Positions 1-64,000 of a stretch of DNA of 64,000 nt are shown in pieces; within the stretch, counting starts at the first letter, position 1, and every line of letters begins with the position of its first letter. Position numbers and translations under genes: made by a program. The notes beneath the pieces were generated by a model that made no database searches, was not told where the DNA came from, and saw nothing but the letters and a program-made list of their open reading frames with translations. Source of the DNA: a virus. The stretch lies in IMG/VR virus record IMGVR_UViG_3300020416_000002, one strand, 5' to 3'.

Positions 1-91
1 CATGAGCACATTCGTAGATTGATTGTGCATGATAACCTTTACAACCATATTTAGTTAGTAGTAGTTTAAGGCACTCTTGTCTGAGTTTCAT
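1..91 (-). CDS. Hypothetical protein, 5' part (runs off the window)
   Basis: ATG at 91, MKLRQECLKLLLTKYGCKGYHAQSIYECAH, open to the window edge. Confidence 0.55.
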   Translation of the reverse strand, partial: MKLRQECLKLLLTKYGCKGYHAQSIYECAH

Positions 92-116
92 TTTTTGCGG
101 TGTGTACCGCCAATCA

Positions 117-371
117 TCAGACATAACTTGACACACAATCATCATCCTTAACATAACAAGGTACACCTGCAGGGTCTAACCATTTGGTGTATTCAAAATC
201 CTCGATAGCATAATCTAACTGGACTTGATTGTCACATAGGTACATATCCCTGTATCGATTAGTATACTCATCGATTTTTTGGATACGAAAATCAGGTTTT
301 CCGTTAATCTCCAATGTACCACACTGGACATAACGATAGGGATACCTCTCAAGGATAACGGTAGGTTTCAT
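117..371 (-). CDS. Hypothetical cyanophage protein
   Basis: 84-aa ORF, ATGA overlap with upstream gene. Confidence 0.75.
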   Translation of the reverse strand: MKPTVILERYPYRYVQCGTLEINGKPDFRIQKIDEYTNRYRDMYLCDNQVQLDYAIEDFEYTKWLDPAGVPCYVKDDDCVSSYV

Positions 372-769
372 GGTTTAGGTTTGAGATACTTCTCTATTTT
401 ACCAAATTCTAGCACATAAAACAAGCTCCTGTGAATACCCATTTGACGCAATTTGGCAATACGATGTTTGCCATCAATCATGCGATATTTCAAATTATAG
501 GGATTAGGAGCATTTTTTGCGATAATGCCAGGATATGTAATTTCACAATCACTGTATCTTTTCTGATCTACAGTTTTCATGAAAAGTTCTCTAGACAGGT
601 TCATGCCTTTCCAAGCAATTCTATCATGAGATATAATTTTTATTTTTTTATCTGTTAATAGGTGAAAGATGTCGGATAATTGGAGTATCATTGTTTCTCC
701 GTTTATTCTCCAATCTCCATATAATGAGAGACTGCAAGAATGAACCCCATTAATCGGGATATCCGTCAT
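368..769 (-). CDS. ParB/Srx-like domain protein
   Basis: YRMIDGKHRIAK motif (ParB N-terminal IDG.HR); likely start MTDIPING at 769. Confidence 0.6.
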   Translation of the reverse strand: MTDIPINGVHSCSLSLYGDWRINGETMILQLSDIFHLLTDKKIKIISHDRIAWKGMNLSRELFMKTVDQKRYSDCEITYPGIIAKNAPNPYNLKYRMIDGKHRIAKLRQMGIHRSLFYVLEFGKIEKYLKPKP

Positions 770-929
770 CGTCGAATACTTCATCATAGTCGGTGGGTTT
801 TTGAGGAAAATCACTGAGAACTTCCTGTTTTGTTGTATAAGCACTTATGTCAGAGTAAATTTCTGACTCAATCTCTTCAACAATGTTTTTTAGATCAAAA
901 AGTAAAACTTTTAATTTTCCTTTGTTCAT
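750..929 (-). CDS. Small acidic hypothetical protein (59 aa, not in ORF track)
   Basis: MNKGKLKVLLFDLKNIVEEIESEIYSD...DDDGYPD*; fills the gap between neighbours. Confidence 0.7.
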   Translation of the reverse strand: MNKGKLKVLLFDLKNIVEEIESEIYSDISAYTTKQEVLSDFPQKPTDYDEVFDDDGYPD

Positions 930-931
930 GA

Positions 932-1198
932 TTATTCATTCAGTAGTTCACTAGACCTTCTATCTATGTTTGACATAGTTGAACTTGACTTAAAATATTT
1001 GTTTATAACTTCTAATTGATCATCATATCTAGCAATCTTATCAAGTTCAACTTGGATTGCCTCAGTAATATCTGAATGCTCTCCAATACCTGCTGGATGC
1101 TCTAGATATACCTCCACATTTGCTCTGTGTTTGGCAATTTCGCCTTGAGCATGTGCCAATACTGCTCTAAGCAGTTGTTCTCTCATATGAAGTGCCAT
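932..1198 (-). CDS. Hypothetical cyanophage protein
   Basis: 88-aa ORF with GIGEH motif, directly after a sigma70-like promoter. Confidence 0.75.
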   Translation of the reverse strand: MALHMREQLLRAVLAHAQGEIAKHRANVEVYLEHPAGIGEHSDITEAIQVELDKIARYDDQLEVINKYFKSSSTMSNIDRRSSELLNE

Positions 1199-1218
1199 AG
1201 ACTTAGTAACTTTTTAAC

Positions 1219-1247
1219 ATTATAGTATAAAAAAAGAGGGGTGTAAA
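1219..1247 (-). promoter_or_regulatory. Sigma70-like early promoter overlapping a terminator
   Basis: TTTACA-N17-TATAAT. Confidence 0.65.
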
Positions 1248-1255
1248 CCCCCCTT
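1229..1255 (-). terminator. Intrinsic terminator of the riboswitch/DUF4278 unit
   Basis: G-rich/C-rich stem (GGGG..TTTACA..CCCC) followed by a U tract. Confidence 0.7.
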
Positions 1256-1278
1256 GATACCAATGATGGATCTGACCT

Positions 1279-1380
1279 TCAGATCTCTGTACCCCTCAAT
1301 AGGAGTACTTCGCCGTAAATAAACGCGAGAAACACGGCACATCCTATGGAGATTCCTCCGACAATGTATAGTGCTTCCAT
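1279..1380 (-). CDS. Small membrane peptide (33 aa, not in ORF track)
   Basis: MEALYIVGGISIGCAVFLAFIYGEVLLLRGTEI*, 4 nt after DUF4278 stop. Confidence 0.6.
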   Translation of the reverse strand: MEALYIVGGISIGCAVFLAFIYGEVLLLRGTEI

Positions 1381-1384
1381 TGGT

Positions 1385-1528
1385 CTAACTCTTAGAGGCG
1401 AACTTGCGTTTCACCTTAATGCCACGATACATTAGTTCATGGTTACGGTTTTGTTCTCTCTCTGCGAGAACTTTTGCTTTATATCCTTCGGCGTCGTATT
1501 TGACACCGCGATAGGTGATTTGAGTCAT
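1385..1528 (-). CDS. DUF4278-family small protein (47 aa, not in ORF track)
   Basis: MTQITYRGVKY...ELMYRGIKVKRKFASKS*; twin YRG motifs, SD AGGAG, directly downstream of glutamine aptamers. Confidence 0.85.
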   Translation of the reverse strand: MTQITYRGVKYDAEGYKAKVLAEREQNRNHELMYRGIKVKRKFASKS

Positions 1529-1560
1529 TTGCCTTCTCCTGAAGTAGTTGGGATTTTAGC

Positions 1561-1762
1561 CCCGTTCCTTCAGTCGTTTGCGTCCCATGTACATGTTAGA
1601 CCCATTGTTTCAACTAGATGAACTTGATAGATTTCCATGATTTCAATCCTCTGTTGAGGTGTGAGGTCAGGATGTCTTTTTACGCGATCAAGCTTTTCAG
1701 CAATATCCGCACAAGTTACACCTGCGACCAATAGTCCTACTAAATGTATCATAGGATGAACG
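1561..1762 (-). ncRNA. Glutamine riboswitch aptamer 2 (glnA / Downstream-peptide class) with ORF-containing P2 loop
   Basis: 5' half CGUUCA-UCCUAUG (1762-1750); 3' half CAUGGGA-CGCAAA-CGACU-GAAGGAACG (1589-1563); P1 and P2 pair. Confidence 0.7.
1570..1752 (-). CDS. 60-aa protein nested inside the riboswitch
   Basis: MIHLVGLLVAGVTCADIAEK...CTWDAND*; hydrophobic N-terminus, start in P2 stem, stop in aptamer core. Confidence 0.65.
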   Translation of the reverse strand: MIHLVGLLVAGVTCADIAEKLDRVKRHPDLTPQQRIEIMEIYQVHLVETMGLTCTWDAND

Positions 1763-1764
1763 CT

Positions 1765-1805
1765 CCGTTCCGCGACCTACTTGCGTCCCTTTCGGGATGA
1801 ACGAT
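1765..1805 (-). ncRNA. Glutamine riboswitch aptamer 1
   Basis: AUCGUUCA-UCCC GAAA GGGA-CGCAAGUA-GGUCG-CGGAACGG; P1 CGUUC/GAACG and GNRA-capped P2. Confidence 0.75.
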
Positions 1806-1811
1806 ATGTGC

Positions 1812-1820
1812 ATTATAACA
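1812..1820 (-). promoter_or_regulatory. Extended -10 promoter for the riboswitch transcript
   Basis: TGtTATAAT; predicted TSS near 1805, the first base of aptamer 1. Confidence 0.65.
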
Positions 1821-1843
1821 CATTACTATGTATATGACCACTT

Positions 1844-1861
1844 ATTGTAACATTTTGTAAA
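1844..1861 (-). promoter_or_regulatory. HLR1 (RpaB-binding) direct repeat
   Basis: TTTACAAA-AT-GTTACAAT, exact match to (G/T)TTACA(T/A)(T/A)-N2-(G/T)TTACA(T/A)(T/A). Confidence 0.6.
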
Positions 1862-1905
1862 GTGAATCCTACAGACCAAAAAAATTATGGAATTTTTTTT
1901 CCCGA

Positions 1906-2673
1906 TTATCTGTAATTGGGGTTCGGTTTTCCCTCAGGGATTGAGTCTAAAACTTTTTCTCTTGGGAACCAACCGAGTTCACACAGTGCTGTAGTGTCAG
2001 CACATGTAACATCTCTCTCGCCTGGCGTGTGCTCCTTGACTGGTAGATTTGCTTGACCAAATGCCTCTGCTAGTTCTCTTACCGTAGTAGTTTCTCCTGT
2101 TCCAATATCAATAACTCCTGTGGTTGTGCTTGTCATTAAGTAACAAATTGCTCTAGCAACATCCTTCACATGAATCCAATCTCTTTTATGATTAGTAATA
2201 TATTTTGCGGTCTTATCCTGTAACATTCTGTAAAGCATGTCAGGTCTGCTATTCTCACCGTAGACGGTCTGGAATCTCATTCCTACACTATTAGGTGGTG
2301 CTTGTAGTTCATTGACCTTCTTGGTGATACCATAAGGGTTCTGCCACCACTCTTCGACTTGTGCAGAACTAGCATAGAGTAACCTAGTTCTATATTTCCT
2401 ACAATATTCAAAAATAGGTTTAGATTTCTCTACATTATTCTCCCAAAATTTTTCTGGATTATCTATGCTGTCTCTGATAGCAGCAAACGCTGCTAGATGA
2501 ATAATAACATCATAGGGTTGATCAAACATACCAATCTCAGACTGAAAATCCCCGATATCATCGGGGAAATCCATACCATCAACTGAGTATCCATAACCTG
2601 CATCATGTCTAAGGTGATCAAACACATAACTGCCAATGAATCCCTTATGACCCGTAACAAGGATCTTTGTCAT
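1906..2673 (-). CDS. NAD-dependent nucleotide-sugar epimerase/dehydratase
   Basis: TGHKGFIG Rossmann motif, HLAA, YASSA, YGITK. Confidence 0.9.
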   Translation of the reverse strand: MTKILVTGHKGFIGSYVFDHLRHDAGYGYSVDGMDFPDDIGDFQSEIGMFDQPYDVIIHLAAFAAIRDSIDNPEKFWENNVEKSKPIFEYCRKYRTRLLYASSAQVEEWWQNPYGITKKVNELQAPPNSVGMRFQTVYGENSRPDMLYRMLQDKTAKYITNHKRDWIHVKDVARAICYLMTSTTTGVIDIGTGETTTVRELAEAFGQANLPVKEHTPGERDVTCADTTALCELGWFPREKVLDSIPEGKPNPNYR

Positions 2674-3062
2674 TCTTTTTTCTTTCTTTTTGATGGTGGT
2701 TTAGGTTGAGTACCCCAAAGAGCGGGTTTCCTATTACCTTTTGTAAATGCGATTGCCTTCAATCCCTTCTTGAGTTTGTCCCAATAGAAATTAAAGATGT
2801 CACTTTGTTTTTGTGCCATCACAATGTCGTAGTGGATGACATCAGAATTGTCTGAAGTATATGATACTACAAACGAATTGGTAGGCAAAGAAGTGTCTTG
2901 CGACTTAGCAAAGTCACAATCTGTTTCATGGATATTGATCCAGTATACTTCCTTTGCCTCCTTTTTCTCTTCAGGAGTCCATACTCTAGACCCTGTTGCC
3001 CCAGACGATATCGGGGTAGGCTTCTTTAACGACTGGGAAGCTGCATTTGTATTTTCTGCCAA
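2670..3062 (-). CDS. Hypothetical protein (start uncertain)
   Basis: ORF overlapping both neighbours; only a TTG start is available. Confidence 0.55.
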   Translation of the reverse strand: MAENTNAASQSLKKPTPISSGATGSRVWTPEEKKEAKEVYWINIHETDCDFAKSQDTSLPTNSFVVSYTSDNSDVIHYDIVMAQKQSDIFNFYWDKLKKGLKAIAFTKGNRKPALWGTQPKPPSKRKKKE

Positions 3063-3447
3063 GTTTTTTGTCCTTTGCTAAACATAATACTTCTGCTTCA
3101 CCTGGATTTAAGGATTCAAGCAGTTGGATGAACAAGACCTCACGGCGAGTGCTCGTGAGTTCATAGTTACCTCCTTCAATGAAATTATACAGTGTTCTGT
3201 ACTCAGATGCAAGTTTGCTCTGAGATTCCACTGTAGGGGAAGGATTTGGTTCATATGGTACATCTCCATCTGGTAATGCACTCTTCAAACTCTCATCATA
3301 ATTCCAAATAAGACAGTAACGAAGTGCTTTAGAGTCATAGTTTCTAAGCAATTCAATCTTTTTATCTTTAGTCTTTGCCTTATGAACTGCGTCCAAGACT
3401 TCACTAACGAGAGGTTTAGGTGGTAATTTTGCCATAATAAGTTTCAA
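2986..3447 (-). CDS. Conserved T4-like hypothetical protein
   Basis: LPDGDVPY and RREVLFIQLLESL motifs. Confidence 0.75.
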   Translation of the reverse strand: MKLIMAKLPPKPLVSEVLDAVHKAKTKDKKIELLRNYDSKALRYCLIWNYDESLKSALPDGDVPYEPNPSPTVESQSKLASEYRTLYNFIEGGNYELTSTRREVLFIQLLESLNPGEAEVLCLAKDKKLGRKYKCSFPVVKEAYPDIVWGNRV

Positions 3448-3450
3448 AAG

Positions 3451-3681
3451 TTAAATGTCGTCTTCTACATCCTCATTTTCATTCAAAAAACGAAATGCAA
3501 TTAGAGAGTCAGGAAGAATGTTTCCATCTTCATCATACATTTCAGGATGAGTTGGAGGATTAATGTTAGGTCTGTCGTGATGATAAAACATGTACTCTCT
3601 GAGTACCCATCCTAACATTACAGACAAAATTGCTGTCAGGATAACAAAAAAAGATCCGAAGACCAAAGATACTGCTAACAT
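3451..3681 (-). CDS. Small membrane protein, DUF2973-like
   Basis: N-terminal TM helix plus HPEMYDEDGN...LIAFRF. Confidence 0.55.
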   Translation of the reverse strand: MLAVSLVFGSFFVILTAILSVMLGWVLREYMFYHHDRPNINPPTHPEMYDEDGNILPDSLIAFRFLNENEDVEDDI

Positions 3682-3743
3682 TGTTTTTCTCTATAGGGTT
3701 ATTTTAGAATTTAAAAATGCCCCTCCATGCTAATTAATTTTAT

Positions 3744-3995
3744 TTAGCTAGCGAGTTTGCGTTCTTTAAAAAAGGAGGCAACTTCAAGAGACCCTCCTAC
3801 ATGTACTCTTCCCTCTTCGGGAATGTCAACAACCACTTGAGGAAATTGAAAGGAATTAAATTCCTGATTGAATTCCTCAATCGTAAAGTGTTCGTCCAAA
3901 GTATACACTCTATAAGTTTGTTTTGTCAACTCCATGAGTTGCTTAACTTTGTCACAATAATCGCAACCATCCATTGAGTAGACAGTAAAGTTCAT
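3744..3995 (-). CDS. nrdC: Glutaredoxin
   Basis: CDYC active site, FPQV, VGG. Confidence 0.85.
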   Translation of the reverse strand: MNFTVYSMDGCDYCDKVKQLMELTKQTYRVYTLDEHFTIEEFNQEFNSFQFPQVVVDIPEEGRVHVGGSLEVASFFKERKLAS

Positions 3996-4021
3996 AGTAG
4001 TTTAGGAATATGAAAAATTAT

Positions 4022-7000
4022 TTATAGGAATGTAGGTTCTCCATCTTGACCTCCATACACAACTATATTAACATCCCTTAGGTCTTCTGGAGCAGGAATG
4101 CCGTTATATATTGTAACACCAAATCCCGTAGTTGTCCTGTCGTATACGGTAGCATCAACTAAACCGCCAGGAAAATTGTTTGTGCCTCTACCGTTGATGA
4201 CCACCGCATAGTTATTATCATTCATTTCGTCAGCAAAGTTCACTTGGTAAACACCTGTAGATTGCTGTTCAATGGAACTAACATTGTGTGATCTATCGCC
4301 AGGCACATAGTCACTGTTACCCACACCTAAGTTAGTATTCATATACCATGCAGTAGCACGACCCTCAAACATTTGAGTGTGTGTGCATGTCTTTAGACCT
4401 GCCTTATTTTTATACTCTCCTACCCTCAAGACTTTATGGAAGTCACTGTTGAATACTTGAATGGAGTTACCCATACTACCCATGGTAGTTCCAACTCCAA
4501 CACCATAGTAGAATAACTGAGGTGTCTCTTCAGTGACTTCAATTTCTGTGAATGTTCCAGTAACAGTAACACCTTGAGTCATCTTAGCAGGACTTGTAGT
4601 ACCAAACCCTACTGGATCACCTGACGCTGCATAGTAAAATTCAAGAGGATAATTTGCCTGCTGTGCAGCATTTTCAAATCTATATGTTTGTCCTACCTCA
4701 AACCTTAAGTAAGGTGACTCAAAACCTTGAATGTTGATTGATCTATCAGATCCAACACCAATATATCTGTGATCTGCTGTCTTAGTACCAAGAGTAACAG
4801 GTAGAGGTAAGAAGTTTGCTTTGTGCTCAGTGTAGAGACTCTTAGATGTCTCTGCAGCACCTGTTAAGGTAGAGAATGACGCTGCCTGTGCAAAGTTAGC
4901 ATTGAGTGCATTAGAGGCGATTCCTGCGTTGTCTGCGAAGGTAGCAACACCTGCAAGGTTTGCAAAGGTAGCAACTCCACAGATGTCAGCATGAGGAACC
5001 TTCTGAACTGATACAGTTGTAATACCAGAAGATACTGAAGTAACATCAATGCTTTGTGCAAAGTTAACAGTGATACCTGTTCCTACAAAACTTCCACCAT
5101 TCTGAATACCAATACCACTACCTGTAGCAACGATACCAGTGAGTTGACTACCATCACCAAAGAATTTGTCAGTGGTTCTGATAGGATTATTAGTAAAGAT
5201 ATCAAAGTCACTCGTGATACCTGATGCTACACTAGCAGTGGCAGAGTTACCTGTACACTGATCAGCAACTCCAGCAGTATTAGCACGAGTTACAGCAACA
5301 CCAACGGCAAGAGAGTTAGCAGTTTCAGCAACGGTCGCTACACCAGCAACAGATGCGAAGTCTGCGGTAGATGCATTAGGAATTGTACCAGCAGTAATTG
5401 TGGCAACACCAGCAGATACTGTAGTAATATTAAACTCCGATCCAAAGTCGATAGTAGCAGCAACACCAACTTGAGATCCATTACTGGTAATACTAACACC
5501 AGATCCAGCAGCAATCACACCAGTGATAGCAGATCCATCACCAGCAAACGCTGTGGCAGTGATAACACCAATAGTATTGACACTTCCATCAGTTCCTACA
5601 CCAGCAAACTGAAGTTCAATAGGTCTAGTGTATGCAGCAAATGCTACATCAGTTCTAGATGCTCTAGTAATTAAAGTTTGACCACTAGCAATACCAATAT
5701 TATCAATCGTTAAATCTTGTAATGGTTGTAGTCTCTGTCCAAACACAAAGAAATCTGCAACGCTAAAGGTGCTAGTGTCACCTTCGGCAATACCAACGGA
5801 GACTGCAGCAGTTTGATCAGAGTTTCTATTTGATACATGAATAGTTGCTACACCATCATACTTTGATGTAAATAATCCTACATTATCATTAATCTGAGGG
5901 AAAGCAGTGCTACTAATATATGAATTTCTTCTACCTAAATTTTTCTGAACATCTGCATTGACATTACCATATGCTTTGTTAGCGATGACAGTAAAACTTA
6001 CGCCAGGTTCAGATGAGGAAACATATACTGCGTCACCTGGTTTTAAGGTAACATCATCATACATGTCATTGCCACCAACTTTCATTGGAATACCATAGGC
6101 AATGTAATCTGAGTCTAGGTTACCAGCATAGACACCACTTAATTTTGCACCATTGCCGTGAGTAACAGATACATTAAGTCTAGCAAGATCAGCAGCGTCG
6201 CCACCATCTATGGTAACAATATCACCATCAGTATAATTGAGACCATCATTATTAATTACTGCACTAACTACAGTTCCATTATTATCAACCTCAATATCAA
6301 CAGTTAATCCAGAACCAGAACCACCTGCTGCAGACAATACAATGATACCATTCATTGTGGGATGACTCATGCACTGATAGTAGTATGTCCCTGCAGGAAG
6401 TCCTGTAGTGTCCCAAGTAACATTGGCAGTTCCCTGTCCAGTTACACCACCAGCAGCAGCACCACCTAAACTAGTTCTGATAGCAAAGGGGTGAGCAGGA
6501 GCAATAGCAGTTAGATCAACATTAAGAGTGTCACCAACGGTAAGATTAATTGTAGGAGCGTTACCAGATACTGCTCCAAGTCTATCAGTACCACCACCGC
6601 CAAAAGTATAGAAGTCTCCACCATATCCTCCGTGCTGTGCTGAGACAACATATACAGTATATGATTCTGGAGCACTGGAACCAGATATTGATGTAGTGCC
6701 AACATCTGCGTAAATACCTTGTGTATAACCAGTACCATTACTAATAAAAGGACCTAGTGTCTTAGCACCAGTGGCGTTGGCGTTTGGAATTGTAAGGACA
6801 TCACCAGTAGAGTATCCTGAACCATCTGCAACAATTTCAACTTCAGTTACTGCACCATTAGAAACCTCGGTAATATTAACAGACGCTCCTGTTCCAGATC
6901 CTCCAAGCAAAAGTAGATTTGAACCAAGAGAGTAACCAGATCCACCATCAGTGACTGTTAATTCTTGAGCACCACTGTCACCAGATATTGACACAGAGTG

Positions 7001-7144
7001 AGTTAACTCCTCCTCAGTTTGATTTGATGCTGAGATGTTAACTGTTACCATTTCGGTTGCTGTATACAACAGGGTATTGGTAACAGTACCCAGTTGTAAT
7101 GTAGTTTTCAGCGAGGCAAGTCTTCCTATCACGGCTCTAAGCAC
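4022..7144 (-). CDS. Large virion structural / tail-fibre-like protein with inserted cupredoxin-like domain
   Basis: 1040 aa, Gly/Thr/Ser-rich, DGGSGY and AGVAT repeats, HPF...YYYQCMSHPTM; late promoter upstream. Confidence 0.75.
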   Translation of the reverse strand: MLRAVIGRLASLKTTLQLGTVTNTLLYTATEMVTVNISASNQTEEELTHSVSISGDSGAQELTVTDGGSGYSLGSNLLLLGGSGTGASVNITEVSNGAVTEVEIVADGSGYSTGDVLTIPNANATGAKTLGPFISNGTGYTQGIYADVGTTSISGSSAPESYTVYVVSAQHGGYGGDFYTFGGGGTDRLGAVSGNAPTINLTVGDTLNVDLTAIAPAHPFAIRTSLGGAAAGGVTGQGTANVTWDTTGLPAGTYYYQCMSHPTMNGIIVLSAAGGSGSGLTVDIEVDNNGTVVSAVINNDGLNYTDGDIVTIDGGDAADLARLNVSVTHGNGAKLSGVYAGNLDSDYIAYGIPMKVGGNDMYDDVTLKPGDAVYVSSSEPGVSFTVIANKAYGNVNADVQKNLGRRNSYISSTAFPQINDNVGLFTSKYDGVATIHVSNRNSDQTAAVSVGIAEGDTSTFSVADFFVFGQRLQPLQDLTIDNIGIASGQTLITRASRTDVAFAAYTRPIELQFAGVGTDGSVNTIGVITATAFAGDGSAITGVIAAGSGVSITSNGSQVGVAATIDFGSEFNITTVSAGVATITAGTIPNASTADFASVAGVATVAETANSLAVGVAVTRANTAGVADQCTGNSATASVASGITSDFDIFTNNPIRTTDKFFGDGSQLTGIVATGSGIGIQNGGSFVGTGITVNFAQSIDVTSVSSGITTVSVQKVPHADICGVATFANLAGVATFADNAGIASNALNANFAQAASFSTLTGAAETSKSLYTEHKANFLPLPVTLGTKTADHRYIGVGSDRSINIQGFESPYLRFEVGQTYRFENAAQQANYPLEFYYAASGDPVGFGTTSPAKMTQGVTVTGTFTEIEVTEETPQLFYYGVGVGTTMGSMGNSIQVFNSDFHKVLRVGEYKNKAGLKTCTHTQMFEGRATAWYMNTNLGVGNSDYVPGDRSHNVSSIEQQSTGVYQVNFADEMNDNNYAVVINGRGTNNFPGGLVDATVYDRTTTGFGVTIYNGIPAPEDLRDVNIVVYGGQDGEPTFL

Positions 7145-7153
7145 TTTTTTTAG

Positions 7154-7160
7154 TATTTAT
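7154..7160 (-). promoter_or_regulatory. T4-type late promoter
   Basis: ATAAATA about 10 nt before start codon. Confidence 0.6.
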
Positions 7161-7193
7161 CTGTGCTAGAATATATACAGTAAACATCTTAGC

Positions 7194-7973
7194 ATGAACA
7201 TTATAACGGGATCCGATGGATTCATTGCAAGGCACTTTCAAAGTTCCCTTGACAATGGTATTGGAATTGATATGGAGAACTGTTTTGATTTTTTCGACAA
7301 CTTTAAGAGTTGGGATAAAATTGATATGATTATCCATCAAGGTGCGTTGTCCTCTACGACCAACAAGAACCTTGAGATGGTCTACAAATACAACACTGAA
7401 TATAGTATTAAGTTATTTGAGAAAGCAATTGAGTATGGTATCCCTGTAAAGTATGCTAGTTCAGCATCTGTCTATGGTAATCAGCAAGGTATCATTAATC
7501 CTTTAAATTATTATGCATTATCAAAAGCAACCATAGACTATTGGGTCTTGGATAATATTGATCGCTTCAGGTATATTCAAGGGTTCAGATACTTTAATGT
7601 GTACGGATCAGGTGAACAACACAAAGGAACTATGGCATCACTAGTCAGTCAGTTTCAGTGGCAGGCGGTGACTGGTCAAATACATCCGTTTGAGGGGAGC
7701 GATCAGATATATCGTGACTATGTGTGGGTAGGGGATCTTGTGAATGTTGTACTATCAAACACTGCGGGTTCTGGCATATTCGATCTTGGCACAGGAGAGC
7801 CAATAACAATTGACACTGTAGCTCAACTAGTTTCAGCAAAATCTGGGTCGAAACTGTCTCCAATTCCTTTTCCTCCTAATCTTAAAGGTAAGTACCAATA
7901 TTATACCAAAGCTGACATGGAATGGTTAAAAGATTACAAATTTAAGACTGTGGAAGAGTATCTCCTTGAATAA
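7194..7973 (+). CDS. hldD: ADP-L-glycero-D-manno-heptose 6-epimerase-like
   Basis: IITGSDGFIA, HQGALSST, YASSASVYG, PLNYYALSK, RYFNVYG..E.HKG.MAS, Y..YT.AD. Confidence 0.85.
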   Translation: MNIITGSDGFIARHFQSSLDNGIGIDMENCFDFFDNFKSWDKIDMIIHQGALSSTTNKNLEMVYKYNTEYSIKLFEKAIEYGIPVKYASSASVYGNQQGIINPLNYYALSKATIDYWVLDNIDRFRYIQGFRYFNVYGSGEQHKGTMASLVSQFQWQAVTGQIHPFEGSDQIYRDYVWVGDLVNVVLSNTAGSGIFDLGTGEPITIDTVAQLVSAKSGSKLSPIPFPPNLKGKYQYYTKADMEWLKDYKFKTVEEYLLE

Positions 7974-8319
7974 CTCGATGAGAGTCGGAGTCAAAATGCT
8001 GTGTAGAAAATTCAAATAATTCTGAGTCTTGTATTGCTACCATCTGGTGTCTAGTTCCTCTTTTCATGTGGAACTTCATGCCAGGTTCTAGTATTAATGT
8101 GTTTGCCTTTGCTAGATCATCATCCTTGCCATAAAACAAATGAATGAGACCTGACTGTAGATAAAAGGTTTCGTCTTTTAATTTGTGGTAGTGCCATGAG
8201 CATCTTTTATTTTTAGCAATGAATAAAAGTTTACCGCAATATTCTGGAGAGTTAGCGATCCACTTCTCGTAACCCCATCCTTTTTCTACAAATTTAATTC
8301 CTGAATCTGTCATACTCAT
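7942..8319 (-). CDS. Cupin protein (sugar isomerase-like)
   Basis: KGWGYE, SWHYHKLKDETF, RH. Confidence 0.75.
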   Translation of the reverse strand: MSMTDSGIKFVEKGWGYEKWIANSPEYCGKLLFIAKNKRCSWHYHKLKDETFYLQSGLIHLFYGKDDDLAKANTLILEPGMKFHMKRGTRHQMVAIQDSELFEFSTQHFDSDSHRVIQGDTLPQS

Positions 8320-8340
8320 AGTCTCCCATTATATAGTATA

Positions 8341-9126
8341 TTATTTGAGGATACCATCTACATCCTCCATGGTCAAAGTATATGTGCCAGGATTTTGTAC
8401 CGCTATCGCTGCACATCTATTAGCAAAATTAATAGACTCATCCATGTCTGGTAACTGTACATAATAAAACACTAGTGCTGCTAAAAATGTATCGCCAGCA
8501 CCTGTTACATCAAACACTCTAGTGATAGGGACAGGAAATGTTTTATGATTCCACAATGCACCATTGGCACCGTGAGTTACAATCATATTCTCACCCTTAG
8601 GTATATGATTTGCGTCTAATAAATTAAATTCTTTCTGATTAATTTTATAGATTATATTAGGATACTGTGTAGGTAACTTCTTCTTTTTAGTGTCAACAAA
8701 TACTTTTATGTCTGGATTCCTACTAGCAAGATGTTGAATATCTTCTACAGATATAAATCCTTTATCATAATCTGATATAACAATAGCATCATAACTTTGA
8801 TGCACTGCTGCCATGGTAATTTGAGAAGGATGTAATGGTTCTACCTCTGGTTCAGTATCCAGACGCATGATCTGTTGATTAGATTTCTCATGAACATATC
8901 TTGTCTTAGTAATCTTCTCCTTATGAGTCAAGAAGTTTACATTGATACCAAGAGACTTTAAATTCTCATAAACATTTGCTGCCATGCCAGGAGCACTTTG
9001 AGTCTCCCTATATTTCATAACAGGAATTGGTGCTTCAGGACTTAAACGATCACAAGATCCATACACCCATTCATCGGTACAACTATCCCCGATCAATAAT
9101 ACATTGAATTGTCTTGCTAGTCGCAT
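8341..9126 (-). CDS. Heptose-7-phosphate kinase (HldE/RfaE domain I, PfkB family)
   Basis: RLSPEAPIPV, ISDYDKG, DVTGAGDTF. Confidence 0.85.
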   Translation of the reverse strand: MRLARQFNVLLIGDSCTDEWVYGSCDRLSPEAPIPVMKYRETQSAPGMAANVYENLKSLGINVNFLTHKEKITKTRYVHEKSNQQIMRLDTEPEVEPLHPSQITMAAVHQSYDAIVISDYDKGFISVEDIQHLASRNPDIKVFVDTKKKKLPTQYPNIIYKINQKEFNLLDANHIPKGENMIVTHGANGALWNHKTFPVPITRVFDVTGAGDTFLAALVFYYVQLPDMDESINFANRCAAIAVQNPGTYTLTMEDVDGILK

Positions 9127-9508
9127 ACTTTTCAATCCTATCGTAAAATTTTAGTTCAGCAGACCAGTAAGAACCTATTACTGATTTACCTTTCCAATCA
9201 GAACCTACAACCATTATATCAGGTTTGATGTCCTTTACCAAGGACTCTAATGATTCATCACTATCAAAATACCTGACTTCATCAACTGCTGATAGAGCAA
9301 TAAGCATGATGCCCCTATCTTCCTGATTATATATTGGTCTAGTAGATCCTTTTTTTTCTCTCACTCTGTCGTCAGTATCAATACCAACTACAAGATAATC
9401 TCCAAGAGATTTTGCCCAATTCAATAGTGATACATGACCAGGATGTAAGAGATCAAATGTCCCATTAACAAAAACTCTTACAGGTGCAAACGGATGTACT
9501 AATTTCAT
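9083..9508 (-). CDS. Heptose-1-phosphate adenylyltransferase (HldE/RfaE domain II)
   Basis: NGTFDLLHPGH, KG..RP, VVGSDW, TSKTI. Confidence 0.85.
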   Translation of the reverse strand: MKLVHPFAPVRVFVNGTFDLLHPGHVSLLNWAKSLGDYLVVGIDTDDRVREKKGSTRPIYNQEDRGIMLIALSAVDEVRYFDSDESLESLVKDIKPDIMVVGSDWKGKSVIGSYWSAELKFYDRIEKYATSKTIQCIIDRG

Positions 9509-10095
9509 TTTCTACCTATTTTATATGCAATTGTTGCACGGAGACCAGTGTAGTCTGCGTCAAATGATAGACCCTTATGCATTAATTTACCTAAGAATAC
9601 ACAAACTCTACCAGGTCTAGGTGCCACTCTCATAACATTATCACTTTCAAATTTGATACAAGTTTCTCCATGATACTCTTCTTTAGCATCTTGATTTACA
9701 TAGTATATCATGGTTATACCATTATCCTTACAATCCTTATGATAAATTGTATTATGTAAATATTGTTGTCCATTGATTAGGATTTCTCCTAGTTGAATGT
9801 CCTCATTAGTCATAGTTCTACAGACCGCATGATATATCATGGGGAACAATGAGTCATTAGCAATGGGTGACAAAGGTTCGGGATAAATTTTTTGAGAAAA
9901 AGCAGGCACTTCTTTTTCTGGATTTCTGGTCTCGGTATAGTGACCGAATCTCCACCCAGAAGAGTCCATGACAGTTCGATGAACATATTCAATAAACCAG
10001 TCAGGGAATAAGTTATCAATTACAATAACTTTTTCCTCATCAATATTATATTGTGAGAAGTCAAGTCGTTCTTGACTACAATCAACACTAATCAT
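9505..10095 (-). CDS. 2OG-Fe(II) oxygenase
   Basis: HKD...H...R.TIAY facial-triad pattern. Confidence 0.75.
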   Translation of the reverse strand: MISVDCSQERLDFSQYNIDEEKVIVIDNLFPDWFIEYVHRTVMDSSGWRFGHYTETRNPEKEVPAFSQKIYPEPLSPIANDSLFPMIYHAVCRTMTNEDIQLGEILINGQQYLHNTIYHKDCKDNGITMIYYVNQDAKEEYHGETCIKFESDNVMRVAPRPGRVCVFLGKLMHKGLSFDADYTGLRATIAYKIGRK

Positions 10096-11992
10096 TTGGA
10101 ACTTTAATAAGTTTGTTATACTCAGGGAGATAGAGATACTCTAGTCCACTATTAGAAAGAGTCTTCATTGCATCTTCTAATGTCTCTACCAATGGTTCAC
10201 CACCAAGATTAAATGATGTATTGAAAATAATAGGACATCCAGTCTGCTGATAAAACTCATTGATAATATTATAGTAATGATTGTTTTGTTGTTTGGTTAC
10301 TGTTTGAATTCTGCAGGTCTTATCAACATGAATAATTGCAGGAATCTTTTCTTCAATGCCAGGTTGACAGTTGACTGCATACATCATAAAAGGAGTGTCC
10401 TCCATACCACGAAGATCAAACCATTCATGCACATGTTCTTTAAGAATAGATCCAGCAAAAGGTCTAAAGAACTCACGCCTTTTCAATTTATTCACATGAT
10501 CTTTTCCATCAGGATCACGAGGATCATAAAGCAAAGAACGATTACCTAATGCTCTAGGACCTGCCTCAGATCTACCTTGGAATAAAGCAACAATGTTTTT
10601 ATTAGTAATTAGTTCTACTACATCTGCGTATGTAGCATCTTTAATCTCTGCTTCATAATCATATACCATTTTGTTAATGGTTTCTTCCATGTAATTATAC
10701 TGAGGACCGAGATATAGATTTTCAATGCGGTCACGAACTCTAGTATCTTTGGTAATACGATGATGCCATAGTAGAGCAGCACCTAATGCTGTACCAGCAT
10801 CGTTACTGACAGGTTCAACATAAAGATTGATACCCTCATCTTTGAGTTGGTCAAGATACCAATAGTTAGCAACACAATTTAATCCATATCCACCAGATAA
10901 AACAACATTTTTGATACCACTATCCTTAACTGCTTTTCTGATTAGATTTAGAACCTGCTGTTGAGTATCGTTTTGTACTCTCCATGCAAAATTCTTTCTA
11001 CCTTCACAGTCATATGATTGTTTAATTTTAGAATCTGCTACTCCTGTTTCATATTCTTTTTCTGATACAATCTCATTGATCTCTGGTTCATACCAAAGAT
11101 TTTGAATTGCACCATTAGGATACATTGGAGTAAAGATATTACTATCTGCTAAATCTACGGGTAACATACCACACTTGTTAAACAAAGGTGGAATGTAACT
11201 ACACTCTTTACCATAAGGTGACAGTCCCATAGTTTTACCTGCCTCAATAGCAGGGAATCCACAGTATTCAGTCACTGCCTCATAAGTTTTTACAATGCCA
11301 CATTTGTGACTTGCAATCAGTTCATGATGATCATTTTGTGGTGATTCATAGTTAACATCTTGACCATACCCAGACCAGAATCCAGAATCAAAATTGTTGT
11401 AGTAGTTTAAAGGTGATGCAAACTTAGAACCTAAGTGTTTATATTTTGTGTCAAACTTATGTGGGTAAGCACATTCAAAAATAGTCTCTGTCTCCCAGTA
11501 ATCCTCAACTTCTTTTTTCTTGGCACCAAACTTAACCCATGAACCTGCACCGTCAACAATTACAGCAACTGCGTTTTCAAATCCAGAGTTATAAAATGCT
11601 GCTGCAGCATGTGTTCTATGATGGATGTGTCCCATGTCAATGACATTTTTAGGAACCTCTGCACCACATGTTCTTTTTTTAATCTCATCCTCAGGTAAAG
11701 AGTTTACATCAGGCAAGAGACCAATCTTTCTTGCAAGACCATAGTAAGGATCATTCATAGAATAATCCAACTTCATATCAGGATGTCCATCTAATCTAGT
11801 AGTATGAACACAAACAAAATAATCTAACCTGTCTGTGTACTCCTTGATCTTTAAAATAGATGCTAGAGGACCACCATCATACTTTGCTCTAGTCAATCTC
11901 TCTTCTTCTAGAGCAAATACTAACTTACCATCTTTTAATAAAGCAACTCCAGAGTTATGTCCTCTAGCAACTGCTGCAATCCATTGTGCCAT
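10088..11992 (-). CDS. O-carbamoyltransferase (NodU/CmcH/TobZ family)
   Basis: EEER, HHRTHA, DG.G, GKTMGL..YG, GG..LNCVAN, GPRALGNRS, RE.FRPFA, NTSFN. Confidence 0.92.
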   Translation of the reverse strand: MAQWIAAVARGHNSGVALLKDGKLVFALEEERLTRAKYDGGPLASILKIKEYTDRLDYFVCVHTTRLDGHPDMKLDYSMNDPYYGLARKIGLLPDVNSLPEDEIKKRTCGAEVPKNVIDMGHIHHRTHAAAAFYNSGFENAVAVIVDGAGSWVKFGAKKKEVEDYWETETIFECAYPHKFDTKYKHLGSKFASPLNYYNNFDSGFWSGYGQDVNYESPQNDHHELIASHKCGIVKTYEAVTEYCGFPAIEAGKTMGLSPYGKECSYIPPLFNKCGMLPVDLADSNIFTPMYPNGAIQNLWYEPEINEIVSEKEYETGVADSKIKQSYDCEGRKNFAWRVQNDTQQQVLNLIRKAVKDSGIKNVVLSGGYGLNCVANYWYLDQLKDEGINLYVEPVSNDAGTALGAALLWHHRITKDTRVRDRIENLYLGPQYNYMEETINKMVYDYEAEIKDATYADVVELITNKNIVALFQGRSEAGPRALGNRSLLYDPRDPDGKDHVNKLKRREFFRPFAGSILKEHVHEWFDLRGMEDTPFMMYAVNCQPGIEEKIPAIIHVDKTCRIQTVTKQQNNHYYNIINEFYQQTGCPIIFNTSFNLGGEPLVETLEDAMKTLSNSGLEYLYLPEYNKLIKVPND

Positions 11993-12999
11993 TACTTAAA
12001 TCCCTTTGGAGTTTTGTTATCACAACATGATTTAGTTTGTTGTGGTTGTTCTTGTTTAACGATAGGAACATCTTTTGACTTACCCAATCTTTTCTTACAG
12101 GAGTCAATGATATTCTTGATGTCATCATCCGTCATGGACATACATTCATCGTTCATCATATCCTGTTGATCTTCCATAGTCAACCTGATAGGAGAGAATG
12201 TTCTTCTGTCTTCTCCAAGATCAATAATATCAACATCATCATCATTTGGATAAGAAATATTGATAGGATATGTAGATCCTATCACAACTGTTGATGTTGT
12301 TCCTACTGACTTTGCAATATGTTGTCCAACACTATCACATCCTAAGAAATGATCTGCACACTCAATAAGTCCTGCCCATAAACGAATGTCAGGAACTTCA
12401 GGAGTTGCATGATTATATTTACTCTCTCCAGTATCGAATGGAAATTCACTCATGATTACTACAGTGTAATCTTTCTTGAGTGTGTTAACAATAGTACTAA
12501 TATCTTGGATGTTAAAACTACGAGAGGTAGGATCGTAAATGTATCCATCGGTGTTCATGACACCCCTACCAAATGGTTGAATAATAATTACTTTATCTTT
12601 ACCACACTGACCCTTGATCTGTTCAATGGTTTGAATTGCAGAGATGCCCTCCTGTTTTGTTACCTTAATATTAGGAGTAGGAAGTTCTCTAGGTTCTTCT
12701 AACTCATTGATCTCCATATCAAATGCTTGTGCAAGACTACATTTTTGATTGTAGTAATGCCAACGACGATATGGTTCTGGAGTAACACAATCTCTATCCT
12801 TTATCTTATCCTCAAACAAACCCTTATGCCAAATATCATAGGCATGTTTATGTAGAATCGGATGTCCCTTGAAGAAGTTCATACCTCCTTCAGCAACGAT
12901 AATAAAATCATCATGTGTCTCTGCGTATTTTTCAAAAGCAGGTATGGAACAGATGATACGACCAGCACCACCATTAATAAAGAATGCTTTAGATCTCAT
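11992..12999 (-). CDS. GT9-like (heptosyltransferase-like) glycosyltransferase
   Basis: IIIQPFG and LIECADHFLGCDSVGQHIA resemble the GT9 signature AD.FIG.DSGP.H.A. Confidence 0.6.
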   Translation of the reverse strand: MRSKAFFINGGAGRIICSIPAFEKYAETHDDFIIVAEGGMNFFKGHPILHKHAYDIWHKGLFEDKIKDRDCVTPEPYRRWHYYNQKCSLAQAFDMEINELEEPRELPTPNIKVTKQEGISAIQTIEQIKGQCGKDKVIIIQPFGRGVMNTDGYIYDPTSRSFNIQDISTIVNTLKKDYTVVIMSEFPFDTGESKYNHATPEVPDIRLWAGLIECADHFLGCDSVGQHIAKSVGTTSTVVIGSTYPINISYPNDDDVDIIDLGEDRRTFSPIRLTMEDQQDMMNDECMSMTDDDIKNIIDSCKKRLGKSKDVPIVKQEQPQQTKSCCDNKTPKGFK

Positions 13000-13024
13000 A
13001 ATATTCTATCAACAATTTATATAG

Positions 13025-13765
13025 TCACATAAAAAGAACTTGATTCATTCGATTATAATCGGTAAACATACCTGTATCTATATCTGGTGAATGAAGCACA
13101 TCTGACTCGTAAACAATACATCTATTATACACCATATTAAACCTATGTTCAACCTTCCATTCTCTATCACCATTAATCCAGTCATGTATATATGGAAACA
13201 ACTGATCTTCTTTACTCACCTCTTCATCAAATCCCTCAGGTTTCTTGATATAATTTAAGGTACTACATGGTAGGGTCATCATCCCATTATAAGAATATAA
13301 ATTAGTACCACCTGCACACTCCTCAGGTGTATTTAAGAACACAACTACACCAAACTGATTAGGTGCATAAAAATCTGCCTTAGATGAATCTTGATGAGGT
13401 AGATTTAACCAAGGGTTTATAGTTATAGATTTTGAGTTCATTATATTACACATAAAACCAACTCTATCCCATTGCTCTTCATATTTGTGAGGATCTATTG
13501 GTTTATTCCACAAACCTACCTGCATACAGAAAGAATCAAATAGTAATTTTAAATGATCTTTTACCTCAGGGGTTTCAATAAAAATTCTCTCGCCTGGTAT
13601 GCCACGGATGAGATCATCTCTTCTCTCTGATCTAGTATTTAATGCTAAGGATCTAACCTCATCAGGATTTTTATAGAAGTTATCAATAACTATTGCCGTC
13701 CTCTTATCCTTACCGATATCACGGACATAATTAACCTTTAGGTTATCATTTAACTCAAACATCAC
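13025..13765 (-). CDS. 2OG-Fe(II) oxygenase (DUF6445-like)
   Basis: IDNFYKNPDEVR, PHQD, GGT, YNR, LH. Confidence 0.8.
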   Translation of the reverse strand: MMFELNDNLKVNYVRDIGKDKRTAIVIDNFYKNPDEVRSLALNTRSERRDDLIRGIPGERIFIETPEVKDHLKLLFDSFCMQVGLWNKPIDPHKYEEQWDRVGFMCNIMNSKSITINPWLNLPHQDSSKADFYAPNQFGVVVFLNTPEECAGGTNLYSYNGMMTLPCSTLNYIKKPEGFDEEVSKEDQLFPYIHDWINGDREWKVEHRFNMVYNRCIVYESDVLHSPDIDTGMFTDYNRMNQVLFM

Positions 13766-14499
13766 ATAAAAATAACTTGATTCATGCGGTGATAATTGGT
13801 GAACATACCCAAATCAACACTCTGACCATGCAAAAGGTCTGCTTCATACATTACCATCCTATTATATACCATTTCCAATTCATGTTCAACCTTCCAATGA
13901 GGACCATTACGAGTGTGATACCTCACATGTTTAAATCTCTCAGCGTTTGTTAAGTTTTCTTCATTGTCTGGGATAGGTATACCACTGACATATCGTTGAG
14001 GGATAGAGACATCACCATTAAAACTATAGATAGCAGTGCCTCCTGCACATTCCTCTGGACTATTTAAATATATGTTAGCACCAAACTGAAAATTTGGTAA
14101 ACCAGGTTCTTTTACACCAGTATATGCATCTTGATGTGGAACAATAGCGAGAGGATCTTTAATTAATGACTCATCATTCAATAAATTAACCATAAACCCT
14201 GCGGAGTTCCATGATTTGTCAAACTCTCTAATATCAAGTAGGTTTTTCTTATCCCATATGCCATTGTCTATTGCCAGTTCAAGAAATAAATTGTATAGGT
14301 AAGTTTGGATATCATTATCTCTCTTAAATATTCTCCAACCAGGAAATCCACTACATAATCCCTCATCATCACTATATTCTTCTGTTAATGCTCTCTCCCT
14401 TACTTCATCAGGGTTTTCGTAAAAATTATCTATGATAACAGCTTGATGTCCTTTAATAGTTGTTACCTTGACATCTAGGTTGTCATTTGTTTTAAACAT
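13762..14499 (-). CDS. 2OG-Fe(II) oxygenase (DUF6445-like), tandem paralogue
   Basis: Same motifs as neighbour, including RMNQV.FM C-terminus. Confidence 0.8.
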   Translation of the reverse strand: MFKTNDNLDVKVTTIKGHQAVIIDNFYENPDEVRERALTEEYSDDEGLCSGFPGWRIFKRDNDIQTYLYNLFLELAIDNGIWDKKNLLDIREFDKSWNSAGFMVNLLNDESLIKDPLAIVPHQDAYTGVKEPGLPNFQFGANIYLNSPEECAGGTAIYSFNGDVSIPQRYVSGIPIPDNEENLTNAERFKHVRYHTRNGPHWKVEHELEMVYNRMVMYEADLLHGQSVDLGMFTNYHRMNQVIFM

Positions 14500-14519
14500 T
14501 CTATAAAATCCTCAGAGAC

Positions 14520-14553
14520 AAAAAAATTCTGGAAAAATTTTTCCCAGAATTTT
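14520..14553 (-). terminator. AT-rich hairpin terminator
   Basis: AAAATTCTGG...CCAGAATTTT plus U tract. Confidence 0.55.
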
Positions 14554-14577
14554 GTAAATAAAAGTTGAATTTTGAAA

Positions 14578-15285
14578 TTAGTCTGGAACCTGTACAAAAT
14601 CTGGGTTGTCCTCATCATCTGGAGTGCAAGGCCACACAATCAAGTGTGTTGCTGTACCAATGCCTGCCCAATCTGCAGGTAAGTTTCTTAACTTAGTACG
14701 ATAATCTTTCCAGCGTTGCTTGACTGCCTCAGGCATGTCCTCTGCAATACGAGTATCAGTTGCAGCAAGTTTAGCATTTCTTTCTGCTCTTACCCACTCC
14801 CAACCAAAACTAAAGTCATCATCCTCACCAGGACTAGGAGCGTTGGTAGCAAACTTAGGAGTAGACCATCCACCAACACCACTGTTAAGTGTTGGATCGT
14901 AAGTGAAAGATCTCATGTCATACACTTCATGGAAGTGATGAGGATCTTCAATCTTTGGATTAGGATCTGCTGACGGACCACAAACAACCTCAATCTTAGA
15001 AGGTGCAGATACATTGCCGTACATCGCAGCAGCATGCATAGGATATACTTCTGCGTCTAGACTAACAACATATGTATTGATTGGAGGGTTAGGAAATTCA
15101 GGACCATCCGTATCATACACTTCAAAAATTTGGTTTGTTTTATTACCAGAGTCGTCTTTCAACATGATAACAGACAAGTTCTTAGGACCTGAGTAAGTAT
15201 CAACACCTACTTGAGCGTCATCTTGGTCTTGTCCATGCCATGTTGTAGGCACTGGAAATAAAAATGTCTTAGTTATGTTTGCCAT
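14578..15285 (-). CDS. Tail fibre assembly chaperone-domain protein
   Basis: WEWVRAERNAKLAATD...W.DYR.KLRNLP...WP. Confidence 0.8.
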   Translation of the reverse strand: MANITKTFLFPVPTTWHGQDQDDAQVGVDTYSGPKNLSVIMLKDDSGNKTNQIFEVYDTDGPEFPNPPINTYVVSLDAEVYPMHAAAMYGNVSAPSKIEVVCGPSADPNPKIEDPHHFHEVYDMRSFTYDPTLNSGVGGWSTPKFATNAPSPGEDDDFSFGWEWVRAERNAKLAATDTRIAEDMPEAVKQRWKDYRTKLRNLPADWAGIGTATHLIVWPCTPDDEDNPDFVQVPD

Positions 15286-15312
15286 GGTTGTTCAGGTTTT
15301 CTCCTTCAGTAG

Positions 15313-15319
15313 TATTTAT
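15313..15319 (-). promoter_or_regulatory. T4-type late promoter
   Basis: ATAAATA upstream of chaperone gene. Confidence 0.55.
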
Positions 15320-16164
15320 TAAGACCAAGTAGTAAGGACTACCATACCCGCCTGTCCCCAGTCACCCCAACAGTTACCACCTTGAGTAGATGGACTAAAT
15401 CCACCACCGCCAGGAAATAGAGAGTGTCCATTGCAACATCCGCGAATAGGTCCTCTTGAACAGAAGTCTCTTCCGTATGATACTGGAGCACCGTATGGTC
15501 CTGAAGAACCTGATGCCATTTGTCTAAACTCAGTATGGCAATACTGGTTTGCGTGATATACAGAACGAATACCACCAATAGCATAGTCAGCACCACATGC
15601 ACAAGATTGAACCTCACTATAGCACTGGTTGCACTGAGCATGATAAGCACAGTTATAGCACCAACCACCACACTTCTGTCTGCCCCATGCACCACCATTG
15701 GCACAGAAGTTACTTAGTCCTGGTCCTTGAACATATGTTACACACCCACAGAATCCACAACCTGTCCTACCGTGACAGCATCCACAACAACTACATCTAT
15801 TACTACCACCAGCACAAATAGTATATGATGATGAACCTGGTGTGTAGTCACCTTTATGAGCGTAGATAGTCTTGACTGCATATGAACCAGATCCGCCAGG
15901 AATACCCTGATTAGATTGGCAACATCTACCACCTCCACCTGATCCTCCAGCACCTTGCAATTCAAATCGCATCGTTAATGCCTTTGCTGGAGCGGTAAAG
16001 TTGCAACAACAACCTCCGTTCTGAGGATTCCAGTAGCAACAGTTAGTAAAGAAATATCTACATGTAACTGCAGTAGAGAATCCACTAACCTGTGCAGGAC
16101 CTAAAGAGTTTGCTATAACCGCTTGGTCACCCTGAATCTTTTTATAAGTTTGATAATTAGCCAT
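15319..16164 (-). CDS. Cys/Gly-rich tail fibre tip / adhesin-like protein
   Basis: GAGGSGGG and PGGGG motifs, G.VV.T end, about 30 Cys in 281 aa. Confidence 0.7.
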   Translation of the reverse strand: MANYQTYKKIQGDQAVIANSLGPAQVSGFSTAVTCRYFFTNCCYWNPQNGGCCCNFTAPAKALTMRFELQGAGGSGGGGRCCQSNQGIPGGSGSYAVKTIYAHKGDYTPGSSSYTICAGGSNRCSCCGCCHGRTGCGFCGCVTYVQGPGLSNFCANGGAWGRQKCGGWCYNCAYHAQCNQCYSEVQSCACGADYAIGGIRSVYHANQYCHTEFRQMASGSSGPYGAPVSYGRDFCSRGPIRGCCNGHSLFPGGGGFSPSTQGGNCWGDWGQAGMVVLTTWS

Positions 16165-16187
16165 CGCCTATCTCGGTGGTGTACTTG

Positions 16188-16194
16188 TATTTAG
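16188..16194 (-). promoter_or_regulatory. T4-type late promoter
   Basis: CTAAATA. Confidence 0.55.
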
Positions 16195-16209
16195 AAGAAT
16201 ATGTATAAC

Positions 16210-16236
16210 AAAAGGGGGATGATGATCATCCCCTCC
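16210..16236 (-). terminator. Intrinsic terminator
   Basis: GGGGATGA-TCA-TCATCCCC plus TTTT. Confidence 0.7.
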
Positions 16237-16244
16237 AAGTAGAA

Positions 16245-19200
16245 TTAGACTGTAATTAGTCTCCATCCTTGTGTGCCATCGTAGAACACAAGTTCAAACG
16301 CAGCACCCTCGGTGTTAACTGTCATGTCTGAGGCGTCACCCATGATTGGGTTACCATTTCTGCCAACTGTTAGTGGACTAGAATCGAATGTCTTAGCAAC
16401 ATCGAAGATCCTAACACTATCACCCTTAACTGGTGAGGCAGGTAAGGTAATTGTGAATGAACCACCAGATGTATTAGCAAAGATTTGTTGTCTGTTACCA
16501 GCAGTGATACTAGTAGTAGCATCAATACTTGCGTATGCTCCTAGAGGCAACCAACTTCCACCATTGTAGAACTCAAATCCGTTAGCATCTTCATCGTAAC
16601 GAAGACCACCTTCAAGAAGATCAGCTCCAGTTGGACGACCAGATTGAGGACCGCGAGGTGGAACCAAGATACCAGATGTGGCATCCATCTTACCGCGAGT
16701 AAGGAATCCTCTAACTGCTTTCTCAGTAGGAGATGCAGTGTTAGAGTCTCCACCCATGGTCTCGTCAGAGGAGAATTCGTTAATTGCTTCACCAATCTGA
16801 CCACCGATAGCACCCAATCGTAGTTCTGTCAAACCAGAAAGGTTAAACGCGGAAGCATCCAAGGTAGCAGCACCAGTCAACTGGTTAACTGAGAAGAATT
16901 CACCAACTCTGAAGTTACCTCCTTGGTCTGTTGATACAAAGAAGATCTTACCAGTGTTCTGGATACTAGTTTCTTGACCTTGAGCAGCTGAGTTCTCATT
17001 AACATTTGGATAGTTAGTAGGAACTGTACCACCAGTACCGATTAACAAGAAGTCATGACCTGTCAATCTGATCTTGGAGAACTTAGATCTCATCAAGAAC
17101 TCTTGATCATCAAGACCAATTGTAGGTGATGAACCTTTGCCAGGTGCGATAGTAACGGTTGCTCTACCATTACCAGCAATGATTGCTCCAACTGATGTCT
17201 TACCAATACCACCTTCTTGACCAATGTAAGCATGATCAGAGAGGTTAGTAGATGCTTGGTTTTCTCCAGTAGTATTCAATACATTGAAGACCAGAGTTGT
17301 AGATCCTGTACCTGCGAGAACAGGGATAGGATTACCTGCGATAGCATCAGTAGGACGAGGATATGCGGTAGAAGAAATGTTACCATCAAGATCACAAGTG
17401 AATACTAATGAACCAGTATTAACTCTAATGAAGTCACCAAAGAGAAGACCATGAGGTTCTGATGTAAAGGCAGTAACGACACCAATATTAGGATCATAAA
17501 CAGCTTCATTAACATCTAATGAAGTACCCTCAACATAATTACTTTGCGTTCTAACAATGTAAGTATTAGAGTCAGAGAATCCCAGACCAACTGTCGTGAA
17601 TCCAATCGCGTCTCCAACTTGCGGAGTCGTAGTTAATCCAGCAACCTCAATAAGAATATCTTTTTGTCCAGCAACAGCGTTTGCTGCAGATGCAATTCTA
17701 AAGTAACCAGTTGCACCAGCACCAACGGAATCAACCTCAACAAACTCACCAGGTTTGAACACCGTAGTACCGATACCAATTGCACCGTTAGGTGTAACAG
17801 TAGGATCACTAGAGGTGTTACCATATCCAGCGAAGTACTTGAAGTACACTGCGTCAGCAGATGTTTGGTCATTGGTTAGTTCAGCACGAGCACCTGACTC
17901 AGTACCACGCATAGTAGCACCAACTCCAAAGGTACCAGCGTAAGTACCAACAACAGTTGCCATCTTATCGCCGTAAAGTTTACCAGGTCTCGCTACCTCA
18001 TGAGTAGAGAATCCTGTAGCGACTGCACCGTATGTACCGTAAGAGTTGTTACCAGATAGAGATCTAATCTCAGATCCATCATCGGAGTAGTAACCATATG
18101 CACAGTAGTAAGTGAAGCAAGACACAACCTCAGCGACTGCATCATCCTCAAGCATAAATCCAACACCATCAGAGTGAACATTGGTAAATGCGTCGAACAC
18201 CATTGATTTGAATCCCTTACCTTCAGGGTTCAGATGATGTTGTCCACCTTCAATGAAGATACCAATAGCACCACCATGACCAGTACCATCTTGAGCATTG
18301 TCAGAGAAAGCAGTACAGTCTTTGATGTAAGGAGATCTAGTTAAGATAGATTCGTCAGGGTTAAGTCTAATGTAGACACCACAAGCAGTAGTTCCAACAC
18401 CAACCTTGTGTTGCATCTTATCTGTATTGAAAGGATCATTAACATCGTAGTCAAATCCCTTCAGACCCTTCATGGTAATCGCCTGAATTGTTGTAGCGTC
18501 AGACACAAAGAACATCGTTGAACGATCATTCGGTGTCACACCATCAGTTGAAATACCAGGATTAGGTTTAATAGTAGAACCTCTTAGAACATCACCAGCG
18601 ATGGAGAAGTTCTTTGGAAGAACAATAGGAAGATCCTCATTGAACACACCAGCAGAGAGTTTCAGAATAACAGGTGCAGCGTTAGTAAGTTGATTTAAAG
18701 CACCAGCAGGTTGTGGATTAGAGTATACATGTGGGATAGTAGAAGGACCAACACGAGTAACTAACTGTCTATCACTGTTAATACCAGAGATGGTGAAGTA
18801 ATAACCCTCAGCACCAGATGGGAACTCAGTACCAGGTCCAAGACCAGAGGCACAAGTAAAGTGTAGACCAACAATTTTAATCTCACCACCTACAAACATA
18901 CCATGGTTGGTAGCAGTAGAAATCGTAGTGATACCAGTTGTATTATCATAAACTGCATCAACAACATCTAACTGTGGGTTTGTAGATGTAGCAGCAAATG
19001 CAACTGTTTTAAACGCAGCATCAGGAGACTCACCTGAGAAATTATTATTACCTTTCTGAGAGTCAACATAGTAAATTTTAGTACGCTTAGCAGCAAATTC
19101 CCATTGAATCTCATCACTAGTACTAACATTCAAGAATGTACCTTGAGTACCAATACCCTGTCTTGTAGGACCTGTACCATTTCTAGTAAGCAAGTCACCT

Positions 19201-20276
19201 TTAGTCGTTAGTAATGCTGCACTATCTCCGATAGCAAACGCTTGCCAGATAGTTGAGTCAGTACCAGGTGTTGTTCCTGTGTTAGTAGATGCGACTGAAA
19301 TATATGCTGAAGATTGGAACTCAGCGATGTCACCAATCTCATAGAATCTAGATGTAGTGTAAGCACCTGTCCAACTAAATCCTCTGTGTAACAGTGACCA
19401 ACCATTAACACCTGAATCAAAAGTAGTACTACCGATACCAGTTGGTCTATTGAATGGCTCAATCTTAAGGATATCAGCTTGATATGTGTTACCACCAAAT
19501 CTTACAATCTCACCTTTAGAATACGCACGAGTTTCATCCCATGAGTCATTAGCACCTGTACCAATACCTAAGTTGAGGAACTTCCAATCATTTGGGTTCT
19601 CGTTAGGTTGTTTAGACTGTGGGTTAGTACCAATAGCAACATATGTAGCTCCTGTAAACTCAACAATGTCGCCACGCTCATACCTTGCGGTTGAAATATA
19701 TTGTCCCTCGTTGTTAAGACTTAATGAGAGAGGAGTAAAGTTTGCTGCGGGTGGGAAGAATCCATCTGATCCAATACCTGCGGGATCAGTTTCTTTGCTA
19801 TGGATGTCACCTGCAATTTGAATTGGATCAATACAACGATACTCATTAGCACCAAACTTGGCAACATCATTAATGCCGTAATAAGTATTGGTTGTAAGAT
19901 TTCCTCTGAAATTAAGACCCTCTGCATAAAGTTCCCATCTTGTAGGGAAGTCTGAAGTATACCAGTTACTAGACAAACCTGTAGAGGTGTGTTGACTAGT
20001 ACAGATATAAAGATTACCACCCTCCTGTACAACATCGTCTACAACATAGGCAGTCGTAGGAGTCCACTCACCCTTGTAGTCGAAACCACTGGTATGTGTG
20101 TTCCAGTAAATAGAATCACTGGTAAAGTTGGAAGCCGATCCCGCTGAGGTATGATTTCCGATACAGACAAAAGAAGTTGCACCGAATCTCACGATGTCAT
20201 CTACGACATAAGCGGTGGAGGTTGTCCAATCGCCACGCCAGTTGAACTTCAGTCTGCCAAGTCTAAATTCTGCCAT
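16245..20276 (-). CDS. Large tail-fibre / structural protein
   Basis: 1343 aa; N-terminal W...T.Y..DDIV..G..Y repeats (CBM5/12-like), central beta-helix-like region, C-terminal T..G.FTITLP.SP..GD module. Confidence 0.8.
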   Translation of the reverse strand: MAEFRLGRLKFNWRGDWTTSTAYVVDDIVRFGATSFVCIGNHTSAGSASNFTSDSIYWNTHTSGFDYKGEWTPTTAYVVDDVVQEGGNLYICTSQHTSTGLSSNWYTSDFPTRWELYAEGLNFRGNLTTNTYYGINDVAKFGANEYRCIDPIQIAGDIHSKETDPAGIGSDGFFPPAANFTPLSLSLNNEGQYISTARYERGDIVEFTGATYVAIGTNPQSKQPNENPNDWKFLNLGIGTGANDSWDETRAYSKGEIVRFGGNTYQADILKIEPFNRPTGIGSTTFDSGVNGWSLLHRGFSWTGAYTTSRFYEIGDIAEFQSSAYISVASTNTGTTPGTDSTIWQAFAIGDSAALLTTKGDLLTRNGTGPTRQGIGTQGTFLNVSTSDEIQWEFAAKRTKIYYVDSQKGNNNFSGESPDAAFKTVAFAATSTNPQLDVVDAVYDNTTGITTISTATNHGMFVGGEIKIVGLHFTCASGLGPGTEFPSGAEGYYFTISGINSDRQLVTRVGPSTIPHVYSNPQPAGALNQLTNAAPVILKLSAGVFNEDLPIVLPKNFSIAGDVLRGSTIKPNPGISTDGVTPNDRSTMFFVSDATTIQAITMKGLKGFDYDVNDPFNTDKMQHKVGVGTTACGVYIRLNPDESILTRSPYIKDCTAFSDNAQDGTGHGGAIGIFIEGGQHHLNPEGKGFKSMVFDAFTNVHSDGVGFMLEDDAVAEVVSCFTYYCAYGYYSDDGSEIRSLSGNNSYGTYGAVATGFSTHEVARPGKLYGDKMATVVGTYAGTFGVGATMRGTESGARAELTNDQTSADAVYFKYFAGYGNTSSDPTVTPNGAIGIGTTVFKPGEFVEVDSVGAGATGYFRIASAANAVAGQKDILIEVAGLTTTPQVGDAIGFTTVGLGFSDSNTYIVRTQSNYVEGTSLDVNEAVYDPNIGVVTAFTSEPHGLLFGDFIRVNTGSLVFTCDLDGNISSTAYPRPTDAIAGNPIPVLAGTGSTTLVFNVLNTTGENQASTNLSDHAYIGQEGGIGKTSVGAIIAGNGRATVTIAPGKGSSPTIGLDDQEFLMRSKFSKIRLTGHDFLLIGTGGTVPTNYPNVNENSAAQGQETSIQNTGKIFFVSTDQGGNFRVGEFFSVNQLTGAATLDASAFNLSGLTELRLGAIGGQIGEAINEFSSDETMGGDSNTASPTEKAVRGFLTRGKMDATSGILVPPRGPQSGRPTGADLLEGGLRYDEDANGFEFYNGGSWLPLGAYASIDATTSITAGNRQQIFANTSGGSFTITLPASPVKGDSVRIFDVAKTFDSSPLTVGRNGNPIMGDASDMTVNTEGAAFELVFYDGTQGWRLITV

Positions 20277-20288
20277 TGTTAGTGCTCT

Positions 20289-20639
20289 TTATACAGGTCC
20301 AGAGTAGTTGTATGATCCATTGACTTGAAGGACTAGATATCCATCAGAATCTATGAAATAATTTATGTTTCGCCTGTCAAAGCGAATCTGTTGATATTTA
20401 TCTTGTGGATGATTGCTTAAGGATTTTTGTTCCGTTGTCTCCTCCACATAATCCATGTAGTCACCGATGTTCTCCACTTGAGTACCATCCAATCTAAATG
20501 GATCAAAAGTTTCGGTTGTTGATGCAGTACTAACCTTAGTAAGGTGTAGCATGGATTCTGCATCTCTCCTCAAAGCATAGACATAGTAGCCTTTAGAATC
20601 TTTGGGTTGAAAGTGTGAGTTACTAAGAGATAGTGCCAT
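20289..20639 (-). CDS. Hypothetical structural-cluster protein
   Basis: YALRR..E..L and Y.ID.DGYLV; translationally coupled. Confidence 0.7.
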   Translation of the reverse strand: MALSLSNSHFQPKDSKGYYVYALRRDAESMLHLTKVSTASTTETFDPFRLDGTQVENIGDYMDYVEETTEQKSLSNHPQDKYQQIRFDRRNINYFIDSDGYLVLQVNGSYNYSGPV

Positions 20640-21103
20640 TAGCTAACAATGCTCCAATAAGAACCGTTCCATAAAAGCATAACAGTGATTGATGGAACAT
20701 CTAAAATAAGAGGAGGATCCTCAATATTTCCGATGGCATCCCGAAATTTATTCACAGTGTCAGTGATGATAACATTATTTATGTGCCATGTATTTGCTGC
20801 ATCATGGATCTCTATACTGTCTCCGACGGATAAACCGACGGTAGGCATGGAATAGTAGAGTTCCCCTGCAGAGGTATCAACAATGTACCGTTTGTTAACA
20901 ACAAATGCAGCGTTTGCGTTCTGGTAATTCCAAACTGGAACAGCACCAGTAGCAGCAGATGCAACAGTCTCAATATTATTGCCACTTCTAATGTAGATCT
21001 TTTGGTCTACAATATTAATGGCCATCTCGCCGTCCTGCAAATCGGCCAGACCTGGAATCTGACCGATTGTAGTACTTCGTTTTGGTTTAATTGCGGTAGG
21101 CAT
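20639..21103 (-). CDS. Small structural protein
   Basis: L.DGEMAIN..D.KIY N-terminus; C-terminal module similar to the end of the 1343-aa protein; late promoter at 21127-21137. Confidence 0.7.
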   Translation of the reverse strand: MPTAIKPKRSTTIGQIPGLADLQDGEMAINIVDQKIYIRSGNNIETVASAATGAVPVWNYQNANAAFVVNKRYIVDTSAGELYYSMPTVGLSVGDSIEIHDAANTWHINNVIITDTVNKFRDAIGNIEDPPLILDVPSITVMLLWNGSYWSIVS

Positions 21104-21136
21104 TATCTAGGCACTAACACTTCTAATATTTATTTA

Positions 21137-21676
21137 TTAGAAATAGTTAATCGCTAATACCAACCTGTGTTTTTCATCAGTGCAATTTGAACTACTATGT
21201 TCTACTGATCCATTAAATGTAACCAATGTATTTGCTACACTCCCAACTCTTTCTATCTTCGTCGCTAACTTACCGTTGTTCAACTGAGAATCCTCTGGTA
21301 TTTCAAACTCAGTAAACCCATTACAGTCATTCATATAGATTAATGCTGCTGTATGATCAAAAGGATAATCTACATGTCTATCATGAATAATTTGTTTTCC
21401 CTGATTGACATACATCAATACTCTTGCTCTGAGTAAAGATCTAACTTTTAAATTTTCAAGGAGAGGAGTAAGAGTCTCAAAGAAACTACTCTCAGGAACA
21501 AAGTTTTCATACAGTCTATGCACAAAATAAAAATGATCCTGTTTAGATTCATCAGAACTTTTCTCTAGAGGTAATCCAACATTCGCTTGATACAACCAAG
21601 GAAAATTACACCCAGAAATTTCATGGTAGATATGATCGAAGTAATCCTTCGGTAAGAAGTCTTGAATAATGTTCAT
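21137..21676 (-). CDS. 2OG-Fe(II) oxygenase
   Basis: HVD...H...R.V..INYF. Confidence 0.8.
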   Translation of the reverse strand: MNIIQDFLPKDYFDHIYHEISGCNFPWLYQANVGLPLEKSSDESKQDHFYFVHRLYENFVPESSFFETLTPLLENLKVRSLLRARVLMYVNQGKQIIHDRHVDYPFDHTAALIYMNDCNGFTEFEIPEDSQLNNGKLATKIERVGSVANTLVTFNGSVEHSSSNCTDEKHRLVLAINYF

Positions 21677-22266
21677 TAGGCATATCCTATATTAAAAGAC
21701 AATGATACACGAGTCATTGTACTTTCATTTATATCAACTCTATGAGGTATGTGTGCAGGAAATATACACATCTCTCCATCTACAGGACTGTATCTTGCAT
21801 CAGACACACCCTCATCAAGTTCAGAGGTGAGATGAGACATCGGATCTTGAAAGACTAGAGGTGGAACATCAATATCTGTAGGCATCCTTAACCATATTAC
21901 TCCTGCAATCAAGCAACCAGGATGAGTGTGCATAACATTATAACAATACTGGTGGTTAAAATTGAACCACATGTTGCCTAGTTTTAATGGAACATCCTCT
22001 AAAATAGTTCCTTTGACATACGCTTTTTGTGAGGTAACAATCCATTCAGATAATCTATTTAAAAATGGTGCAAAAGATTCCTCGTAATAAAAATTATCAG
22101 GACTTTGATATCCTCCAAAGTTACTCCTAGTCACGGTTGGATTTTTGAATGAATAATCATTCATCCACTTAACCAATGGCACTTTGTACTCATCAAATTT
22201 ATCATCAGTAGAGAATTGTATTTTTGTAGGGAATAACAATTCAATATCTTTTACATTTATGGTCAT
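21676..22266 (-). CDS. 2OG-Fe(II) oxygenase (TIGR02466-like)
   Basis: HTHP, FP...PH.V, RVSLSFN. Confidence 0.82.
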   Translation of the reverse strand: MTINVKDIELLFPTKIQFSTDDKFDEYKVPLVKWMNDYSFKNPTVTRSNFGGYQSPDNFYYEESFAPFLNRLSEWIVTSQKAYVKGTILEDVPLKLGNMWFNFNHQYCYNVMHTHPGCLIAGVIWLRMPTDIDVPPLVFQDPMSHLTSELDEGVSDARYSPVDGEMCIFPAHIPHRVDINESTMTRVSLSFNIGYA

Positions 22267-22412
22267 TATTTTTTCAAGGTAATAATAATACGGTTGTTTT
22301 TATAGTCTGCTCTCATATCTAATGGTGCATCATGATCCCACATCAACTCTTCATATAATGCATTAAGACGCTCCATGTCCTCATACAAATCATTAACTTC
22401 GTGGTCTTCCAT
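22266..22412 (-). CDS. Small hypothetical protein
   Basis: Likely start MEDHEVND at 22412, after the psbA terminator. Confidence 0.6.
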   Translation of the reverse strand: MEDHEVNDLYEDMERLNALYEELMWDHDAPLDMRADYKNNRIIITLKK

Positions 22413-22425
22413 AATAGTATTGTAT

Positions 22426-22452
22426 AAAAAAAGAGGGTCAATTACGACCCTC
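22426..22452 (-). terminator. psbA terminator
   Basis: GAGGGTC-GTAATT-GACCCTC plus T7. Confidence 0.8.
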
Positions 22453-22518
22453 AGTATAGCATTCTCCTTGGGTTTTGCCAAGGAAATGTTTAGCGGCGAA
22501 GATATTCTCTTCTATTTA

Positions 22519-23604
22519 TTAACCTACGCTAGGTGCAACAAGTGCAACTTCACTAGTCTCTGCTGCAGCAAGGTCTAGTGGGAAGTTGTGAGCGTTACGC
22601 TCATGCATTACTTCCATACCTAGGTTTGCTCTGTTAAGAACATCTGCCCAAGTAGGAACAACACGACCAGAGTTGTCTAGAACAGACTGGTTGAAGTTGA
22701 AACCGTTAAGGTTGAATGCCATTGTGCTGATACCCATTGCAGTAATCCAGATGCAAAGCACTGGCCACGCTGCAAGGAAGAAGTGTAGTGAACGAGAGTT
22801 ATTGAACGATGCGTATTGGAAGATCAATCTACCGAAGTACCCGTGGGCAGCGACGATATTATATGTCTCTTCTTCTTGTCCGAACTTATAACCATAGTTT
22901 TGTGATTCTTGCTCTGTAGTCTCCCTAATCAGTGAAGAAGTTACGAGAGAACCGTGCATAGCACTGAAGAGTGCTCCACCAAATACACCTGCTACACCAA
23001 TCATATGGAATGGGTGCATTAGGATGTTGTGCTCTGCTTGGAACACGAACATAAAGTTAAAAGTACCTGAGATACCTAGAGGCATACCATCGGAGAAAGA
23101 ACCTTGTCCAAAAGGATAGACTAGGAATACTGCCATTGCTGCAGATACAGGAGCACTGTATGCAACACAGATCCAAGGTCTCATACCCAAGCGGTATGAA
23201 AGTTCCCACTGACGACCACAGTATGCTGTGATGCCAATTAAGAAGTGAAATACAACAAGTTGGTAAGGACCACCGTTGTACAACCATTCGTCTACGGATG
23301 CTGCTTCCCAAATTGGGTAGAAGTGTAGACCAATAGCGTTTGAACTAGGAACAACAGCACCAGAAATGATGTTGTTACCATACATGAGCGAACCTGCAAC
23401 AGGTTCTCTGATTCCGTCGATATCGACTGGAGGTGCTGCAATGAATGCAACGATGAAGCATGCTGCTGCTGCGAGCAATGTTGGGATCATAAGAACACCA
23501 AACCAACCAACATAAAGTCTGTTGTTTGTTGATGTGACCCACTCGCAGAATTCTGGCCAGCCTTGAAGAAGACCGCCTTGTCTTGATCTTGAAAGAGTAG
23601 TCAT
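22519..23604 (-). CDS. psbA: Photosystem II D1 protein
   Basis: Full D1 sequence MTTLSR...[13 protein letters not shown]; true start 23604; no intron. Confidence 0.99.
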
Positions 23605-23725
23605 TGAAATTAGGGTAAGTATTAGTGCAGGGAAACACTGATTATGGTATTCCTTTGTCACCCTTAGACAAAGGTATGAAAGACTATTATTTAATGTCGC
23701 TGTTTAGTCTTGGTGAGGCGACGAA
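23605..23725 (-). ncRNA. PhotoRC-like structured psbA 5' UTR
   Basis: Pseudoknot GUCGC/GCGAC with AAGACUA/UAGUCUU; hairpin CCUUUGUC-UAAGGGU-GACAAAGG whose loop can pair with ACCCU near the start codon. Confidence 0.7.
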
Positions 23726-23761
23726 GTATGACAGATGTGAGGAATCCCTCATCCGTTCATG

Positions 23762-23795
23762 TATTTATATTAAGACAGATTGCCGCTTTTGTCAA
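23762..23795 (-). promoter_or_regulatory. Overlapping early and late psbA promoters
   Basis: TTGACA-N17-TAATAT overlapping TATAAATA. Confidence 0.7.
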
Positions 23796-24072
23796 GGAGT
23801 TTTGCCGCCTTCTCAGCGATCTGATTGATGATGTTAATATCGATGTCCATAAAAGGTGGAATGATACCAAGTAGTCTCAGCGTACCATCCAAGAATAATG
23901 CCAAGCATGTGAATCCTAAGATCATGCTAATGATAGTTGCTTCACGATTGTGCTTTGCCATAGACGCTTCATCTATTGCTCGTGCTTCATCTACTGCTGC
24001 AGCAATAAGATCATCTACTTCTTGTTTTGTGTAGCAGTGCTCTGGTTGTATTTGTTTGAAACGGTGAGGCAT
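23770..24072 (-). CDS. Membrane hypothetical protein
   Basis: KHNR.A.IISMILG...DG.LRLLGIIPPF. Confidence 0.75.
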   Translation of the reverse strand: MPHRFKQIQPEHCYTKQEVDDLIAAAVDEARAIDEASMAKHNREATIISMILGFTCLALFLDGTLRLLGIIPPFMDIDINIINQIAEKAAKLLDKSGNLS

Positions 24073-24074
24073 TG

Positions 24075-24239
24075 TTAGTATCTGTATTCTTTGAGGATTT
24101 CTAGCATGTTATTCAACATTGAATGTGCTCCATCATGCCAGTCCCCATTTTTGTGGGAGTAATTTCCTCCGTACAATTCGTTTTTTAATTTAATTACTCT
24201 AGCTTGAATGTCAACCTTGAGCATTTGTCCATTTGACAT
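24075..24239 (-). CDS. Small hypothetical protein (54 aa, not in track)
   Basis: MSNGQMLKVDIQARV...WHDGAH...EYRY*. Confidence 0.65.
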   Translation of the reverse strand: MSNGQMLKVDIQARVIKLKNELYGGNYSHKNGDWHDGAHSMLNNMLEILKEYRY

Positions 24240-24263
24240 GGTATAAACTAAGTGTCTTAAACA

Positions 24264-24377
24264 CTATACCATATAATTGCTCATGATTGCAACTATGATT
24301 GAGGATAGAGACAATACTCCCCCTAAAATTATGAAGACCATAGTAAATGTCTCTATCCAATTGACAGACTCAATCAT
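24264..24377 (-). CDS. Small membrane peptide (37 aa)
   Basis: MIESVNWIETFTMVFIILGGVLSLSSIIVAIMSNYMV*, ATGA-coupled. Confidence 0.5.
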   Translation of the reverse strand: MIESVNWIETFTMVFIILGGVLSLSSIIVAIMSNYMV

Positions 24378-24490
24378 ATTACCCCTAAGCTACCCAACAT
24401 AGTACCAACACCGACGAAGAACGCGAACTCTAGGAGTCCATGAACTTCATTCGGTGTGGAGAAAATCAATAGGTCTAATTTACGCTGCAT
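24374..24490 (-). CDS. Small membrane peptide (38 aa)
   Basis: MQRKLDLLIFSTPNEVHGLLEFAFFVGVGTMLGSLGVI*. Confidence 0.55.
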   Translation of the reverse strand: MQRKLDLLIFSTPNEVHGLLEFAFFVGVGTMLGSLGVI

Positions 24491-24683
24491 TTGGTACTGT
24501 TGCTAATTGCATTTGAGGTTCGGATGATCTGATACCTATACCGCCATCACGATCATCGTCATCATCGTCATCATCCCATGGTAAATCACCTAGCATGATG
24601 AAACTTAAAATGAATACGCATATGACAGGCATAAACGGAAACAGAATTGTGTTCATCCATGTCTGGTAATCTGCATCTAGCAT
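24480..24683 (-). CDS. Small membrane protein with poly-Asp tract
   Basis: TM helix then DDDDDDDDRDGG; start at 24683 via TAATG coupling. Confidence 0.65.
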   Translation of the reverse strand: MLDADYQTWMNTILFPFMPVICVFILSFIMLGDLPWDDDDDDDDRDGGIGIRSSEPQMQLATVPNAA

Positions 24684-24775
24684 TAACCTAAACCTGATGC
24701 ATATACAGGTAATCCAACTGACGCTGTAACGCCTGTCATGATGATAAATGTGATGAATGGGATGAATGTTTTCAT
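24683..24775 (-). CDS. Small hydrophobic peptide (30 aa)
   Basis: MKTFIPFITFIIMTGVTASVGLPVYASGLG*, TAATG-coupled on both sides. Confidence 0.6.
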   Translation of the reverse strand: MKTFIPFITFIIMTGVTASVGLPVYASGLG

Positions 24776-24912
24776 TAGAAGATGCCTGGAATAATTTGAC
24801 CTGTAGTTGCGTATGCACCAATGAGTGCGATACATCCTAAGATTGCTGCCTGACCATTAACACGCTCTGCAACAACCTTTTCTTTTTCTGGTTGAAATTT
24901 TTGAATGTCCAT
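24775..24912 (-). CDS. hli: High-light inducible protein (45 aa)
   Basis: AERVNGQAAILG...TGQIIPGIF. Confidence 0.92.
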   Translation of the reverse strand: MDIQKFQPEKEKVVAERVNGQAAILGCIALIGAYATTGQIIPGIF

Positions 24913-25025
24913 TATACGAAACCTGGAATAAGTTGACCTGTGAAGATGTAAGATCCAGTTAGGAAAATAAATCCCATCATTGCTGGTCTACCGATTGCTT
25001 TGTAAAAGATATCTTTGTTGCTCAT
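24912..25025 (-). CDS. hli: High-light inducible protein, divergent (37 aa)
   Basis: YKAIGRPAMMG...TGQLIPGFV; lacks ExxN. Confidence 0.8.
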   Translation of the reverse strand: MSNKDIFYKAIGRPAMMGFIFLTGSYIFTGQLIPGFV

Positions 25026-25132
25026 TAGAAGATACCTGGAATGATTTGTCCTGTTGTTGCGTATGCACCGACTGCTGCTACGAAACCGAGCATTGCTGCC
25101 CAACCATTAAACCTTTCTGCTGATTCGTTCAT
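25025..25132 (-). CDS. hli: High-light inducible protein (35 aa)
   Basis: AERFNGWAAMLG...TGQIIPGIF. Confidence 0.95.
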   Translation of the reverse strand: MNESAERFNGWAAMLGFVAAVGAYATTGQIIPGIF

Positions 25133-25162
25133 TGTTTTTGTCCTAAAAATAGAGGGGGAAAA

Positions 25163-25276
25163 TTAATAGATGCCTGGAATAATCCATCCAGTAAATCCGT
25201 AGTTGACTACGGCAGCGAATAAACCCATCATCGCAAGACGACCGTTCATTTGCTCAGCGTTCTTCCAGTAATTCAT
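25163..25276 (-). CDS. hli: High-light inducible protein (37 aa)
   Basis: AEQMNGRLAMMG...TGWIIPGIY. Confidence 0.95.
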   Translation of the reverse strand: MNYWKNAEQMNGRLAMMGLFAAVVNYGFTGWIIPGIY

Positions 25277-25467
25277 TAGAAAATACCTGGAATGATTTGT
25301 CCTGTAGTTGCATATGCAACTAAGAGTGATACCATACCAATCATCGCCCAACGACCATTAGTTTTCTCAGCGTTAACACCATATCCTTCATAGGATTCGT
25401 CAACATAAGGACGAGGTTCTGTAGCGAAGATGTTTTGGCGGTTGCCTGATTCAGTTACTGTGGTCAT
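25276..25467 (-). CDS. hli: High-light inducible protein (63 aa)
   Basis: AEKTNGRWAMIG...TGQIIPGIF. Confidence 0.95.
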   Translation of the reverse strand: MTTVTESGNRQNIFATEPRPYVDESYEGYGVNAEKTNGRWAMIGMVSLLVAYATTGQIIPGIF

Positions 25468-25493
25468 TGTCTGTTTGTGAAGAACTGTTACAT

Positions 25494-25522
25494 ATTATAT
25501 AGTAATGTAAAGTTTTTGTCAA
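25494..25522 (-). promoter_or_regulatory. Consensus sigma70 promoter of the hli array
   Basis: TTGACA-N17-TATAAT; late TATAAATA further upstream at 25604-25611. Confidence 0.8.
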
Positions 25523-25611
25523 ATTTTCAAGATGTTCGGATAGCAGAACCTCAAAAAGCATTGCTTATGACCATGATTAGTAACACTTATGTAACAAATC
25601 GTTTATTTATA

Positions 25612-25776
25612 TTAATATTCTTCCTGATTTTCTACCCACTCAGCATTGTTCCTACAATACGCATGCACATCAATCTCCATCATGTAGTGTGCCCTAGTGT
25701 GTATGACCTGTATTAGACCTAAAGAACCACAGATCATGAGGTTTAAGATTGTGACTGGGTGAGATAAGTATTTCAT
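25612..25776 (-). CDS. Small membrane hypothetical protein
   Basis: Likely start MKYLSHPV at 25776. Confidence 0.6.
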   Translation of the reverse strand: MKYLSHPVTILNLMICGSLGLIQVIHTRAHYMMEIDVHAYCRNNAEWVENQEEY

Positions 25777-25792
25777 TTTGATAGTATAGCAG

Positions 25793-25866
25793 AAAAAAAG
25801 ACCCCTGCAATGCAGAGGTCTTAGGTAGTTCCGATTGTAGAGACCGCACGAACGATGTCTCAATCT
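25793..25866 (-). ncRNA. Candidate late small RNA plus terminator
   Basis: CTAAATA at 25867-25873; stem GAUUG-AGAC...GUCU-CUA-CAAUC; then AGACCUCUGCA/UGCAGGGGUCU plus U tract. Confidence 0.45.
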
Positions 25867-25879
25867 TATTTAGCAGTGC

Positions 25880-26266
25880 TTAGAAGTTCCACTTAGCACC
25901 GATTTTAGCACCCCAGTTGATGATGTTGTCGCCATCAGCGTCTTCACCATTAGAGATACCAGAGATTTCTCCGTATACATCTGTAGCAGGAGTTACACCA
26001 TAAGATGCACCAACCTTACCAGAAAGTTCTGTATCGGTATCATCTGCTGCCTCGCTGTGAACAAGAGCAGGACCACCTTGTACATAATATGCTAGACCAC
26101 CTTCGGTCTGTCCTTCGTAACCAACATGGATATCTGTAGTTGCACCAGAGTAGTCCCCATCAGGATATGAAGCATTAGCTTCTACATTAACATATGGACC
26201 TGCAATAGCAGCAGTAGACAGAACGAAAGGGGCAGCGACAACGGCTGCGATTGTAGATTTAAACAT
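25880..26266 (-). CDS. Small outer-membrane beta-barrel-like protein
   Basis: Signal peptide ending AIA, alternating amphipathic strands, C-terminal WGAKIGAKWNF. Confidence 0.7.
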   Translation of the reverse strand: MFKSTIAAVVAAPFVLSTAAIAGPYVNVEANASYPDGDYSGATTDIHVGYEGQTEGGLAYYVQGGPALVHSEAADDTDTELSGKVGASYGVTPATDVYGEISGISNGEDADGDNIINWGAKIGAKWNF

Positions 26267-26425
26267 TGTTTTTTAGATATTTACTTGCGGAATGGATACC
26301 CGCAGATGAGAACAGACTCGACAAGTCTGTGTAGAGATTGTATCCTCGTTTGATCAGAACGATTAGACTAGCTCAAATTTGCGGAATTCGTCTATGGAAA
26401 TTCTTAACTGGCATTGCCAGTTGAG
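26267..26425 (-). ncRNA. manA-like structured 5' UTR RNA
   Basis: Hairpins AACUGGCA/UGCCAGUU, UCGUU/AACGA, ACAGACU-UGUCG-AGUCUGU, UCAUC, UGCGG...CCGCA before the start codon; family assignment from recalled architecture. Confidence 0.6.
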
Positions 26426-26426
26426 T

Positions 26427-26460
26427 TATTTAGTATAACAGTCGATTGGAATGTTGTCAA
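26427..26460 (-). promoter_or_regulatory. Overlapping early and late promoters
   Basis: TTGACA-N17-TATACT overlapping CTAAATA. Confidence 0.7.
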
Positions 26461-26480
26461 GCTCTGATAATAGAAACTTA

Positions 26481-27287
26481 TCATTTACCCTCAAAACCTG
26501 GTGGCAATGTACCAAAGTAAGGATTGAGTTGTACAATCTGTACAGGATTTTCTACCTGATTGACCTCATTTCTCCAGAACTGCCATAACCCATCGTGACA
26601 GTTGCGATGATAGACATCGATATGAATATCATGAATGTCTGATCCCAGATCTAATTTGTATAAGAAGATAGGCACAGAATAAGTAAGTCCTGTGTTATAG
26701 ATCAGGTCATCTGCAACAGCACGAGGTAAAACCTTCTGATCAAGTTTATATTTGTCTCCTTTAGTATGGAAATCCAGTAACTTCTTAGCATACCTTCTAT
26801 TGATTAGATAACATGCTGTAGAAAAATCATTAACAAATCTCCTGTGTAATTGAATACTAGCGATAGCAGGATTGATAATTGCTAACTGAATACAGTCCCA
26901 TCCATGAGGAGCATTTGCCATCACATCTTTCCATGTGAAAGGCCAATGACTAGTAACAGAAAGGTCACAGTCATCTTCCATCATTATAGCATACTCTTCG
27001 TCACTGGTCTCTAACCAATGCTTCATAGCATGCAAATGAGATGTCACACATCCAATCTCACCTGATGACATGTTATGTGGATATCTTCCTGTGAGAATAT
27101 CACTAAGATCATCCTCCCTGCCATCATAAGCAGAAATTCTAGTATGATTTTCTATCTCCCAATACTCAAACTGTTGCTCCATGTATTCTCTACGATCAGT
27201 CTTATCATCAAGATTGATCCAATAGATATGTGGAATACCCTTGAGTTTGTGGGATGCTTTATTTTTATCTAATACGAAACTAGTCAT
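26481..27287 (-). CDS. Glycosyltransferase family 25
   Basis: YWINLD....RR, GEIGC..SH, MEDD; start MTSF. Confidence 0.88.
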   Translation of the reverse strand: MTSFVLDKNKASHKLKGIPHIYWINLDDKTDRREYMEQQFEYWEIENHTRISAYDGREDDLSDILTGRYPHNMSSGEIGCVTSHLHAMKHWLETSDEEYAIMMEDDCDLSVTSHWPFTWKDVMANAPHGWDCIQLAIINPAIASIQLHRRFVNDFSTACYLINRRYAKKLLDFHTKGDKYKLDQKVLPRAVADDLIYNTGLTYSVPIFLYKLDLGSDIHDIHIDVYHRNCHDGLWQFWRNEVNQVENPVQIVQLNPYFGTLPPGFEGK

Positions 27288-28222
27288 CCGATAATTTTCT
27301 TCACGGTAGGTAGGTAATAAGTCTTGATGACATTCTCCCAATCAAATTGTTTGGCATACTTCAAGATCTCATCTCTATGAGAAACAGAATACTCTCTGTT
27401 CTTAACAATAGCATACTCTACATATTGAGGATCGTCAATCTTTGACTCTGGAATCACAGTAATAAATTCCTTATCTGTATCTAGGTTAGCAGTAGCAAAC
27501 TCACTTACAACCACTCCTAAACCTGCAGCAAATGCTTCCATAATAACCAGAGAGTGTGCTTCACCATCTGATAGCAGCACAAGGTTACCATAGTCTGTTA
27601 GATAGTCATGTAAATATTCTTTCTTCCACTCACCAAGATAATTATGATTCTCATTAAATCTCTTGTCTGCAATGTTACCAGCAAAGAAGAGACTGTCTAT
27701 TGATTGGAACTTATGTTGACGCTTTCTATAATCAATTTTTGCTAGATAGATGCTGCGATCAGGGAACTCTGGTTCGTTTGTTGTACGGAAGAGAGAAAGA
27801 TCAACACCATTAGGAACAACGAACAATTTATTGTCAGGAATGCCGCCAAGAATAGAATAGGCTTTCCTAATACTTTCGGATAAACAGAAGACATTTGGTT
27901 TAGTTTGTTGGAAGTGTCCGAAGATTTGACCATAGCCATTCATCTTCTCAGGTTGTTCAAGGTATGCAAAGTGTGTTGTGCATGCACAAGGATATTGTAT
28001 GTATGGATACAAGATGATCCAGTCATCATATTGAATGTGACAAAAGTCTGGTTGGAATTCATTAACTCTATGAATAATCTCTTTAGGATTACTGATGTTA
28101 ATGACCTGTACTGTGTGACCTAGGTTCTCTAGGTTCACCTTGTAGTCCCAGATCAGACTTTCAACTGCACCCCATCCTACAGGAGGAATTGGTGTAGCAG
28201 GACCTATGATGGTGAACTTCAT
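27284..28222 (-). CDS. Glycosyltransferase (GT4-like)
   Basis: IPP.GWGAVE, VPNGVD, E...LVIMEAFAAG. Confidence 0.85.
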   Translation of the reverse strand: MKFTIIGPATPIPPVGWGAVESLIWDYKVNLENLGHTVQVINISNPKEIIHRVNEFQPDFCHIQYDDWIILYPYIQYPCACTTHFAYLEQPEKMNGYGQIFGHFQQTKPNVFCLSESIRKAYSILGGIPDNKLFVVPNGVDLSLFRTTNEPEFPDRSIYLAKIDYRKRQHKFQSIDSLFFAGNIADKRFNENHNYLGEWKKEYLHDYLTDYGNLVLLSDGEAHSLVIMEAFAAGLGVVVSEFATANLDTDKEFITVIPESKIDDPQYVEYAIVKNREYSVSHRDEILKYAKQFDWENVIKTYYLPTVKKIIG

Positions 28223-29187
28223 AATAGCGATTCTAGTTTAGGAATATATTCGTAGGCAATAATATTCTCTAGACCAAATGCATCAATACCATATGATCTA
28301 ATCTCTTTACGGATTTGCCTAGAATGTTTTTTATTTTTGAGAATGACTTCCCTGATGTATGGGATGTCAGTCATTTTTGACTCAGGAATAACATCAATGA
28401 ATGATTTAGAAGTGTCAAGTTCTACTGCATTCTCCTCTGATACTACCACACCTAGTCCACAAATCAAAGCTTCCTTTACAACAAGTGTAGTAGTGTTTTC
28501 TACTTCACTCAGTAATACAAAGTTTGAATAATTTGTTATGCTCTGGTTTAGAATATTCCTAGGCAGTTCTCCATGATAAGATTCACCACGATATTTGCCA
28601 GGTTCTCTACGACCAAAGATATCAATACGAAGGTCAGGTGACATCACCTCCTCTAATAACCACTGTCTTTTTCTATCACAAACTTGAGAGAAACATATAG
28701 TAGTATCAAAGGTAGCGTACTCATTGAATTGATATGGGGCACACCTAACACCTAACTTGCTCAACCAAATGTTATCTGGATTAGCAGCACCAAATTCTTT
28801 ATAAGTTTCAATATCTTTTTTACTAGATGCAAAGATCCAATAGTCTTTATTCTCTCTCATTCTAGCAAAATGAGGACCGTAACCATCCCTTCCCCACATA
28901 TGTGGAGTATTAATATATGGATAGTGACTTGATACAATCAAGGTTTTACATAACGGTACAAGGTCACTAATGATATCAGAAAAAACATCATAATGAAGAT
29001 GTACAATGTCGTACCGTCCATGTTCTACCTCAAACTTGATAAGTTCTTTGTCTGGAGTGTTTATAATTTCAACTCTGTGTCCTAGTGCTCTCATGATTTG
29101 AGTATAGTCCCAGATCATCATCTCTACAGCACCCCATTTATCTGGTGGGATCTCCATAACGCCAGGACCGATTAAGGCAACCTTCAT
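28219..29187 (-). CDS. Glycosyltransferase (GT4-like), tandem paralogue
   Basis: IPP..WGAVE, LVVKEALICG. Confidence 0.8.
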   Translation of the reverse strand: MKVALIGPGVMEIPPDKWGAVEMMIWDYTQIMRALGHRVEIINTPDKELIKFEVEHGRYDIVHLHYDVFSDIISDLVPLCKTLIVSSHYPYINTPHMWGRDGYGPHFARMRENKDYWIFASSKKDIETYKEFGAANPDNIWLSKLGVRCAPYQFNEYATFDTTICFSQVCDRKRQWLLEEVMSPDLRIDIFGRREPGKYRGESYHGELPRNILNQSITNYSNFVLLSEVENTTTLVVKEALICGLGVVVSEENAVELDTSKSFIDVIPESKMTDIPYIREVILKNKKHSRQIRKEIRSYGIDAFGLENIIAYEYIPKLESLL

Positions 29188-30023
29188 TGATAATCCTCCC
29201 AATACATAACTTTTTTTAATTCATCTACATCAGTGCCATATTGACCTAGAGTAGCGACATTTTGATAAGCACTATGAAATAGAAATACTGGTTTCATTTC
29301 ATCCTCATAGGGATTAGAACCATACCATACACCATCTCTTTGTTCCATCGGCATGTATGCTTTAGCAGCACAATGATTGAACGCACCGTTGGTAAACTTA
29401 TAGTTTTTCCATGTGTTTAATGCTAAGCATAAAACTAGTTCATCAGTTACACCACTATGCACTTTATCATCAGAAAAAATATGATCATAGATCTCTGCAT
29501 ATTTTTCAAAGAGACCATCATGTTTTTCTTTCTGAAATAAAAATGCACCAGAGGCAGCGTAAGGATAATCTCTAGGATTTTCTGGAAGATATGGAACCAT
29601 GTTAGTCCTGTCAATCTTCTCACCAGTATTAAGATAATTTCCTAGAGTAGGAACCCACCAGTGTTGAGTACATAAGAATTTATCTTCTGACTCTTCAATA
29701 AGTTCATCAACTCTATCATTGATAACAACAGTATCAGTATCAAGATAAAAACAATAATCTGTTTCTAGATGTTGATACAGTTCATATCTTTTCTTCCAGA
29801 TGTCTGGTTGAAAATAATTTCTGTCATCATCATTCTCTAATTGTTTTGCCTTGGACTTAACAATCTTTACATTAGGATCATCAATGTCCAATCTATCATC
29901 CATATCAATGATAAGAACCTCATGAGGTTGCTTCACTCTCTCAAGTGATTCGCATGCCCTCATCAGGTTCTGATAATATGAGTCATCACCACCAACGATG
30001 AATCCAAAAGTTACTTTGCTCAT
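29184..30023 (-). CDS. GT-A fold glycosyltransferase (GT8-like)
   Basis: YLDTD DxD motif, SG.F, DE..L. Confidence 0.7.
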   Translation of the reverse strand: MSKVTFGFIVGGDDSYYQNLMRACESLERVKQPHEVLIIDMDDRLDIDDPNVKIVKSKAKQLENDDDRNYFQPDIWKKRYELYQHLETDYCFYLDTDTVVINDRVDELIEESEDKFLCTQHWWVPTLGNYLNTGEKIDRTNMVPYLPENPRDYPYAASGAFLFQKEKHDGLFEKYAEIYDHIFSDDKVHSGVTDELVLCLALNTWKNYKFTNGAFNHCAAKAYMPMEQRDGVWYGSNPYEDEMKPVFLFHSAYQNVATLGQYGTDVDELKKVMYWEDYQ

Positions 30024-30640
30024 TGTTCTGCTTTAATATAAACCCATGACTTGTATGCATATTCATTAGTCAAATGAATACCTTCCCAAACTTCCTCATC
30101 AAAGAACTCTTCTAGAGCACCTTCAACATCAAAATAATCAGCAGTTACATTGTCAGGGTCACAGTATGTGTCATGTCCTGCAATTATACCACCGTATTTT
30201 ACTTTTGGATACCATGCTTTAAGATCTTCTAGGACTGCCTCCTTGGTATGATCAGCATCTAGGTAAACATAATCAAAGAATCCATCTTCAAACTTTGCTG
30301 CCCAGTCTACTGAAGCACCCTTACACATTTCTACCTGTGGATTATTACCATAGATTTCTTTGACTCTAGCATACCCTTGCTCTACACGATCTTCAAACTT
30401 AGTAAAGTGTGCATCGTTACCTTCTGTCTGCCATTTATCTACAAGATAAATTTTTTCACATGCTGCTTCAAATTGTGGGTAGTAGATATCTAAGTATCCA
30501 CCATACTCTACACCAACCTCACATACTTTAAGAGGTTTCCATTCTTCAAGACTGTCAACTACAACAGTGGGAAGATGATCCCTAGAAAATTCAAAGTGTT
30601 GAAACTTAGGATTGATTTTGAAATTAAGCGGATTGTACAT
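30020..30640 (-). CDS. Class I SAM methyltransferase (Methyltransf_24-like)
   Basis: EVGVEYG, FDYVYLDADH, GGIIAGHD. Confidence 0.85.
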   Translation of the reverse strand: MYNPLNFKINPKFQHFEFSRDHLPTVVVDSLEEWKPLKVCEVGVEYGGYLDIYYPQFEAACEKIYLVDKWQTEGNDAHFTKFEDRVEQGYARVKEIYGNNPQVEMCKGASVDWAAKFEDGFFDYVYLDADHTKEAVLEDLKAWYPKVKYGGIIAGHDTYCDPDNVTADYFDVEGALEEFFDEEVWEGIHLTNEYAYKSWVYIKAEQ

Positions 30641-30642
30641 AA

Positions 30643-31557
30643 CTATACTAGTTTTAAAATACCTTTAGATCGATTCATAAATGTATGTTTGTCTTTGACA
30701 ATGAGCATTTGATGACGAATCAATTCAATGTTTTCATGTTTTTGAAAACCTTTGAGGAAAAGTTCTTTGATGTCCTCTGAACATACTATACTGTCATCAA
30801 TAAACTTAGCAAGTTTAGGTGAGTTAGTCATACCTAAATGACCATAACTAATTGCCTTAAAAATACGGCAACTTTTTACACCCCATGCTTTGTGAGTCTC
30901 ATTTCTAAGATCAGGTTGCATGATAGATTTCTGCATCAACTCCCTGTACACATCGTCAGGAAGTGGATTAGTCCAAGGATTACTATGGAAGCATTGAATG
31001 CCTGCATATTGACACTCACGAACCCATTCATTAATAGCAGGACCATTGGCAAAGGCACCGTGATCTGATATGGTGCCAATCATATGATATTCTGGTGATC
31101 TTTTTTTGGTTGCCCAATTAAGATCAATCTCATGAGGCAATAGGTTTGCTGCCCATGCCATATAGATTATATCATACTCGGAAGAATTCTTATCATAGAG
31201 TACACCTGACTCTAACTCTTCACAATTATCGTAGTCTACAGTGTATGTATAGTTAACATCTTCCATGTAATCTACATGGTATCTCATGTCAATTAACTTC
31301 TTGACATTACCCAAATATTTTTCAGGGTTGACACAGACATGGCATACATATGTACTACTCTTCCTTAAGGGAATTTTTTTATCTTTATAACCTTCGCAAA
31401 AGAATAAACAGTTTTCATAATCAAAGTCCTCTGGATGATCTTCATCAGTAAACCAGAAGACTTCGTACCCTTGGTACTCAAATGCTTTCTTAAATGCCTC
31501 GTAGATATAAGAATAGGTATCCGTATGTAATGGATACCCCCACAATACTATTTTCAT
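30643..31557 (-). CDS. Putative glycosyltransferase
   Basis: CRIFK..SYG and HT..NR C-terminal pattern (CgeB/GT-B-like); island context. Confidence 0.55.
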   Translation of the reverse strand: MKIVLWGYPLHTDTYSYIYEAFKKAFEYQGYEVFWFTDEDHPEDFDYENCLFFCEGYKDKKIPLRKSSTYVCHVCVNPEKYLGNVKKLIDMRYHVDYMEDVNYTYTVDYDNCEELESGVLYDKNSSEYDIIYMAWAANLLPHEIDLNWATKKRSPEYHMIGTISDHGAFANGPAINEWVRECQYAGIQCFHSNPWTNPLPDDVYRELMQKSIMQPDLRNETHKAWGVKSCRIFKAISYGHLGMTNSPKLAKFIDDSIVCSEDIKELFLKGFQKHENIELIRHQMLIVKDKHTFMNRSKGILKLV

Positions 31558-31628
31558 TTTTTAAAGACACCCAATTTAGATAGTAACCACAATGTAACTA
31601 TTGTCCATCCTATAACATACCACATCAT
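31554..31628 (-). CDS. Small membrane peptide (about 24 aa)
   Basis: MMWYVIGWTIVTLWLLSKLGVFKK*, ATGA overlaps on both sides. Confidence 0.5.
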   Translation of the reverse strand: MMWYVIGWTIVTLWLLSKLGVFKK

Positions 31629-32326
31629 AACTTTCCTAACATATAGTCCTCTGCCTTTTTAGTCTTACCATTGACACATTTCATCACAGCAAGAATATCA
31701 GGATTAACAAGATCAGGATGACACCACCAATCCTCAAAGGGATGGCTCTGATCAACAGAAATATTATCAACAACCAACACATAACCTTGAGACTCAAGAT
31801 ACTTGCGAGAAGTATCCCTAATAGAATCCCCATCATTATAGGAATCATGTTCAAAAGTGATAGTAGCGAATTTGTATTTACTCAAATCAATTTGTTTGAG
31901 TGCATTAAAGGTTACCTCTGCAGGTTCACAATCTACTTGTAGATAATCAAACACAGGACCTAGATTAACCTCTTTAAACAATGCATCGAAGTCAGCAGTA
32001 GTGGCATCACCTAAAGCAACAGGTGCTCTACGATGTTCATTATATAAATCTGCTTCATGTTCTTTGATTTCAAATCCAATCCCAGTCCATTCAAAACGAG
32101 ATTCTAACAAGGCAGTGTTGTTTGAGATTACAGGATGACCTGCACCAATCTCTACAAAGGTGCCTTTAGGTTTTCCATCTAACATACTCAAGACAAACAT
32201 GTCTTGATAACATTGTGAAAAATTTTGATGACTTACTTTTTCAACCGCATTGAATTTATATCGTAAGTCGTTCACTTTATCTGCCGTATAGAATGTCGGC
32301 ATTTGCCATGCATTAGGATCGGTCAT
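31625..32326 (-). CDS. FkbM-family methyltransferase
   Basis: SQ..QD, FVEIGA, SNNT..LE....W.G, DYL.VD.E, FEDWW. Confidence 0.8.
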   Translation of the reverse strand: MTDPNAWQMPTFYTADKVNDLRYKFNAVEKVSHQNFSQCYQDMFVLSMLDGKPKGTFVEIGAGHPVISNNTALLESRFEWTGIGFEIKEHEADLYNEHRRAPVALGDATTADFDALFKEVNLGPVFDYLQVDCEPAEVTFNALKQIDLSKYKFATITFEHDSYNDGDSIRDTSRKYLESQGYVLVVDNISVDQSHPFEDWWCHPDLVNPDILAVMKCVNGKTKKAEDYMLGKL

Positions 32327-33018
32327 GTTTGTAATTCAGAGTTATCTTTTGCAAGATGAATAATCTTTCTATCGTATGTATAATGCGGGAAGCATTCTGG
32401 AAATGCATAGTCTGGAGGCAACGCATTGACCTGATCTTCATTGTCCATGAAGAACTTATTGATCTGACTTTCGTCATGCCATAGTGCTATTATATCATTC
32501 TTATAATCCTTGTCAACTCTATCCCTCAATGTCTTCATCATAGGGATAACACTTTTGGTTTGTCCACCCCAGAGACATCCTTGATAATAATTTTTATGAT
32601 CACCTTCTACATATGCTTCTGACTTAGGATTAGTTTCAAATGTACCAGTGTAGTCTGCATAGTGACAAGGATGATGTACAGCAAGATATTTTTTCTCTGG
32701 ATTTAAAATCTCATGAGAGAATATTTTTTTCTGCACTACCATGTCTGCGTCGAGGAAGATCATCCAGTCAAATTTCTTTAACTCTTTCTCTGCCTCTAAG
32801 ATAGTATGAAACCTTTCTAGCGTGATTGCTGGCCATGGTTTGTGTTCTATCTGATAGATGGACATATTATCTGGAGCACCATCCAGTTCACCGTCCGTAA
32901 AGATAAAATACTGCTTGTTAGCATCTGGCATTAGATGCTCTTCACATTGTTCATAATATCTTGGGAGAAAATCAAGGTACCTATTAGTACCTATGAATAC
33001 TATTGCCACATTTGTCAT
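32323..33018 (-). CDS. Glycosyltransferase family 6 (ABO-type)
   Basis: FIFTD, WP..TL.RF, DAD, YYQG...GG, WHDES.INK, K at C-terminus; start MTNV. Confidence 0.9.
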   Translation of the reverse strand: MTNVAIVFIGTNRYLDFLPRYYEQCEEHLMPDANKQYFIFTDGELDGAPDNMSIYQIEHKPWPAITLERFHTILEAEKELKKFDWMIFLDADMVVQKKIFSHEILNPEKKYLAVHHPCHYADYTGTFETNPKSEAYVEGDHKNYYQGCLWGGQTKSVIPMMKTLRDRVDKDYKNDIIALWHDESQINKFFMDNEDQVNALPPDYAFPECFPHYTYDRKIIHLAKDNSELQT

Positions 33019-33824
33019 ACTTTCATCCAACCTTCGCAGTAGAGATCTTGTGTATTGTGTTGTTGATCCAATGGAGGTCCGAACCACTTGCTCGGAGCTA
33101 CCACTTGTTTGTTTGCTGATTCTGAGAGCCATGCACCCCACCAAGAGAATGAGCTATTTGCGATGATGAAATCAGAACACATAGTCATTAAACAAAGATC
33201 AACATATTGATCTCCTGATTCGGAGATCATAAACCTATCATCAGCAAATAGAGGTTGCTCGTGACACCACGCAGGATCATCGGAAAGAACAACCACAGGT
33301 CTGTCTCTATCAAAATAGGACAGTGCTTTATCATAATATTCTAGCGAAACGATTGGATGATGTCCATACTTAGCGTAGTCAGTTCGTCTCACATGTAAAG
33401 CGATAGATTTATTTAGACCCTCCATCATCTCCATGCAGGGGTTTTTTATGTTATCTTTAAATGTAAAATCTTTTAATAACGCTTCTCTTACATTTAAGAA
33501 ATACTTTTCTGACTGAAAAAATCCATAAAGATCTACCCAATCAGGACAATTATTAAACAACTCTTCATCAAAATGAAAATGTTGTTCTTGTATTACAGGT
33601 CTGTTACTATCCAACCATTGAATTTGTAATGGACTGAATGTAGTTAGTTCAAACGGGACAAATAATTGATGATCGTTCCATTCATCTGCGTTTGATTTAA
33701 AATTTGACGGGGGCACACAATATGTGAACCCCCTATTTTTTGCTATACCTTTGAGAGCAGCATACTGGAACATTTGATTTGCCAAACGCTCCTTCTTTTT
33801 ACCTAAGTGGTTATTACCAATCAT
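33015..33824 (-). CDS. Alpha-1,2-fucosyltransferase (GT11)
   Basis: LANQMFQYA, G.FQSEKYF, HVRRTDY, SDD..W, IIANSSFSWWGAWL. Confidence 0.92.
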   Translation of the reverse strand: MIGNNHLGKKKERLANQMFQYAALKGIAKNRGFTYCVPPSNFKSNADEWNDHQLFVPFELTTFSPLQIQWLDSNRPVIQEQHFHFDEELFNNCPDWVDLYGFFQSEKYFLNVREALLKDFTFKDNIKNPCMEMMEGLNKSIALHVRRTDYAKYGHHPIVSLEYYDKALSYFDRDRPVVVLSDDPAWCHEQPLFADDRFMISESGDQYVDLCLMTMCSDFIIANSSFSWWGAWLSESANKQVVAPSKWFGPPLDQQHNTQDLYCEGWMKV

Positions 33825-34768
33825 TTTGTCTGGATATTTGTTGCCTGTTGAAACCATTCATAGGTTTTTTTCAAACCAGCATCAAGATCATACTTAGGTG
33901 TCCAACCTTTTTCTGTAATTTTACTATAATCTAATGGTCTTTTAGGAGTACCATTAGGACGATTAGTATCCCATTCAATCCTTCCTTGATACCCTACTAG
34001 ATCTTTGACCTTGTGAGCAAGATGAAAGATTGATACATCTTGACCTGATCCTACATTAATAAGTTCAGCATCACTATAATTTTCTATAGCAAAGAGACAA
34101 GCATCTGCTAGGTCATCCACATACATAAACTCACGAGTAGGTGTACCATCACCCCAACATGTAACTGTATCTTCAGTTGCGTTGTTGAACTTAGTCATTA
34201 GTGATGGGATAACATGTCCATTGTCAGGATGAAAATTATCATTAGGACCGTATAGATTGCAAGGCATGAGTGACACACCCTTGAATCCATACTGTTTGTT
34301 ATACATCTTAAGCATTTCTATGCCATGAATTTTAGCAATAGCATATGCTTCATTAGTAGGTTCTAATTCACCAGATAAAATAGACTCTTCTTTAACAGGA
34401 GTCTCAGCAAATTTAGGATAGATGCAGACGCTGCCAAGGAAAACAAATTTCTTGACAAAATATTTGTATGCCCAATGAATCAGGTTCATCTGAATCATTG
34501 TATTTTGATAGATAAATTCTGCAGAATAAACATCGTTAGCATGAATACCGCCGACTCTAGCAGCAGCATCAAATACATAATCAATTCTATTGCTTGCGAA
34601 AAAATCTCTAACTTGATCAGAATTAGTCAAGTCACATTCTGATCTATCAGCAGTGATGATATTCTCATACCCATCTTGTTGAAGTCTGCGAACGATAGCA
34701 GAACCAACCAAACCTTTGTGACCTGCCACAAAGATATTATCATGTTTTTGCATCTGCCTCAGTCTCAT
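33821..34768 (-). CDS. fcl: GDP-L-fucose synthase
   Basis: AGHKGLVGSA, AA.VGGI.AN, YAIAK, NLYGPNDNF, REF.YVDD. Confidence 0.93.
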   Translation of the reverse strand: MRLRQMQKHDNIFVAGHKGLVGSAIVRRLQQDGYENIITADRSECDLTNSDQVRDFFASNRIDYVFDAAARVGGIHANDVYSAEFIYQNTMIQMNLIHWAYKYFVKKFVFLGSVCIYPKFAETPVKEESILSGELEPTNEAYAIAKIHGIEMLKMYNKQYGFKGVSLMPCNLYGPNDNFHPDNGHVIPSLMTKFNNATEDTVTCWGDGTPTREFMYVDDLADACLFAIENYSDAELINVGSGQDVSIFHLAHKVKDLVGYQGRIEWDTNRPNGTPKRPLDYSKITEKGWTPKYDLDAGLKKTYEWFQQATNIQTK

Positions 34769-36021
34769 GGGATAATAACTTCAGGAGTTGGTAGTGGGAA
34801 AAGAAGTCTCTTACCTTTGAACTTAGGATTCTTAACAAAGAATTCCTTAAAGTGCCAAGGTAATACAATGTATACATCGTAACCTTTTTCCATTACTGCT
34901 TCCTCTGAGGTAATAGGAATCCATGTGCCAGGTGTATATGATCCATCCTTATCAGGATTCACATCACCGATAACACTAACATCATTAGGAGTGACCTCCC
35001 ATGTTTGAAGGGTAACATTACCTTTAGTACTAGCACCCAAGGCACAAATAGTTGCCTTGTTTTCTTTATAAAAATTCAGCATCTTCCAGAACTGTTCTCT
35101 GTTCTGAACTAATCTAATACCAAACTCTCTCCAAGGTGCTGTTGTATTCAACTCTTGATCTAATTCACTGGCAAGAATACCAGTTAGTTTAGTAGTGCAT
35201 TCTGGACGCCTACTAGAACTCTTGGCAACAACAACAGAAATACTACCACCATTAACATCATTAAATTCAAAGTCAACGATCTTAAATCCTGACTTATCCA
35301 TGATGTATTTGAGTTGTCTCATTCCATAGTATGAAAGATGTTCATGGCATACTGTGTCAAAGGAATTGACCTTCAACATTTCTGGCATGTAACTCTGTTC
35401 TAGAACCCAGATACCCTCAGTGTCAAGACACTCATTAACCTGTTTAGCAAATGCACATGGATCCTCTAGATCGTAGAACATAGAGAATGATGTGATGATC
35501 TTTGCTTTTTGATTACCAAATCTTTCTTTGAACACTTCCTCAGAAAAGAAGTTGGCACTATAATTAATATGTTCCTCAAAGAAATCTTTAAATTTCTTAG
35601 ATGTAGGATCAATACTAATTAACTGACAGTCATGAGGAAAGAATGATAAGAATGTTCCATCGTTACCAGCAATATCACATACGATATCACCAGACTTTAA
35701 AGTAACATCTTTAAGAATCTTATCTGCCTTGCGTTTAAGATGCTTGACCATGCTGTTGTTGAGTCCAGAACGATACCCATACTCATCCCCATACATTGTA
35801 GGAAGATCAAAGGTATGCTCTAGTTGCACATGACCACAACCACCTTTAGATTCGTCACACTTAACAAGAGTTAGTGGACCTTTGTACATCTCAGGTTCAA
35901 TCTGTTTAGGAAAGATACCTGATAAGTATTGATCACCAAGATCTAGAACAGTGTCATAGTGTTCGTTACCACAAACCCTACACTTTTCTATCTTGTGAAA
36001 TTTGTTGCACTGTAATGTCAT
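34765..36021 (-). CDS. NDP-sugar C-methyltransferase (C3-methyltransferase family)
   Basis: CRVC..C..C zinc module, Y.YRS, NDGT, D...HEH.SYY, NGGS, GA..KG..L, WHF. Confidence 0.85.
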
Positions 36022-37016
36022 TGTCCGTAAATACACATGTCTTCAACGAGATCTTTAAAAGATAACTCTGGTTCCCATCCTAAGACTTCTTTTGCCTTAG
36101 TAGCATCACCTAAAAGTTGTTCAACTTCTGTTGGGCGGTAGTATTTATCGCTCACTCTGATGATGTCTCTACCCATAGTAGCACAGTAACCACGCTCTTC
36201 TAATCCCTCACCATGCCAGCGTATTCTGAATCCAAAATAATCTGCTGCATGTTCTACAAACTCTCGCACACTATACATTTTACCAGTTGCTAATACAAAG
36301 TCATCTGGTTTTTCATGTTGTGTAATCATCCACATACCTCGGACATAATCCTTAGCATGACCCCAGTCTCTCTTAGCATCCAAATTACCTAGCACTAGTT
36401 CGTGCTGTAACCCTGATGATATACGAGAGAGACCCATTGTAATCTTACGAGTTACAAAGGTCTCACCTCTTCTCTGGGACTCGTGATTAAATAGGATGCC
36501 ATTACTGGCATGCATACCATATGCCTCACGATAATTTTTGACCATCCAATATGCATAGAGTTTTGCTACACCATATGGACTACGAGGATAGAATGGAGTG
36601 GTTTCTTTCTGAGGAATTTCCTGTACCAATCCATACAACTCTGAGGTAGATGCTTGATAGAATCTACACTCATGATCTAAGAGACGAATAGCATCTAGAA
36701 GACGAAGAGTTCCTAAGGCATCTACTTCACCAGTATATTCAGGCATCTCAAACGATACCTTTACATGACTCATAGCAGCAAGGTTATACACCTCGGTTGG
36801 TCTAATCTTTTGAACTAAACTAATAATGTTACCTGAGTCAGTCATATCTCCATAGTGGAGATGGATTCTATCATAGATGTGATCAATCCTATGGGTATTA
36901 ATCATTGAAGAACGGCGTACGATGCCATGAACTTCATAACCTTTTTCAAGGAGAAGTTCTGCAAGGTACGAACCGTCCTGTCCTGTAATACCAGTTATTA
37001 GTGCCTTCATTATCAA
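36018..37016 (-). CDS. gmd: GDP-mannose 4,6-dehydratase
   Basis: [37 protein letters not shown]. Confidence 0.97.
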
Positions 37017-37330
37017 CTAAAAGTAATTACATCCTCCCCACTGCCACCAACTACATGATGTGGAACCTCGTCACTGATTGTAAATGTATCTCCTGTTGTA
37101 CTAAAATCAAACACAGGAGATTTAGACGCATCATTTAGATTAGTGTCACCGAAAAAGCTTGTGGAGGATTCAACCGCTTTGTCTGCTCGGTTACGAGACC
37201 TTAGATAATCTTCCCAGAGCTCTGTAAGCGTTGAAGTTTCCTCGTCACTATTTAGTGCCTCAACTAGAGCGTTCTTCAAAGAGTCCGCTGCCTTTTGATA
37301 GGCATCGTACCTATGATTTAAACAAGACAT
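37013..37330 (-). CDS. Hypothetical protein
   Basis: 105-aa ORF coupled to gmd. Confidence 0.65.
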
Positions 37331-37332
37331 GA

Positions 37333-37533
37333 TTACAAATCTTCAGATAGTACATCCATGAGAACTTCATAGTCCTCAAAGTCATTTCCAGTAAACTCAA
37401 TTAAACCTTCACTTTCGTAATATTTTCTAACCTTTTTGTACAACTTAGGGTACCTGATGTCTAGGAATAATTCCTTGTTCGCAGCTGCCCTAAGAGTGCT
37501 CAGGTCTTTCTTGAACTTAACCGTCAGAGACAT
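37333..37533 (-). CDS. Hypothetical cyanobacterial-type protein
   Basis: L.AA...E..LD...PKLYKKV..YY; promoter TTGACT-N17-TATAAT at about 37559-37587. Confidence 0.7.
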   Translation of the reverse strand: MSLTVKFKKDLSTLRAAANKELFLDIRYPKLYKKVRKYYESEGLIEFTGNDFEDYEVLMDVLSEDL

Positions 37534-37566
37534 TGTTCTGGATATGTTTGCGTTTATTATTATAGT

Positions 37567-37779
37567 CTAGGCATTGACTTTAGTCAAGTCCTCTTTGTGA
37601 AGAAACACTTCTTTAAGATCGAAGTGAAGGACATAGTTTTCAGTCTTGACATAGTATCCTACGATATCTTTTCCATCGTCTGTGTAACCGTACGCCCGAA
37701 CCTTTTCATTAATACCATCTATTCTCATTTTCTTATGACCCTTAAGGTATTCGTGGTAGCGAGCGTCCAAATTAATCAT
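37567..37779 (-). CDS. Hypothetical protein
   Basis: 70-aa ORF in operon. Confidence 0.7.
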   Translation of the reverse strand: MINLDARYHEYLKGHKKMRIDGINEKVRAYGYTDDGKDIVGYYVKTENYVLHFDLKEVFLHKEDLTKVNA

Positions 37780-38021
37780 CGTTCCTCAAAATTTAGTTTA
37801 CGAACTTTGCGTTTGCGTCGTTTCTCCAACCATTCTACCTGATCTTGGGAGAATTGTCTAGGTTCCGACACATTTGTAACATTATTTAGTATAATGACCG
37901 CCGACAAGTCCATTGCTGTAAACCCTTTGTCATCTACGATTAAATTATTCTGACACCCACAGTTTTGTGGCTTGCCATTACTAACAATTTCTTTTTTACA
38001 CACTACACATTGCACTTTCAT
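37776..38021 (-). CDS. Small Zn-ribbon-like hypothetical protein
   Basis: CVVC...CGC.N. Confidence 0.7.
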   Translation of the reverse strand: MKVQCVVCKKEIVSNGKPQNCGCQNNLIVDDKGFTAMDLSAVIILNNVTNVSEPRQFSQDQVEWLEKRRKRKVRKLNFEER

Positions 38022-38686
38022 TTGAAAAATGCTACCTCCGTAAATCTAGTTTGCTCTTTAAATCTGTTGTCGTTGATAATTTGTCCGTGTGGAATGTGAC
38101 CAGGAAATACTACCATGCTATTAAACTTAGAGAGGATAGCAAGGTCTGGTGTAAACATAGATGAGTCCTTCCAAGGATTAGCATGCTCGGTTTCATTTTC
38201 TAACATCTCTTCTACCTCATCACTTGCTGGTAGATAGAACATCGTACCAGCATCTGAACCTACACTTGGATTCATGTATGTTAAACAGTTCAATAAACCA
38301 CCATCTACATGGGGTGTAAAGAATACATCATCGCCAGGATAATCTTCTACCAATCTAAATTGATTAAACTTTGATACTGGAGGATAATTTTCGTCCTTTT
38401 CTTTACAATAAAATTCTAAAATTTTATCATACAAATATGTTCTGCTAGTAATACATCTGTTATCTACTAGATGTTGTCCATCGTAAAATAACTTTCCATT
38501 CTTACTGGTAGGATCTGCCTCAGTTAGTTTGTGTGCTCTAATAGGACACTCTTTTAAATACTCATATACCTTGTGAGGTTTTTTGTAGATCTCATCAATG
38601 TGTAAAATAAGGTCGCCTCTATATGGAATGATAGCAACACCCCATGAGGTATTAAACTCAAAGTCTTCAATTGAATAAAATGACAT
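38018..38686 (-). CDS. 2OG-Fe(II) oxygenase (DUF6445-like)
   Basis: PHVD, GT, FN...FP...PHG, R. Confidence 0.75.
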   Translation of the reverse strand: MSFYSIEDFEFNTSWGVAIIPYRGDLILHIDEIYKKPHKVYEYLKECPIRAHKLTEADPTSKNGKLFYDGQHLVDNRCITSRTYLYDKILEFYCKEKDENYPPVSKFNQFRLVEDYPGDDVFFTPHVDGGLLNCLTYMNPSVGSDAGTMFYLPASDEVEEMLENETEHANPWKDSSMFTPDLAILSKFNSMVVFPGHIPHGQIINDNRFKEQTRFTEVAFFK

Positions 38687-38688
38687 GA

Positions 38689-39297
38689 TTACTTAAACAT
38701 GAATGTGTAGTTCACTCTACGATTTGCGTCACCCTCAATCATTGAAACGCCATTCGTTTTGTGAAAATATTTAGACTCAAAAATTGTTATCCTATTGTAG
38801 TTGTAAGGAACAAATCTTGGTGTGGCATTTGATTCTATTAAGTACTGATTAATTTTTTTAGAATCACTATTGTATTCACTCCATGTCCAATCATCAGGTG
38901 CCTTTTGATCATAGATTATCAATCCATTTTTCAATGTATCTTTTTGACAATCAAATGGAGTTACCCATAGGTTGACATTGATAGCAGCAGGATCAGCATG
39001 TGGAGTGACTCCAGATGCCTCATTATCATATACAAATGCCCACCCTCTGTCAAACTCTAGGTCATGTAGAGGAGAGAAGGCACCATGGATAGCATTTATA
39101 ACATCAGGTAAAACAGGAAATGGAAAGTTTTCTCTATCAAAATTTATAGAATGATATCCCCACTCAGAATAATCATCATCTTTGTACTGACAATTTAATG
39201 CAGACTGATGAAGTTCATTTACAACATCAGTGTATAAAAAATCATCAATAATTACATACCCATCTCTGAGTATTGTTTCACGAACTTGATCCATCAA
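38689..39297 (-). CDS. 2OG-Fe(II) oxygenase
   Basis: HAD.A..NVN.W.TP, NR...F.S..FH.T, RR.N.T. Confidence 0.8.
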   Translation of the reverse strand: MMDQVRETILRDGYVIIDDFLYTDVVNELHQSALNCQYKDDDYSEWGYHSINFDRENFPFPVLPDVINAIHGAFSPLHDLEFDRGWAFVYDNEASGVTPHADPAAINVNLWVTPFDCQKDTLKNGLIIYDQKAPDDWTWSEYNSDSKKINQYLIESNATPRFVPYNYNRITIFESKYFHKTNGVSMIEGDANRRVNYTFMFK

Positions 39298-39478
39298 TCT
39301 TAGGCAGAGTAGGTAAGGTATCTTTTAACATTCCTGATACTAATTTATCTTTTTTCATTGACAGTAAAACGATTTCTTTGAGTTTACTTTTTAACTCATC
39401 AATATTATCACAGTCATTAATTTCCCTCACAATTTTTTCGTATTCAAACTGTTGAGTTAAATCTAATTCCATGATCAA
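39278..39478 (-). CDS. nblA: NblA-like phycobilisome degradation adaptor
   Basis: LDLTQQFEYEK...I....L...L.....MKKDKLV..MLK resembles NblA LSLEQQF...M.KENL...LK; 66 aa. Confidence 0.55.
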   Translation of the reverse strand: MIMELDLTQQFEYEKIVREINDCDNIDELKSKLKEIVLLSMKKDKLVSGMLKDTLPTLPKIDGSSS

Positions 39479-40116
39479 TCCATTACTGATAGGTCTGCAC
39501 TATCTTTTCTATTGATAGTTTCTGGATGTTCGCACCATCTATTTATGTCATCCTGTCTAGCTGTTTTAACAGCAATACTAAACCTTTGGTAAGACTTAAA
39601 TGGGGATGCTCTATGTAAAATTTGTGAGGTAAATCTACATGTAGTATTCCATTCTGGAGGAACACCAATAATTTTTTTCTCTAGATAAAATTCTGTCCAT
39701 CCAGATTCTTCTATATCATAATCCCAATCATGAATAGGATAATATAAAAATGTGTTTTGATCTTGACCCTCATCAGCATCGTTATGAAAGTATGCTCTTT
39801 CATTAGGTGCGAATACATTAATATAGAGTCTGTAAATACCATACTTATCCCAGTAATTAGGATAGTGTTTACCAATAGCAGTGGTAATACAGTCAAAAAT
39901 TAATTTGTCATCACCAATAGTTGCGTCAGGTTTGTCGGCAAAGAACACATTGTGTACTAGACCTGTAGGTTTCCTAGGATCATGCTCATTCCCCTCATTG
40001 TCTGCCTCACCATACTTATAACTAGCAGTGGTGTGGCAGAAATCAGATACGAAGTTAGCAATGTCTGGTGGAAAAAAATTATCAACAACTTCAATTGTTG
40101 GTTTCTTTAATTTCAT
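39475..40116 (-). CDS. 2OG-Fe(II) oxygenase (prolyl hydroxylase-like)
   Basis: HND, G.TEF, LHRA, R.S.A.K. Confidence 0.8.
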   Translation of the reverse strand: MKLKKPTIEVVDNFFPPDIANFVSDFCHTTASYKYGEADNEGNEHDPRKPTGLVHNVFFADKPDATIGDDKLIFDCITTAIGKHYPNYWDKYGIYRLYINVFAPNERAYFHNDADEGQDQNTFLYYPIHDWDYDIEESGWTEFYLEKKIIGVPPEWNTTCRFTSQILHRASPFKSYQRFSIAVKTARQDDINRWCEHPETINRKDSADLSVMD

Positions 40117-40340
40117 GTGGGTTTATGATCTTTAAATTTGTCGTGATTACCATCACCAGGCATTTTACCATAGGCACAATATTCAATCGCTTGAATAGAA
40201 CCTTGTAGTCTATCTAGATCTTTTTGTACCTTTACATATTCTTCATATGCATCAAGCAATTCATCTGCCCTAGCAGATAGTTGTTTAGTTCGTTTATTAA
40301 AACGATCTAGTAATTGTTCAAAGTTTTCAGTTTGTTTCAT
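40113..40340 (-). CDS. Small coiled-coil hypothetical protein
   Basis: 75-aa ORF with heptad pattern. Confidence 0.65.
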   Translation of the reverse strand: MKQTENFEQLLDRFNKRTKQLSARADELLDAYEEYVKVQKDLDRLQGSIQAIEYCAYGKMPGDGNHDKFKDHKPT

Positions 40341-40521
40341 GTCCTAAAAAGTGTAGTACATCATTTCTAATTTCCATGAGTTCATGGTAGCATTTTTGAT
40401 TGTGGGCACAACCACGGAGGTCGTTATCAGGTTTTAAGACAGATTCAATGAACAATGATCTTGCTCTTGCAATCTTATCCTCCTTTGATTCATGTTCTCT
40501 CACTGTGTTTTGATCCTTCAT
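40327..40521 (-). CDS. Hypothetical protein
   Basis: KPD..LR.CAHNQ.C..EL motif. Confidence 0.7.
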   Translation of the reverse strand: MKDQNTVREHESKEDKIARARSLFIESVLKPDNDLRGCAHNQKCYHELMEIRNDVLHFLGHETN

Positions 40522-41759
40522 TTGTTAATGCCAGTGTCTGCGTAAGTGAAACCTTCATTAGGTTTACCGTCACCAAAAGTATAGGTATCACCTAGTTTGG
40601 GGATCTTAAGATCCCAACTAAAATACTGTCTTCCTTTTCTTGGTACGGTAACATCCCATCCATTATAAGTCATCACGCCACTCTGACTAGAAGTCACACA
40701 GTCTTCGACTGCATCCTCATCACCATCCCACATCCAATCAGTACATGCATCTACCGTAAGAATAGGAAGACTAGTATTGAATGATGTCATATGGAAAAAT
40801 GCATCATGCCATTTGTCAAAGATTTGCCAATCATAATCTTCCTCTTTACCTTTCCTACCATTAGTAGCATGGAAGATAATATTGAAACATCCCATCTGAT
40901 TAAAGATAGATGTAAGAGGACGCTGACCACCTTCTTGATAACCCCATAGATCATTACAGATCAAACCAGCAGCAAGTGGTTCTTGCCACCATTCATCCGA
41001 GTTAGCAACAGGAGTATCATCATGTGATAGTCTAACCATCACAACAGGATCATCCTTATCTCTCTTAAGAACATTTTCCAAAGGAGGATTAGGATGAGAT
41101 GCCTGTCTATCTAAAACTAAACTTTTATATGTACAACATGCCAATCTACCATTAGATTTGTAATGTCTAATTTCATTTCTAAAAACCTTTGATCCAAAAT
41201 ATTCTGTTTCAAAGAAATTAGTACCTAAATGTAGAGCAACTCCTGCCTTCTTTTGATGTGCCTCAACCTCTCTAAGGGCATCAGTAAGTTCATCTAATTT
41301 ATTTTCCCATCCACCTAACCATCCAGACAAAGATCCTTCTGGAGTTAGAAGATGATCTACATTATTTTCTTTTGCCCAATCAATAGCTTTAAAGATCTCT
41401 CTTTTATTAACTTGAATGTTAGTGCCTACTGGAATTTGAGCACCTGCCATCTTATATACTTCTCTAGTTTCTTGAGTATCAGCAGCAACACCAAATCCTT
41501 TCCAAGTTTGTTGATTGTAAAGTGGGTCTTCACCTATAACTTCTTTTACTTTTTCTGCATACTCTTTTTGTTCAGGAATAGCATCGTCAATTAAACCTTC
41601 CTCTGCTAATTTTTTGTAGTTATAGCAACCACCAAGGGGAGCAATCTTAGGTTCACTCTTAGATACGGGAGGGGTATATTCATACCCATACTTTTCTAAA
41701 CCCTCTTCAAATTCTTCGGGAGTAACATTACCTTCCCAATAATCTTTTTCATTAACCAT
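40518..41759 (-). CDS. Carbon-nitrogen hydrolase (nitrilase superfamily) with N-terminal extension
   Basis: Catalytic triad pattern TPEG.LSG / YK / LICNDLW. Confidence 0.75.
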   Translation of the reverse strand: MVNEKDYWEGNVTPEEFEEGLEKYGYEYTPPVSKSEPKIAPLGGCYNYKKLAEEGLIDDAIPEQKEYAEKVKEVIGEDPLYNQQTWKGFGVAADTQETREVYKMAGAQIPVGTNIQVNKREIFKAIDWAKENNVDHLLTPEGSLSGWLGGWENKLDELTDALREVEAHQKKAGVALHLGTNFFETEYFGSKVFRNEIRHYKSNGRLACCTYKSLVLDRQASHPNPPLENVLKRDKDDPVVMVRLSHDDTPVANSDEWWQEPLAAGLICNDLWGYQEGGQRPLTSIFNQMGCFNIIFHATNGRKGKEEDYDWQIFDKWHDAFFHMTSFNTSLPILTVDACTDWMWDGDEDAVEDCVTSSQSGVMTYNGWDVTVPRKGRQYFSWDLKIPKLGDTYTFGDGKPNEGFTYADTGINK

Positions 41760-42334
41760 TAAAAAAACCTCTCAATGTCTTCTAGTATAACACGATATAC
41801 TGTAGTATATCTATAAACATATTCGTTGAGGGGTCCTAGACCCCTATGTGGAAGAGTAGAATCAAATATAATAATTCTACCAGGTTTATATTCTATCTCC
41901 TCAACAACCTTAGCATCCTTTTCCATCGAATCCATAAGTTGAAACTGTCCACCCCATTCACTTTTCCATTGTGTATTGTTCATGACCATTACAGTTAAAC
42001 CTTCACCATCATTATGTGTTGTACCATTTTGTCCAAAGTACTGAAGATTTAGATCAATTCTTCTAAGGTAAGTAGGAACCTCAAAAAGATTTTCATCAAT
42101 GATCTCCCATGCATCAAAAAATATTGGAGCATCTGTATGTAATTTAGTAATTCTATTGCCGTTATCTCTTGAAAAAATATCAGTGCCAAATAATCTATGA
42201 CTTCCAATCAATCCCTGAGGGAATGACTGAGGGTTAGCAACATTGGTTGTATATACTGGGACTTCTAAGACTGTTTCCTCTAACTCACAGAGGAATTGCA
42301 TGTCAAATAAATCATCTACAATATGAGATATCAT
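41759..42334 (-). CDS. 2OG-Fe(II) oxygenase
   Basis: HND, W..EWGG, PGRIIIFD...PH, R. Confidence 0.82.
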   Translation of the reverse strand: MISHIVDDLFDMQFLCELEETVLEVPVYTTNVANPQSFPQGLIGSHRLFGTDIFSRDNGNRITKLHTDAPIFFDAWEIIDENLFEVPTYLRRIDLNLQYFGQNGTTHNDGEGLTVMVMNNTQWKSEWGGQFQLMDSMEKDAKVVEEIEYKPGRIIIFDSTLPHRGLGPLNEYVYRYTTVYRVILEDIERFF

Positions 42335-42357
42335 TTTGAATTATTATTATGTCATAT

Positions 42358-42386
42358 ATTATAAGACCCCTGACTGAATCAGTCAA
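42358..42386 (-). promoter_or_regulatory. Sigma70 promoter embedded in a hairpin
   Basis: TTGACT-N17-TATAAT within GACCCTTGACTG..CAGTCAGGGGTC. Confidence 0.65.
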
Positions 42387-42417
42387 GGGTCGGTGAACAT
42401 TTTTTAATCTTAACTAG

Positions 42418-42579
42418 TTAGGTTAGAATCTCCTTACAGATTTTTTTACAAGAGGAGTGATCATCTGCACAATCGATCAAGCAATCAAAGTAGTCGTTTA
42501 CTATTTCTGAGTCTAGTTTAGGCTCATCGATTTCAGACCATTCTGCTAATTGATTGAATGATAAGATATTGTGCTTCAT
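42418..42579 (-). CDS. Small four-cysteine protein (53 aa, not in track)
   Basis: MKHNILS...DYFDCLIDCADDHSSCKKICKEILT*; SD AAGGA; late CTAAATA upstream. Confidence 0.7.
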   Translation of the reverse strand: MKHNILSFNQLAEWSEIDEPKLDSEIVNDYFDCLIDCADDHSSCKKICKEILT

Positions 42580-42714
42580 GATATCCTTCTTTAACTGGAC
42601 AATAACAAAGAGAGTTTCAGGTCATCTTGTTAACCTTAATTCTACCACTATTTAGTATAGAAATTTCAAAAAATGGCATTTCTGTGACAAAAATTTATGC
42701 CTACTAGTTTATAC

Positions 42715-43374
42715 TTATCCACCTGCAATTTTTTCAATAACCTGTTCCCAATCTGCATCAAACAGTTCTAATCCTTTATCAGTAAGAACATGCTTGTACA
42801 TCTTGTCAAGCACAGAAGGAGGGAGAGTACAGATGTCTGCACCTGCATCAAAACAACGACCGACTGTGTGTGCTTCACGAATAGATGCTGCTAACACTTG
42901 AGTTTTTACAAACTGTTCTTTGTATACACTACAAATAGTTTGAACTAGTGCAACTCCAGAAAATGAATTGTCATTAAGTCTTCCTACAAATGGAGAAACA
43001 TATGTTGCACCTGCCTTTGCTGCAAGGATTGCTTGTACTACTGAGAAAATAAGAGTGACATTGACCTTAATACCATTCTCAGAAAGTTTTTTACAAGCAT
43101 ACAATCCTTCAGGACTACAAGGCACTTTGATTGTTGCTTGAGCACCAAATTTTTTAGAGAGTCTCAATCCCTCTTTCAGCATATCATCTGCATTTCCTAC
43201 AACTTCCATACTGATATCAGGAATACCAATATCAATAAGTTCTTGGTATACCTCCTCAGGATCTCTGCCACTCTTTCTAATAAGAGTAGGGTTAGTTGTT
43301 ACACCATCAACCAAACCAGTCTCGTAATGTTTACTGATGATTGAGGTGTCTGCTGTGTCTAGAAAAATTTTCAT
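42715..43374 (-). CDS. talC: Transaldolase
   Basis: IFLDTA, GVTTNP, IKVP, NVTLIFS, YVSPFVGR, LAASIR. Confidence 0.95.
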   Translation of the reverse strand: MKIFLDTADTSIISKHYETGLVDGVTTNPTLIRKSGRDPEEVYQELIDIGIPDISMEVVGNADDMLKEGLRLSKKFGAQATIKVPCSPEGLYACKKLSENGIKVNVTLIFSVVQAILAAKAGATYVSPFVGRLNDNSFSGVALVQTICSVYKEQFVKTQVLAASIREAHTVGRCFDAGADICTLPPSVLDKMYKHVLTDKGLELFDADWEQVIEKIAGG

Positions 43375-43805
43375 GTAAAGTAATCCTTTCGATAATACCT
43401 GCCTAGGATGTTGCTATTATAGTATGCAGGTGTTCCGTCTGTCAATGTTTCGGTTAGGACATTATTATAAAACAACTGTTTAGTTTCTTCAAAGTTTGTC
43501 TTGCCAATAGTGGCATGCAATGACATTATTTCTCGTTTAAAGATATTCTTTCCAAACTGTTTAATATCTTGTTTAAGTTCTGGACAAGATCCGTAGTACT
43601 TTTTCCAGTCACTCTCACTAGTGACTCTCCTACCACCACCTCTAGGCTTTCGTTTCTGGTAGAAATATTTTCTTCCGATGTATTGTTTACCTGTTTGAAT
43701 ATTAGTAATCCTGTAGACAAAACCGAACTGGTCGCCAATGTCATCAGAAGTAAAAGGTTTACCCTCATATATCCAGGCGTTTTCGTAAACTCCCTCTTCA
43801 ACCAT
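43371..43805 (-). CDS. GIY-YIG endonuclease (T4 EndoII-like)
   Basis: GFVY.ITN...GKQYIGRK, Y.GS, YYN.NI. Confidence 0.85.
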   Translation of the reverse strand: MVEEGVYENAWIYEGKPFTSDDIGDQFGFVYRITNIQTGKQYIGRKYFYQKRKPRGGGRRVTSESDWKKYYGSCPELKQDIKQFGKNIFKREIMSLHATIGKTNFEETKQLFYNNVLTETLTDGTPAYYNSNILGRYYRKDYFT

Positions 43806-43832
43806 TTCATAATTTTTATATCTTTCGTATAT

Positions 43833-44054
43833 TTATTCAGCATCCTCTTCCTCCTTTTTAGGAGTATATACCAATAACTCTTCACCATACCTTACACCCT
43901 CCATCTCAGGATGTGGTGCTGGTACTCTTGTTTTTTTAATTGGTTTGTCCATATCAGCAAGAGTGGAAGTCATCATCTTCCACATAAATGCGAAGGTAGC
44001 ACCGAACAACCCTACAAAAAATACAAGGTATATAAAAACTGTAACCTCATTCAT
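43833..44054 (-). CDS. Small membrane hypothetical protein
   Basis: TM helix plus HPEM...GEELLV. Confidence 0.7.
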   Translation of the reverse strand: MNEVTVFIYLVFFVGLFGATFAFMWKMMTSTLADMDKPIKKTRVPAPHPEMEGVRYGEELLVYTPKKEEEDAE

Positions 44055-44323
44055 TCAGTTTCGGATGTGTGACCATTTTCTTTACGGAGCATGCCTTCAG
44101 GATCAACCATGAATCCTTTGGGGATAGGTTTACAAACTTTGTCGGTATAACAATAGTAAGAACCTGCTTTACATTTTCCGTTTTGTTTTTCAGACTGTTC
44201 AAGAATATAGGATATCTCTGCACCATCTAGTTCATACATAATATCTCTTGCGTGATCACTATGATCTGCAATTCCTTCACTCATTAGATAGTCAAAAATA
44301 ATATTGTAGTAATGAGTATGCAC
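44051..44323 (-). CDS. Hypothetical protein
   Basis: DYL.SEG.A and CKAG.YYC..DK.CKPIP motifs. Confidence 0.55.
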   Translation of the reverse strand: MHTHYYNIIFDYLMSEGIADHSDHARDIMYELDGAEISYILEQSEKQNGKCKAGSYYCYTDKVCKPIPKGFMVDPEGMLRKENGHTSETE

Positions 44324-44338
44324 GACTTCAGTATTATA

Positions 44339-44566
44339 CTAAGTGTATTTATCTACATTACTATTGAACTCTTTGAAAGATGAGGTGCAACTAGGTGGTT
44401 CAGGGTCGGTATACCCATTCCTTTTCTTCCATTCGTTGTACATTGCTCCCATCATCCAAGATTGAGAAAGACTCTTAGGACCGTTCCTCAATAATTCTTC
44501 CTGTTTACCTGTGTAATAAGGTAAAGATTCTTCTCTCCAATTGGAGTCATCATAATCACTTGCCAT
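44339..44566 (-). CDS. Hypothetical protein
   Basis: Likely start MASDYDDSNWRE. Confidence 0.65.
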   Translation of the reverse strand: MASDYDDSNWREESLPYYTGKQEELLRNGPKSLSQSWMMGAMYNEWKKRNGYTDPEPPSCTSSFKEFNSNVDKYT

Positions 44567-45086
44567 AATGCATGTTCCTATCTTTGTTAGATGCCTTGGA
44601 TAGTTTAGCACCTCGTGTGCGTTTTTCACCAGTCTGTCCCGCACCCTGAGGATGCTTACCTGGTTTTTCTTTACCTAGATTTACTGACTTGCTTGGTTTT
44701 TTAGACTCAGTGTCATGCAACCTTGCAGGTTTGTTAGGTTTTTTAGTGATGACAGATTCCTGACCGTGTTTGCGTCCAAGACGACGCATCACTTTACCAA
44801 ACCTACGCTTGGACATTTTATCAGGTTTAGAAGTAGAGTAAGAAACTTCTCTACCTGTCTTACCATCATCGTATTTGTAACTGCCAGTAGATTTTTTATA
44901 TCCGATACCTTTTTTCTTAAGATCTTTCTCAAGACCTTTTCTTTTGGTACGGTTATCCGACTCAGAACTACCACGGTCAGCAGAAATGTGACCAGTAGTT
45001 TTGTTCTTTGCCTTGCTAAGTTGTCTGGCTAGACCCCCCTCGGTTAACTGAGAACATTCTAGCATAAAATCGGAATATGTCTTCAT
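44556..45086 (-). CDS. Basic late protein, probable internal head protein
   Basis: MKTYSDFMLE N-terminus, Lys-rich, late promoter CTAAATA at 45111-45117. Confidence 0.7.
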   Translation of the reverse strand: MKTYSDFMLECSQLTEGGLARQLSKAKNKTTGHISADRGSSESDNRTKRKGLEKDLKKKGIGYKKSTGSYKYDDGKTGREVSYSTSKPDKMSKRRFGKVMRRLGRKHGQESVITKKPNKPARLHDTESKKPSKSVNLGKEKPGKHPQGAGQTGEKRTRGAKLSKASNKDRNMHYGK

Positions 45087-45117
45087 ACCATGTGACAGTT
45101 ATCTAATTGGTATTTAG

Positions 45118-46302
45118 TTATAACTTGAATCCTGCAAAGGTATCCTTCTTCACATCCTGCTTGATACCACCAACAATATAAGACTCTACCTCTGTCTCTT
45201 GTGGAGCTACCTGCAATCCCTTAGAGGAGATCCAATGGTTTGTCCAAGGTAAAGGATTTGCTCTAATAGCAATATCATAGATGGGATCAAGACCGAGAGA
45301 TCTCATTCTCTTGTTAGCAATCCATTCAACATACTGGGACAAGAGTTTTTCATTAAGACCAATCATACTACCATCTTTAAAAAGATATTCTGCCCATGCC
45401 TTTTCCTCATGCACAGCGTTCTCAAATGCTTTGTACAACCAATCCTTCTCTTCTTTCATAATCTGTTGCATCTCAGGATCATCACCCTTCTGCCACTTAT
45501 TAATTATCGTTTGAGTAAGAGCAAGATGCTGGTTTTCGTCTCTGGCGATGAGAGAGATAATTTTAGCGGATCCCTCCATAAGTTTGAGTTCACCAAACGC
45601 AAACGAGCAAGCAAACGATACATAGAATCTAATACCCTCTAGAATATTTACATTGGCAACCGCTCTATAGAGATGTCTTTTGAGTTCACGCCTGTTCCAT
45701 TCTACTGATGGTGAACCACTAGAGGTGTCACTCCATTGACTGCTATTACCCCACTCCTGTGCATATTGTAGGAAATCATCATACGCACCAGTAACAGTAG
45801 CTGCTCGTTGAAGAATCCTATCATCGCTAAGAATAGTATCAAATACCTCAGCAGGATCTGAATAGATGTTTTTAATGATGTATGTATAGGAGCGACTATG
45901 AATCATCTCCATAGTTTGCCAAATATTCATACACCCTTCTAGTTCTGGTAAAGAACAATATGGTGCAAATGCCATGCCAGGTGCTCTACCTTGTACAGAA
46001 TCTAGCATGATCTGATACTTAAGGTTACTGGTATAGATATGTTTTTGTTCTGGACGCAAAGACTCATAGTCTGCACGATCCTTTTGGAGTGACACCTCCT
46101 CAGGTCTCCAAAAATATCCTAACATCTGTTGAGTTAATCTTTCAAAGACAGGATATTTGTATTCATCATATCTTTGGACACCAAGAGGTTGTCCTAAGAA
46201 CATTGGTTGTTTCTTAGTATCTACTTGGTCTGTATTAAAGACCGTCATACCCTTCACGGTAGACGGATTGCTATCGTTAAGTCTAAATTGCACAGGCATC
46301 AC
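45118..46302 (-). CDS. nrdB: Ribonucleotide reductase class Ia beta subunit
   Basis: FWRPEE, DSVQGR, E.IHSRSY, LEGIRFY.SF, RDE..H, APQE.E..SY. Confidence 0.97.
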   Translation of the reverse strand: MMPVQFRLNDSNPSTVKGMTVFNTDQVDTKKQPMFLGQPLGVQRYDEYKYPVFERLTQQMLGYFWRPEEVSLQKDRADYESLRPEQKHIYTSNLKYQIMLDSVQGRAPGMAFAPYCSLPELEGCMNIWQTMEMIHSRSYTYIIKNIYSDPAEVFDTILSDDRILQRAATVTGAYDDFLQYAQEWGNSSQWSDTSSGSPSVEWNRRELKRHLYRAVANVNILEGIRFYVSFACSFAFGELKLMEGSAKIISLIARDENQHLALTQTIINKWQKGDDPEMQQIMKEEKDWLYKAFENAVHEEKAWAEYLFKDGSMIGLNEKLLSQYVEWIANKRMRSLGLDPIYDIAIRANPLPWTNHWISSKGLQVAPQETEVESYIVGGIKQDVKKDTFAGFKL

Positions 46303-48583
46303 ACTCCGAGGCGTTGTTAAGTTCTTCTAATAAACTTGAGACTTTAGTCTCTTCAGGTTTGTCTTCAATTTCGTCAGTTTTATTGTCGTATGTATTCTGA
46401 TAATAAGATGTTTTCCAACCGTACTTATATGTAGTCAAAAGGTCTTGTGCCATTGCAGATACAGGAACCTCATTGTCTGGATAGTTTTCAGGGTTATAAC
46501 TCCAGTTCCCAGATATAGCTTGATCGAAGAACTTTTGCATTACTGCTACAACCTTAATGTACCCATCATTATTTTTCATATCCCATAACAATGTGTAGTG
46601 TTGTTTCAAAGATTGAAATGCTGGAACAATCTGCTTAAGCGGTCCTTTTTTACTCTTCTTAATGGACAGGTATCCTCTAGGTGGTTCAATTCCATTTGTG
46701 GCATTTGACACAACGGAACTGCTCTCCGAAGGCATCTGTGCGGACAGAGTGCTGTTCCTGAGTCCGTGCTCTTTGATAGAACTCCTAAGAGATTCCCAAT
46801 CATATTTCAACTCGTTAGGTACAATCTCATCAACATCACTCTTATATGTATCAATAGGAAGAATTCCATCAGCATACTTAGTCCTATCAAAATATCCACA
46901 CTTTCCTTGCTCTTTTGCCAGAGTATTTGATGCCTTAAGGAGATAGTATTGGAACGCCTCAGATAGGTCGTGAACCAACTCCCATGCCTTTGGATCATCA
47001 TATGATACATGATGCTTAGCAAGGTAATGTGCAAGACCAATATAACCAATTCCAAGAGACCTACGATTCTTAGTTCCAATCTCTGCTGCCTTGACAGGAT
47101 AACCTTGGAAATCAATCAACGCATCTAATCCACGAACAGATAGATCACATAGTTCTTCTAACTCACCACTAAGAGACCTAAGAGTTCCTACATTGATAGC
47201 AGACAGGATACACAATGCAATCTCACCATTAGGATCATCAATGTGTTGTAAAGGTTTAGTAGGTAAAGTAATTTCTTGACAAAGATTACTCATCTCCACC
47301 TTGTCCTTGAAGGAAGAATGTGAGTTGCAGTGATCTAAATTCATAATATAGATACGACCAGTCTCTGCTCTCTCCTTCAAAAGGTTTAAGAATAACTCTT
47401 GTCCTCCAATAGTCTTACGCGGAATCGATTGATCAGATTCGTAACTTGTATAGAGATCATCAAACGATTCAGTTCCAAAAGCAGGATACAAGTCTGGAAC
47501 ATCGTGAGGACTAAAGAGACTGATGTCTTTATTCGTGATGAAACGCTCGTAGAAGAGTTTGCTAATTTGGATACTGTAGTCCAACTTTCGGACACGATTA
47601 TCTTCTGTCCCTTTATTGTTCTTGAGTACAATGATATCATCTATTTCTTTATGCCAGATAGGAAAGTGGACAGTCGCTGACCCACCTCTGATCCCGTTTT
47701 GAGTGCAGCATCTGACAGTTGACTCAAACTTTTTGAGGAAGGGGACAACACCTGTGTGTTGAACTTCGCCACCCCTGATTTTACTGTTGATACCCCTGAT
47801 CCTACCTGCGTTGATACCGATACCAGCCCTTTGAGCAACATAGTAGCCAATAGCCATGTCACTGCTAAAGATAGAATCGAGGGTGTCATCAGAATCCACA
47901 AGAACACAGCTAGCATATTGTCTGATTGGAGTCCTGACTCCTGCCATGACTGGTGTTGGGATGTTGATTTTGTGTTTGCTGATTGCGTCATAGTATCTTT
48001 TTACATAGTCCAGTCTAGTTTCTGGAGGATATTCTGCAAACATTGTTGCAGCGATCATCATGTACATGAACTGTGGAGTTTCGTACACATCTCCAGTGCT
48101 TCTATCCTGTACAAGATATTTGTCAACGACCTGACGAAGACCTGCATATGTAAACAGGTAATCTCTCTCGTGATCAATATATGTATCTAGTAGATCAATC
48201 TCTTCGTCGTTATATTTCGTATGAAAATATGAATCATAAATTTTCATCCTTACACACTTGGTAGCGTGATCCCCAAGTGAAGGACTCTCATGCATCCTGC
48301 CCCACAATTGTTTCCTAAGGGAGAATAAGAGCAGTCTAGATGCCACATATTGATAGTTAGGAGACTCTAAATCAATAAGATCACTGGCACTTCTAATAAG
48401 AATTTCTTGGATTTCTTTAGTGCTGATACCATCGTAGAATTGCACTCCAGAATTAATTTCAACCTGAGATGCAGAGACACCTGCAAGATCTTTACATGCC
48501 TCCTCAACCATCTTGTGCATCTTCTGTAGATCTAATCTCTCAATGTGACCAGATCTTTTTTTGACATTAGTACCGTTGCTCAT
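46283..48583 (-). CDS. nrdA: Ribonucleotide reductase class Ia alpha subunit
   Basis: ATP cone, PTP, SNLCQEI, K..YY, C-terminal CDACAI. Confidence 0.98.
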   Translation of the reverse strand: MSNGTNVKKRSGHIERLDLQKMHKMVEEACKDLAGVSASQVEINSGVQFYDGISTKEIQEILIRSASDLIDLESPNYQYVASRLLLFSLRKQLWGRMHESPSLGDHATKCVRMKIYDSYFHTKYNDEEIDLLDTYIDHERDYLFTYAGLRQVVDKYLVQDRSTGDVYETPQFMYMMIAATMFAEYPPETRLDYVKRYYDAISKHKINIPTPVMAGVRTPIRQYASCVLVDSDDTLDSIFSSDMAIGYYVAQRAGIGINAGRIRGINSKIRGGEVQHTGVVPFLKKFESTVRCCTQNGIRGGSATVHFPIWHKEIDDIIVLKNNKGTEDNRVRKLDYSIQISKLFYERFITNKDISLFSPHDVPDLYPAFGTESFDDLYTSYESDQSIPRKTIGGQELFLNLLKERAETGRIYIMNLDHCNSHSSFKDKVEMSNLCQEITLPTKPLQHIDDPNGEIALCILSAINVGTLRSLSGELEELCDLSVRGLDALIDFQGYPVKAAEIGTKNRRSLGIGYIGLAHYLAKHHVSYDDPKAWELVHDLSEAFQYYLLKASNTLAKEQGKCGYFDRTKYADGILPIDTYKSDVDEIVPNELKYDWESLRSSIKEHGLRNSTLSAQMPSESSSVVSNATNGIEPPRGYLSIKKSKKGPLKQIVPAFQSLKQHYTLLWDMKNNDGYIKVVAVMQKFFDQAISGNWSYNPENYPDNEVPVSAMAQDLLTTYKYGWKTSYYQNTYDNKTDEIEDKPEETKVSSLLEELNNASECDACAI

Positions 48584-48584
48584 T

Positions 48585-49124
48585 TTAGTCTTGATTAATT
48601 ATTTTAAAGTTAAATGATATAGAAATTCTCTTATCATTTGATTGATGTCTCGTAACTGTGTGGTCTAACACTGCTGGAAACAATAAAAACATACCTTCTT
48701 TAGGAGGATATGGTATGCGTCTGGGATGATATTTATTATCAGAGGGAAGAAATACAATAGACCCAGATCCTTCAGGGACAGTTAGGTAAAACACACCTGA
48801 CACATCATATGGATAATGATTGTGTAGGTCTGTACTCATATTATGATGATGTATATGAACCCAGTGATCCACATGCTCTAGAACTAGTCCTGTAGCATGT
48901 TCAAACTCACTCTGTATTTCCTCAATCAACTCATCTACTATAGTAGATTTAGGACAATAAGTCTCGTCATCTGCAGATTCAAATTGTTCTGTCAGAGGAT
49001 CATAACCACCGACCTTTTTTGGAGTGTCTAACCACTCGTCTATAACTCTTTTAAGTTCAGTAAGATTAACTGAAGACATACCACTGTACACATCAGTCTG
49101 CGTAATAGTGGTTCTTGTCAGCAT
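48585..49124 (-). CDS. 2OG-Fe(II) oxygenase (TIGR02466-like)
   Basis: HNH, SGVFY, FP..L.H.V, RISISFN. Confidence 0.8.
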   Translation of the reverse strand: MLTRTTITQTDVYSGMSSVNLTELKRVIDEWLDTPKKVGGYDPLTEQFESADDETYCPKSTIVDELIEEIQSEFEHATGLVLEHVDHWVHIHHHNMSTDLHNHYPYDVSGVFYLTVPEGSGSIVFLPSDNKYHPRRIPYPPKEGMFLLFPAVLDHTVTRHQSNDKRISISFNFKIINQD

Positions 49125-49636
49125 AATGAGAAATTAAATGATAAAGAAATCCTATCATCAGTTGATAAGTTTCTTGTTACAGAATGCTCTAAGGTTGCTG
49201 GAAACATTAGAAAAGTGTTTTTTTCTGGTTGAAACTTCACCATATTTGGATGGTATTTGTTGTGATCAGGATAAAAACAAATATGTCCTGCACCATCAGG
49301 CACAGAGACATAGTATACGGAAGCAACATCAGCAGGGTAATGAGCATGACTATTAGTGCTCATGTTTGGTTTGTGGATCTGTGACCACTTACCCAATAGA
49401 TTGATCTTTATTCCTGTAAATCGATAAAAACTTTCTTTTAATTCTTCTACGATAGAATCTATCAAAGGAGAGTCAGGACAAAATGAATCCTCATAGAGAG
49501 AAGTTGCAGGGTCATCACCCAATCTATGATCAAAATGTTCTAAGAGTAAATCAGCAAGTCCATCTGTATTGATAGACGATCTACCTTTAAGAACATCGAT
49601 CCTAGAAATTGTATGTACCTCTAGATTTTCTTCCAT
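49118..49636 (-). CDS. 2OG-Fe(II) oxygenase (TIGR02466-like), tandem paralogue
   Basis: HAH, SVYY, FP..LEH.V, RISLSFN. Confidence 0.8.
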   Translation of the reverse strand: MEENLEVHTISRIDVLKGRSSINTDGLADLLLEHFDHRLGDDPATSLYEDSFCPDSPLIDSIVEELKESFYRFTGIKINLLGKWSQIHKPNMSTNSHAHYPADVASVYYVSVPDGAGHICFYPDHNKYHPNMVKFQPEKNTFLMFPATLEHSVTRNLSTDDRISLSFNFSLC

Positions 49637-50610
49637 TCTGTAAATTTTACTTTAGCTTTTAATCCAGAGTATGTATTAGATTCTAGCACATCCATAATAA
49701 GATGTCCACTCAACACCATATCATTAATGTCTTTCTCCCACATATCCTTAGGCCATATAACTACTTTGTCGCCTCTATCGATTGTGTTGGAGATTCTGTT
49801 CGCAATCTCTCTATTCCTCGGCTCGTTATCATAAACCCAAATAGGATCGCTAACACCCCACTGCCTAACATCACCGTCTGCACCGCACATAGCAATGCTA
49901 TTCTGTAGGAGCGAACTGTCGAACGGTCCTTCTGTAACGAAGACTGGAGAGTCTCTTCTGATGTTATCGAGTCCATAGATTTTTGGTGCATCATCATCTA
50001 ACATTATGGTAATATATTTTACCATACTAGGACCTAATGCTCTTCCTTGGAACCCTACAAGTTGCTTTTTGTAATATAAAGGTATGACAATACGAGGTTC
50101 ATCATCAGTAAAAGAATCAAATGTAGGTTTGTATGAGTTTACGAACTCACAAAACTTTTCTGCATAGTAAAACTTAGTAGGTTCTAATGCACGACGCTCT
50201 AGATAAGTTCGGCCTTGAACATTCTCAGAGCAAAGCGGAAGTTCTATCTTGGATTTAAATGATGGTTTTTCAAACTCAAACTTTGGTTGTTCTGCAGGGA
50301 AGTTCTTGCCAGTAAATCCATTCTTAAATTTTTCCATGATGTATTTACCATGGAGAACTCCGTCTAACTGTTTGAGAAAATTATTAAATGACATTGAGGA
50401 ACCACAGTTGTGACACTTAAAGTTAGTATTTGTTTTGACCGCATAAAAATATCCTCTTGCCTTATTCTTGTGCTTTTTTGAGTCACCACAAATAGGACAT
50501 CTAAAATTGTATAGATTATCTTTGACTCTTTTAAACTTGTCTAGACGAGATGATAGAAGAGTAATATATTTTGAATCAATTAGATCCATTAATGGTGGTT
50601 TGCTGTCCAC
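49621..50610 (-). CDS. 61: DNA primase (T4 gp61)
   Basis: RCPICGDS, CHNC, QGRAL, EGPFDS, DNEPRN, KDIND. Confidence 0.96.
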   Translation of the reverse strand: MDSKPPLMDLIDSKYITLLSSRLDKFKRVKDNLYNFRCPICGDSKKHKNKARGYFYAVKTNTNFKCHNCGSSMSFNNFLKQLDGVLHGKYIMEKFKNGFTGKNFPAEQPKFEFEKPSFKSKIELPLCSENVQGRTYLERRALEPTKFYYAEKFCEFVNSYKPTFDSFTDDEPRIVIPLYYKKQLVGFQGRALGPSMVKYITIMLDDDAPKIYGLDNIRRDSPVFVTEGPFDSSLLQNSIAMCGADGDVRQWGVSDPIWVYDNEPRNREIANRISNTIDRGDKVVIWPKDMWEKDINDMVLSGHLIMDVLESNTYSGLKAKVKFTEWKKI

Positions 50611-50962
50611 CTATTGTACTTGTTCCTACCAAAGATGTCAAGATCCTAGATCCGATTGGACTGACAATGCATGATATCACTACCAATCCACCTGCTATAG
50701 ACCACATCTTTTTCTCCATCATCCTAAGTCTCTCATCAATTTTTCTTATGTCTCTCTCACATCCTTTCTTAATATCATTAGTCTCTCTCTTCATACTAGC
50801 GTGTAAATTATCTACCTTCTCGAACAATACTTCATCAACCTTGTCCTGTTTGTCTAGTTTTTCATTATGAACAGCAAGAAGTTGCCCCATCTTAACAGAA
50901 TTTTCCTGTAAAGACTCGACAACTTTTTCTAATCTTTCAATTATAGCAGTGTTTACATCCAT
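50576..50962 (-). CDS. Coiled-coil protein with C-terminal TM helix
   Basis: LAVHNEK...R...MEK..W plus hydrophobic tail. Confidence 0.7.
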   Translation of the reverse strand: MDVNTAIIERLEKVVESLQENSVKMGQLLAVHNEKLDKQDKVDEVLFEKVDNLHASMKRETNDIKKGCERDIRKIDERLRMMEKKMWSIAGGLVVISCIVSPIGSRILTSLVGTSTIGGQQTTINGSN

Positions 50963-51132
50963 CTTTTTCTAGATCCAGTACCACCACTGGCATATCTTTT
51001 TTTAGGTTTTTTCTTTAAAGGTTTATCATATCCTGCAACAGGACCACTAGCGTTAGCGTTACCACCAAAACCACCACTAGCACCAACAGCATTGGCGACC
51101 ATTTCTTCGGTGAATTGACGGAAGGATTTCAT
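50953..51132 (-). CDS. Small late protein
   Basis: MKSFRQFTEE...GPVAGYD. Confidence 0.65.
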   Translation of the reverse strand: MKSFRQFTEEMVANAVGASGGFGGNANASGPVAGYDKPLKKKPKKRYASGGTGSRKRWM

Positions 51133-51500
51133 AGTTGCCGCAATTGGGTTAAACAAAAATCATCATCTATAACTCTATTTAGGTCTGTAGAAGGGTATTC
51201 TGGAACTCTACCTAGGTATGTTAGGAAACTCTTAGTACAAGACCAAAGATCTTTATCTAATTTAAAATACAGAAGGGGAACTCCTGCATCACCAAAAACA
51301 TTAAAAAGAACAATGAAATGATTGAGGATTAAGTGTGTCCTCAACTCTCCAGTGTTCCTGTATCTTTTCAACAATCTTTTTATATATTTAATTCGCTTTA
51401 AGTCATCATAAAAATCATCCTCAGTTACTGCCTGAGGATTATCATAATTTTTAATAGCAAATAATAGATAATTGTTGTCGTTCAGTTCATCAAATCGCAT
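51129..51500 (-). CDS. Conserved T4-like hypothetical protein
   Basis: A.K.YDNP, F..DLKR.KYIKRL, LILNH...LFNVFG. Confidence 0.8.
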   Translation of the reverse strand: MRFDELNDNNYLLFAIKNYDNPQAVTEDDFYDDLKRIKYIKRLLKRYRNTGELRTHLILNHFIVLFNVFGDAGVPLLYFKLDKDLWSCTKSFLTYLGRVPEYPSTDLNRVIDDDFCLTQLRQL

Positions 51501-51511
51501 GTCATAAAGGT

Positions 51512-52015
51512 TTATTCGTCGGTAGGATATGGAAGACTACCAGTTGTAATACCACTCATTGCAACAAGTGTTTCTTTCTTCACTCTTAGATTACCGTGCA
51601 TGTCCATATAAGTTGTAACACCAACCCATCCTGCATGGTCAAGATCATAGGCCGTACCACCATGATCTGCCGTAGCAGTACCGTACACAAGTGCATCAGC
51701 GTCAGATCTTCCTTCCTGATATACACTATCAAGAACAGAACTCTTCGGCAAAGTAGTTACAAAATATGATGTTGTTGCAATACTAGTTGCACTTAAACCA
51801 TCTGTTGTATCGATGGTCAATACTCGGTCGCTAGTAATACCTGTAATTACTGCTGCACCGTAGTGAGTTCCGACACCGCCTCTAGCACCCACTCGGATTA
51901 CTTGACCGACTTCAACATCGGTAGTGAAGGTAGTACCTGTACCAGTAACGGTAGTACCGTCTACGGCAATAGTACCGAATGTCGTAATATTATCATTAGA
52001 ACCCCAGAGAGCCAT
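51512..52015 (-). CDS. Virion structural protein (MALWG type)
   Basis: MALWG start, GTGT.F, HAGWVG, R.K.ETLVAM; late TATAAATA at 52050-52057. Confidence 0.7.
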   Translation of the reverse strand: MALWGSNDNITTFGTIAVDGTTVTGTGTTFTTDVEVGQVIRVGARGGVGTHYGAAVITGITSDRVLTIDTTDGLSATSIATTSYFVTTLPKSSVLDSVYQEGRSDADALVYGTATADHGGTAYDLDHAGWVGVTTYMDMHGNLRVKKETLVAMSGITTGSLPYPTDE

Positions 52016-52060
52016 GTGTCTTACCCAAAGTACGATTTATTTCTAAGATTATTTATAATC

Positions 52061-52252
52061 TCAAGACTCTAGCAGTGCTTTTTCTAAAGCGTCAACTAGT
52101 TTGTCATCAACATTATTGCCTGATTTAGCAGCAGCTTTCTTAAGGAGTCCGATAAGAAATACTTTTAATTTCTCTTCCAAATCCTCAGGAATAGCGTCTA
52201 CCGCCTTGTTAATAATATCAATAGCGATAGGAAGTAAAAATTTAGTGATCAT
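52061..52252 (-). CDS. Small hypothetical protein
   Basis: 63-aa amphipathic ORF with N..DD motif. Confidence 0.65.
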   Translation of the reverse strand: MITKFLLPIAIDIINKAVDAIPEDLEEKLKVFLIGLLKKAAAKSGNNVDDKLVDALEKALLES

Positions 52253-52285
52253 GATTAATTTGCAAATGCTATTCTATATAGTCAA

Positions 52286-52543
52286 TTAATCTGGAGTAAA
52301 TTTTCCTTTTTTAAAATGTCCCCATTTTCCACCACTAGTTCCTCTCATACCCTTTGACCTTCTATCCTTAGCAGACTGTGCATCAGACATAAACTTTTTA
52401 AATTTTTTCTTCTTTGCTTCTTTATGTTTTGTCTCTGCTCTCTTAAGAAGTTCTTGTTTTAGATTAGACTCCTCTAAAGGACACTCTTCCATACCATGAA
52501 CCTCACATTTTTGACCCTTCTTATTATGAGAACACTTCTTCAT
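52286..52543 (-). CDS. Basic hypothetical protein
   Basis: C.H...G..C.VHG..EC motif. Confidence 0.65.
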   Translation of the reverse strand: MKKCSHNKKGQKCEVHGMEECPLEESNLKQELLKRAETKHKEAKKKKFKKFMSDAQSAKDRRSKGMRGTSGGKWGHFKKGKFTPD

Positions 52544-53200
52544 GATCCCAATCCACCATGTTTGTTAGGATTTTTATAATTTTTCTCACCACCATATCTT
52601 GCTACAGTGTTAGCATAGTCTTGAGTAGATTTAAATCCTGCCTTCTTTGCTCTGTCTGCAAACGCTCTCTTGTCTTTTACTGCAGAAATTTTTCTTTGTA
52701 GTTTATCATTTCTCTCGTTAGGATTCTTCTTACCCTTAACTTTTTTCTGCTGTCCTACAGGTCTACCAGTTTCTTTACGAATTTTATTTCTAACAAAGTT
52801 GAGTGCTTTGTCTGTGCTACCACCTTTTTTGACAGGACTACCTTTAGGTTTGTTCAAAGAACCTGTATTTTTTCCAGTCTCTTTAGCATAACGATTCAAT
52901 TCATGCAAAGGATCTGGCAACATAAGGTCGGTAACTTCGTATGCTACATCTCCATTTGCCTTGTAAAGATATAACTTATCGTTTTCCTCTATGGTAAGAG
53001 TATCAGACTCGTTTACTGTCTTGTTCTCTTTCTCCTTTTCTTTTTTATCTCTAAAGTCCTGTCTAATTTTTCTACTAGTTTCTATACCTTGAATTACTCC
53101 CTCACTTACTCCTGCGTTCCTTAATCTTTTTGCTTGACTCTTGTGCATGTCAACTGCTTTATCAAGTTCTTTAGCAATTCCCTTGACATTATTTACGGAT
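52540..53200 (-). CDS. Basic late protein; probable -1 frameshift extension of 53193-54101
   Basis: Frame open upstream of Met 53148 back to the A10 run (KSVNNVKGIAKELDKAVDM). Confidence 0.65.
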
Positions 53201-54101
53201 TTTTTTTTTCAGCCGACTCCTCTTCTTTAACACAATTAGGAACTTCTCTACCATTCTTTTTCTTTGTGCCCTTTGCTTTGTACCCGTCCCAACATGTAGA
53301 TGCACCTACATTCTTACGAGCTTGTTTCATTCCTTCACCAAATACTCTAGCAATACCTTCTTCCTTCATCTGTAGGTATTGACTAAATGCACCAGCAGGA
53401 GTTTTTGATCCCCTTTCAATTTGCTTTGCTTTACCCTCAATACCTTTTTTGAGGAATTTTTTTCCTGCGTTTGCAGCACCCTTAATGGTGTCCATGACCA
53501 CATTTTCTTCCATGTGGTCTGCTGCCTTGTACAAAGGTTTGCCGTCCTTACCCTTCATACCTTTCTTATAGTTTTGATATGCAGGTGTGTTACCTTTTTT
53601 GTCAGCATTAGTTACTGTATATGATTCACTTCTAGTATCTTGACCATCAGGTTTGCCACCTTTCTTACGCTGAATAGCATTGTGTACTACACCAGCATGC
53701 TCTTTTGATCCAGTCTCAATTTTACCATCACCATCATAATCTTTCTTTGCTTTCTTTTCCTCAAGATACTTATTATTATACATCTGATAAATCATACCAA
53801 CAATAGATGACTCATTCATGTCAGGATTAATCTTGACTGTATTCTTTACCTTCTTCTCAGTAATCTCTTTTTGTTTTTCATCAGAGGTAGTTGCATGATC
53901 TGATTTGTGCATCTTCACCTTCTCTTGCAGAGTCTCTTCAATAGTCTCTCTCAACTCTCTATCTTCTTTTAATTTAGCAGCGAGTTTTTCTTTACGAGAG
54001 AGTTCTACCTCCTCCGTAACCTCTTCCTCGTAACCAATAAAAGTGTTTTTCATGCTCTGTAAAAGAACATTTTCAACTGATTCTAAAATAGACTTTGACA
54101 T
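53193..54101 (-). CDS. Charged late protein, probable internal head/core protein
   Basis: Lys/Glu-rich modules (DYDGDGK.E, CWDGYK..GTK.K.G..VPNCV); late TATAAATA at 54133-54140; ends in A10 run. Confidence 0.75.
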   Translation of the reverse strand: MSKSILESVENVLLQSMKNTFIGYEEEVTEEVELSRKEKLAAKLKEDRELRETIEETLQEKVKMHKSDHATTSDEKQKEITEKKVKNTVKINPDMNESSIVGMIYQMYNNKYLEEKKAKKDYDGDGKIETGSKEHAGVVHNAIQRKKGGKPDGQDTRSESYTVTNADKKGNTPAYQNYKKGMKGKDGKPLYKAADHMEENVVMDTIKGAANAGKKFLKKGIEGKAKQIERGSKTPAGAFSQYLQMKEEGIARVFGEGMKQARKNVGASTCWDGYKAKGTKKKNGREVPNCVKEEESAEKKNP

Positions 54102-54121
54102 CTGACCGAAGGTAGCAATTA

Positions 54122-55327
54122 TTATCTTTTATTATTTATAAACGACTTAACCTTCTCCATTGGAGTTAACTTCTGTACATACTCTCTATAGGAGTCAGTG
54201 CCCACCTCTCTTTTAGATGCAACAACACCAGAGGGAACCTTTGCTTCCATGATATCACTGATCCAACTCTTATACATGATACCTTCATTAGTAACTGCTA
54301 TGACATAGTTTGTACCCTTTCTAAGTACTCTACCAATCAATCCAGTATTGAGGTTCTCTACTAAAGATCCAATGTTAAATATAGTTCCCGCAATAAAATT
54401 TTCTCTTAAGGTTGTAAAATCAAACTTAGGAGCAATCCTCCATAGTTCAATACCTTCTTTAGTAGTAACTGCCTTTTTACCGATAGATTTTTGAACTGTA
54501 TTGAATAGTTCTTGTGCTACTTTTCCTTTAGCAGCTTTAGGAAGACCTGCTTTGAATCCTTCAAAGTCACCGTCTGCTGCTAGAGATCGAAGTTTGGAAG
54601 CAGACATACCCTCTGCCCCTTCAGCATCGGGATCCCTGTCCCCTGCTGATATGACATTAATCGCATCAAAATTATAGAGTTGCCCGTTGTATTTGTTGGC
54701 AAGACCCTCAAACTCTTTTTGTCTATCACTGCCAACCACGAGATTAATGGCTGAGTACCCTGCTGTGTCTGCATTTTTTAAAGCATCAATAATTGTACGA
54801 ATAGATTGATCATACACTATATTACTGCTATGGTCAGGAAAAAGTTTCTTCATGAACAGAACTTTTTCTTCTGCACCAATAGGATTCTTTTCATTATCCT
54901 GAGAATGAGATGGGTAAATTGTATACTCTCCCTCCTCAGCAGTGTCTTTAATTTTAGTTAAAAGTTTTTCGTGACCAAGCGTCGGCGGGTTAAACCTACC
55001 AAAACCAAGAGTAAGCGTTCCTCTAGTTTTTTCCACCTCTTCTGGTTCTTCAGCATCGGGCATCTCTTTAGATGCTGCACCTGCCTCAGACGGAGGAGGA
55101 TTTTCTGGTATAGACCCTCTTGCTGCAGAACCTGGCTTGAGTGGATCTGTTTCTGCTGCTGGTTTGCGTCCACTATTAAATACAAGTTCTCCTTCTACGG
55201 TTCGTCCGACTATACGACCGTTACCATCTACCCATGATCCATGTCCATCACCTGTCAAACCAAGTTTCTTGGCTTGTTTAGCAGCGTTGGAGGAAGCTTC
55301 GATTAAAAATTTAGAAAATGATTTCAT
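54122..55327 (-). CDS. Cytidylyltransferase-family (HxGH) nucleotidyltransferase
   Basis: FGRFNPPTLGH, VVGSDR, SAG.RDPD, MSASKLR; MKSFSKFLIE N-terminus. Confidence 0.85.
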   Translation of the reverse strand: MKSFSKFLIEASSNAAKQAKKLGLTGDGHGSWVDGNGRIVGRTVEGELVFNSGRKPAAETDPLKPGSAARGSIPENPPPSEAGAASKEMPDAEEPEEVEKTRGTLTLGFGRFNPPTLGHEKLLTKIKDTAEEGEYTIYPSHSQDNEKNPIGAEEKVLFMKKLFPDHSSNIVYDQSIRTIIDALKNADTAGYSAINLVVGSDRQKEFEGLANKYNGQLYNFDAINVISAGDRDPDAEGAEGMSASKLRSLAADGDFEGFKAGLPKAAKGKVAQELFNTVQKSIGKKAVTTKEGIELWRIAPKFDFTTLRENFIAGTIFNIGSLVENLNTGLIGRVLRKGTNYVIAVTNEGIMYKSWISDIMEAKVPSGVVASKREVGTDSYREYVQKLTPMEKVKSFINNKR

Positions 55328-55329
55328 TA

Positions 55330-55938
55330 TCACCCGAATACTCTACGAGTAGAACCCTTGATGATATTTATATTAAACGCAAGGGTAATGCGATACTCAT
55401 CTGAATAGTTTGCGGTTACCATGTGTCTCAACCATGAGGGAAATATCAATATATCTCCTTCTTTTACATCAGGTAACCAATGTTGTTGTCTAAAATCTGG
55501 TGTTCTATCTGGACTTCCTAGATCATTATACTGATAGGAAAATAAAGAGTACAAAGGATTGACAAATTTTGTCGCGTCATGTTCAGGATCTAATTTAATG
55601 TAGTGACACGCAGAATAAAAACCAGGCAAATGATCATGCTCTTCTTGGTTATCACCTTTGCCATAAAAATTTAACCACGATTCAAATACATCACACCTAT
55701 GATCTAAATCTATATCCTGTGAGAACTGATTCATAATACCATCATAAAAATGCTTATATTTGTTCTTACCACAGGCACGAAACTCTGTTTTCAATGAGCA
55801 ATCCCAACCATCAGGTTTCTCATTGACAGGAATACCTATACATTCTTCAAATTTTTTCTCTGCAATTTTGCGAAGTTCAGTAGGATCCAGATAATAACGA
55901 AACATCGGAACCCCAAAAATTAATTTGTGATTCATCAA
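55330..55938 (-). CDS. 2OG-Fe(II) oxygenase (TIGR02466-like)
   Basis: QE.HDH, EGD..IFPSWL.H.V, RITLAFN. Confidence 0.82.
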   Translation of the reverse strand: MMNHKLIFGVPMFRYYLDPTELRKIAEKKFEECIGIPVNEKPDGWDCSLKTEFRACGKNKYKHFYDGIMNQFSQDIDLDHRCDVFESWLNFYGKGDNQEEHDHLPGFYSACHYIKLDPEHDATKFVNPLYSLFSYQYNDLGSPDRTPDFRQQHWLPDVKEGDILIFPSWLRHMVTANYSDEYRITLAFNINIIKGSTRRVFG

Positions 55939-57104
55939 TATATTTTTAGAAAAGGTCCGTTCTTAGAAGAAAATTCTTTCTTAGCACCATAGTATAAACA
56001 TCTACACCACTCTACCATTTTACCTTGTTCAGCAATTTTTGTCCAGATATGTGCCCACTCCATAGCGATTAACTTAGATGAGAATCTACCTGCGGAACTC
56101 CTATCCATTTTGTTAGTTTCATAGTCAATTGCAAAATCTAACACTTGATCAAACCCTCTTTGGATCAATACACCGTCCTGATATACTGCAACATCACCAA
56201 AATCTATACCCTTTCCTTGTAATTTTTGATATAAATTTATCCAATATTGTTTATGAGAATCACTCCACTGTCCTACTGGGGGGATGTGTGGATGTTTAGA
56301 TGCAGAAGATGGTCTAGTCATATTCATCCCTTGTAAGAATCCATCTAAAGCTTGACTAGAAACTTTTCCTAGTTTAGCACCAGCATCTGCACCTTTAGGA
56401 GTCAAATCTGTTTGTACAAGGTTCCTTTCTTTAGAGTATTGAAAGTTTCTAGACTGTCCATGGATCTTTCCACCTCTCTCAGTCTTCATATCAAACCCAA
56501 GTTCACCAGTATCAAAGAGATAATTATTCTTTCTACCTAAAGTTAGAGTGCATTTTATAGAACCAGGCACAAGATCTAGGTTAATTTTTGTCTTCTTGTC
56601 TCCCATGTTCGCTGTCTCAGCGTTGGCACTCTTTTTTGTTTTCTTGATTGCTTTAAGAGACACTCCAATTAAAACTTTGTCTTGCAGAGTTTCTCTCATG
56701 TACGCATTAAGTAATTCTAGTTTAGCATCCTTACTCATGCCATCAATATTTGTAAGTTCTTTGATAGTTCCAGAGACAACTCTTTCCATACTTCTCTTAA
56801 CCATCACAATATCCATAGGATTCCACCTATCTTTAACACCTACACCGCATTGTTTTGCTGCAATTTGTTCAATGTAGGGCATGATACCGTTATCTCTAGA
56901 ATACATATACCCTTTCTGTCCCTTCAAAAATTGTTTAAGAGCAACAGTTTGTTTTCTATATGTGTCCTTCCACTCAATATTATACCCGCCATAAATTCTT
57001 TTCATTTCGGCGTCAGTGGGTTCTTTATTTCTTTCAATAGAGGTTTCAAACCAATATCTAGACCCATTTTCTTGTTGTGCGGTCTCAATAGCGTTCGTTG
57101 CCAT
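55935..57104 (-). CDS. Hypothetical late protein, possible PD-(D/E)xK nuclease fold
   Basis: E near N-terminus, WNPMDI, IGVSLK; late CTAAATA at 57132-57138. Confidence 0.5.
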   Translation of the reverse strand: MATNAIETAQQENGSRYWFETSIERNKEPTDAEMKRIYGGYNIEWKDTYRKQTVALKQFLKGQKGYMYSRDNGIMPYIEQIAAKQCGVGVKDRWNPMDIVMVKRSMERVVSGTIKELTNIDGMSKDAKLELLNAYMRETLQDKVLIGVSLKAIKKTKKSANAETANMGDKKTKINLDLVPGSIKCTLTLGRKNNYLFDTGELGFDMKTERGGKIHGQSRNFQYSKERNLVQTDLTPKGADAGAKLGKVSSQALDGFLQGMNMTRPSSASKHPHIPPVGQWSDSHKQYWINLYQKLQGKGIDFGDVAVYQDGVLIQRGFDQVLDFAIDYETNKMDRSSAGRFSSKLIAMEWAHIWTKIAEQGKMVEWCRCLYYGAKKEFSSKNGPFLKIY

Positions 57105-57106
57105 AC

Positions 57107-57132
57107 AAAAAAAGAGGGATGTTCTCCCTCTT
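57107..57132 (-). terminator. Intrinsic terminator after mazG
   Basis: AAGAGGGA-GAACA-TCCCTCTT plus T run. Confidence 0.7.
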
Positions 57133-57139
57133 ATTTAGA

Positions 57140-57811
57140 TTACAGATCGTCAATTCTTCGATTCTCGGAAAAATAAGAATCAAATGACCCGTTAGGATAT
57201 CTAGCAGACAGTTTGGAAATGTTCTGAGCAATGACATCATCAAGAGATACATCAAGAGCGATACATGCTTGTGCAACATACCAAAGAATATCACCAAGTT
57301 CAACACGGAGATGGTTGATATTGGCAGCATCAAATGATTTACCTTGGAATGAAATCTTTTTGACAATCTCAAGAAACTCTCCTGACTCTGCAGATAATCC
57401 TACAGCAGCAGTAAGAAGACGCTCGATCTTACAACCATCTGCTTGTAATTGTGCCATGCGAGCAATAAAAGATCCACCTTTTTTAGAAGGATCACTAGTA
57501 ACTGCATCAACAAATGACAAGTACTCAGTCCACTTAGGGTTATCAACTCTTTGTGTACCTATCGTGACTGTATCTGGGGTGATCTGTACTGCTGGAGGTT
57601 TGGGGGGTGTGGGGGCAGGATTATTGTTAGCCACGCTACCAAGTTGAGCACCAGTAGGATCCTGAGGATCATCCCTCCATCCCTCAGTCCCTGCGTCGCC
57701 TGGTTCTGCTTCCCAGAATTCCTTGTTGCGACGAGGTTTTGGTTTAAGTTGTGTTTGTGGTTTTTGCGGATCTGGTGTTGCATCGGCAATTGCACTTGAA
57801 AATGTTGGCAT
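57140..57811 (-). CDS. mazG: MazG nucleotide pyrophosphohydrolase with Pro-rich N-terminal extension
   Basis: GL.AE.GE..E.VKK..FQG, ELGD..WY, N..KL..RYP. Confidence 0.9.
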   Translation of the reverse strand: MPTFSSAIADATPDPQKPQTQLKPKPRRNKEFWEAEPGDAGTEGWRDDPQDPTGAQLGSVANNNPAPTPPKPPAVQITPDTVTIGTQRVDNPKWTEYLSFVDAVTSDPSKKGGSFIARMAQLQADGCKIERLLTAAVGLSAESGEFLEIVKKISFQGKSFDAANINHLRVELGDILWYVAQACIALDVSLDDVIAQNISKLSARYPNGSFDSYFSENRRIDDL

Positions 57812-57815
57812 GATT

Positions 57816-58664
57816 CTAAATTGACTTTGTATTTTCTGGATGAAAGTTCAGCACTTTATTTAGATGTAAAAACTCCCACGAATAGCATACGGTCTCTAGG
57901 TTTTTATCCTCAAAGTCTAGATCAGATAATTTTAGATCTAAAAATCCAGCGAGTGTAACTCTCTGAGTATTAGTAAACCATTCAAGTTCTATGTATGGGT
58001 TGTGAAAGAAGTGTGCTGGATAAGCTGCATAACTATTATAACACATAGTATGAATAGATTCAAGTTTCCACGGACCGTAATCTTTTATTTGAAACCATGA
58101 ACTATCTGGAGTACACTGTTCTCTTATCTCTTGTATAAATGTTTGTTCTGTAGATTGATCATTCCAACTAAAATCTAATCTGGTTTTCTTACCATTAAAA
58201 GACCAGAATCCAGTTTTTACATTGGGAGACTTAGTTAAATTAATATTGTATGCAATCATACAGGTGTCATCATAATCGTCTGACATGGTATCTGTATGTG
58301 GAAATGCAGATTCCGCATGTACAAGTTTCATATCTGATGAGAAACAATTGCCATTAGTGGATCTAATATTAATTGATTTTAATCCCAACAAAGATGCGAT
58401 TGGTTTAGCAAGAGGTAGTCCAAAGAAGTCACCTATCTCTGGATGAACATAGTATGACATGCCTGGTCTAATAATATTTTCCATATCATTACACCCATTA
58501 GTCCACCAGTGACCCTCATCTAAAAATTGACGAACTAAATCAGGATATTTAAAGTAGTCTTGAGCAACAAGAACAGGTATATCTCCATTCAAATACTGAT
58601 ACTCAAACTTTAAATTGTTTAGTTCAGATATTTTTTGCCATCTTTCGTTGGTAGATTGTATCAT
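57816..58664 (-). CDS. 2OG-Fe(II) oxygenase (DUF6445-like)
   Basis: YPD.V, PHTD, YN....Y....FH.PY, R. Confidence 0.7.
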   Translation of the reverse strand: MIQSTNERWQKISELNNLKFEYQYLNGDIPVLVAQDYFKYPDLVRQFLDEGHWWTNGCNDMENIIRPGMSYYVHPEIGDFFGLPLAKPIASLLGLKSINIRSTNGNCFSSDMKLVHAESAFPHTDTMSDDYDDTCMIAYNINLTKSPNVKTGFWSFNGKKTRLDFSWNDQSTEQTFIQEIREQCTPDSSWFQIKDYGPWKLESIHTMCYNSYAAYPAHFFHNPYIELEWFTNTQRVTLAGFLDLKLSDLDFEDKNLETVCYSWEFLHLNKVLNFHPENTKSI

Positions 58665-60046
58665 GCGAAATTAATCTTTGCAAATTTGTTTTTCATATCT
58701 TGGAATTTTTGTTTAGGATCACTATCCTCAAACTGTCCACTATCAATCAATTCACCACCATCATCCTGATTACAATCGTACAATCTCATCTTTGCTCTGT
58801 CAATACCTACAACAAATCTCTTATTAATGGTGGGATCATTGTATCTATTCTTCAATTGCTTGACCATAATTTGATTCATACCTTCCAATTCTTCTGTACT
58901 AATAAGTGCAAACATCAAATCAGCAGTAGCAGGTAGACCAAAAGACTCACTAGTATCGGTAATGTCTACATCACTATTACCATAACCACTACGAGTAGTC
59001 TGTGTAGCAGACACTATGGGTAAATCAAATTCTACTGCTAGTCCACGGAGTTCTTCTGCAATACTCTTAACTAAAGTGTAAGAGTTAGCATTAGATCCTG
59101 CACGAATACGAGATGATGCACATATATTAAGATAATCTACGAATATAATGTCTGGTTTAAATGATTTTTTCAATGTTAATTCGTTAAGCAACGCTCTAAA
59201 GTGACCAGAATGTGCAGATGCAGTAGGATATTCTTTAATAATTAAAGTGCCCTGTGTTTTCTTTGCCAAATTGGTTACCTTATTTTCAAATAAAACACGA
59301 GGTAACTCAGAAATATCTTTGATATTTACATCTAATAAGTTAGCATCAATTCTCTCAGCAATTCTTTCCTCTGCCATCTCTAGAGTGATATATAAAACAT
59401 TTTTACCTTGCAACAAAGTTGCTGCTGCCATATGACACATGAATAAAGATTTACCAACACCAGTTCCAGCAAGAGCAACATTAAGAGTCTTGCTAGGTAT
59501 GCCACCTTTGGTAATACGATTAAAGAAATCTAGATCAAATGGTATTTTTTCTTCTGTTTTATGATATGATTCCCATCTTTGTTCAAAATCTTCTAAGTAA
59601 TCGTGCCCAACATGCCTATCAAAAGATACTCCTAGTGCTTCAGATAAAATATGTGGGATAGCATCTCTACCTTTCTTCTCATCTTTGCCGTCAGCAATCT
59701 GAATAGACTCCATCAATGCAAGATAGATTGCACGATTGCGACACCACTTTTCTGTAGCATCGGACAACCAATCATTATTAACTTCCTTCGGTTCTAGCGT
59801 AGGAATAATATCATTGATATCTTTAAACTGTGATTCTGTTAAGTCATCTCTATCTTGAATCTCAAGATCAAGAATATCTAATGTAATTCTCTTATTATAT
59901 TCTGCAATAAAATCAATGATTACTTTGCAAATTATTTGTTCAGAACTATCATCAAAATAATCTAGATTAATAAAGGGAATAACTTTTCTAGCATACTCAT
60001 CATTATGAATAAGGTTAGATAGAATAGTCCTTTCAAGTTTTTCCAT
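58661..60046 (-). CDS. 41: Replicative DNA helicase (T4 gp41)
   Basis: AGTGVGKS, LEMAEE, IKEYPT, DYLNIC, SATQ.TR, KNRY. Confidence 0.97.
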   Translation of the reverse strand: MEKLERTILSNLIHNDEYARKVIPFINLDYFDDSSEQIICKVIIDFIAEYNKRITLDILDLEIQDRDDLTESQFKDINDIIPTLEPKEVNNDWLSDATEKWCRNRAIYLALMESIQIADGKDEKKGRDAIPHILSEALGVSFDRHVGHDYLEDFEQRWESYHKTEEKIPFDLDFFNRITKGGIPSKTLNVALAGTGVGKSLFMCHMAAATLLQGKNVLYITLEMAEERIAERIDANLLDVNIKDISELPRVLFENKVTNLAKKTQGTLIIKEYPTASAHSGHFRALLNELTLKKSFKPDIIFVDYLNICASSRIRAGSNANSYTLVKSIAEELRGLAVEFDLPIVSATQTTRSGYGNSDVDITDTSESFGLPATADLMFALISTEELEGMNQIMVKQLKNRYNDPTINKRFVVGIDRAKMRLYDCNQDDGGELIDSGQFEDSDPKQKFQDMKNKFAKINFA

Positions 60047-60704
60047 AGTTGCAAACGAAAGATATGCTCAACCTCTTTTTACTATCAGTAAAAGGGGTAA
60101 CTGCATGAATAATATAGGATGGAAATAGTATTAGTAAACCAGATACAGGGTATGTATAGTATGTGTCAAAGGTATAAGGACTAGGTTTTGAAGGATCCTT
60201 AATTAGGTTACTCTTTAATCCGTATGATGGATCATAGAATACCAAACTTCCACCTTCTTTACCATCCCATGTGCCTGGTTTAAGACATGCCCGACTATCA
60301 TAGTTGAAATAACTATGACCATTGTCTTCAATTTTTTCTACTGGATAGTATACACCAGTTAAAGCACCATTGCCATGAGCATGTGCTAAGTTTGAATTAC
60401 CAGACTCATTTACATTTGCCCATAGTCTTCTACAAATAAGACCATCAGCAAACCCATGTAGTCGGCAATATATATTTGCTTGTTCTTCAATTATACCACG
60501 AAGATCTTCAAAACTAGAATAAAATGATTCTAGTTTTGCTTTACTATGCCATCCTCCCATGTTACTACGAGTTTGACCAACAGGATCACGAAGATTTTCT
60601 TCAAGAATATCCTTGGTTAATTGCGTATTTAAGTTGTGTTTAGTATCTCCTACATTATATAAGGAGATAGGTATAGGAAATAGAGGAAGACTACGCTGAT
60701 CCAT
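60033..60704 (-). CDS. 2OG-Fe(II) oxygenase (TIGR02466-like)
   Basis: SN.GGWHS, WAN.N, HAH, GVYY, FPS...H.V, R.SISF. Confidence 0.82.
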   Translation of the reverse strand: MDQRSLPLFPIPISLYNVGDTKHNLNTQLTKDILEENLRDPVGQTRSNMGGWHSKAKLESFYSSFEDLRGIIEEQANIYCRLHGFADGLICRRLWANVNESGNSNLAHAHGNGALTGVYYPVEKIEDNGHSYFNYDSRACLKPGTWDGKEGGSLVFYDPSYGLKSNLIKDPSKPSPYTFDTYYTYPVSGLLILFPSYIIHAVTPFTDSKKRLSISFVCNYGKT

Positions 60705-61698
60705 ATCTGAATTCTTTCTGTGCAGTCTCGTCTAAAGCTTGCAACACTTCAGTAGTAAAATACTTCTCAGGGTTCTTATAAATTTCTTTTGCGTATACCT
60801 TTTTGCCACCAATCTCGTAGCGACCAGCAACATTTTTCCAAAGACCACCGATCTCTCCTAGATCAAGAAGACCATAATACTTATCAAGTCCTCTCTCATC
60901 ATAATAGAGTCTGATAGTAGCATCTTTATTCTCCTTACTTAGACGCGACTTAGTAGTCTTTGCCGTGATAAGGTTTCCAACGACATCGGTGCCGTCTTTC
61001 TCTTTCTTTTTCGAGAGGTATATGATCGAGGATGCAGCATACTTGAGTCCGCTGCCACCTCCCATATCTTTTGTAGGGACATAACTGCCGATGACATTAT
61101 AGACATGATTGGTTACTATCATAGGGATGTTAGCCTGTCCAAGCTTTAATGTCAACATCCTAAACGCACCTTTGACCAATTGTGATTTTGTCATATCACG
61201 GACTTGTTTGTCATTCAGTGCGTCAGTAATCTCCTTTTCAGTGGACAGCATTCCAAGAGAGTCTAGCACAAACATACAAGGTTTGCGATCTTCTGTCTTG
61301 GCCTTAAGATATATATCTACTGCTTTAAGTGCAGTCGTTCTAAACTGCTCAATTGTTACAACATTAATTACAACAACTCGTTCAGTATCAATGTCTCTGT
61401 CATCTAAGAGAGACTTAGTAATTGCACTTTCCGTATCAAAATAGAGACAGTAAGCATCGGGATCAGAATCAAGAAAACTCTTAACCACGGCGAGAGAGAA
61501 GAAAGTTTTTCCAGTGCTAGTTTCGCCAGCAATAGCAGTAATCTTGTTCCCAGATACACCACCAAATATACTACCTGATACAAGTCCGTTAAAAAGGTAC
61601 GAACCTGTGTCCACATATGTTTCAGAGTCGTCAATATCTGATGCGAGTTTGGTGTATTCACCACCAACCTCCTTGACAATTTCTTTTAATAAATCCAT
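60691..61698 (-). CDS. uvsX: RecA-like recombinase
   Basis: AGETSTGKT, DTE, DSLG.L, NH.Y, GGG.G..Y.AS. Confidence 0.96.
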   Translation of the reverse strand: MDLLKEIVKEVGGEYTKLASDIDDSETYVDTGSYLFNGLVSGSIFGGVSGNKITAIAGETSTGKTFFSLAVVKSFLDSDPDAYCLYFDTESAITKSLLDDRDIDTERVVVINVVTIEQFRTTALKAVDIYLKAKTEDRKPCMFVLDSLGMLSTEKEITDALNDKQVRDMTKSQLVKGAFRMLTLKLGQANIPMIVTNHVYNVIGSYVPTKDMGGGSGLKYAASSIIYLSKKKEKDGTDVVGNLITAKTTKSRLSKENKDATIRLYYDERGLDKYYGLLDLGEIGGLWKNVAGRYEIGGKKVYAKEIYKNPEKYFTTEVLQALDETAQKEFRYGSA

Positions 61699-61700
61699 AA

Positions 61701-61997
61701 TTAATCATGTCTTGTTTTACGGGAGTGCCCATGAGCAATACCCAATTCATGCATTTTAGCATGCTCTGCAATCTCGTCTTTGAGATCTTTGCCACCTGCA
61801 CCAAAGGTCATGTAGAGACCATATACTATAAGTGCTAACACAAACAAACCCATAAAAACTGCAAAAGCAGCACCACCTTGCAAATGAGCATGTGGAATTA
61901 CATATGCCTTACAGGTTTCTGGATCAAATTTCTGCCATGTGCCAGGCAAATGATAGACTGGTGGGCAGGATGCTAGTAAAAAATTAACCATAATCAA
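61701..61997 (-). CDS. PsbN-like membrane protein with N-terminal extension
   Basis: TM then YGLYMTFGAGGKDLKD...EH resembles PsbN Y..Y.AFG..SK.L.DP..EH. Confidence 0.55.
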   Translation of the reverse strand: MIMVNFLLASCPPVYHLPGTWQKFDPETCKAYVIPHAHLQGGAAFAVFMGLFVLALIVYGLYMTFGAGGKDLKDEIAEHAKMHELGIAHGHSRKTRHD

Positions 61998-62046
61998 TTA
62001 TCGTTGCCTCCATTCTACCACATCTTTGGTGTATTGCAAGTTCATG

Positions 62047-62739
62047 TTATTCTAGTTCTGGTTTAATATTTATCTGTACTGTTTTAGATTCCTCTTCCTC
62101 CTCCTGTGTTTGATATGCCCACTCATCTGTATGTCCTACAGACCACCACTTAGGTAGTGTCTCTACAGCATAGTTCTGTGTACAAACTTTAAAGTCAGGA
62201 GTTTTTAGATTGTCATTATCCACTAAACTATTGTCAAAGAACTGACATCTATTGTTTGGTTGTGCAGCAAACTGTCCATTGTCTAATGCGATAATATTAA
62301 ATGTCTTATGCTCTGGATCATGCTCTGAGAAATTTACATCTAGCACAGAGAAGTCAGGATGTGCAGTGTCAATAGTAAACTCATACTCGCCAGGATGCAT
62401 TTTTTTATCCTTGCCAAAGAAAGAACATCTGCCCAATATAGGTTTCTCTACAACTGTAATATTATAATCAAAACAATCCCATAGTTCCAATACATCTAAT
62501 GGCAATTGATTATCCCAATCGATATCAGGTTTCCATACAAATGCACTGAGAGGTAGTTTGTCAAACAATGCACCGTAATCAGTTAGCAATGTTTCAAAAT
62601 ACAATGCCTTTGCTTGTATACTCCTTACAGAAATCCATATGCCAGGTGTAAGTTCTCCATGACCTTTTTCTAGATCATAAAGATATTCTTTCTTAACCCA
62701 TACTTTTCTGGGAGGTAAAGGGTGAACTAAGTATGCCAT
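62047..62739 (-). CDS. Conserved marine phage hypothetical protein
   Basis: EYLYD...GHGE, GA..DKLP.SAF, EHK, NGQFAAQPNNR. Confidence 0.75.
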   Translation of the reverse strand: MAYLVHPLPPRKVWVKKEYLYDLEKGHGELTPGIWISVRSIQAKALYFETLLTDYGALFDKLPLSAFVWKPDIDWDNQLPLDVLELWDCFDYNITVVEKPILGRCSFFGKDKKMHPGEYEFTIDTAHPDFSVLDVNFSEHDPEHKTFNIIALDNGQFAAQPNNRCQFFDNSLVDNDNLKTPDFKVCTQNYAVETLPKWWSVGHTDEWAYQTQEEEEESKTVQINIKPELE

Positions 62740-62742
62740 AGA

Positions 62743-64000
62743 TTATTGAAAAAATGATTCGAGTGTTGCAACTTTTTCTGCTTTCCACCCAATACTATCT
62801 AGGATGGTGCGAAGAGGTTCTAAAAATGCTTTATCAAACTGTAGATCATAGTCAACGAACTTATTAATATTAAGTTCTTTGGGGAAATCTTGAATGAATG
62901 AGATAACATTCTCATGAAGATTGTTTGGTTTCTTCAAGTAGCAAAACTTGATCTTCTCTCCATTACCAATCAAAGAATATTTGTTGTCTAGTTTATTTTC
63001 TTTGATGTGATGATTGAATAGTAGAGCACCGCGAACATGAATAGGAGTTCCTTTAGTATAGATGTTTGAATATGATTTGTATTTTTGAACATCACTTACT
63101 GATCGTGGGAAAGATATTTCTTCTGGAGGAAGTTGTTTAAATTTCTTACGACTAGAATCGATAAAATCAATAACCTCATCTTCTGTGCCATTCATCATAA
63201 GTTTCAAGGCATCCTTGATCATAGTGCGACAAGGTGCAGGAGTTGATGACTTGACTGCTTCAATACCCATCATCTTAAGTTTAGGTTCTTCATAGCGAAC
63301 ACCTTCACTATCCCACACATTCAGGATGTATCTTTTCTTTGCTGTCCAGATACCACGATCAGCAATGTTCTCTCGTTTCATGAACATCTTCTGATCATAT
63401 GCAGACACATAGTCTGCTAGTTCTTTGTAGCATTTGTTGATGAACGGTTCCAGTTTCTCATCACAGATTTTATCAAGAAACGAGACAATTTTTTCATTAG
63501 ATTTTTCTTTATCTCCGAAGATAAGATCCACCAAAGGACCAAGATTAAGATAAATGGAATCAGTATCACTGGCGATGACATAATCAACCTCTTGTGTTTT
63601 GAGAATTTTGTTTAAGTAACTATTCATTTTATTTTCGATCCATCTAATAGATACTTGCCCTGAGAGTGTAATTGCCTCAGCGTTGGCGAGTTTATAGTAC
63701 CTAAAGTACTGATTACCGATAGCACCATAAGCAGAATTAAGAGATATCTTTTTCGCCATCTGAATATTGTTACAACGGGCGATCTCTTTACTGAGTTTTT
63801 CTGAGGGTTTCTTTTCATAGTCCTGTTTAGCAGAAAGCATTCTTTTCTTGAAGATCACACGCTCGTTGTACATCTTCTCCATGAGTTCAGGGAGAAAACC
63901 ACGAACATCTTTTCTATACTGTGCTCCATTAGCACACACTGCAAATTCTCCATCAATAGCAATCTCTTGCTTTAGAATCCTTTCAACGCTCGCACTGGGA
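62743..64000 (-). CDS. 43: Family B DNA polymerase (T4 gp43), 3' part
   Basis: K...NS.YG, SDTDS, KKRY, SSTP; frame continues past window end. Confidence 0.97.
   Translation of the reverse strand, partial: PSASVERILKQEIAIDGEFAVCANGAQYRKDVRGFLPELMEKMYNERVIFKKRMLSAKQDYEKKPSEKLSKEIARCNNIQMAKKISLNSAYGAIGNQYFRYYKLANAEAITLSGQVSIRWIENKMNSYLNKILKTQEVDYVIASDTDSIYLNLGPLVDLIFGDKEKSNEKIVSFLDKICDEKLEPFINKCYKELADYVSAYDQKMFMKRENIADRGIWTAKKRYILNVWDSEGVRYEEPKLKMMGIEAVKSSTPAPCRTMIKDALKLMMNGTEDEVIDFIDSSRKKFKQLPPEEISFPRSVSDVQKYKSYSNIYTKGTPIHVRGALLFNHHIKENKLDNKYSLIGNGEKIKFCYLKKPNNLHENVISFIQDFPKELNINKFVDYDLQFDKAFLEPLRTILDSIGWKAEKVATLESFFQ

What the first reader, a model, noticed from the sequence alone, without database searches (positions are those of the whole stretch)
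1385..1820. Tandem glutamine riboswitch with a whole protein-coding gene inside the second aptamer
Seen: a compact aptamer (1805-1765) is followed at once by a second CGUUCA start. Its P2 5' strand UCCUAUG (1756-1750) contains the AUG of the 60-aa ORF. The partner CAUGGGA (1589-1583) lies about 160 nt downstream, and the stem extends (UACAU/AUGUA, UUAG/CUAA, single bulges). The aptamer closes with CGCAAA-CGACU-GAAGGAACG, where UGA is the ORF stop, so the last codons (TWDAND*) are the aptamer core. GGUCG in aptamer 1 (1777-1773) can pair with CGACU in aptamer 2 (1576-1572), suggesting a shared pseudoknot helix. Established: glnA/Downstream-peptide RNAs bind glutamine and precede YRG-motif DUF4278 peptides. 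Inference: glutamine-bound folding hides the nested AUG, while translation of the nested ORF melts the aptamer, giving a mutually exclusive switch over two proteins. A covariance search would probably miss aptamer 2 because of the insertion. I know of no description of this arrangement.
Basis: partly seen in the sequence, partly recalled or inferred. Interest (0 to 1): 0.9.

Follow-up and report, generated by a model that had tools for sequence, protein, structure and literature searches.

The report
Gene inside nested glutamine riboswitch
A marine cyanophage starts a small nitrogen-controlled operon with a glutamine-sensor RNA made of two binding cores, one folded inside the other, and one stem of it closes around a real 60-codon gene; hundreds of related phages share this layout, standard scans miss it, and I found no paper describing it.

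Summary
In 437 distinct homologues, mostly viral contigs, covariation shows a nested twin aptamer, not a tandem with a pseudoknot. An outer glutamine-I aptamer (1803-1562) carries a circularly permuted second core in its P3 loop. P1 pair 5 is complementary in 437/437 nested versus 366/437 tandem; the linchpin pairs in 434 and 424 versus 299 and 296. The 60-aa ORF (phrog_504) is under purifying selection (dN/dS about 0.14-0.3), starts in the P2b stem and stops in the E-loop strand. Either P2 stem can be a plain hairpin or hold a 50-70-codon gene (482/487 long inserts). A conserved helix over the ribosome site and folding models predict glutamine turns DUF4278 ON; an NtcA box precedes 247/289 homologues (one mismatch here). 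Whether glutamine turns the nested gene OFF is open: its stem closes without ligand in models, and a terminating ribosome also opens the DUF4278 site, so 'mutually exclusive' is not shown. No binding or expression data. Published work lists only isolated halves in cyanophages. This scan found the same layout before on other DNA (76 notes, at least 58 genomes).

The parts
1847..1860 (-). NtcA-box-like site, one mismatch (TTA-N8-TAC), at the position where homologues carry GTA-N8-TAC
   Evidence: exact box in 247/289 upstream regions (shuffle mean 8, max 17), mostly 53-62 nt before C1; exact in relative L002
1812..1840 (-). sigma70-type promoter with extended -10; predicted start a few nt before C1
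   Evidence: 10/12 match, TG present; position conserved in homologues
1798..1803 (-). outer core: 5' strand of P1 (C1...), pairs with 1567-1563
   Evidence: pair 5 complementary in 437/437, including 5 U-A cases
1786..1797 (-). P2a hairpin (empty here; holds a 61-75 aa gene in many relatives)
1778..1785 (-). outer junction CGCA (G1784 = G22 equivalent, C1783 linchpin) and AGUA strand of the E-loop
   Evidence: C1783-G1562 linchpin covaries C-G/G-C, 434/437 complementary; residue roles from PMC6698751
1773..1777 (-). shared P3 helix, 5' strand; pairs with 1576-1572
   Evidence: 98.5% of cells paired, 3 pairs with changes on both sides
1757..1771 (-). inner, circularly permuted core: GGAACG, linchpin G1765, linker, CGUUCA; GGAG 1766-1763 doubles as an SD-like site for the nested gene
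   Evidence: inner P1 pair 5 G-C/C-G 437/437 (71 swapped), inner linchpin 424/437 (45 G-C); SD-like linker in 188/242 ORF-bearing versus 0/18 empty type-A elements
1570..1752 (-). nested 60-aa gene (phrog_504), two invariant Cys, predicted helical hairpin; AUG in the P2b 5' arm, stop in the E-loop strand
   Evidence: (dN/dS 0.14 against L002; 0.31 over 39 independent pairs)
1583..1756 (-). P2b: closing stem 1756-1750 with 1589-1583 around the ORF
   Evidence: cognate arms 6.2 contiguous pairs against 4.1 for swapped partners (max 4.5); C-G/U-A exchange at pairs 3-4
1562..1582 (-). inner junction CGCA (C1580), P3 3' strand, GAA of the E-loop, outer P1 3' strand, linchpin G1562
1536..1573 (-). 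expression platform: 1573-1568 can pair with 1544-1539, covering the start of the DUF4278 SD (1540-1536); excluded by the bound fold
   Evidence: 16/16 AAA variants with a G linchpin have the matching U partner; opening energy 9.5 free, 4.1 bound
1385..1528 (-). DUF4278 (IF17-like, two YRG motifs) 47-aa gene
   Evidence: 26.2 bits, cut-off 25.3; YRG gene follows 405/437 elements
1279..1380 (-). 33-aa hydrophobic ORF, probable third cistron
   Evidence: not tested further
1234..1255 (-). intrinsic terminator

Best explanation
A phage mini-operon (NtcA-linked promoter, riboswitch, DUF4278, small membrane peptide, terminator) is headed by a twin-core glutamine-I riboswitch. SHOWN by covariation: an outer three-way junction (P1, P2a, E-loop/P3) has, at the far end of P3, a second circularly permuted junction (P1', P2b); both keep the ligand-contact residues and their own long-range linchpin pair. 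SHOWN: P2b closes around a real gene under purifying selection, and either P2 can hold such a gene. INFERRED: without glutamine the 3' strand pairs over the DUF4278 ribosome site; glutamine locks the cores and frees it, so DUF4278 is ON as for host gifB. INFERRED, weaker: the nested gene is translated mainly before P2b closes or when the inner core is unliganded; glutamine lowers its translation because its SD-like GGAG is made of binding-site residues. A ribosome that reads it melts both cores and, on terminating, also opens the DUF4278 site. Folding and translation compete on one RNA, but the two proteins need not be mutually exclusive.
For: Topology: (searches were scans designed as predictions and came out nested), 107 versus 108 (linchpins 100% and 83% paired nested, 54% each tandem), 83 (RNAalifold picks nested), 32 (Rfam scores a natural empty element as one 87-nt aptamer, 43.6 bits). 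Gene: 482/487 inserts are full ORFs; stop codon in 315/316 ORF-bearing versus 95/121 empty. Nitrogen link: searches (NtcA box; DUF4278), PMC6212724. ON switch: (bound fold lowers opening energy in 135/149).
Against: P2b closes without ligand in models (16 kcal/mol opening once transcribed), and PMC6698751 reports the equivalent stems pre-formed without glutamine. Type-B elements carry genes without the GGAG (1/74). The inner core lacks the E-loop and has lost its linchpin in 13/437. Energy models ignore tertiary structure and ligand. Homologues are related, so counts overstate independent events.
Confidence: 0.6

Rival explanations
1. Passenger gene: the riboswitch is real and controls DUF4278, but the small gene merely uses a length-tolerant P2 loop behind a good promoter. 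It is translated at a low, ligand-independent rate from the share of transcripts loaded before the stem closes.
For: Stem closure is ligand-independent in models. Close relatives differ in occupancy (DUF4278 genes 93-98% identical). Distant family members stand free: before the element, after DUF4278, or with no aptamer.
Against: 123/123 close homologues found by protein search are embedded. AUG sits 3-6 nt from the stem base in every long insert. The SD-like GGAG overlaps binding-site residues and tracks occupancy in type A. The stop is fixed in the E-loop strand.
Confidence: 0.25
2. The fold is conserved but no longer senses glutamine as a two-site switch: another ligand, only the outer core active, or the structure serves RNA processing or stability (for example cleavage that releases the nested gene).
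For: No binding test. The inner core lacks AGUA/GAA. Some lineages break the inner linchpin. The 5' half scores below Rfam cut-offs.
Against: All residues that contact glutamine in the crystal structures are kept in both cores. Both linchpins covary independently in all four combinations (288/88/38/7). NtcA box and DUF4278 context match host glutamine riboswitches.
Confidence: 0.1
3. One reading: two tandem aptamers, each with its own P1, joined by a pseudoknot helix.
For: In this window both pairings are equally complementary, and the tandem P1 forms in a partial transcript, so it may be a transient intermediate. It is also how the 2010 alignment treated these halves.
Against: 71/437 homologues break P1 pair 5 in both tandem helices and about 140 break each tandem linchpin, while the nested register keeps them.
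Confidence: 0.03

Closest known systems
Glutamine-I riboswitch (glnA RNA, Rfam RF01739), e.g. the Synechocystis gifB/IF17 leader (PMC6212724)
   Same: Three-way junction with P1, P2, E-loop/P3; same ligand-contact residues; long-range linchpin pair; upstream of a DUF4278 gene; predicted translational ON switch; NtcA-linked promoter.
   Different: A second, circularly permuted core sits inside P3; P2 stems hold whole genes; an ORF stop lies in the E-loop strand; found on phage DNA (the 13 matches in 185,579 prokaryote genomes look like T4-like phage contigs).
Tandem glnA aptamers (PMC2864571; PMC10265488)
   Same: Two aptamer-like units in one leader; the 2010 alignment contains these same phage halves, including P-SSM2.
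   Different: There the halves are aligned as separate aptamers, with the nested ORF as 3' flank. Covariation here shows strand-exchanged, nested pairing.
Glutamine-II / Downstream-peptide riboswitch (RF01704; PMC6698751)
   Same: CGCA junction with C-G linchpin; YRG-peptide target; same binding pocket.
   Different: No 3' pseudoknot helix after the core; has the E-loop/P3 of class I.
Glutamine riboswitch hits reported in cyanophages and other marine phages (PMC5473149: only two; PMC9964418; PMC9004378)
   Same: Same element class; the 99-nt S-CREM1 hit has the length of an empty twin element.
   Different: Reported as rare single hits; here about 450 of the phage records searched match (many are near-identical isolates), and most are hidden from Rfam by the inserted gene.
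Endonuclease ORFs in loops of group I introns; leader-peptide attenuators (own knowledge)
   Same: An ORF in a peripheral loop of a structured RNA; translation competing with folding.
   Different: No splicing or nuclease signature; nested proteins are not Gln-rich (4.4%) and are conserved folded proteins, not leader peptides.

Membership tests
Glutamine-I riboswitch (RF01739) | Ligand-contact residues C1, G22, C58, G59 and the base triple on P1 | tested here: met
   Kept in both cores; roles from PMC6698751
Glutamine-I riboswitch (RF01739) | Long-range linchpin pair closing P1 | tested here: met
   Outer 434/437, inner 424/437, both with C-G/G-C exchange
Glutamine-I riboswitch (RF01739) | Three-way junction with E-loop (AGUA/GAA) on P3 | tested here: met
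   Met by the outer core; the inner core has no E-loop of its own
Glutamine-I riboswitch (RF01739) | Rfam gathering score | tested here: inconclusive
   Window 31.4 < 35 bits because of the insert; natural empty homologue L019 scores 43.6 over the whole element
Glutamine-I riboswitch (RF01739) | 5' of a DUF4278 or nitrogen gene with an expression platform | tested here: met
Glutamine-I riboswitch (RF01739) | Selective L-glutamine binding and gene control | not testable with these tools
   Needs probing, ITC or reporters
Glutamine-II riboswitch (RF01704) | Pseudoknot helix formed with sequence 3' of the core, no E-loop junction | tested here: not met
   24.7 < 33 bits with unpaired stem; E-loop/P3 present instead
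Tandem glnA riboswitch | Each unit closes its own P1 and linchpin | tested here: not met
   366/437 and 299, 296/437 in tandem register; 54% linchpin pairing
Leader-peptide attenuator | Short ORF rich in codons of the sensed amino acid | tested here: not met
   Gln 4.4% of nested residues
DUF4278 / IF17-like | Pfam PF14105 match, YRG motif | tested here: met
DUF4278 / IF17-like | Inactivation of glutamine synthetase | not tested
   PMC6212724 notes short marine forms lack the IF17 C-terminal region needed in Synechocystis

The most novel reading that the evidence does not exclude
A two-site, pseudo-symmetric glutamine riboswitch whose P2 stems are exchangeable gene slots: glutamine binding shuts the enclosed gene(s) while opening the downstream IF17-like gene, so one RNA flips between protein outputs with host nitrogen status, in most T4-like cyanophages.
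Probability: 0.35. Interest if true: 0.9.

Novelty: new variant of a known kind. Interest (0 to 1): 0.8.

Why it matters
It adds two things I could not find described: a natural riboswitch with one binding core circularly permuted inside another, and aptamer stems that enclose whole protein genes. It also challenges the published view that phages rarely use riboswitches (PMC5473149 found two cyanophage glutamine aptamers): this element is in hundreds of cyanophage records but is hidden from covariance scans by its inserts. With the NtcA box and an IF17-like gene it gives a direct, testable route by which cyanophages could sense and adjust host nitrogen assimilation. Natural empty and filled versions make the experiments simple.

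Tried and rejected
Tandem-plus-pseudoknot fold: rejected by covariation. Glutamine-II membership: rejected. Gln-codon attenuator: rejected. Chance ORF: rejected. Host-borne element: 13 matches in prokaryote genomes, all on contigs with T4-like genes or too short to judge. Fold and family of the nested protein: no Pfam, no PDB match, Atlas hits all under 0.9 and unnamed. Whole ORF selected to fold as a rod: window z -5.3, but controls are also negative (nested -2.3 and -3.1, DUF4278 -1.8, other genes -1.1), so only a modest excess. Second P2a family versus P2b family: homology not shown (8%). The DUF4278 tree gives 18-28 changes for the covarying positions, but the protein is short, so these counts are inflated. 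Five literature searches for the layout found nothing. No complex prediction was run.

Full report
Setting. The window is a T4-like cyanophage: the stretch matches P-TIM40, P-SSM7, S-SSM7 and about 450 Synechococcus and Prochlorococcus phage records (many are near-identical isolates). On the minus strand there is a sigma70-type promoter at 1840-1812 and a terminator at 1255-1234. Between them lie the RNA element, a 60-aa ORF (1752-1570, phrog_504, E 2e-15), a 47-aa DUF4278 gene (1528-1385) and a 33-aa hydrophobic ORF (1380-1279).

Observation. Rfam finds no glutamine aptamer at its cut-off and scores only the 5' half, at 31.4 bits.

Topology. I collected homologues by DNA pattern and by protein and parsed 437 distinct complete elements. 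The element has two copies each of the P1 5' strand, the junction and the P1 3' strand, so two pairings are possible. The linchpin is the long-range pair between the junction's third base and the base after the P1 3' strand (PMC6698751). The first junction matches the base after the LAST 3' strand in 434/437, and the second junction matches the base after the FIRST 3' strand in 424/437. All four C-G/G-C combinations occur (288, 88, 38, 7). In the tandem register the counts are 299 and 296. P1 pair 5 is complementary in 437/437 for both nested helices (71 inner swaps, 5 outer U-A) and in 366/437 for both tandem helices. Searches selected on one side of a pair only, so the other side was a prediction. 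On 24 natural empty elements the nested structure pairs 98.9% of cells, with linchpins at 100% and 83%, against 54% each for the tandem register. RNAalifold chooses the nested fold unaided, and Rfam scores an empty element as one 87-nt glutamine-I aptamer (43.6 bits). GGUCG/CGACU is therefore an ordinary shared P3 helix that carries the single E-loop; it covaries in several lengths. Homologues are related, so these counts overstate independent events; a rough tree suggests many changes but is poorly resolved.

The nested gene. P2 lengths are bimodal: under about 65 nt or over 130 nt. Occupancy is P2b only 175, both 141, none 91, P2a only 30; sampling was biased towards filled elements. All long inserts have an AUG near the stem base, and 482 of 487 are complete ORFs that end at the stem or in the core; 307 of 316 P2b ORFs stop in the E-loop strand. 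That codon is a stop in 315/316 filled elements and 95/121 empty ones. dN/dS is 0.31, 0.19 and 0.30 for the three families over independent pairs, and 0.14 for the window against L002. The closing stem averages 6.2 contiguous pairs against 4.1 with swapped partners, with C-G/U-A exchange. One P2a family (phrog_6471) is homologous to the P2b family (hhalign 94.8%). The protein has two invariant cysteines and a predicted helical hairpin (pLDDT 78) with no structural match. All 123 close homologues found by protein search are embedded, but distant ones can stand free: just upstream of an empty element, downstream of DUF4278 in the same operon, or with no aptamer. Elements with DUF4278 genes 93-98% identical differ in occupancy, so genes are gained, lost or exchanged often.

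Nitrogen context. A YRG peptide gene follows 405/437 elements. An exact NtcA box lies upstream in 247/289 dereplicated regions (shuffles 8), mostly just 5' of the -35 box; the window has a one-mismatch version at that position. NtcA sites in cyanomyophages were reported before (PMC3037559). Whether NtcA activates or represses here is not known.

Mechanism. The strand that forms P3 and the E-loop can instead pair with the six bases that run into the DUF4278 SD. Where the E-loop G is an A, the partner is U in 16/16 cases with a G linchpin, whereas with G both C and U occur. Forcing the bound fold lowers the energy to open the DUF4278 start in 135/149 elements; in the window it falls from 9.5 to 4.1 kcal/mol. 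This predicts an ON switch like gifB (PMC6212724). For the nested gene the evidence is mixed. In favour of glutamine repression, its SD-like GGAG is built from the inner core's binding residues and tracks occupancy in type-A elements (188/242 versus 0/18), though not in type B. Against a clean switch, the start costs 7-11 kcal/mol to open until the 3' arm is made and 16 afterwards, with no ligand; and a ribosome at the nested stop lowers the DUF4278 opening cost to 5.8, which would couple the two genes. That translation and the folded aptamer exclude each other on one molecule follows from the overlap; that the two proteins are mutually exclusive does not.

Comparison with what is known. The outer core meets the sequence and structure features of the glutamine-I class; binding is untested. 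It fails the glutamine-II and tandem tests. The 2010 discovery alignment contains these phage sequences, including P-SSM2, but aligns each half as a separate aptamer with the nested ORF as flank (the file is held only in part). A 2017 survey counted two glutamine aptamers in cyanophages and concluded that phages rarely use riboswitches (PMC5473149). Later genome papers list single hits. I found no description of nested cores or enclosed genes, but two key papers could not be read. Earlier notes of this scan reached the same layout on other genomes; I had the nested reading before looking, took the anti-SD and NtcA leads from them, and tested both here.

Verdict. Real, conserved, widespread and apparently unpublished: a new variant of the glutamine-I riboswitch. 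Interest 0.8. The architecture is well supported; glutamine control of the nested gene is open.

Noticed in passing
window 23639-23735 (-): PhotoRC-II RNA, 57.4 bits; the known cyanophage psbA-leader motif.
   Followed up: no
window 1279-1380 (-): 33-aa hydrophobic ORF between DUF4278 and the terminator; probable third gene of the operon.
   Followed up: partly
window 1219-1247 (-): Strong sigma70-type promoter (11/12) overlapping the operon's terminator, ahead of ORF 1198-932.
   Followed up: no
L410:71-524 and L413:1220-1671: Empty twin aptamer, then DUF4278, then a free-standing member of the nested-gene family overlapping the DUF4278 stop; a possible un-nested state of the operon.
   Followed up: partly
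L409:56-484: Nested-family gene with its own SD directly upstream of an empty twin aptamer.
   Followed up: partly
L086, L101, L189, L197 downstream genes: A few elements precede a non-YRG peptide rich in Gln and Lys instead of DUF4278.
   Followed up: no
L281, L300, L305 (P2a) and L583 (P2b): Nested ORFs that read through the stem into the core; L209 has a truncated P2b ORF.
   Followed up: no
L133, L138, L142 and other genome-contig hits: T4-like cyanophage contigs (three of 188-194 kb) lie inside bacterial or archaeal genome records, including a Nonlabens assembly; likely contamination or infected cells.
   Followed up: partly
PMC2864571 manA alignment, NC_006884.1 flank: In that phage a manA RNA lies directly upstream of an element with a P2a-nested gene, so the gene assigned to that manA RNA may be inside the glutamine aptamer.
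   Followed up: no
upstream regions of homologues, 31-35 nt before C1: Late-promoter-like TAAATA/TATATA is enriched between the -35 and -10 boxes, suggesting early and late transcription.
   Followed up: partly
window 4022-7144 (-): 1040-aa Gly/Thr/Ala-rich ORF, resembling cyanophage fibre-like structural proteins.
   Followed up: no
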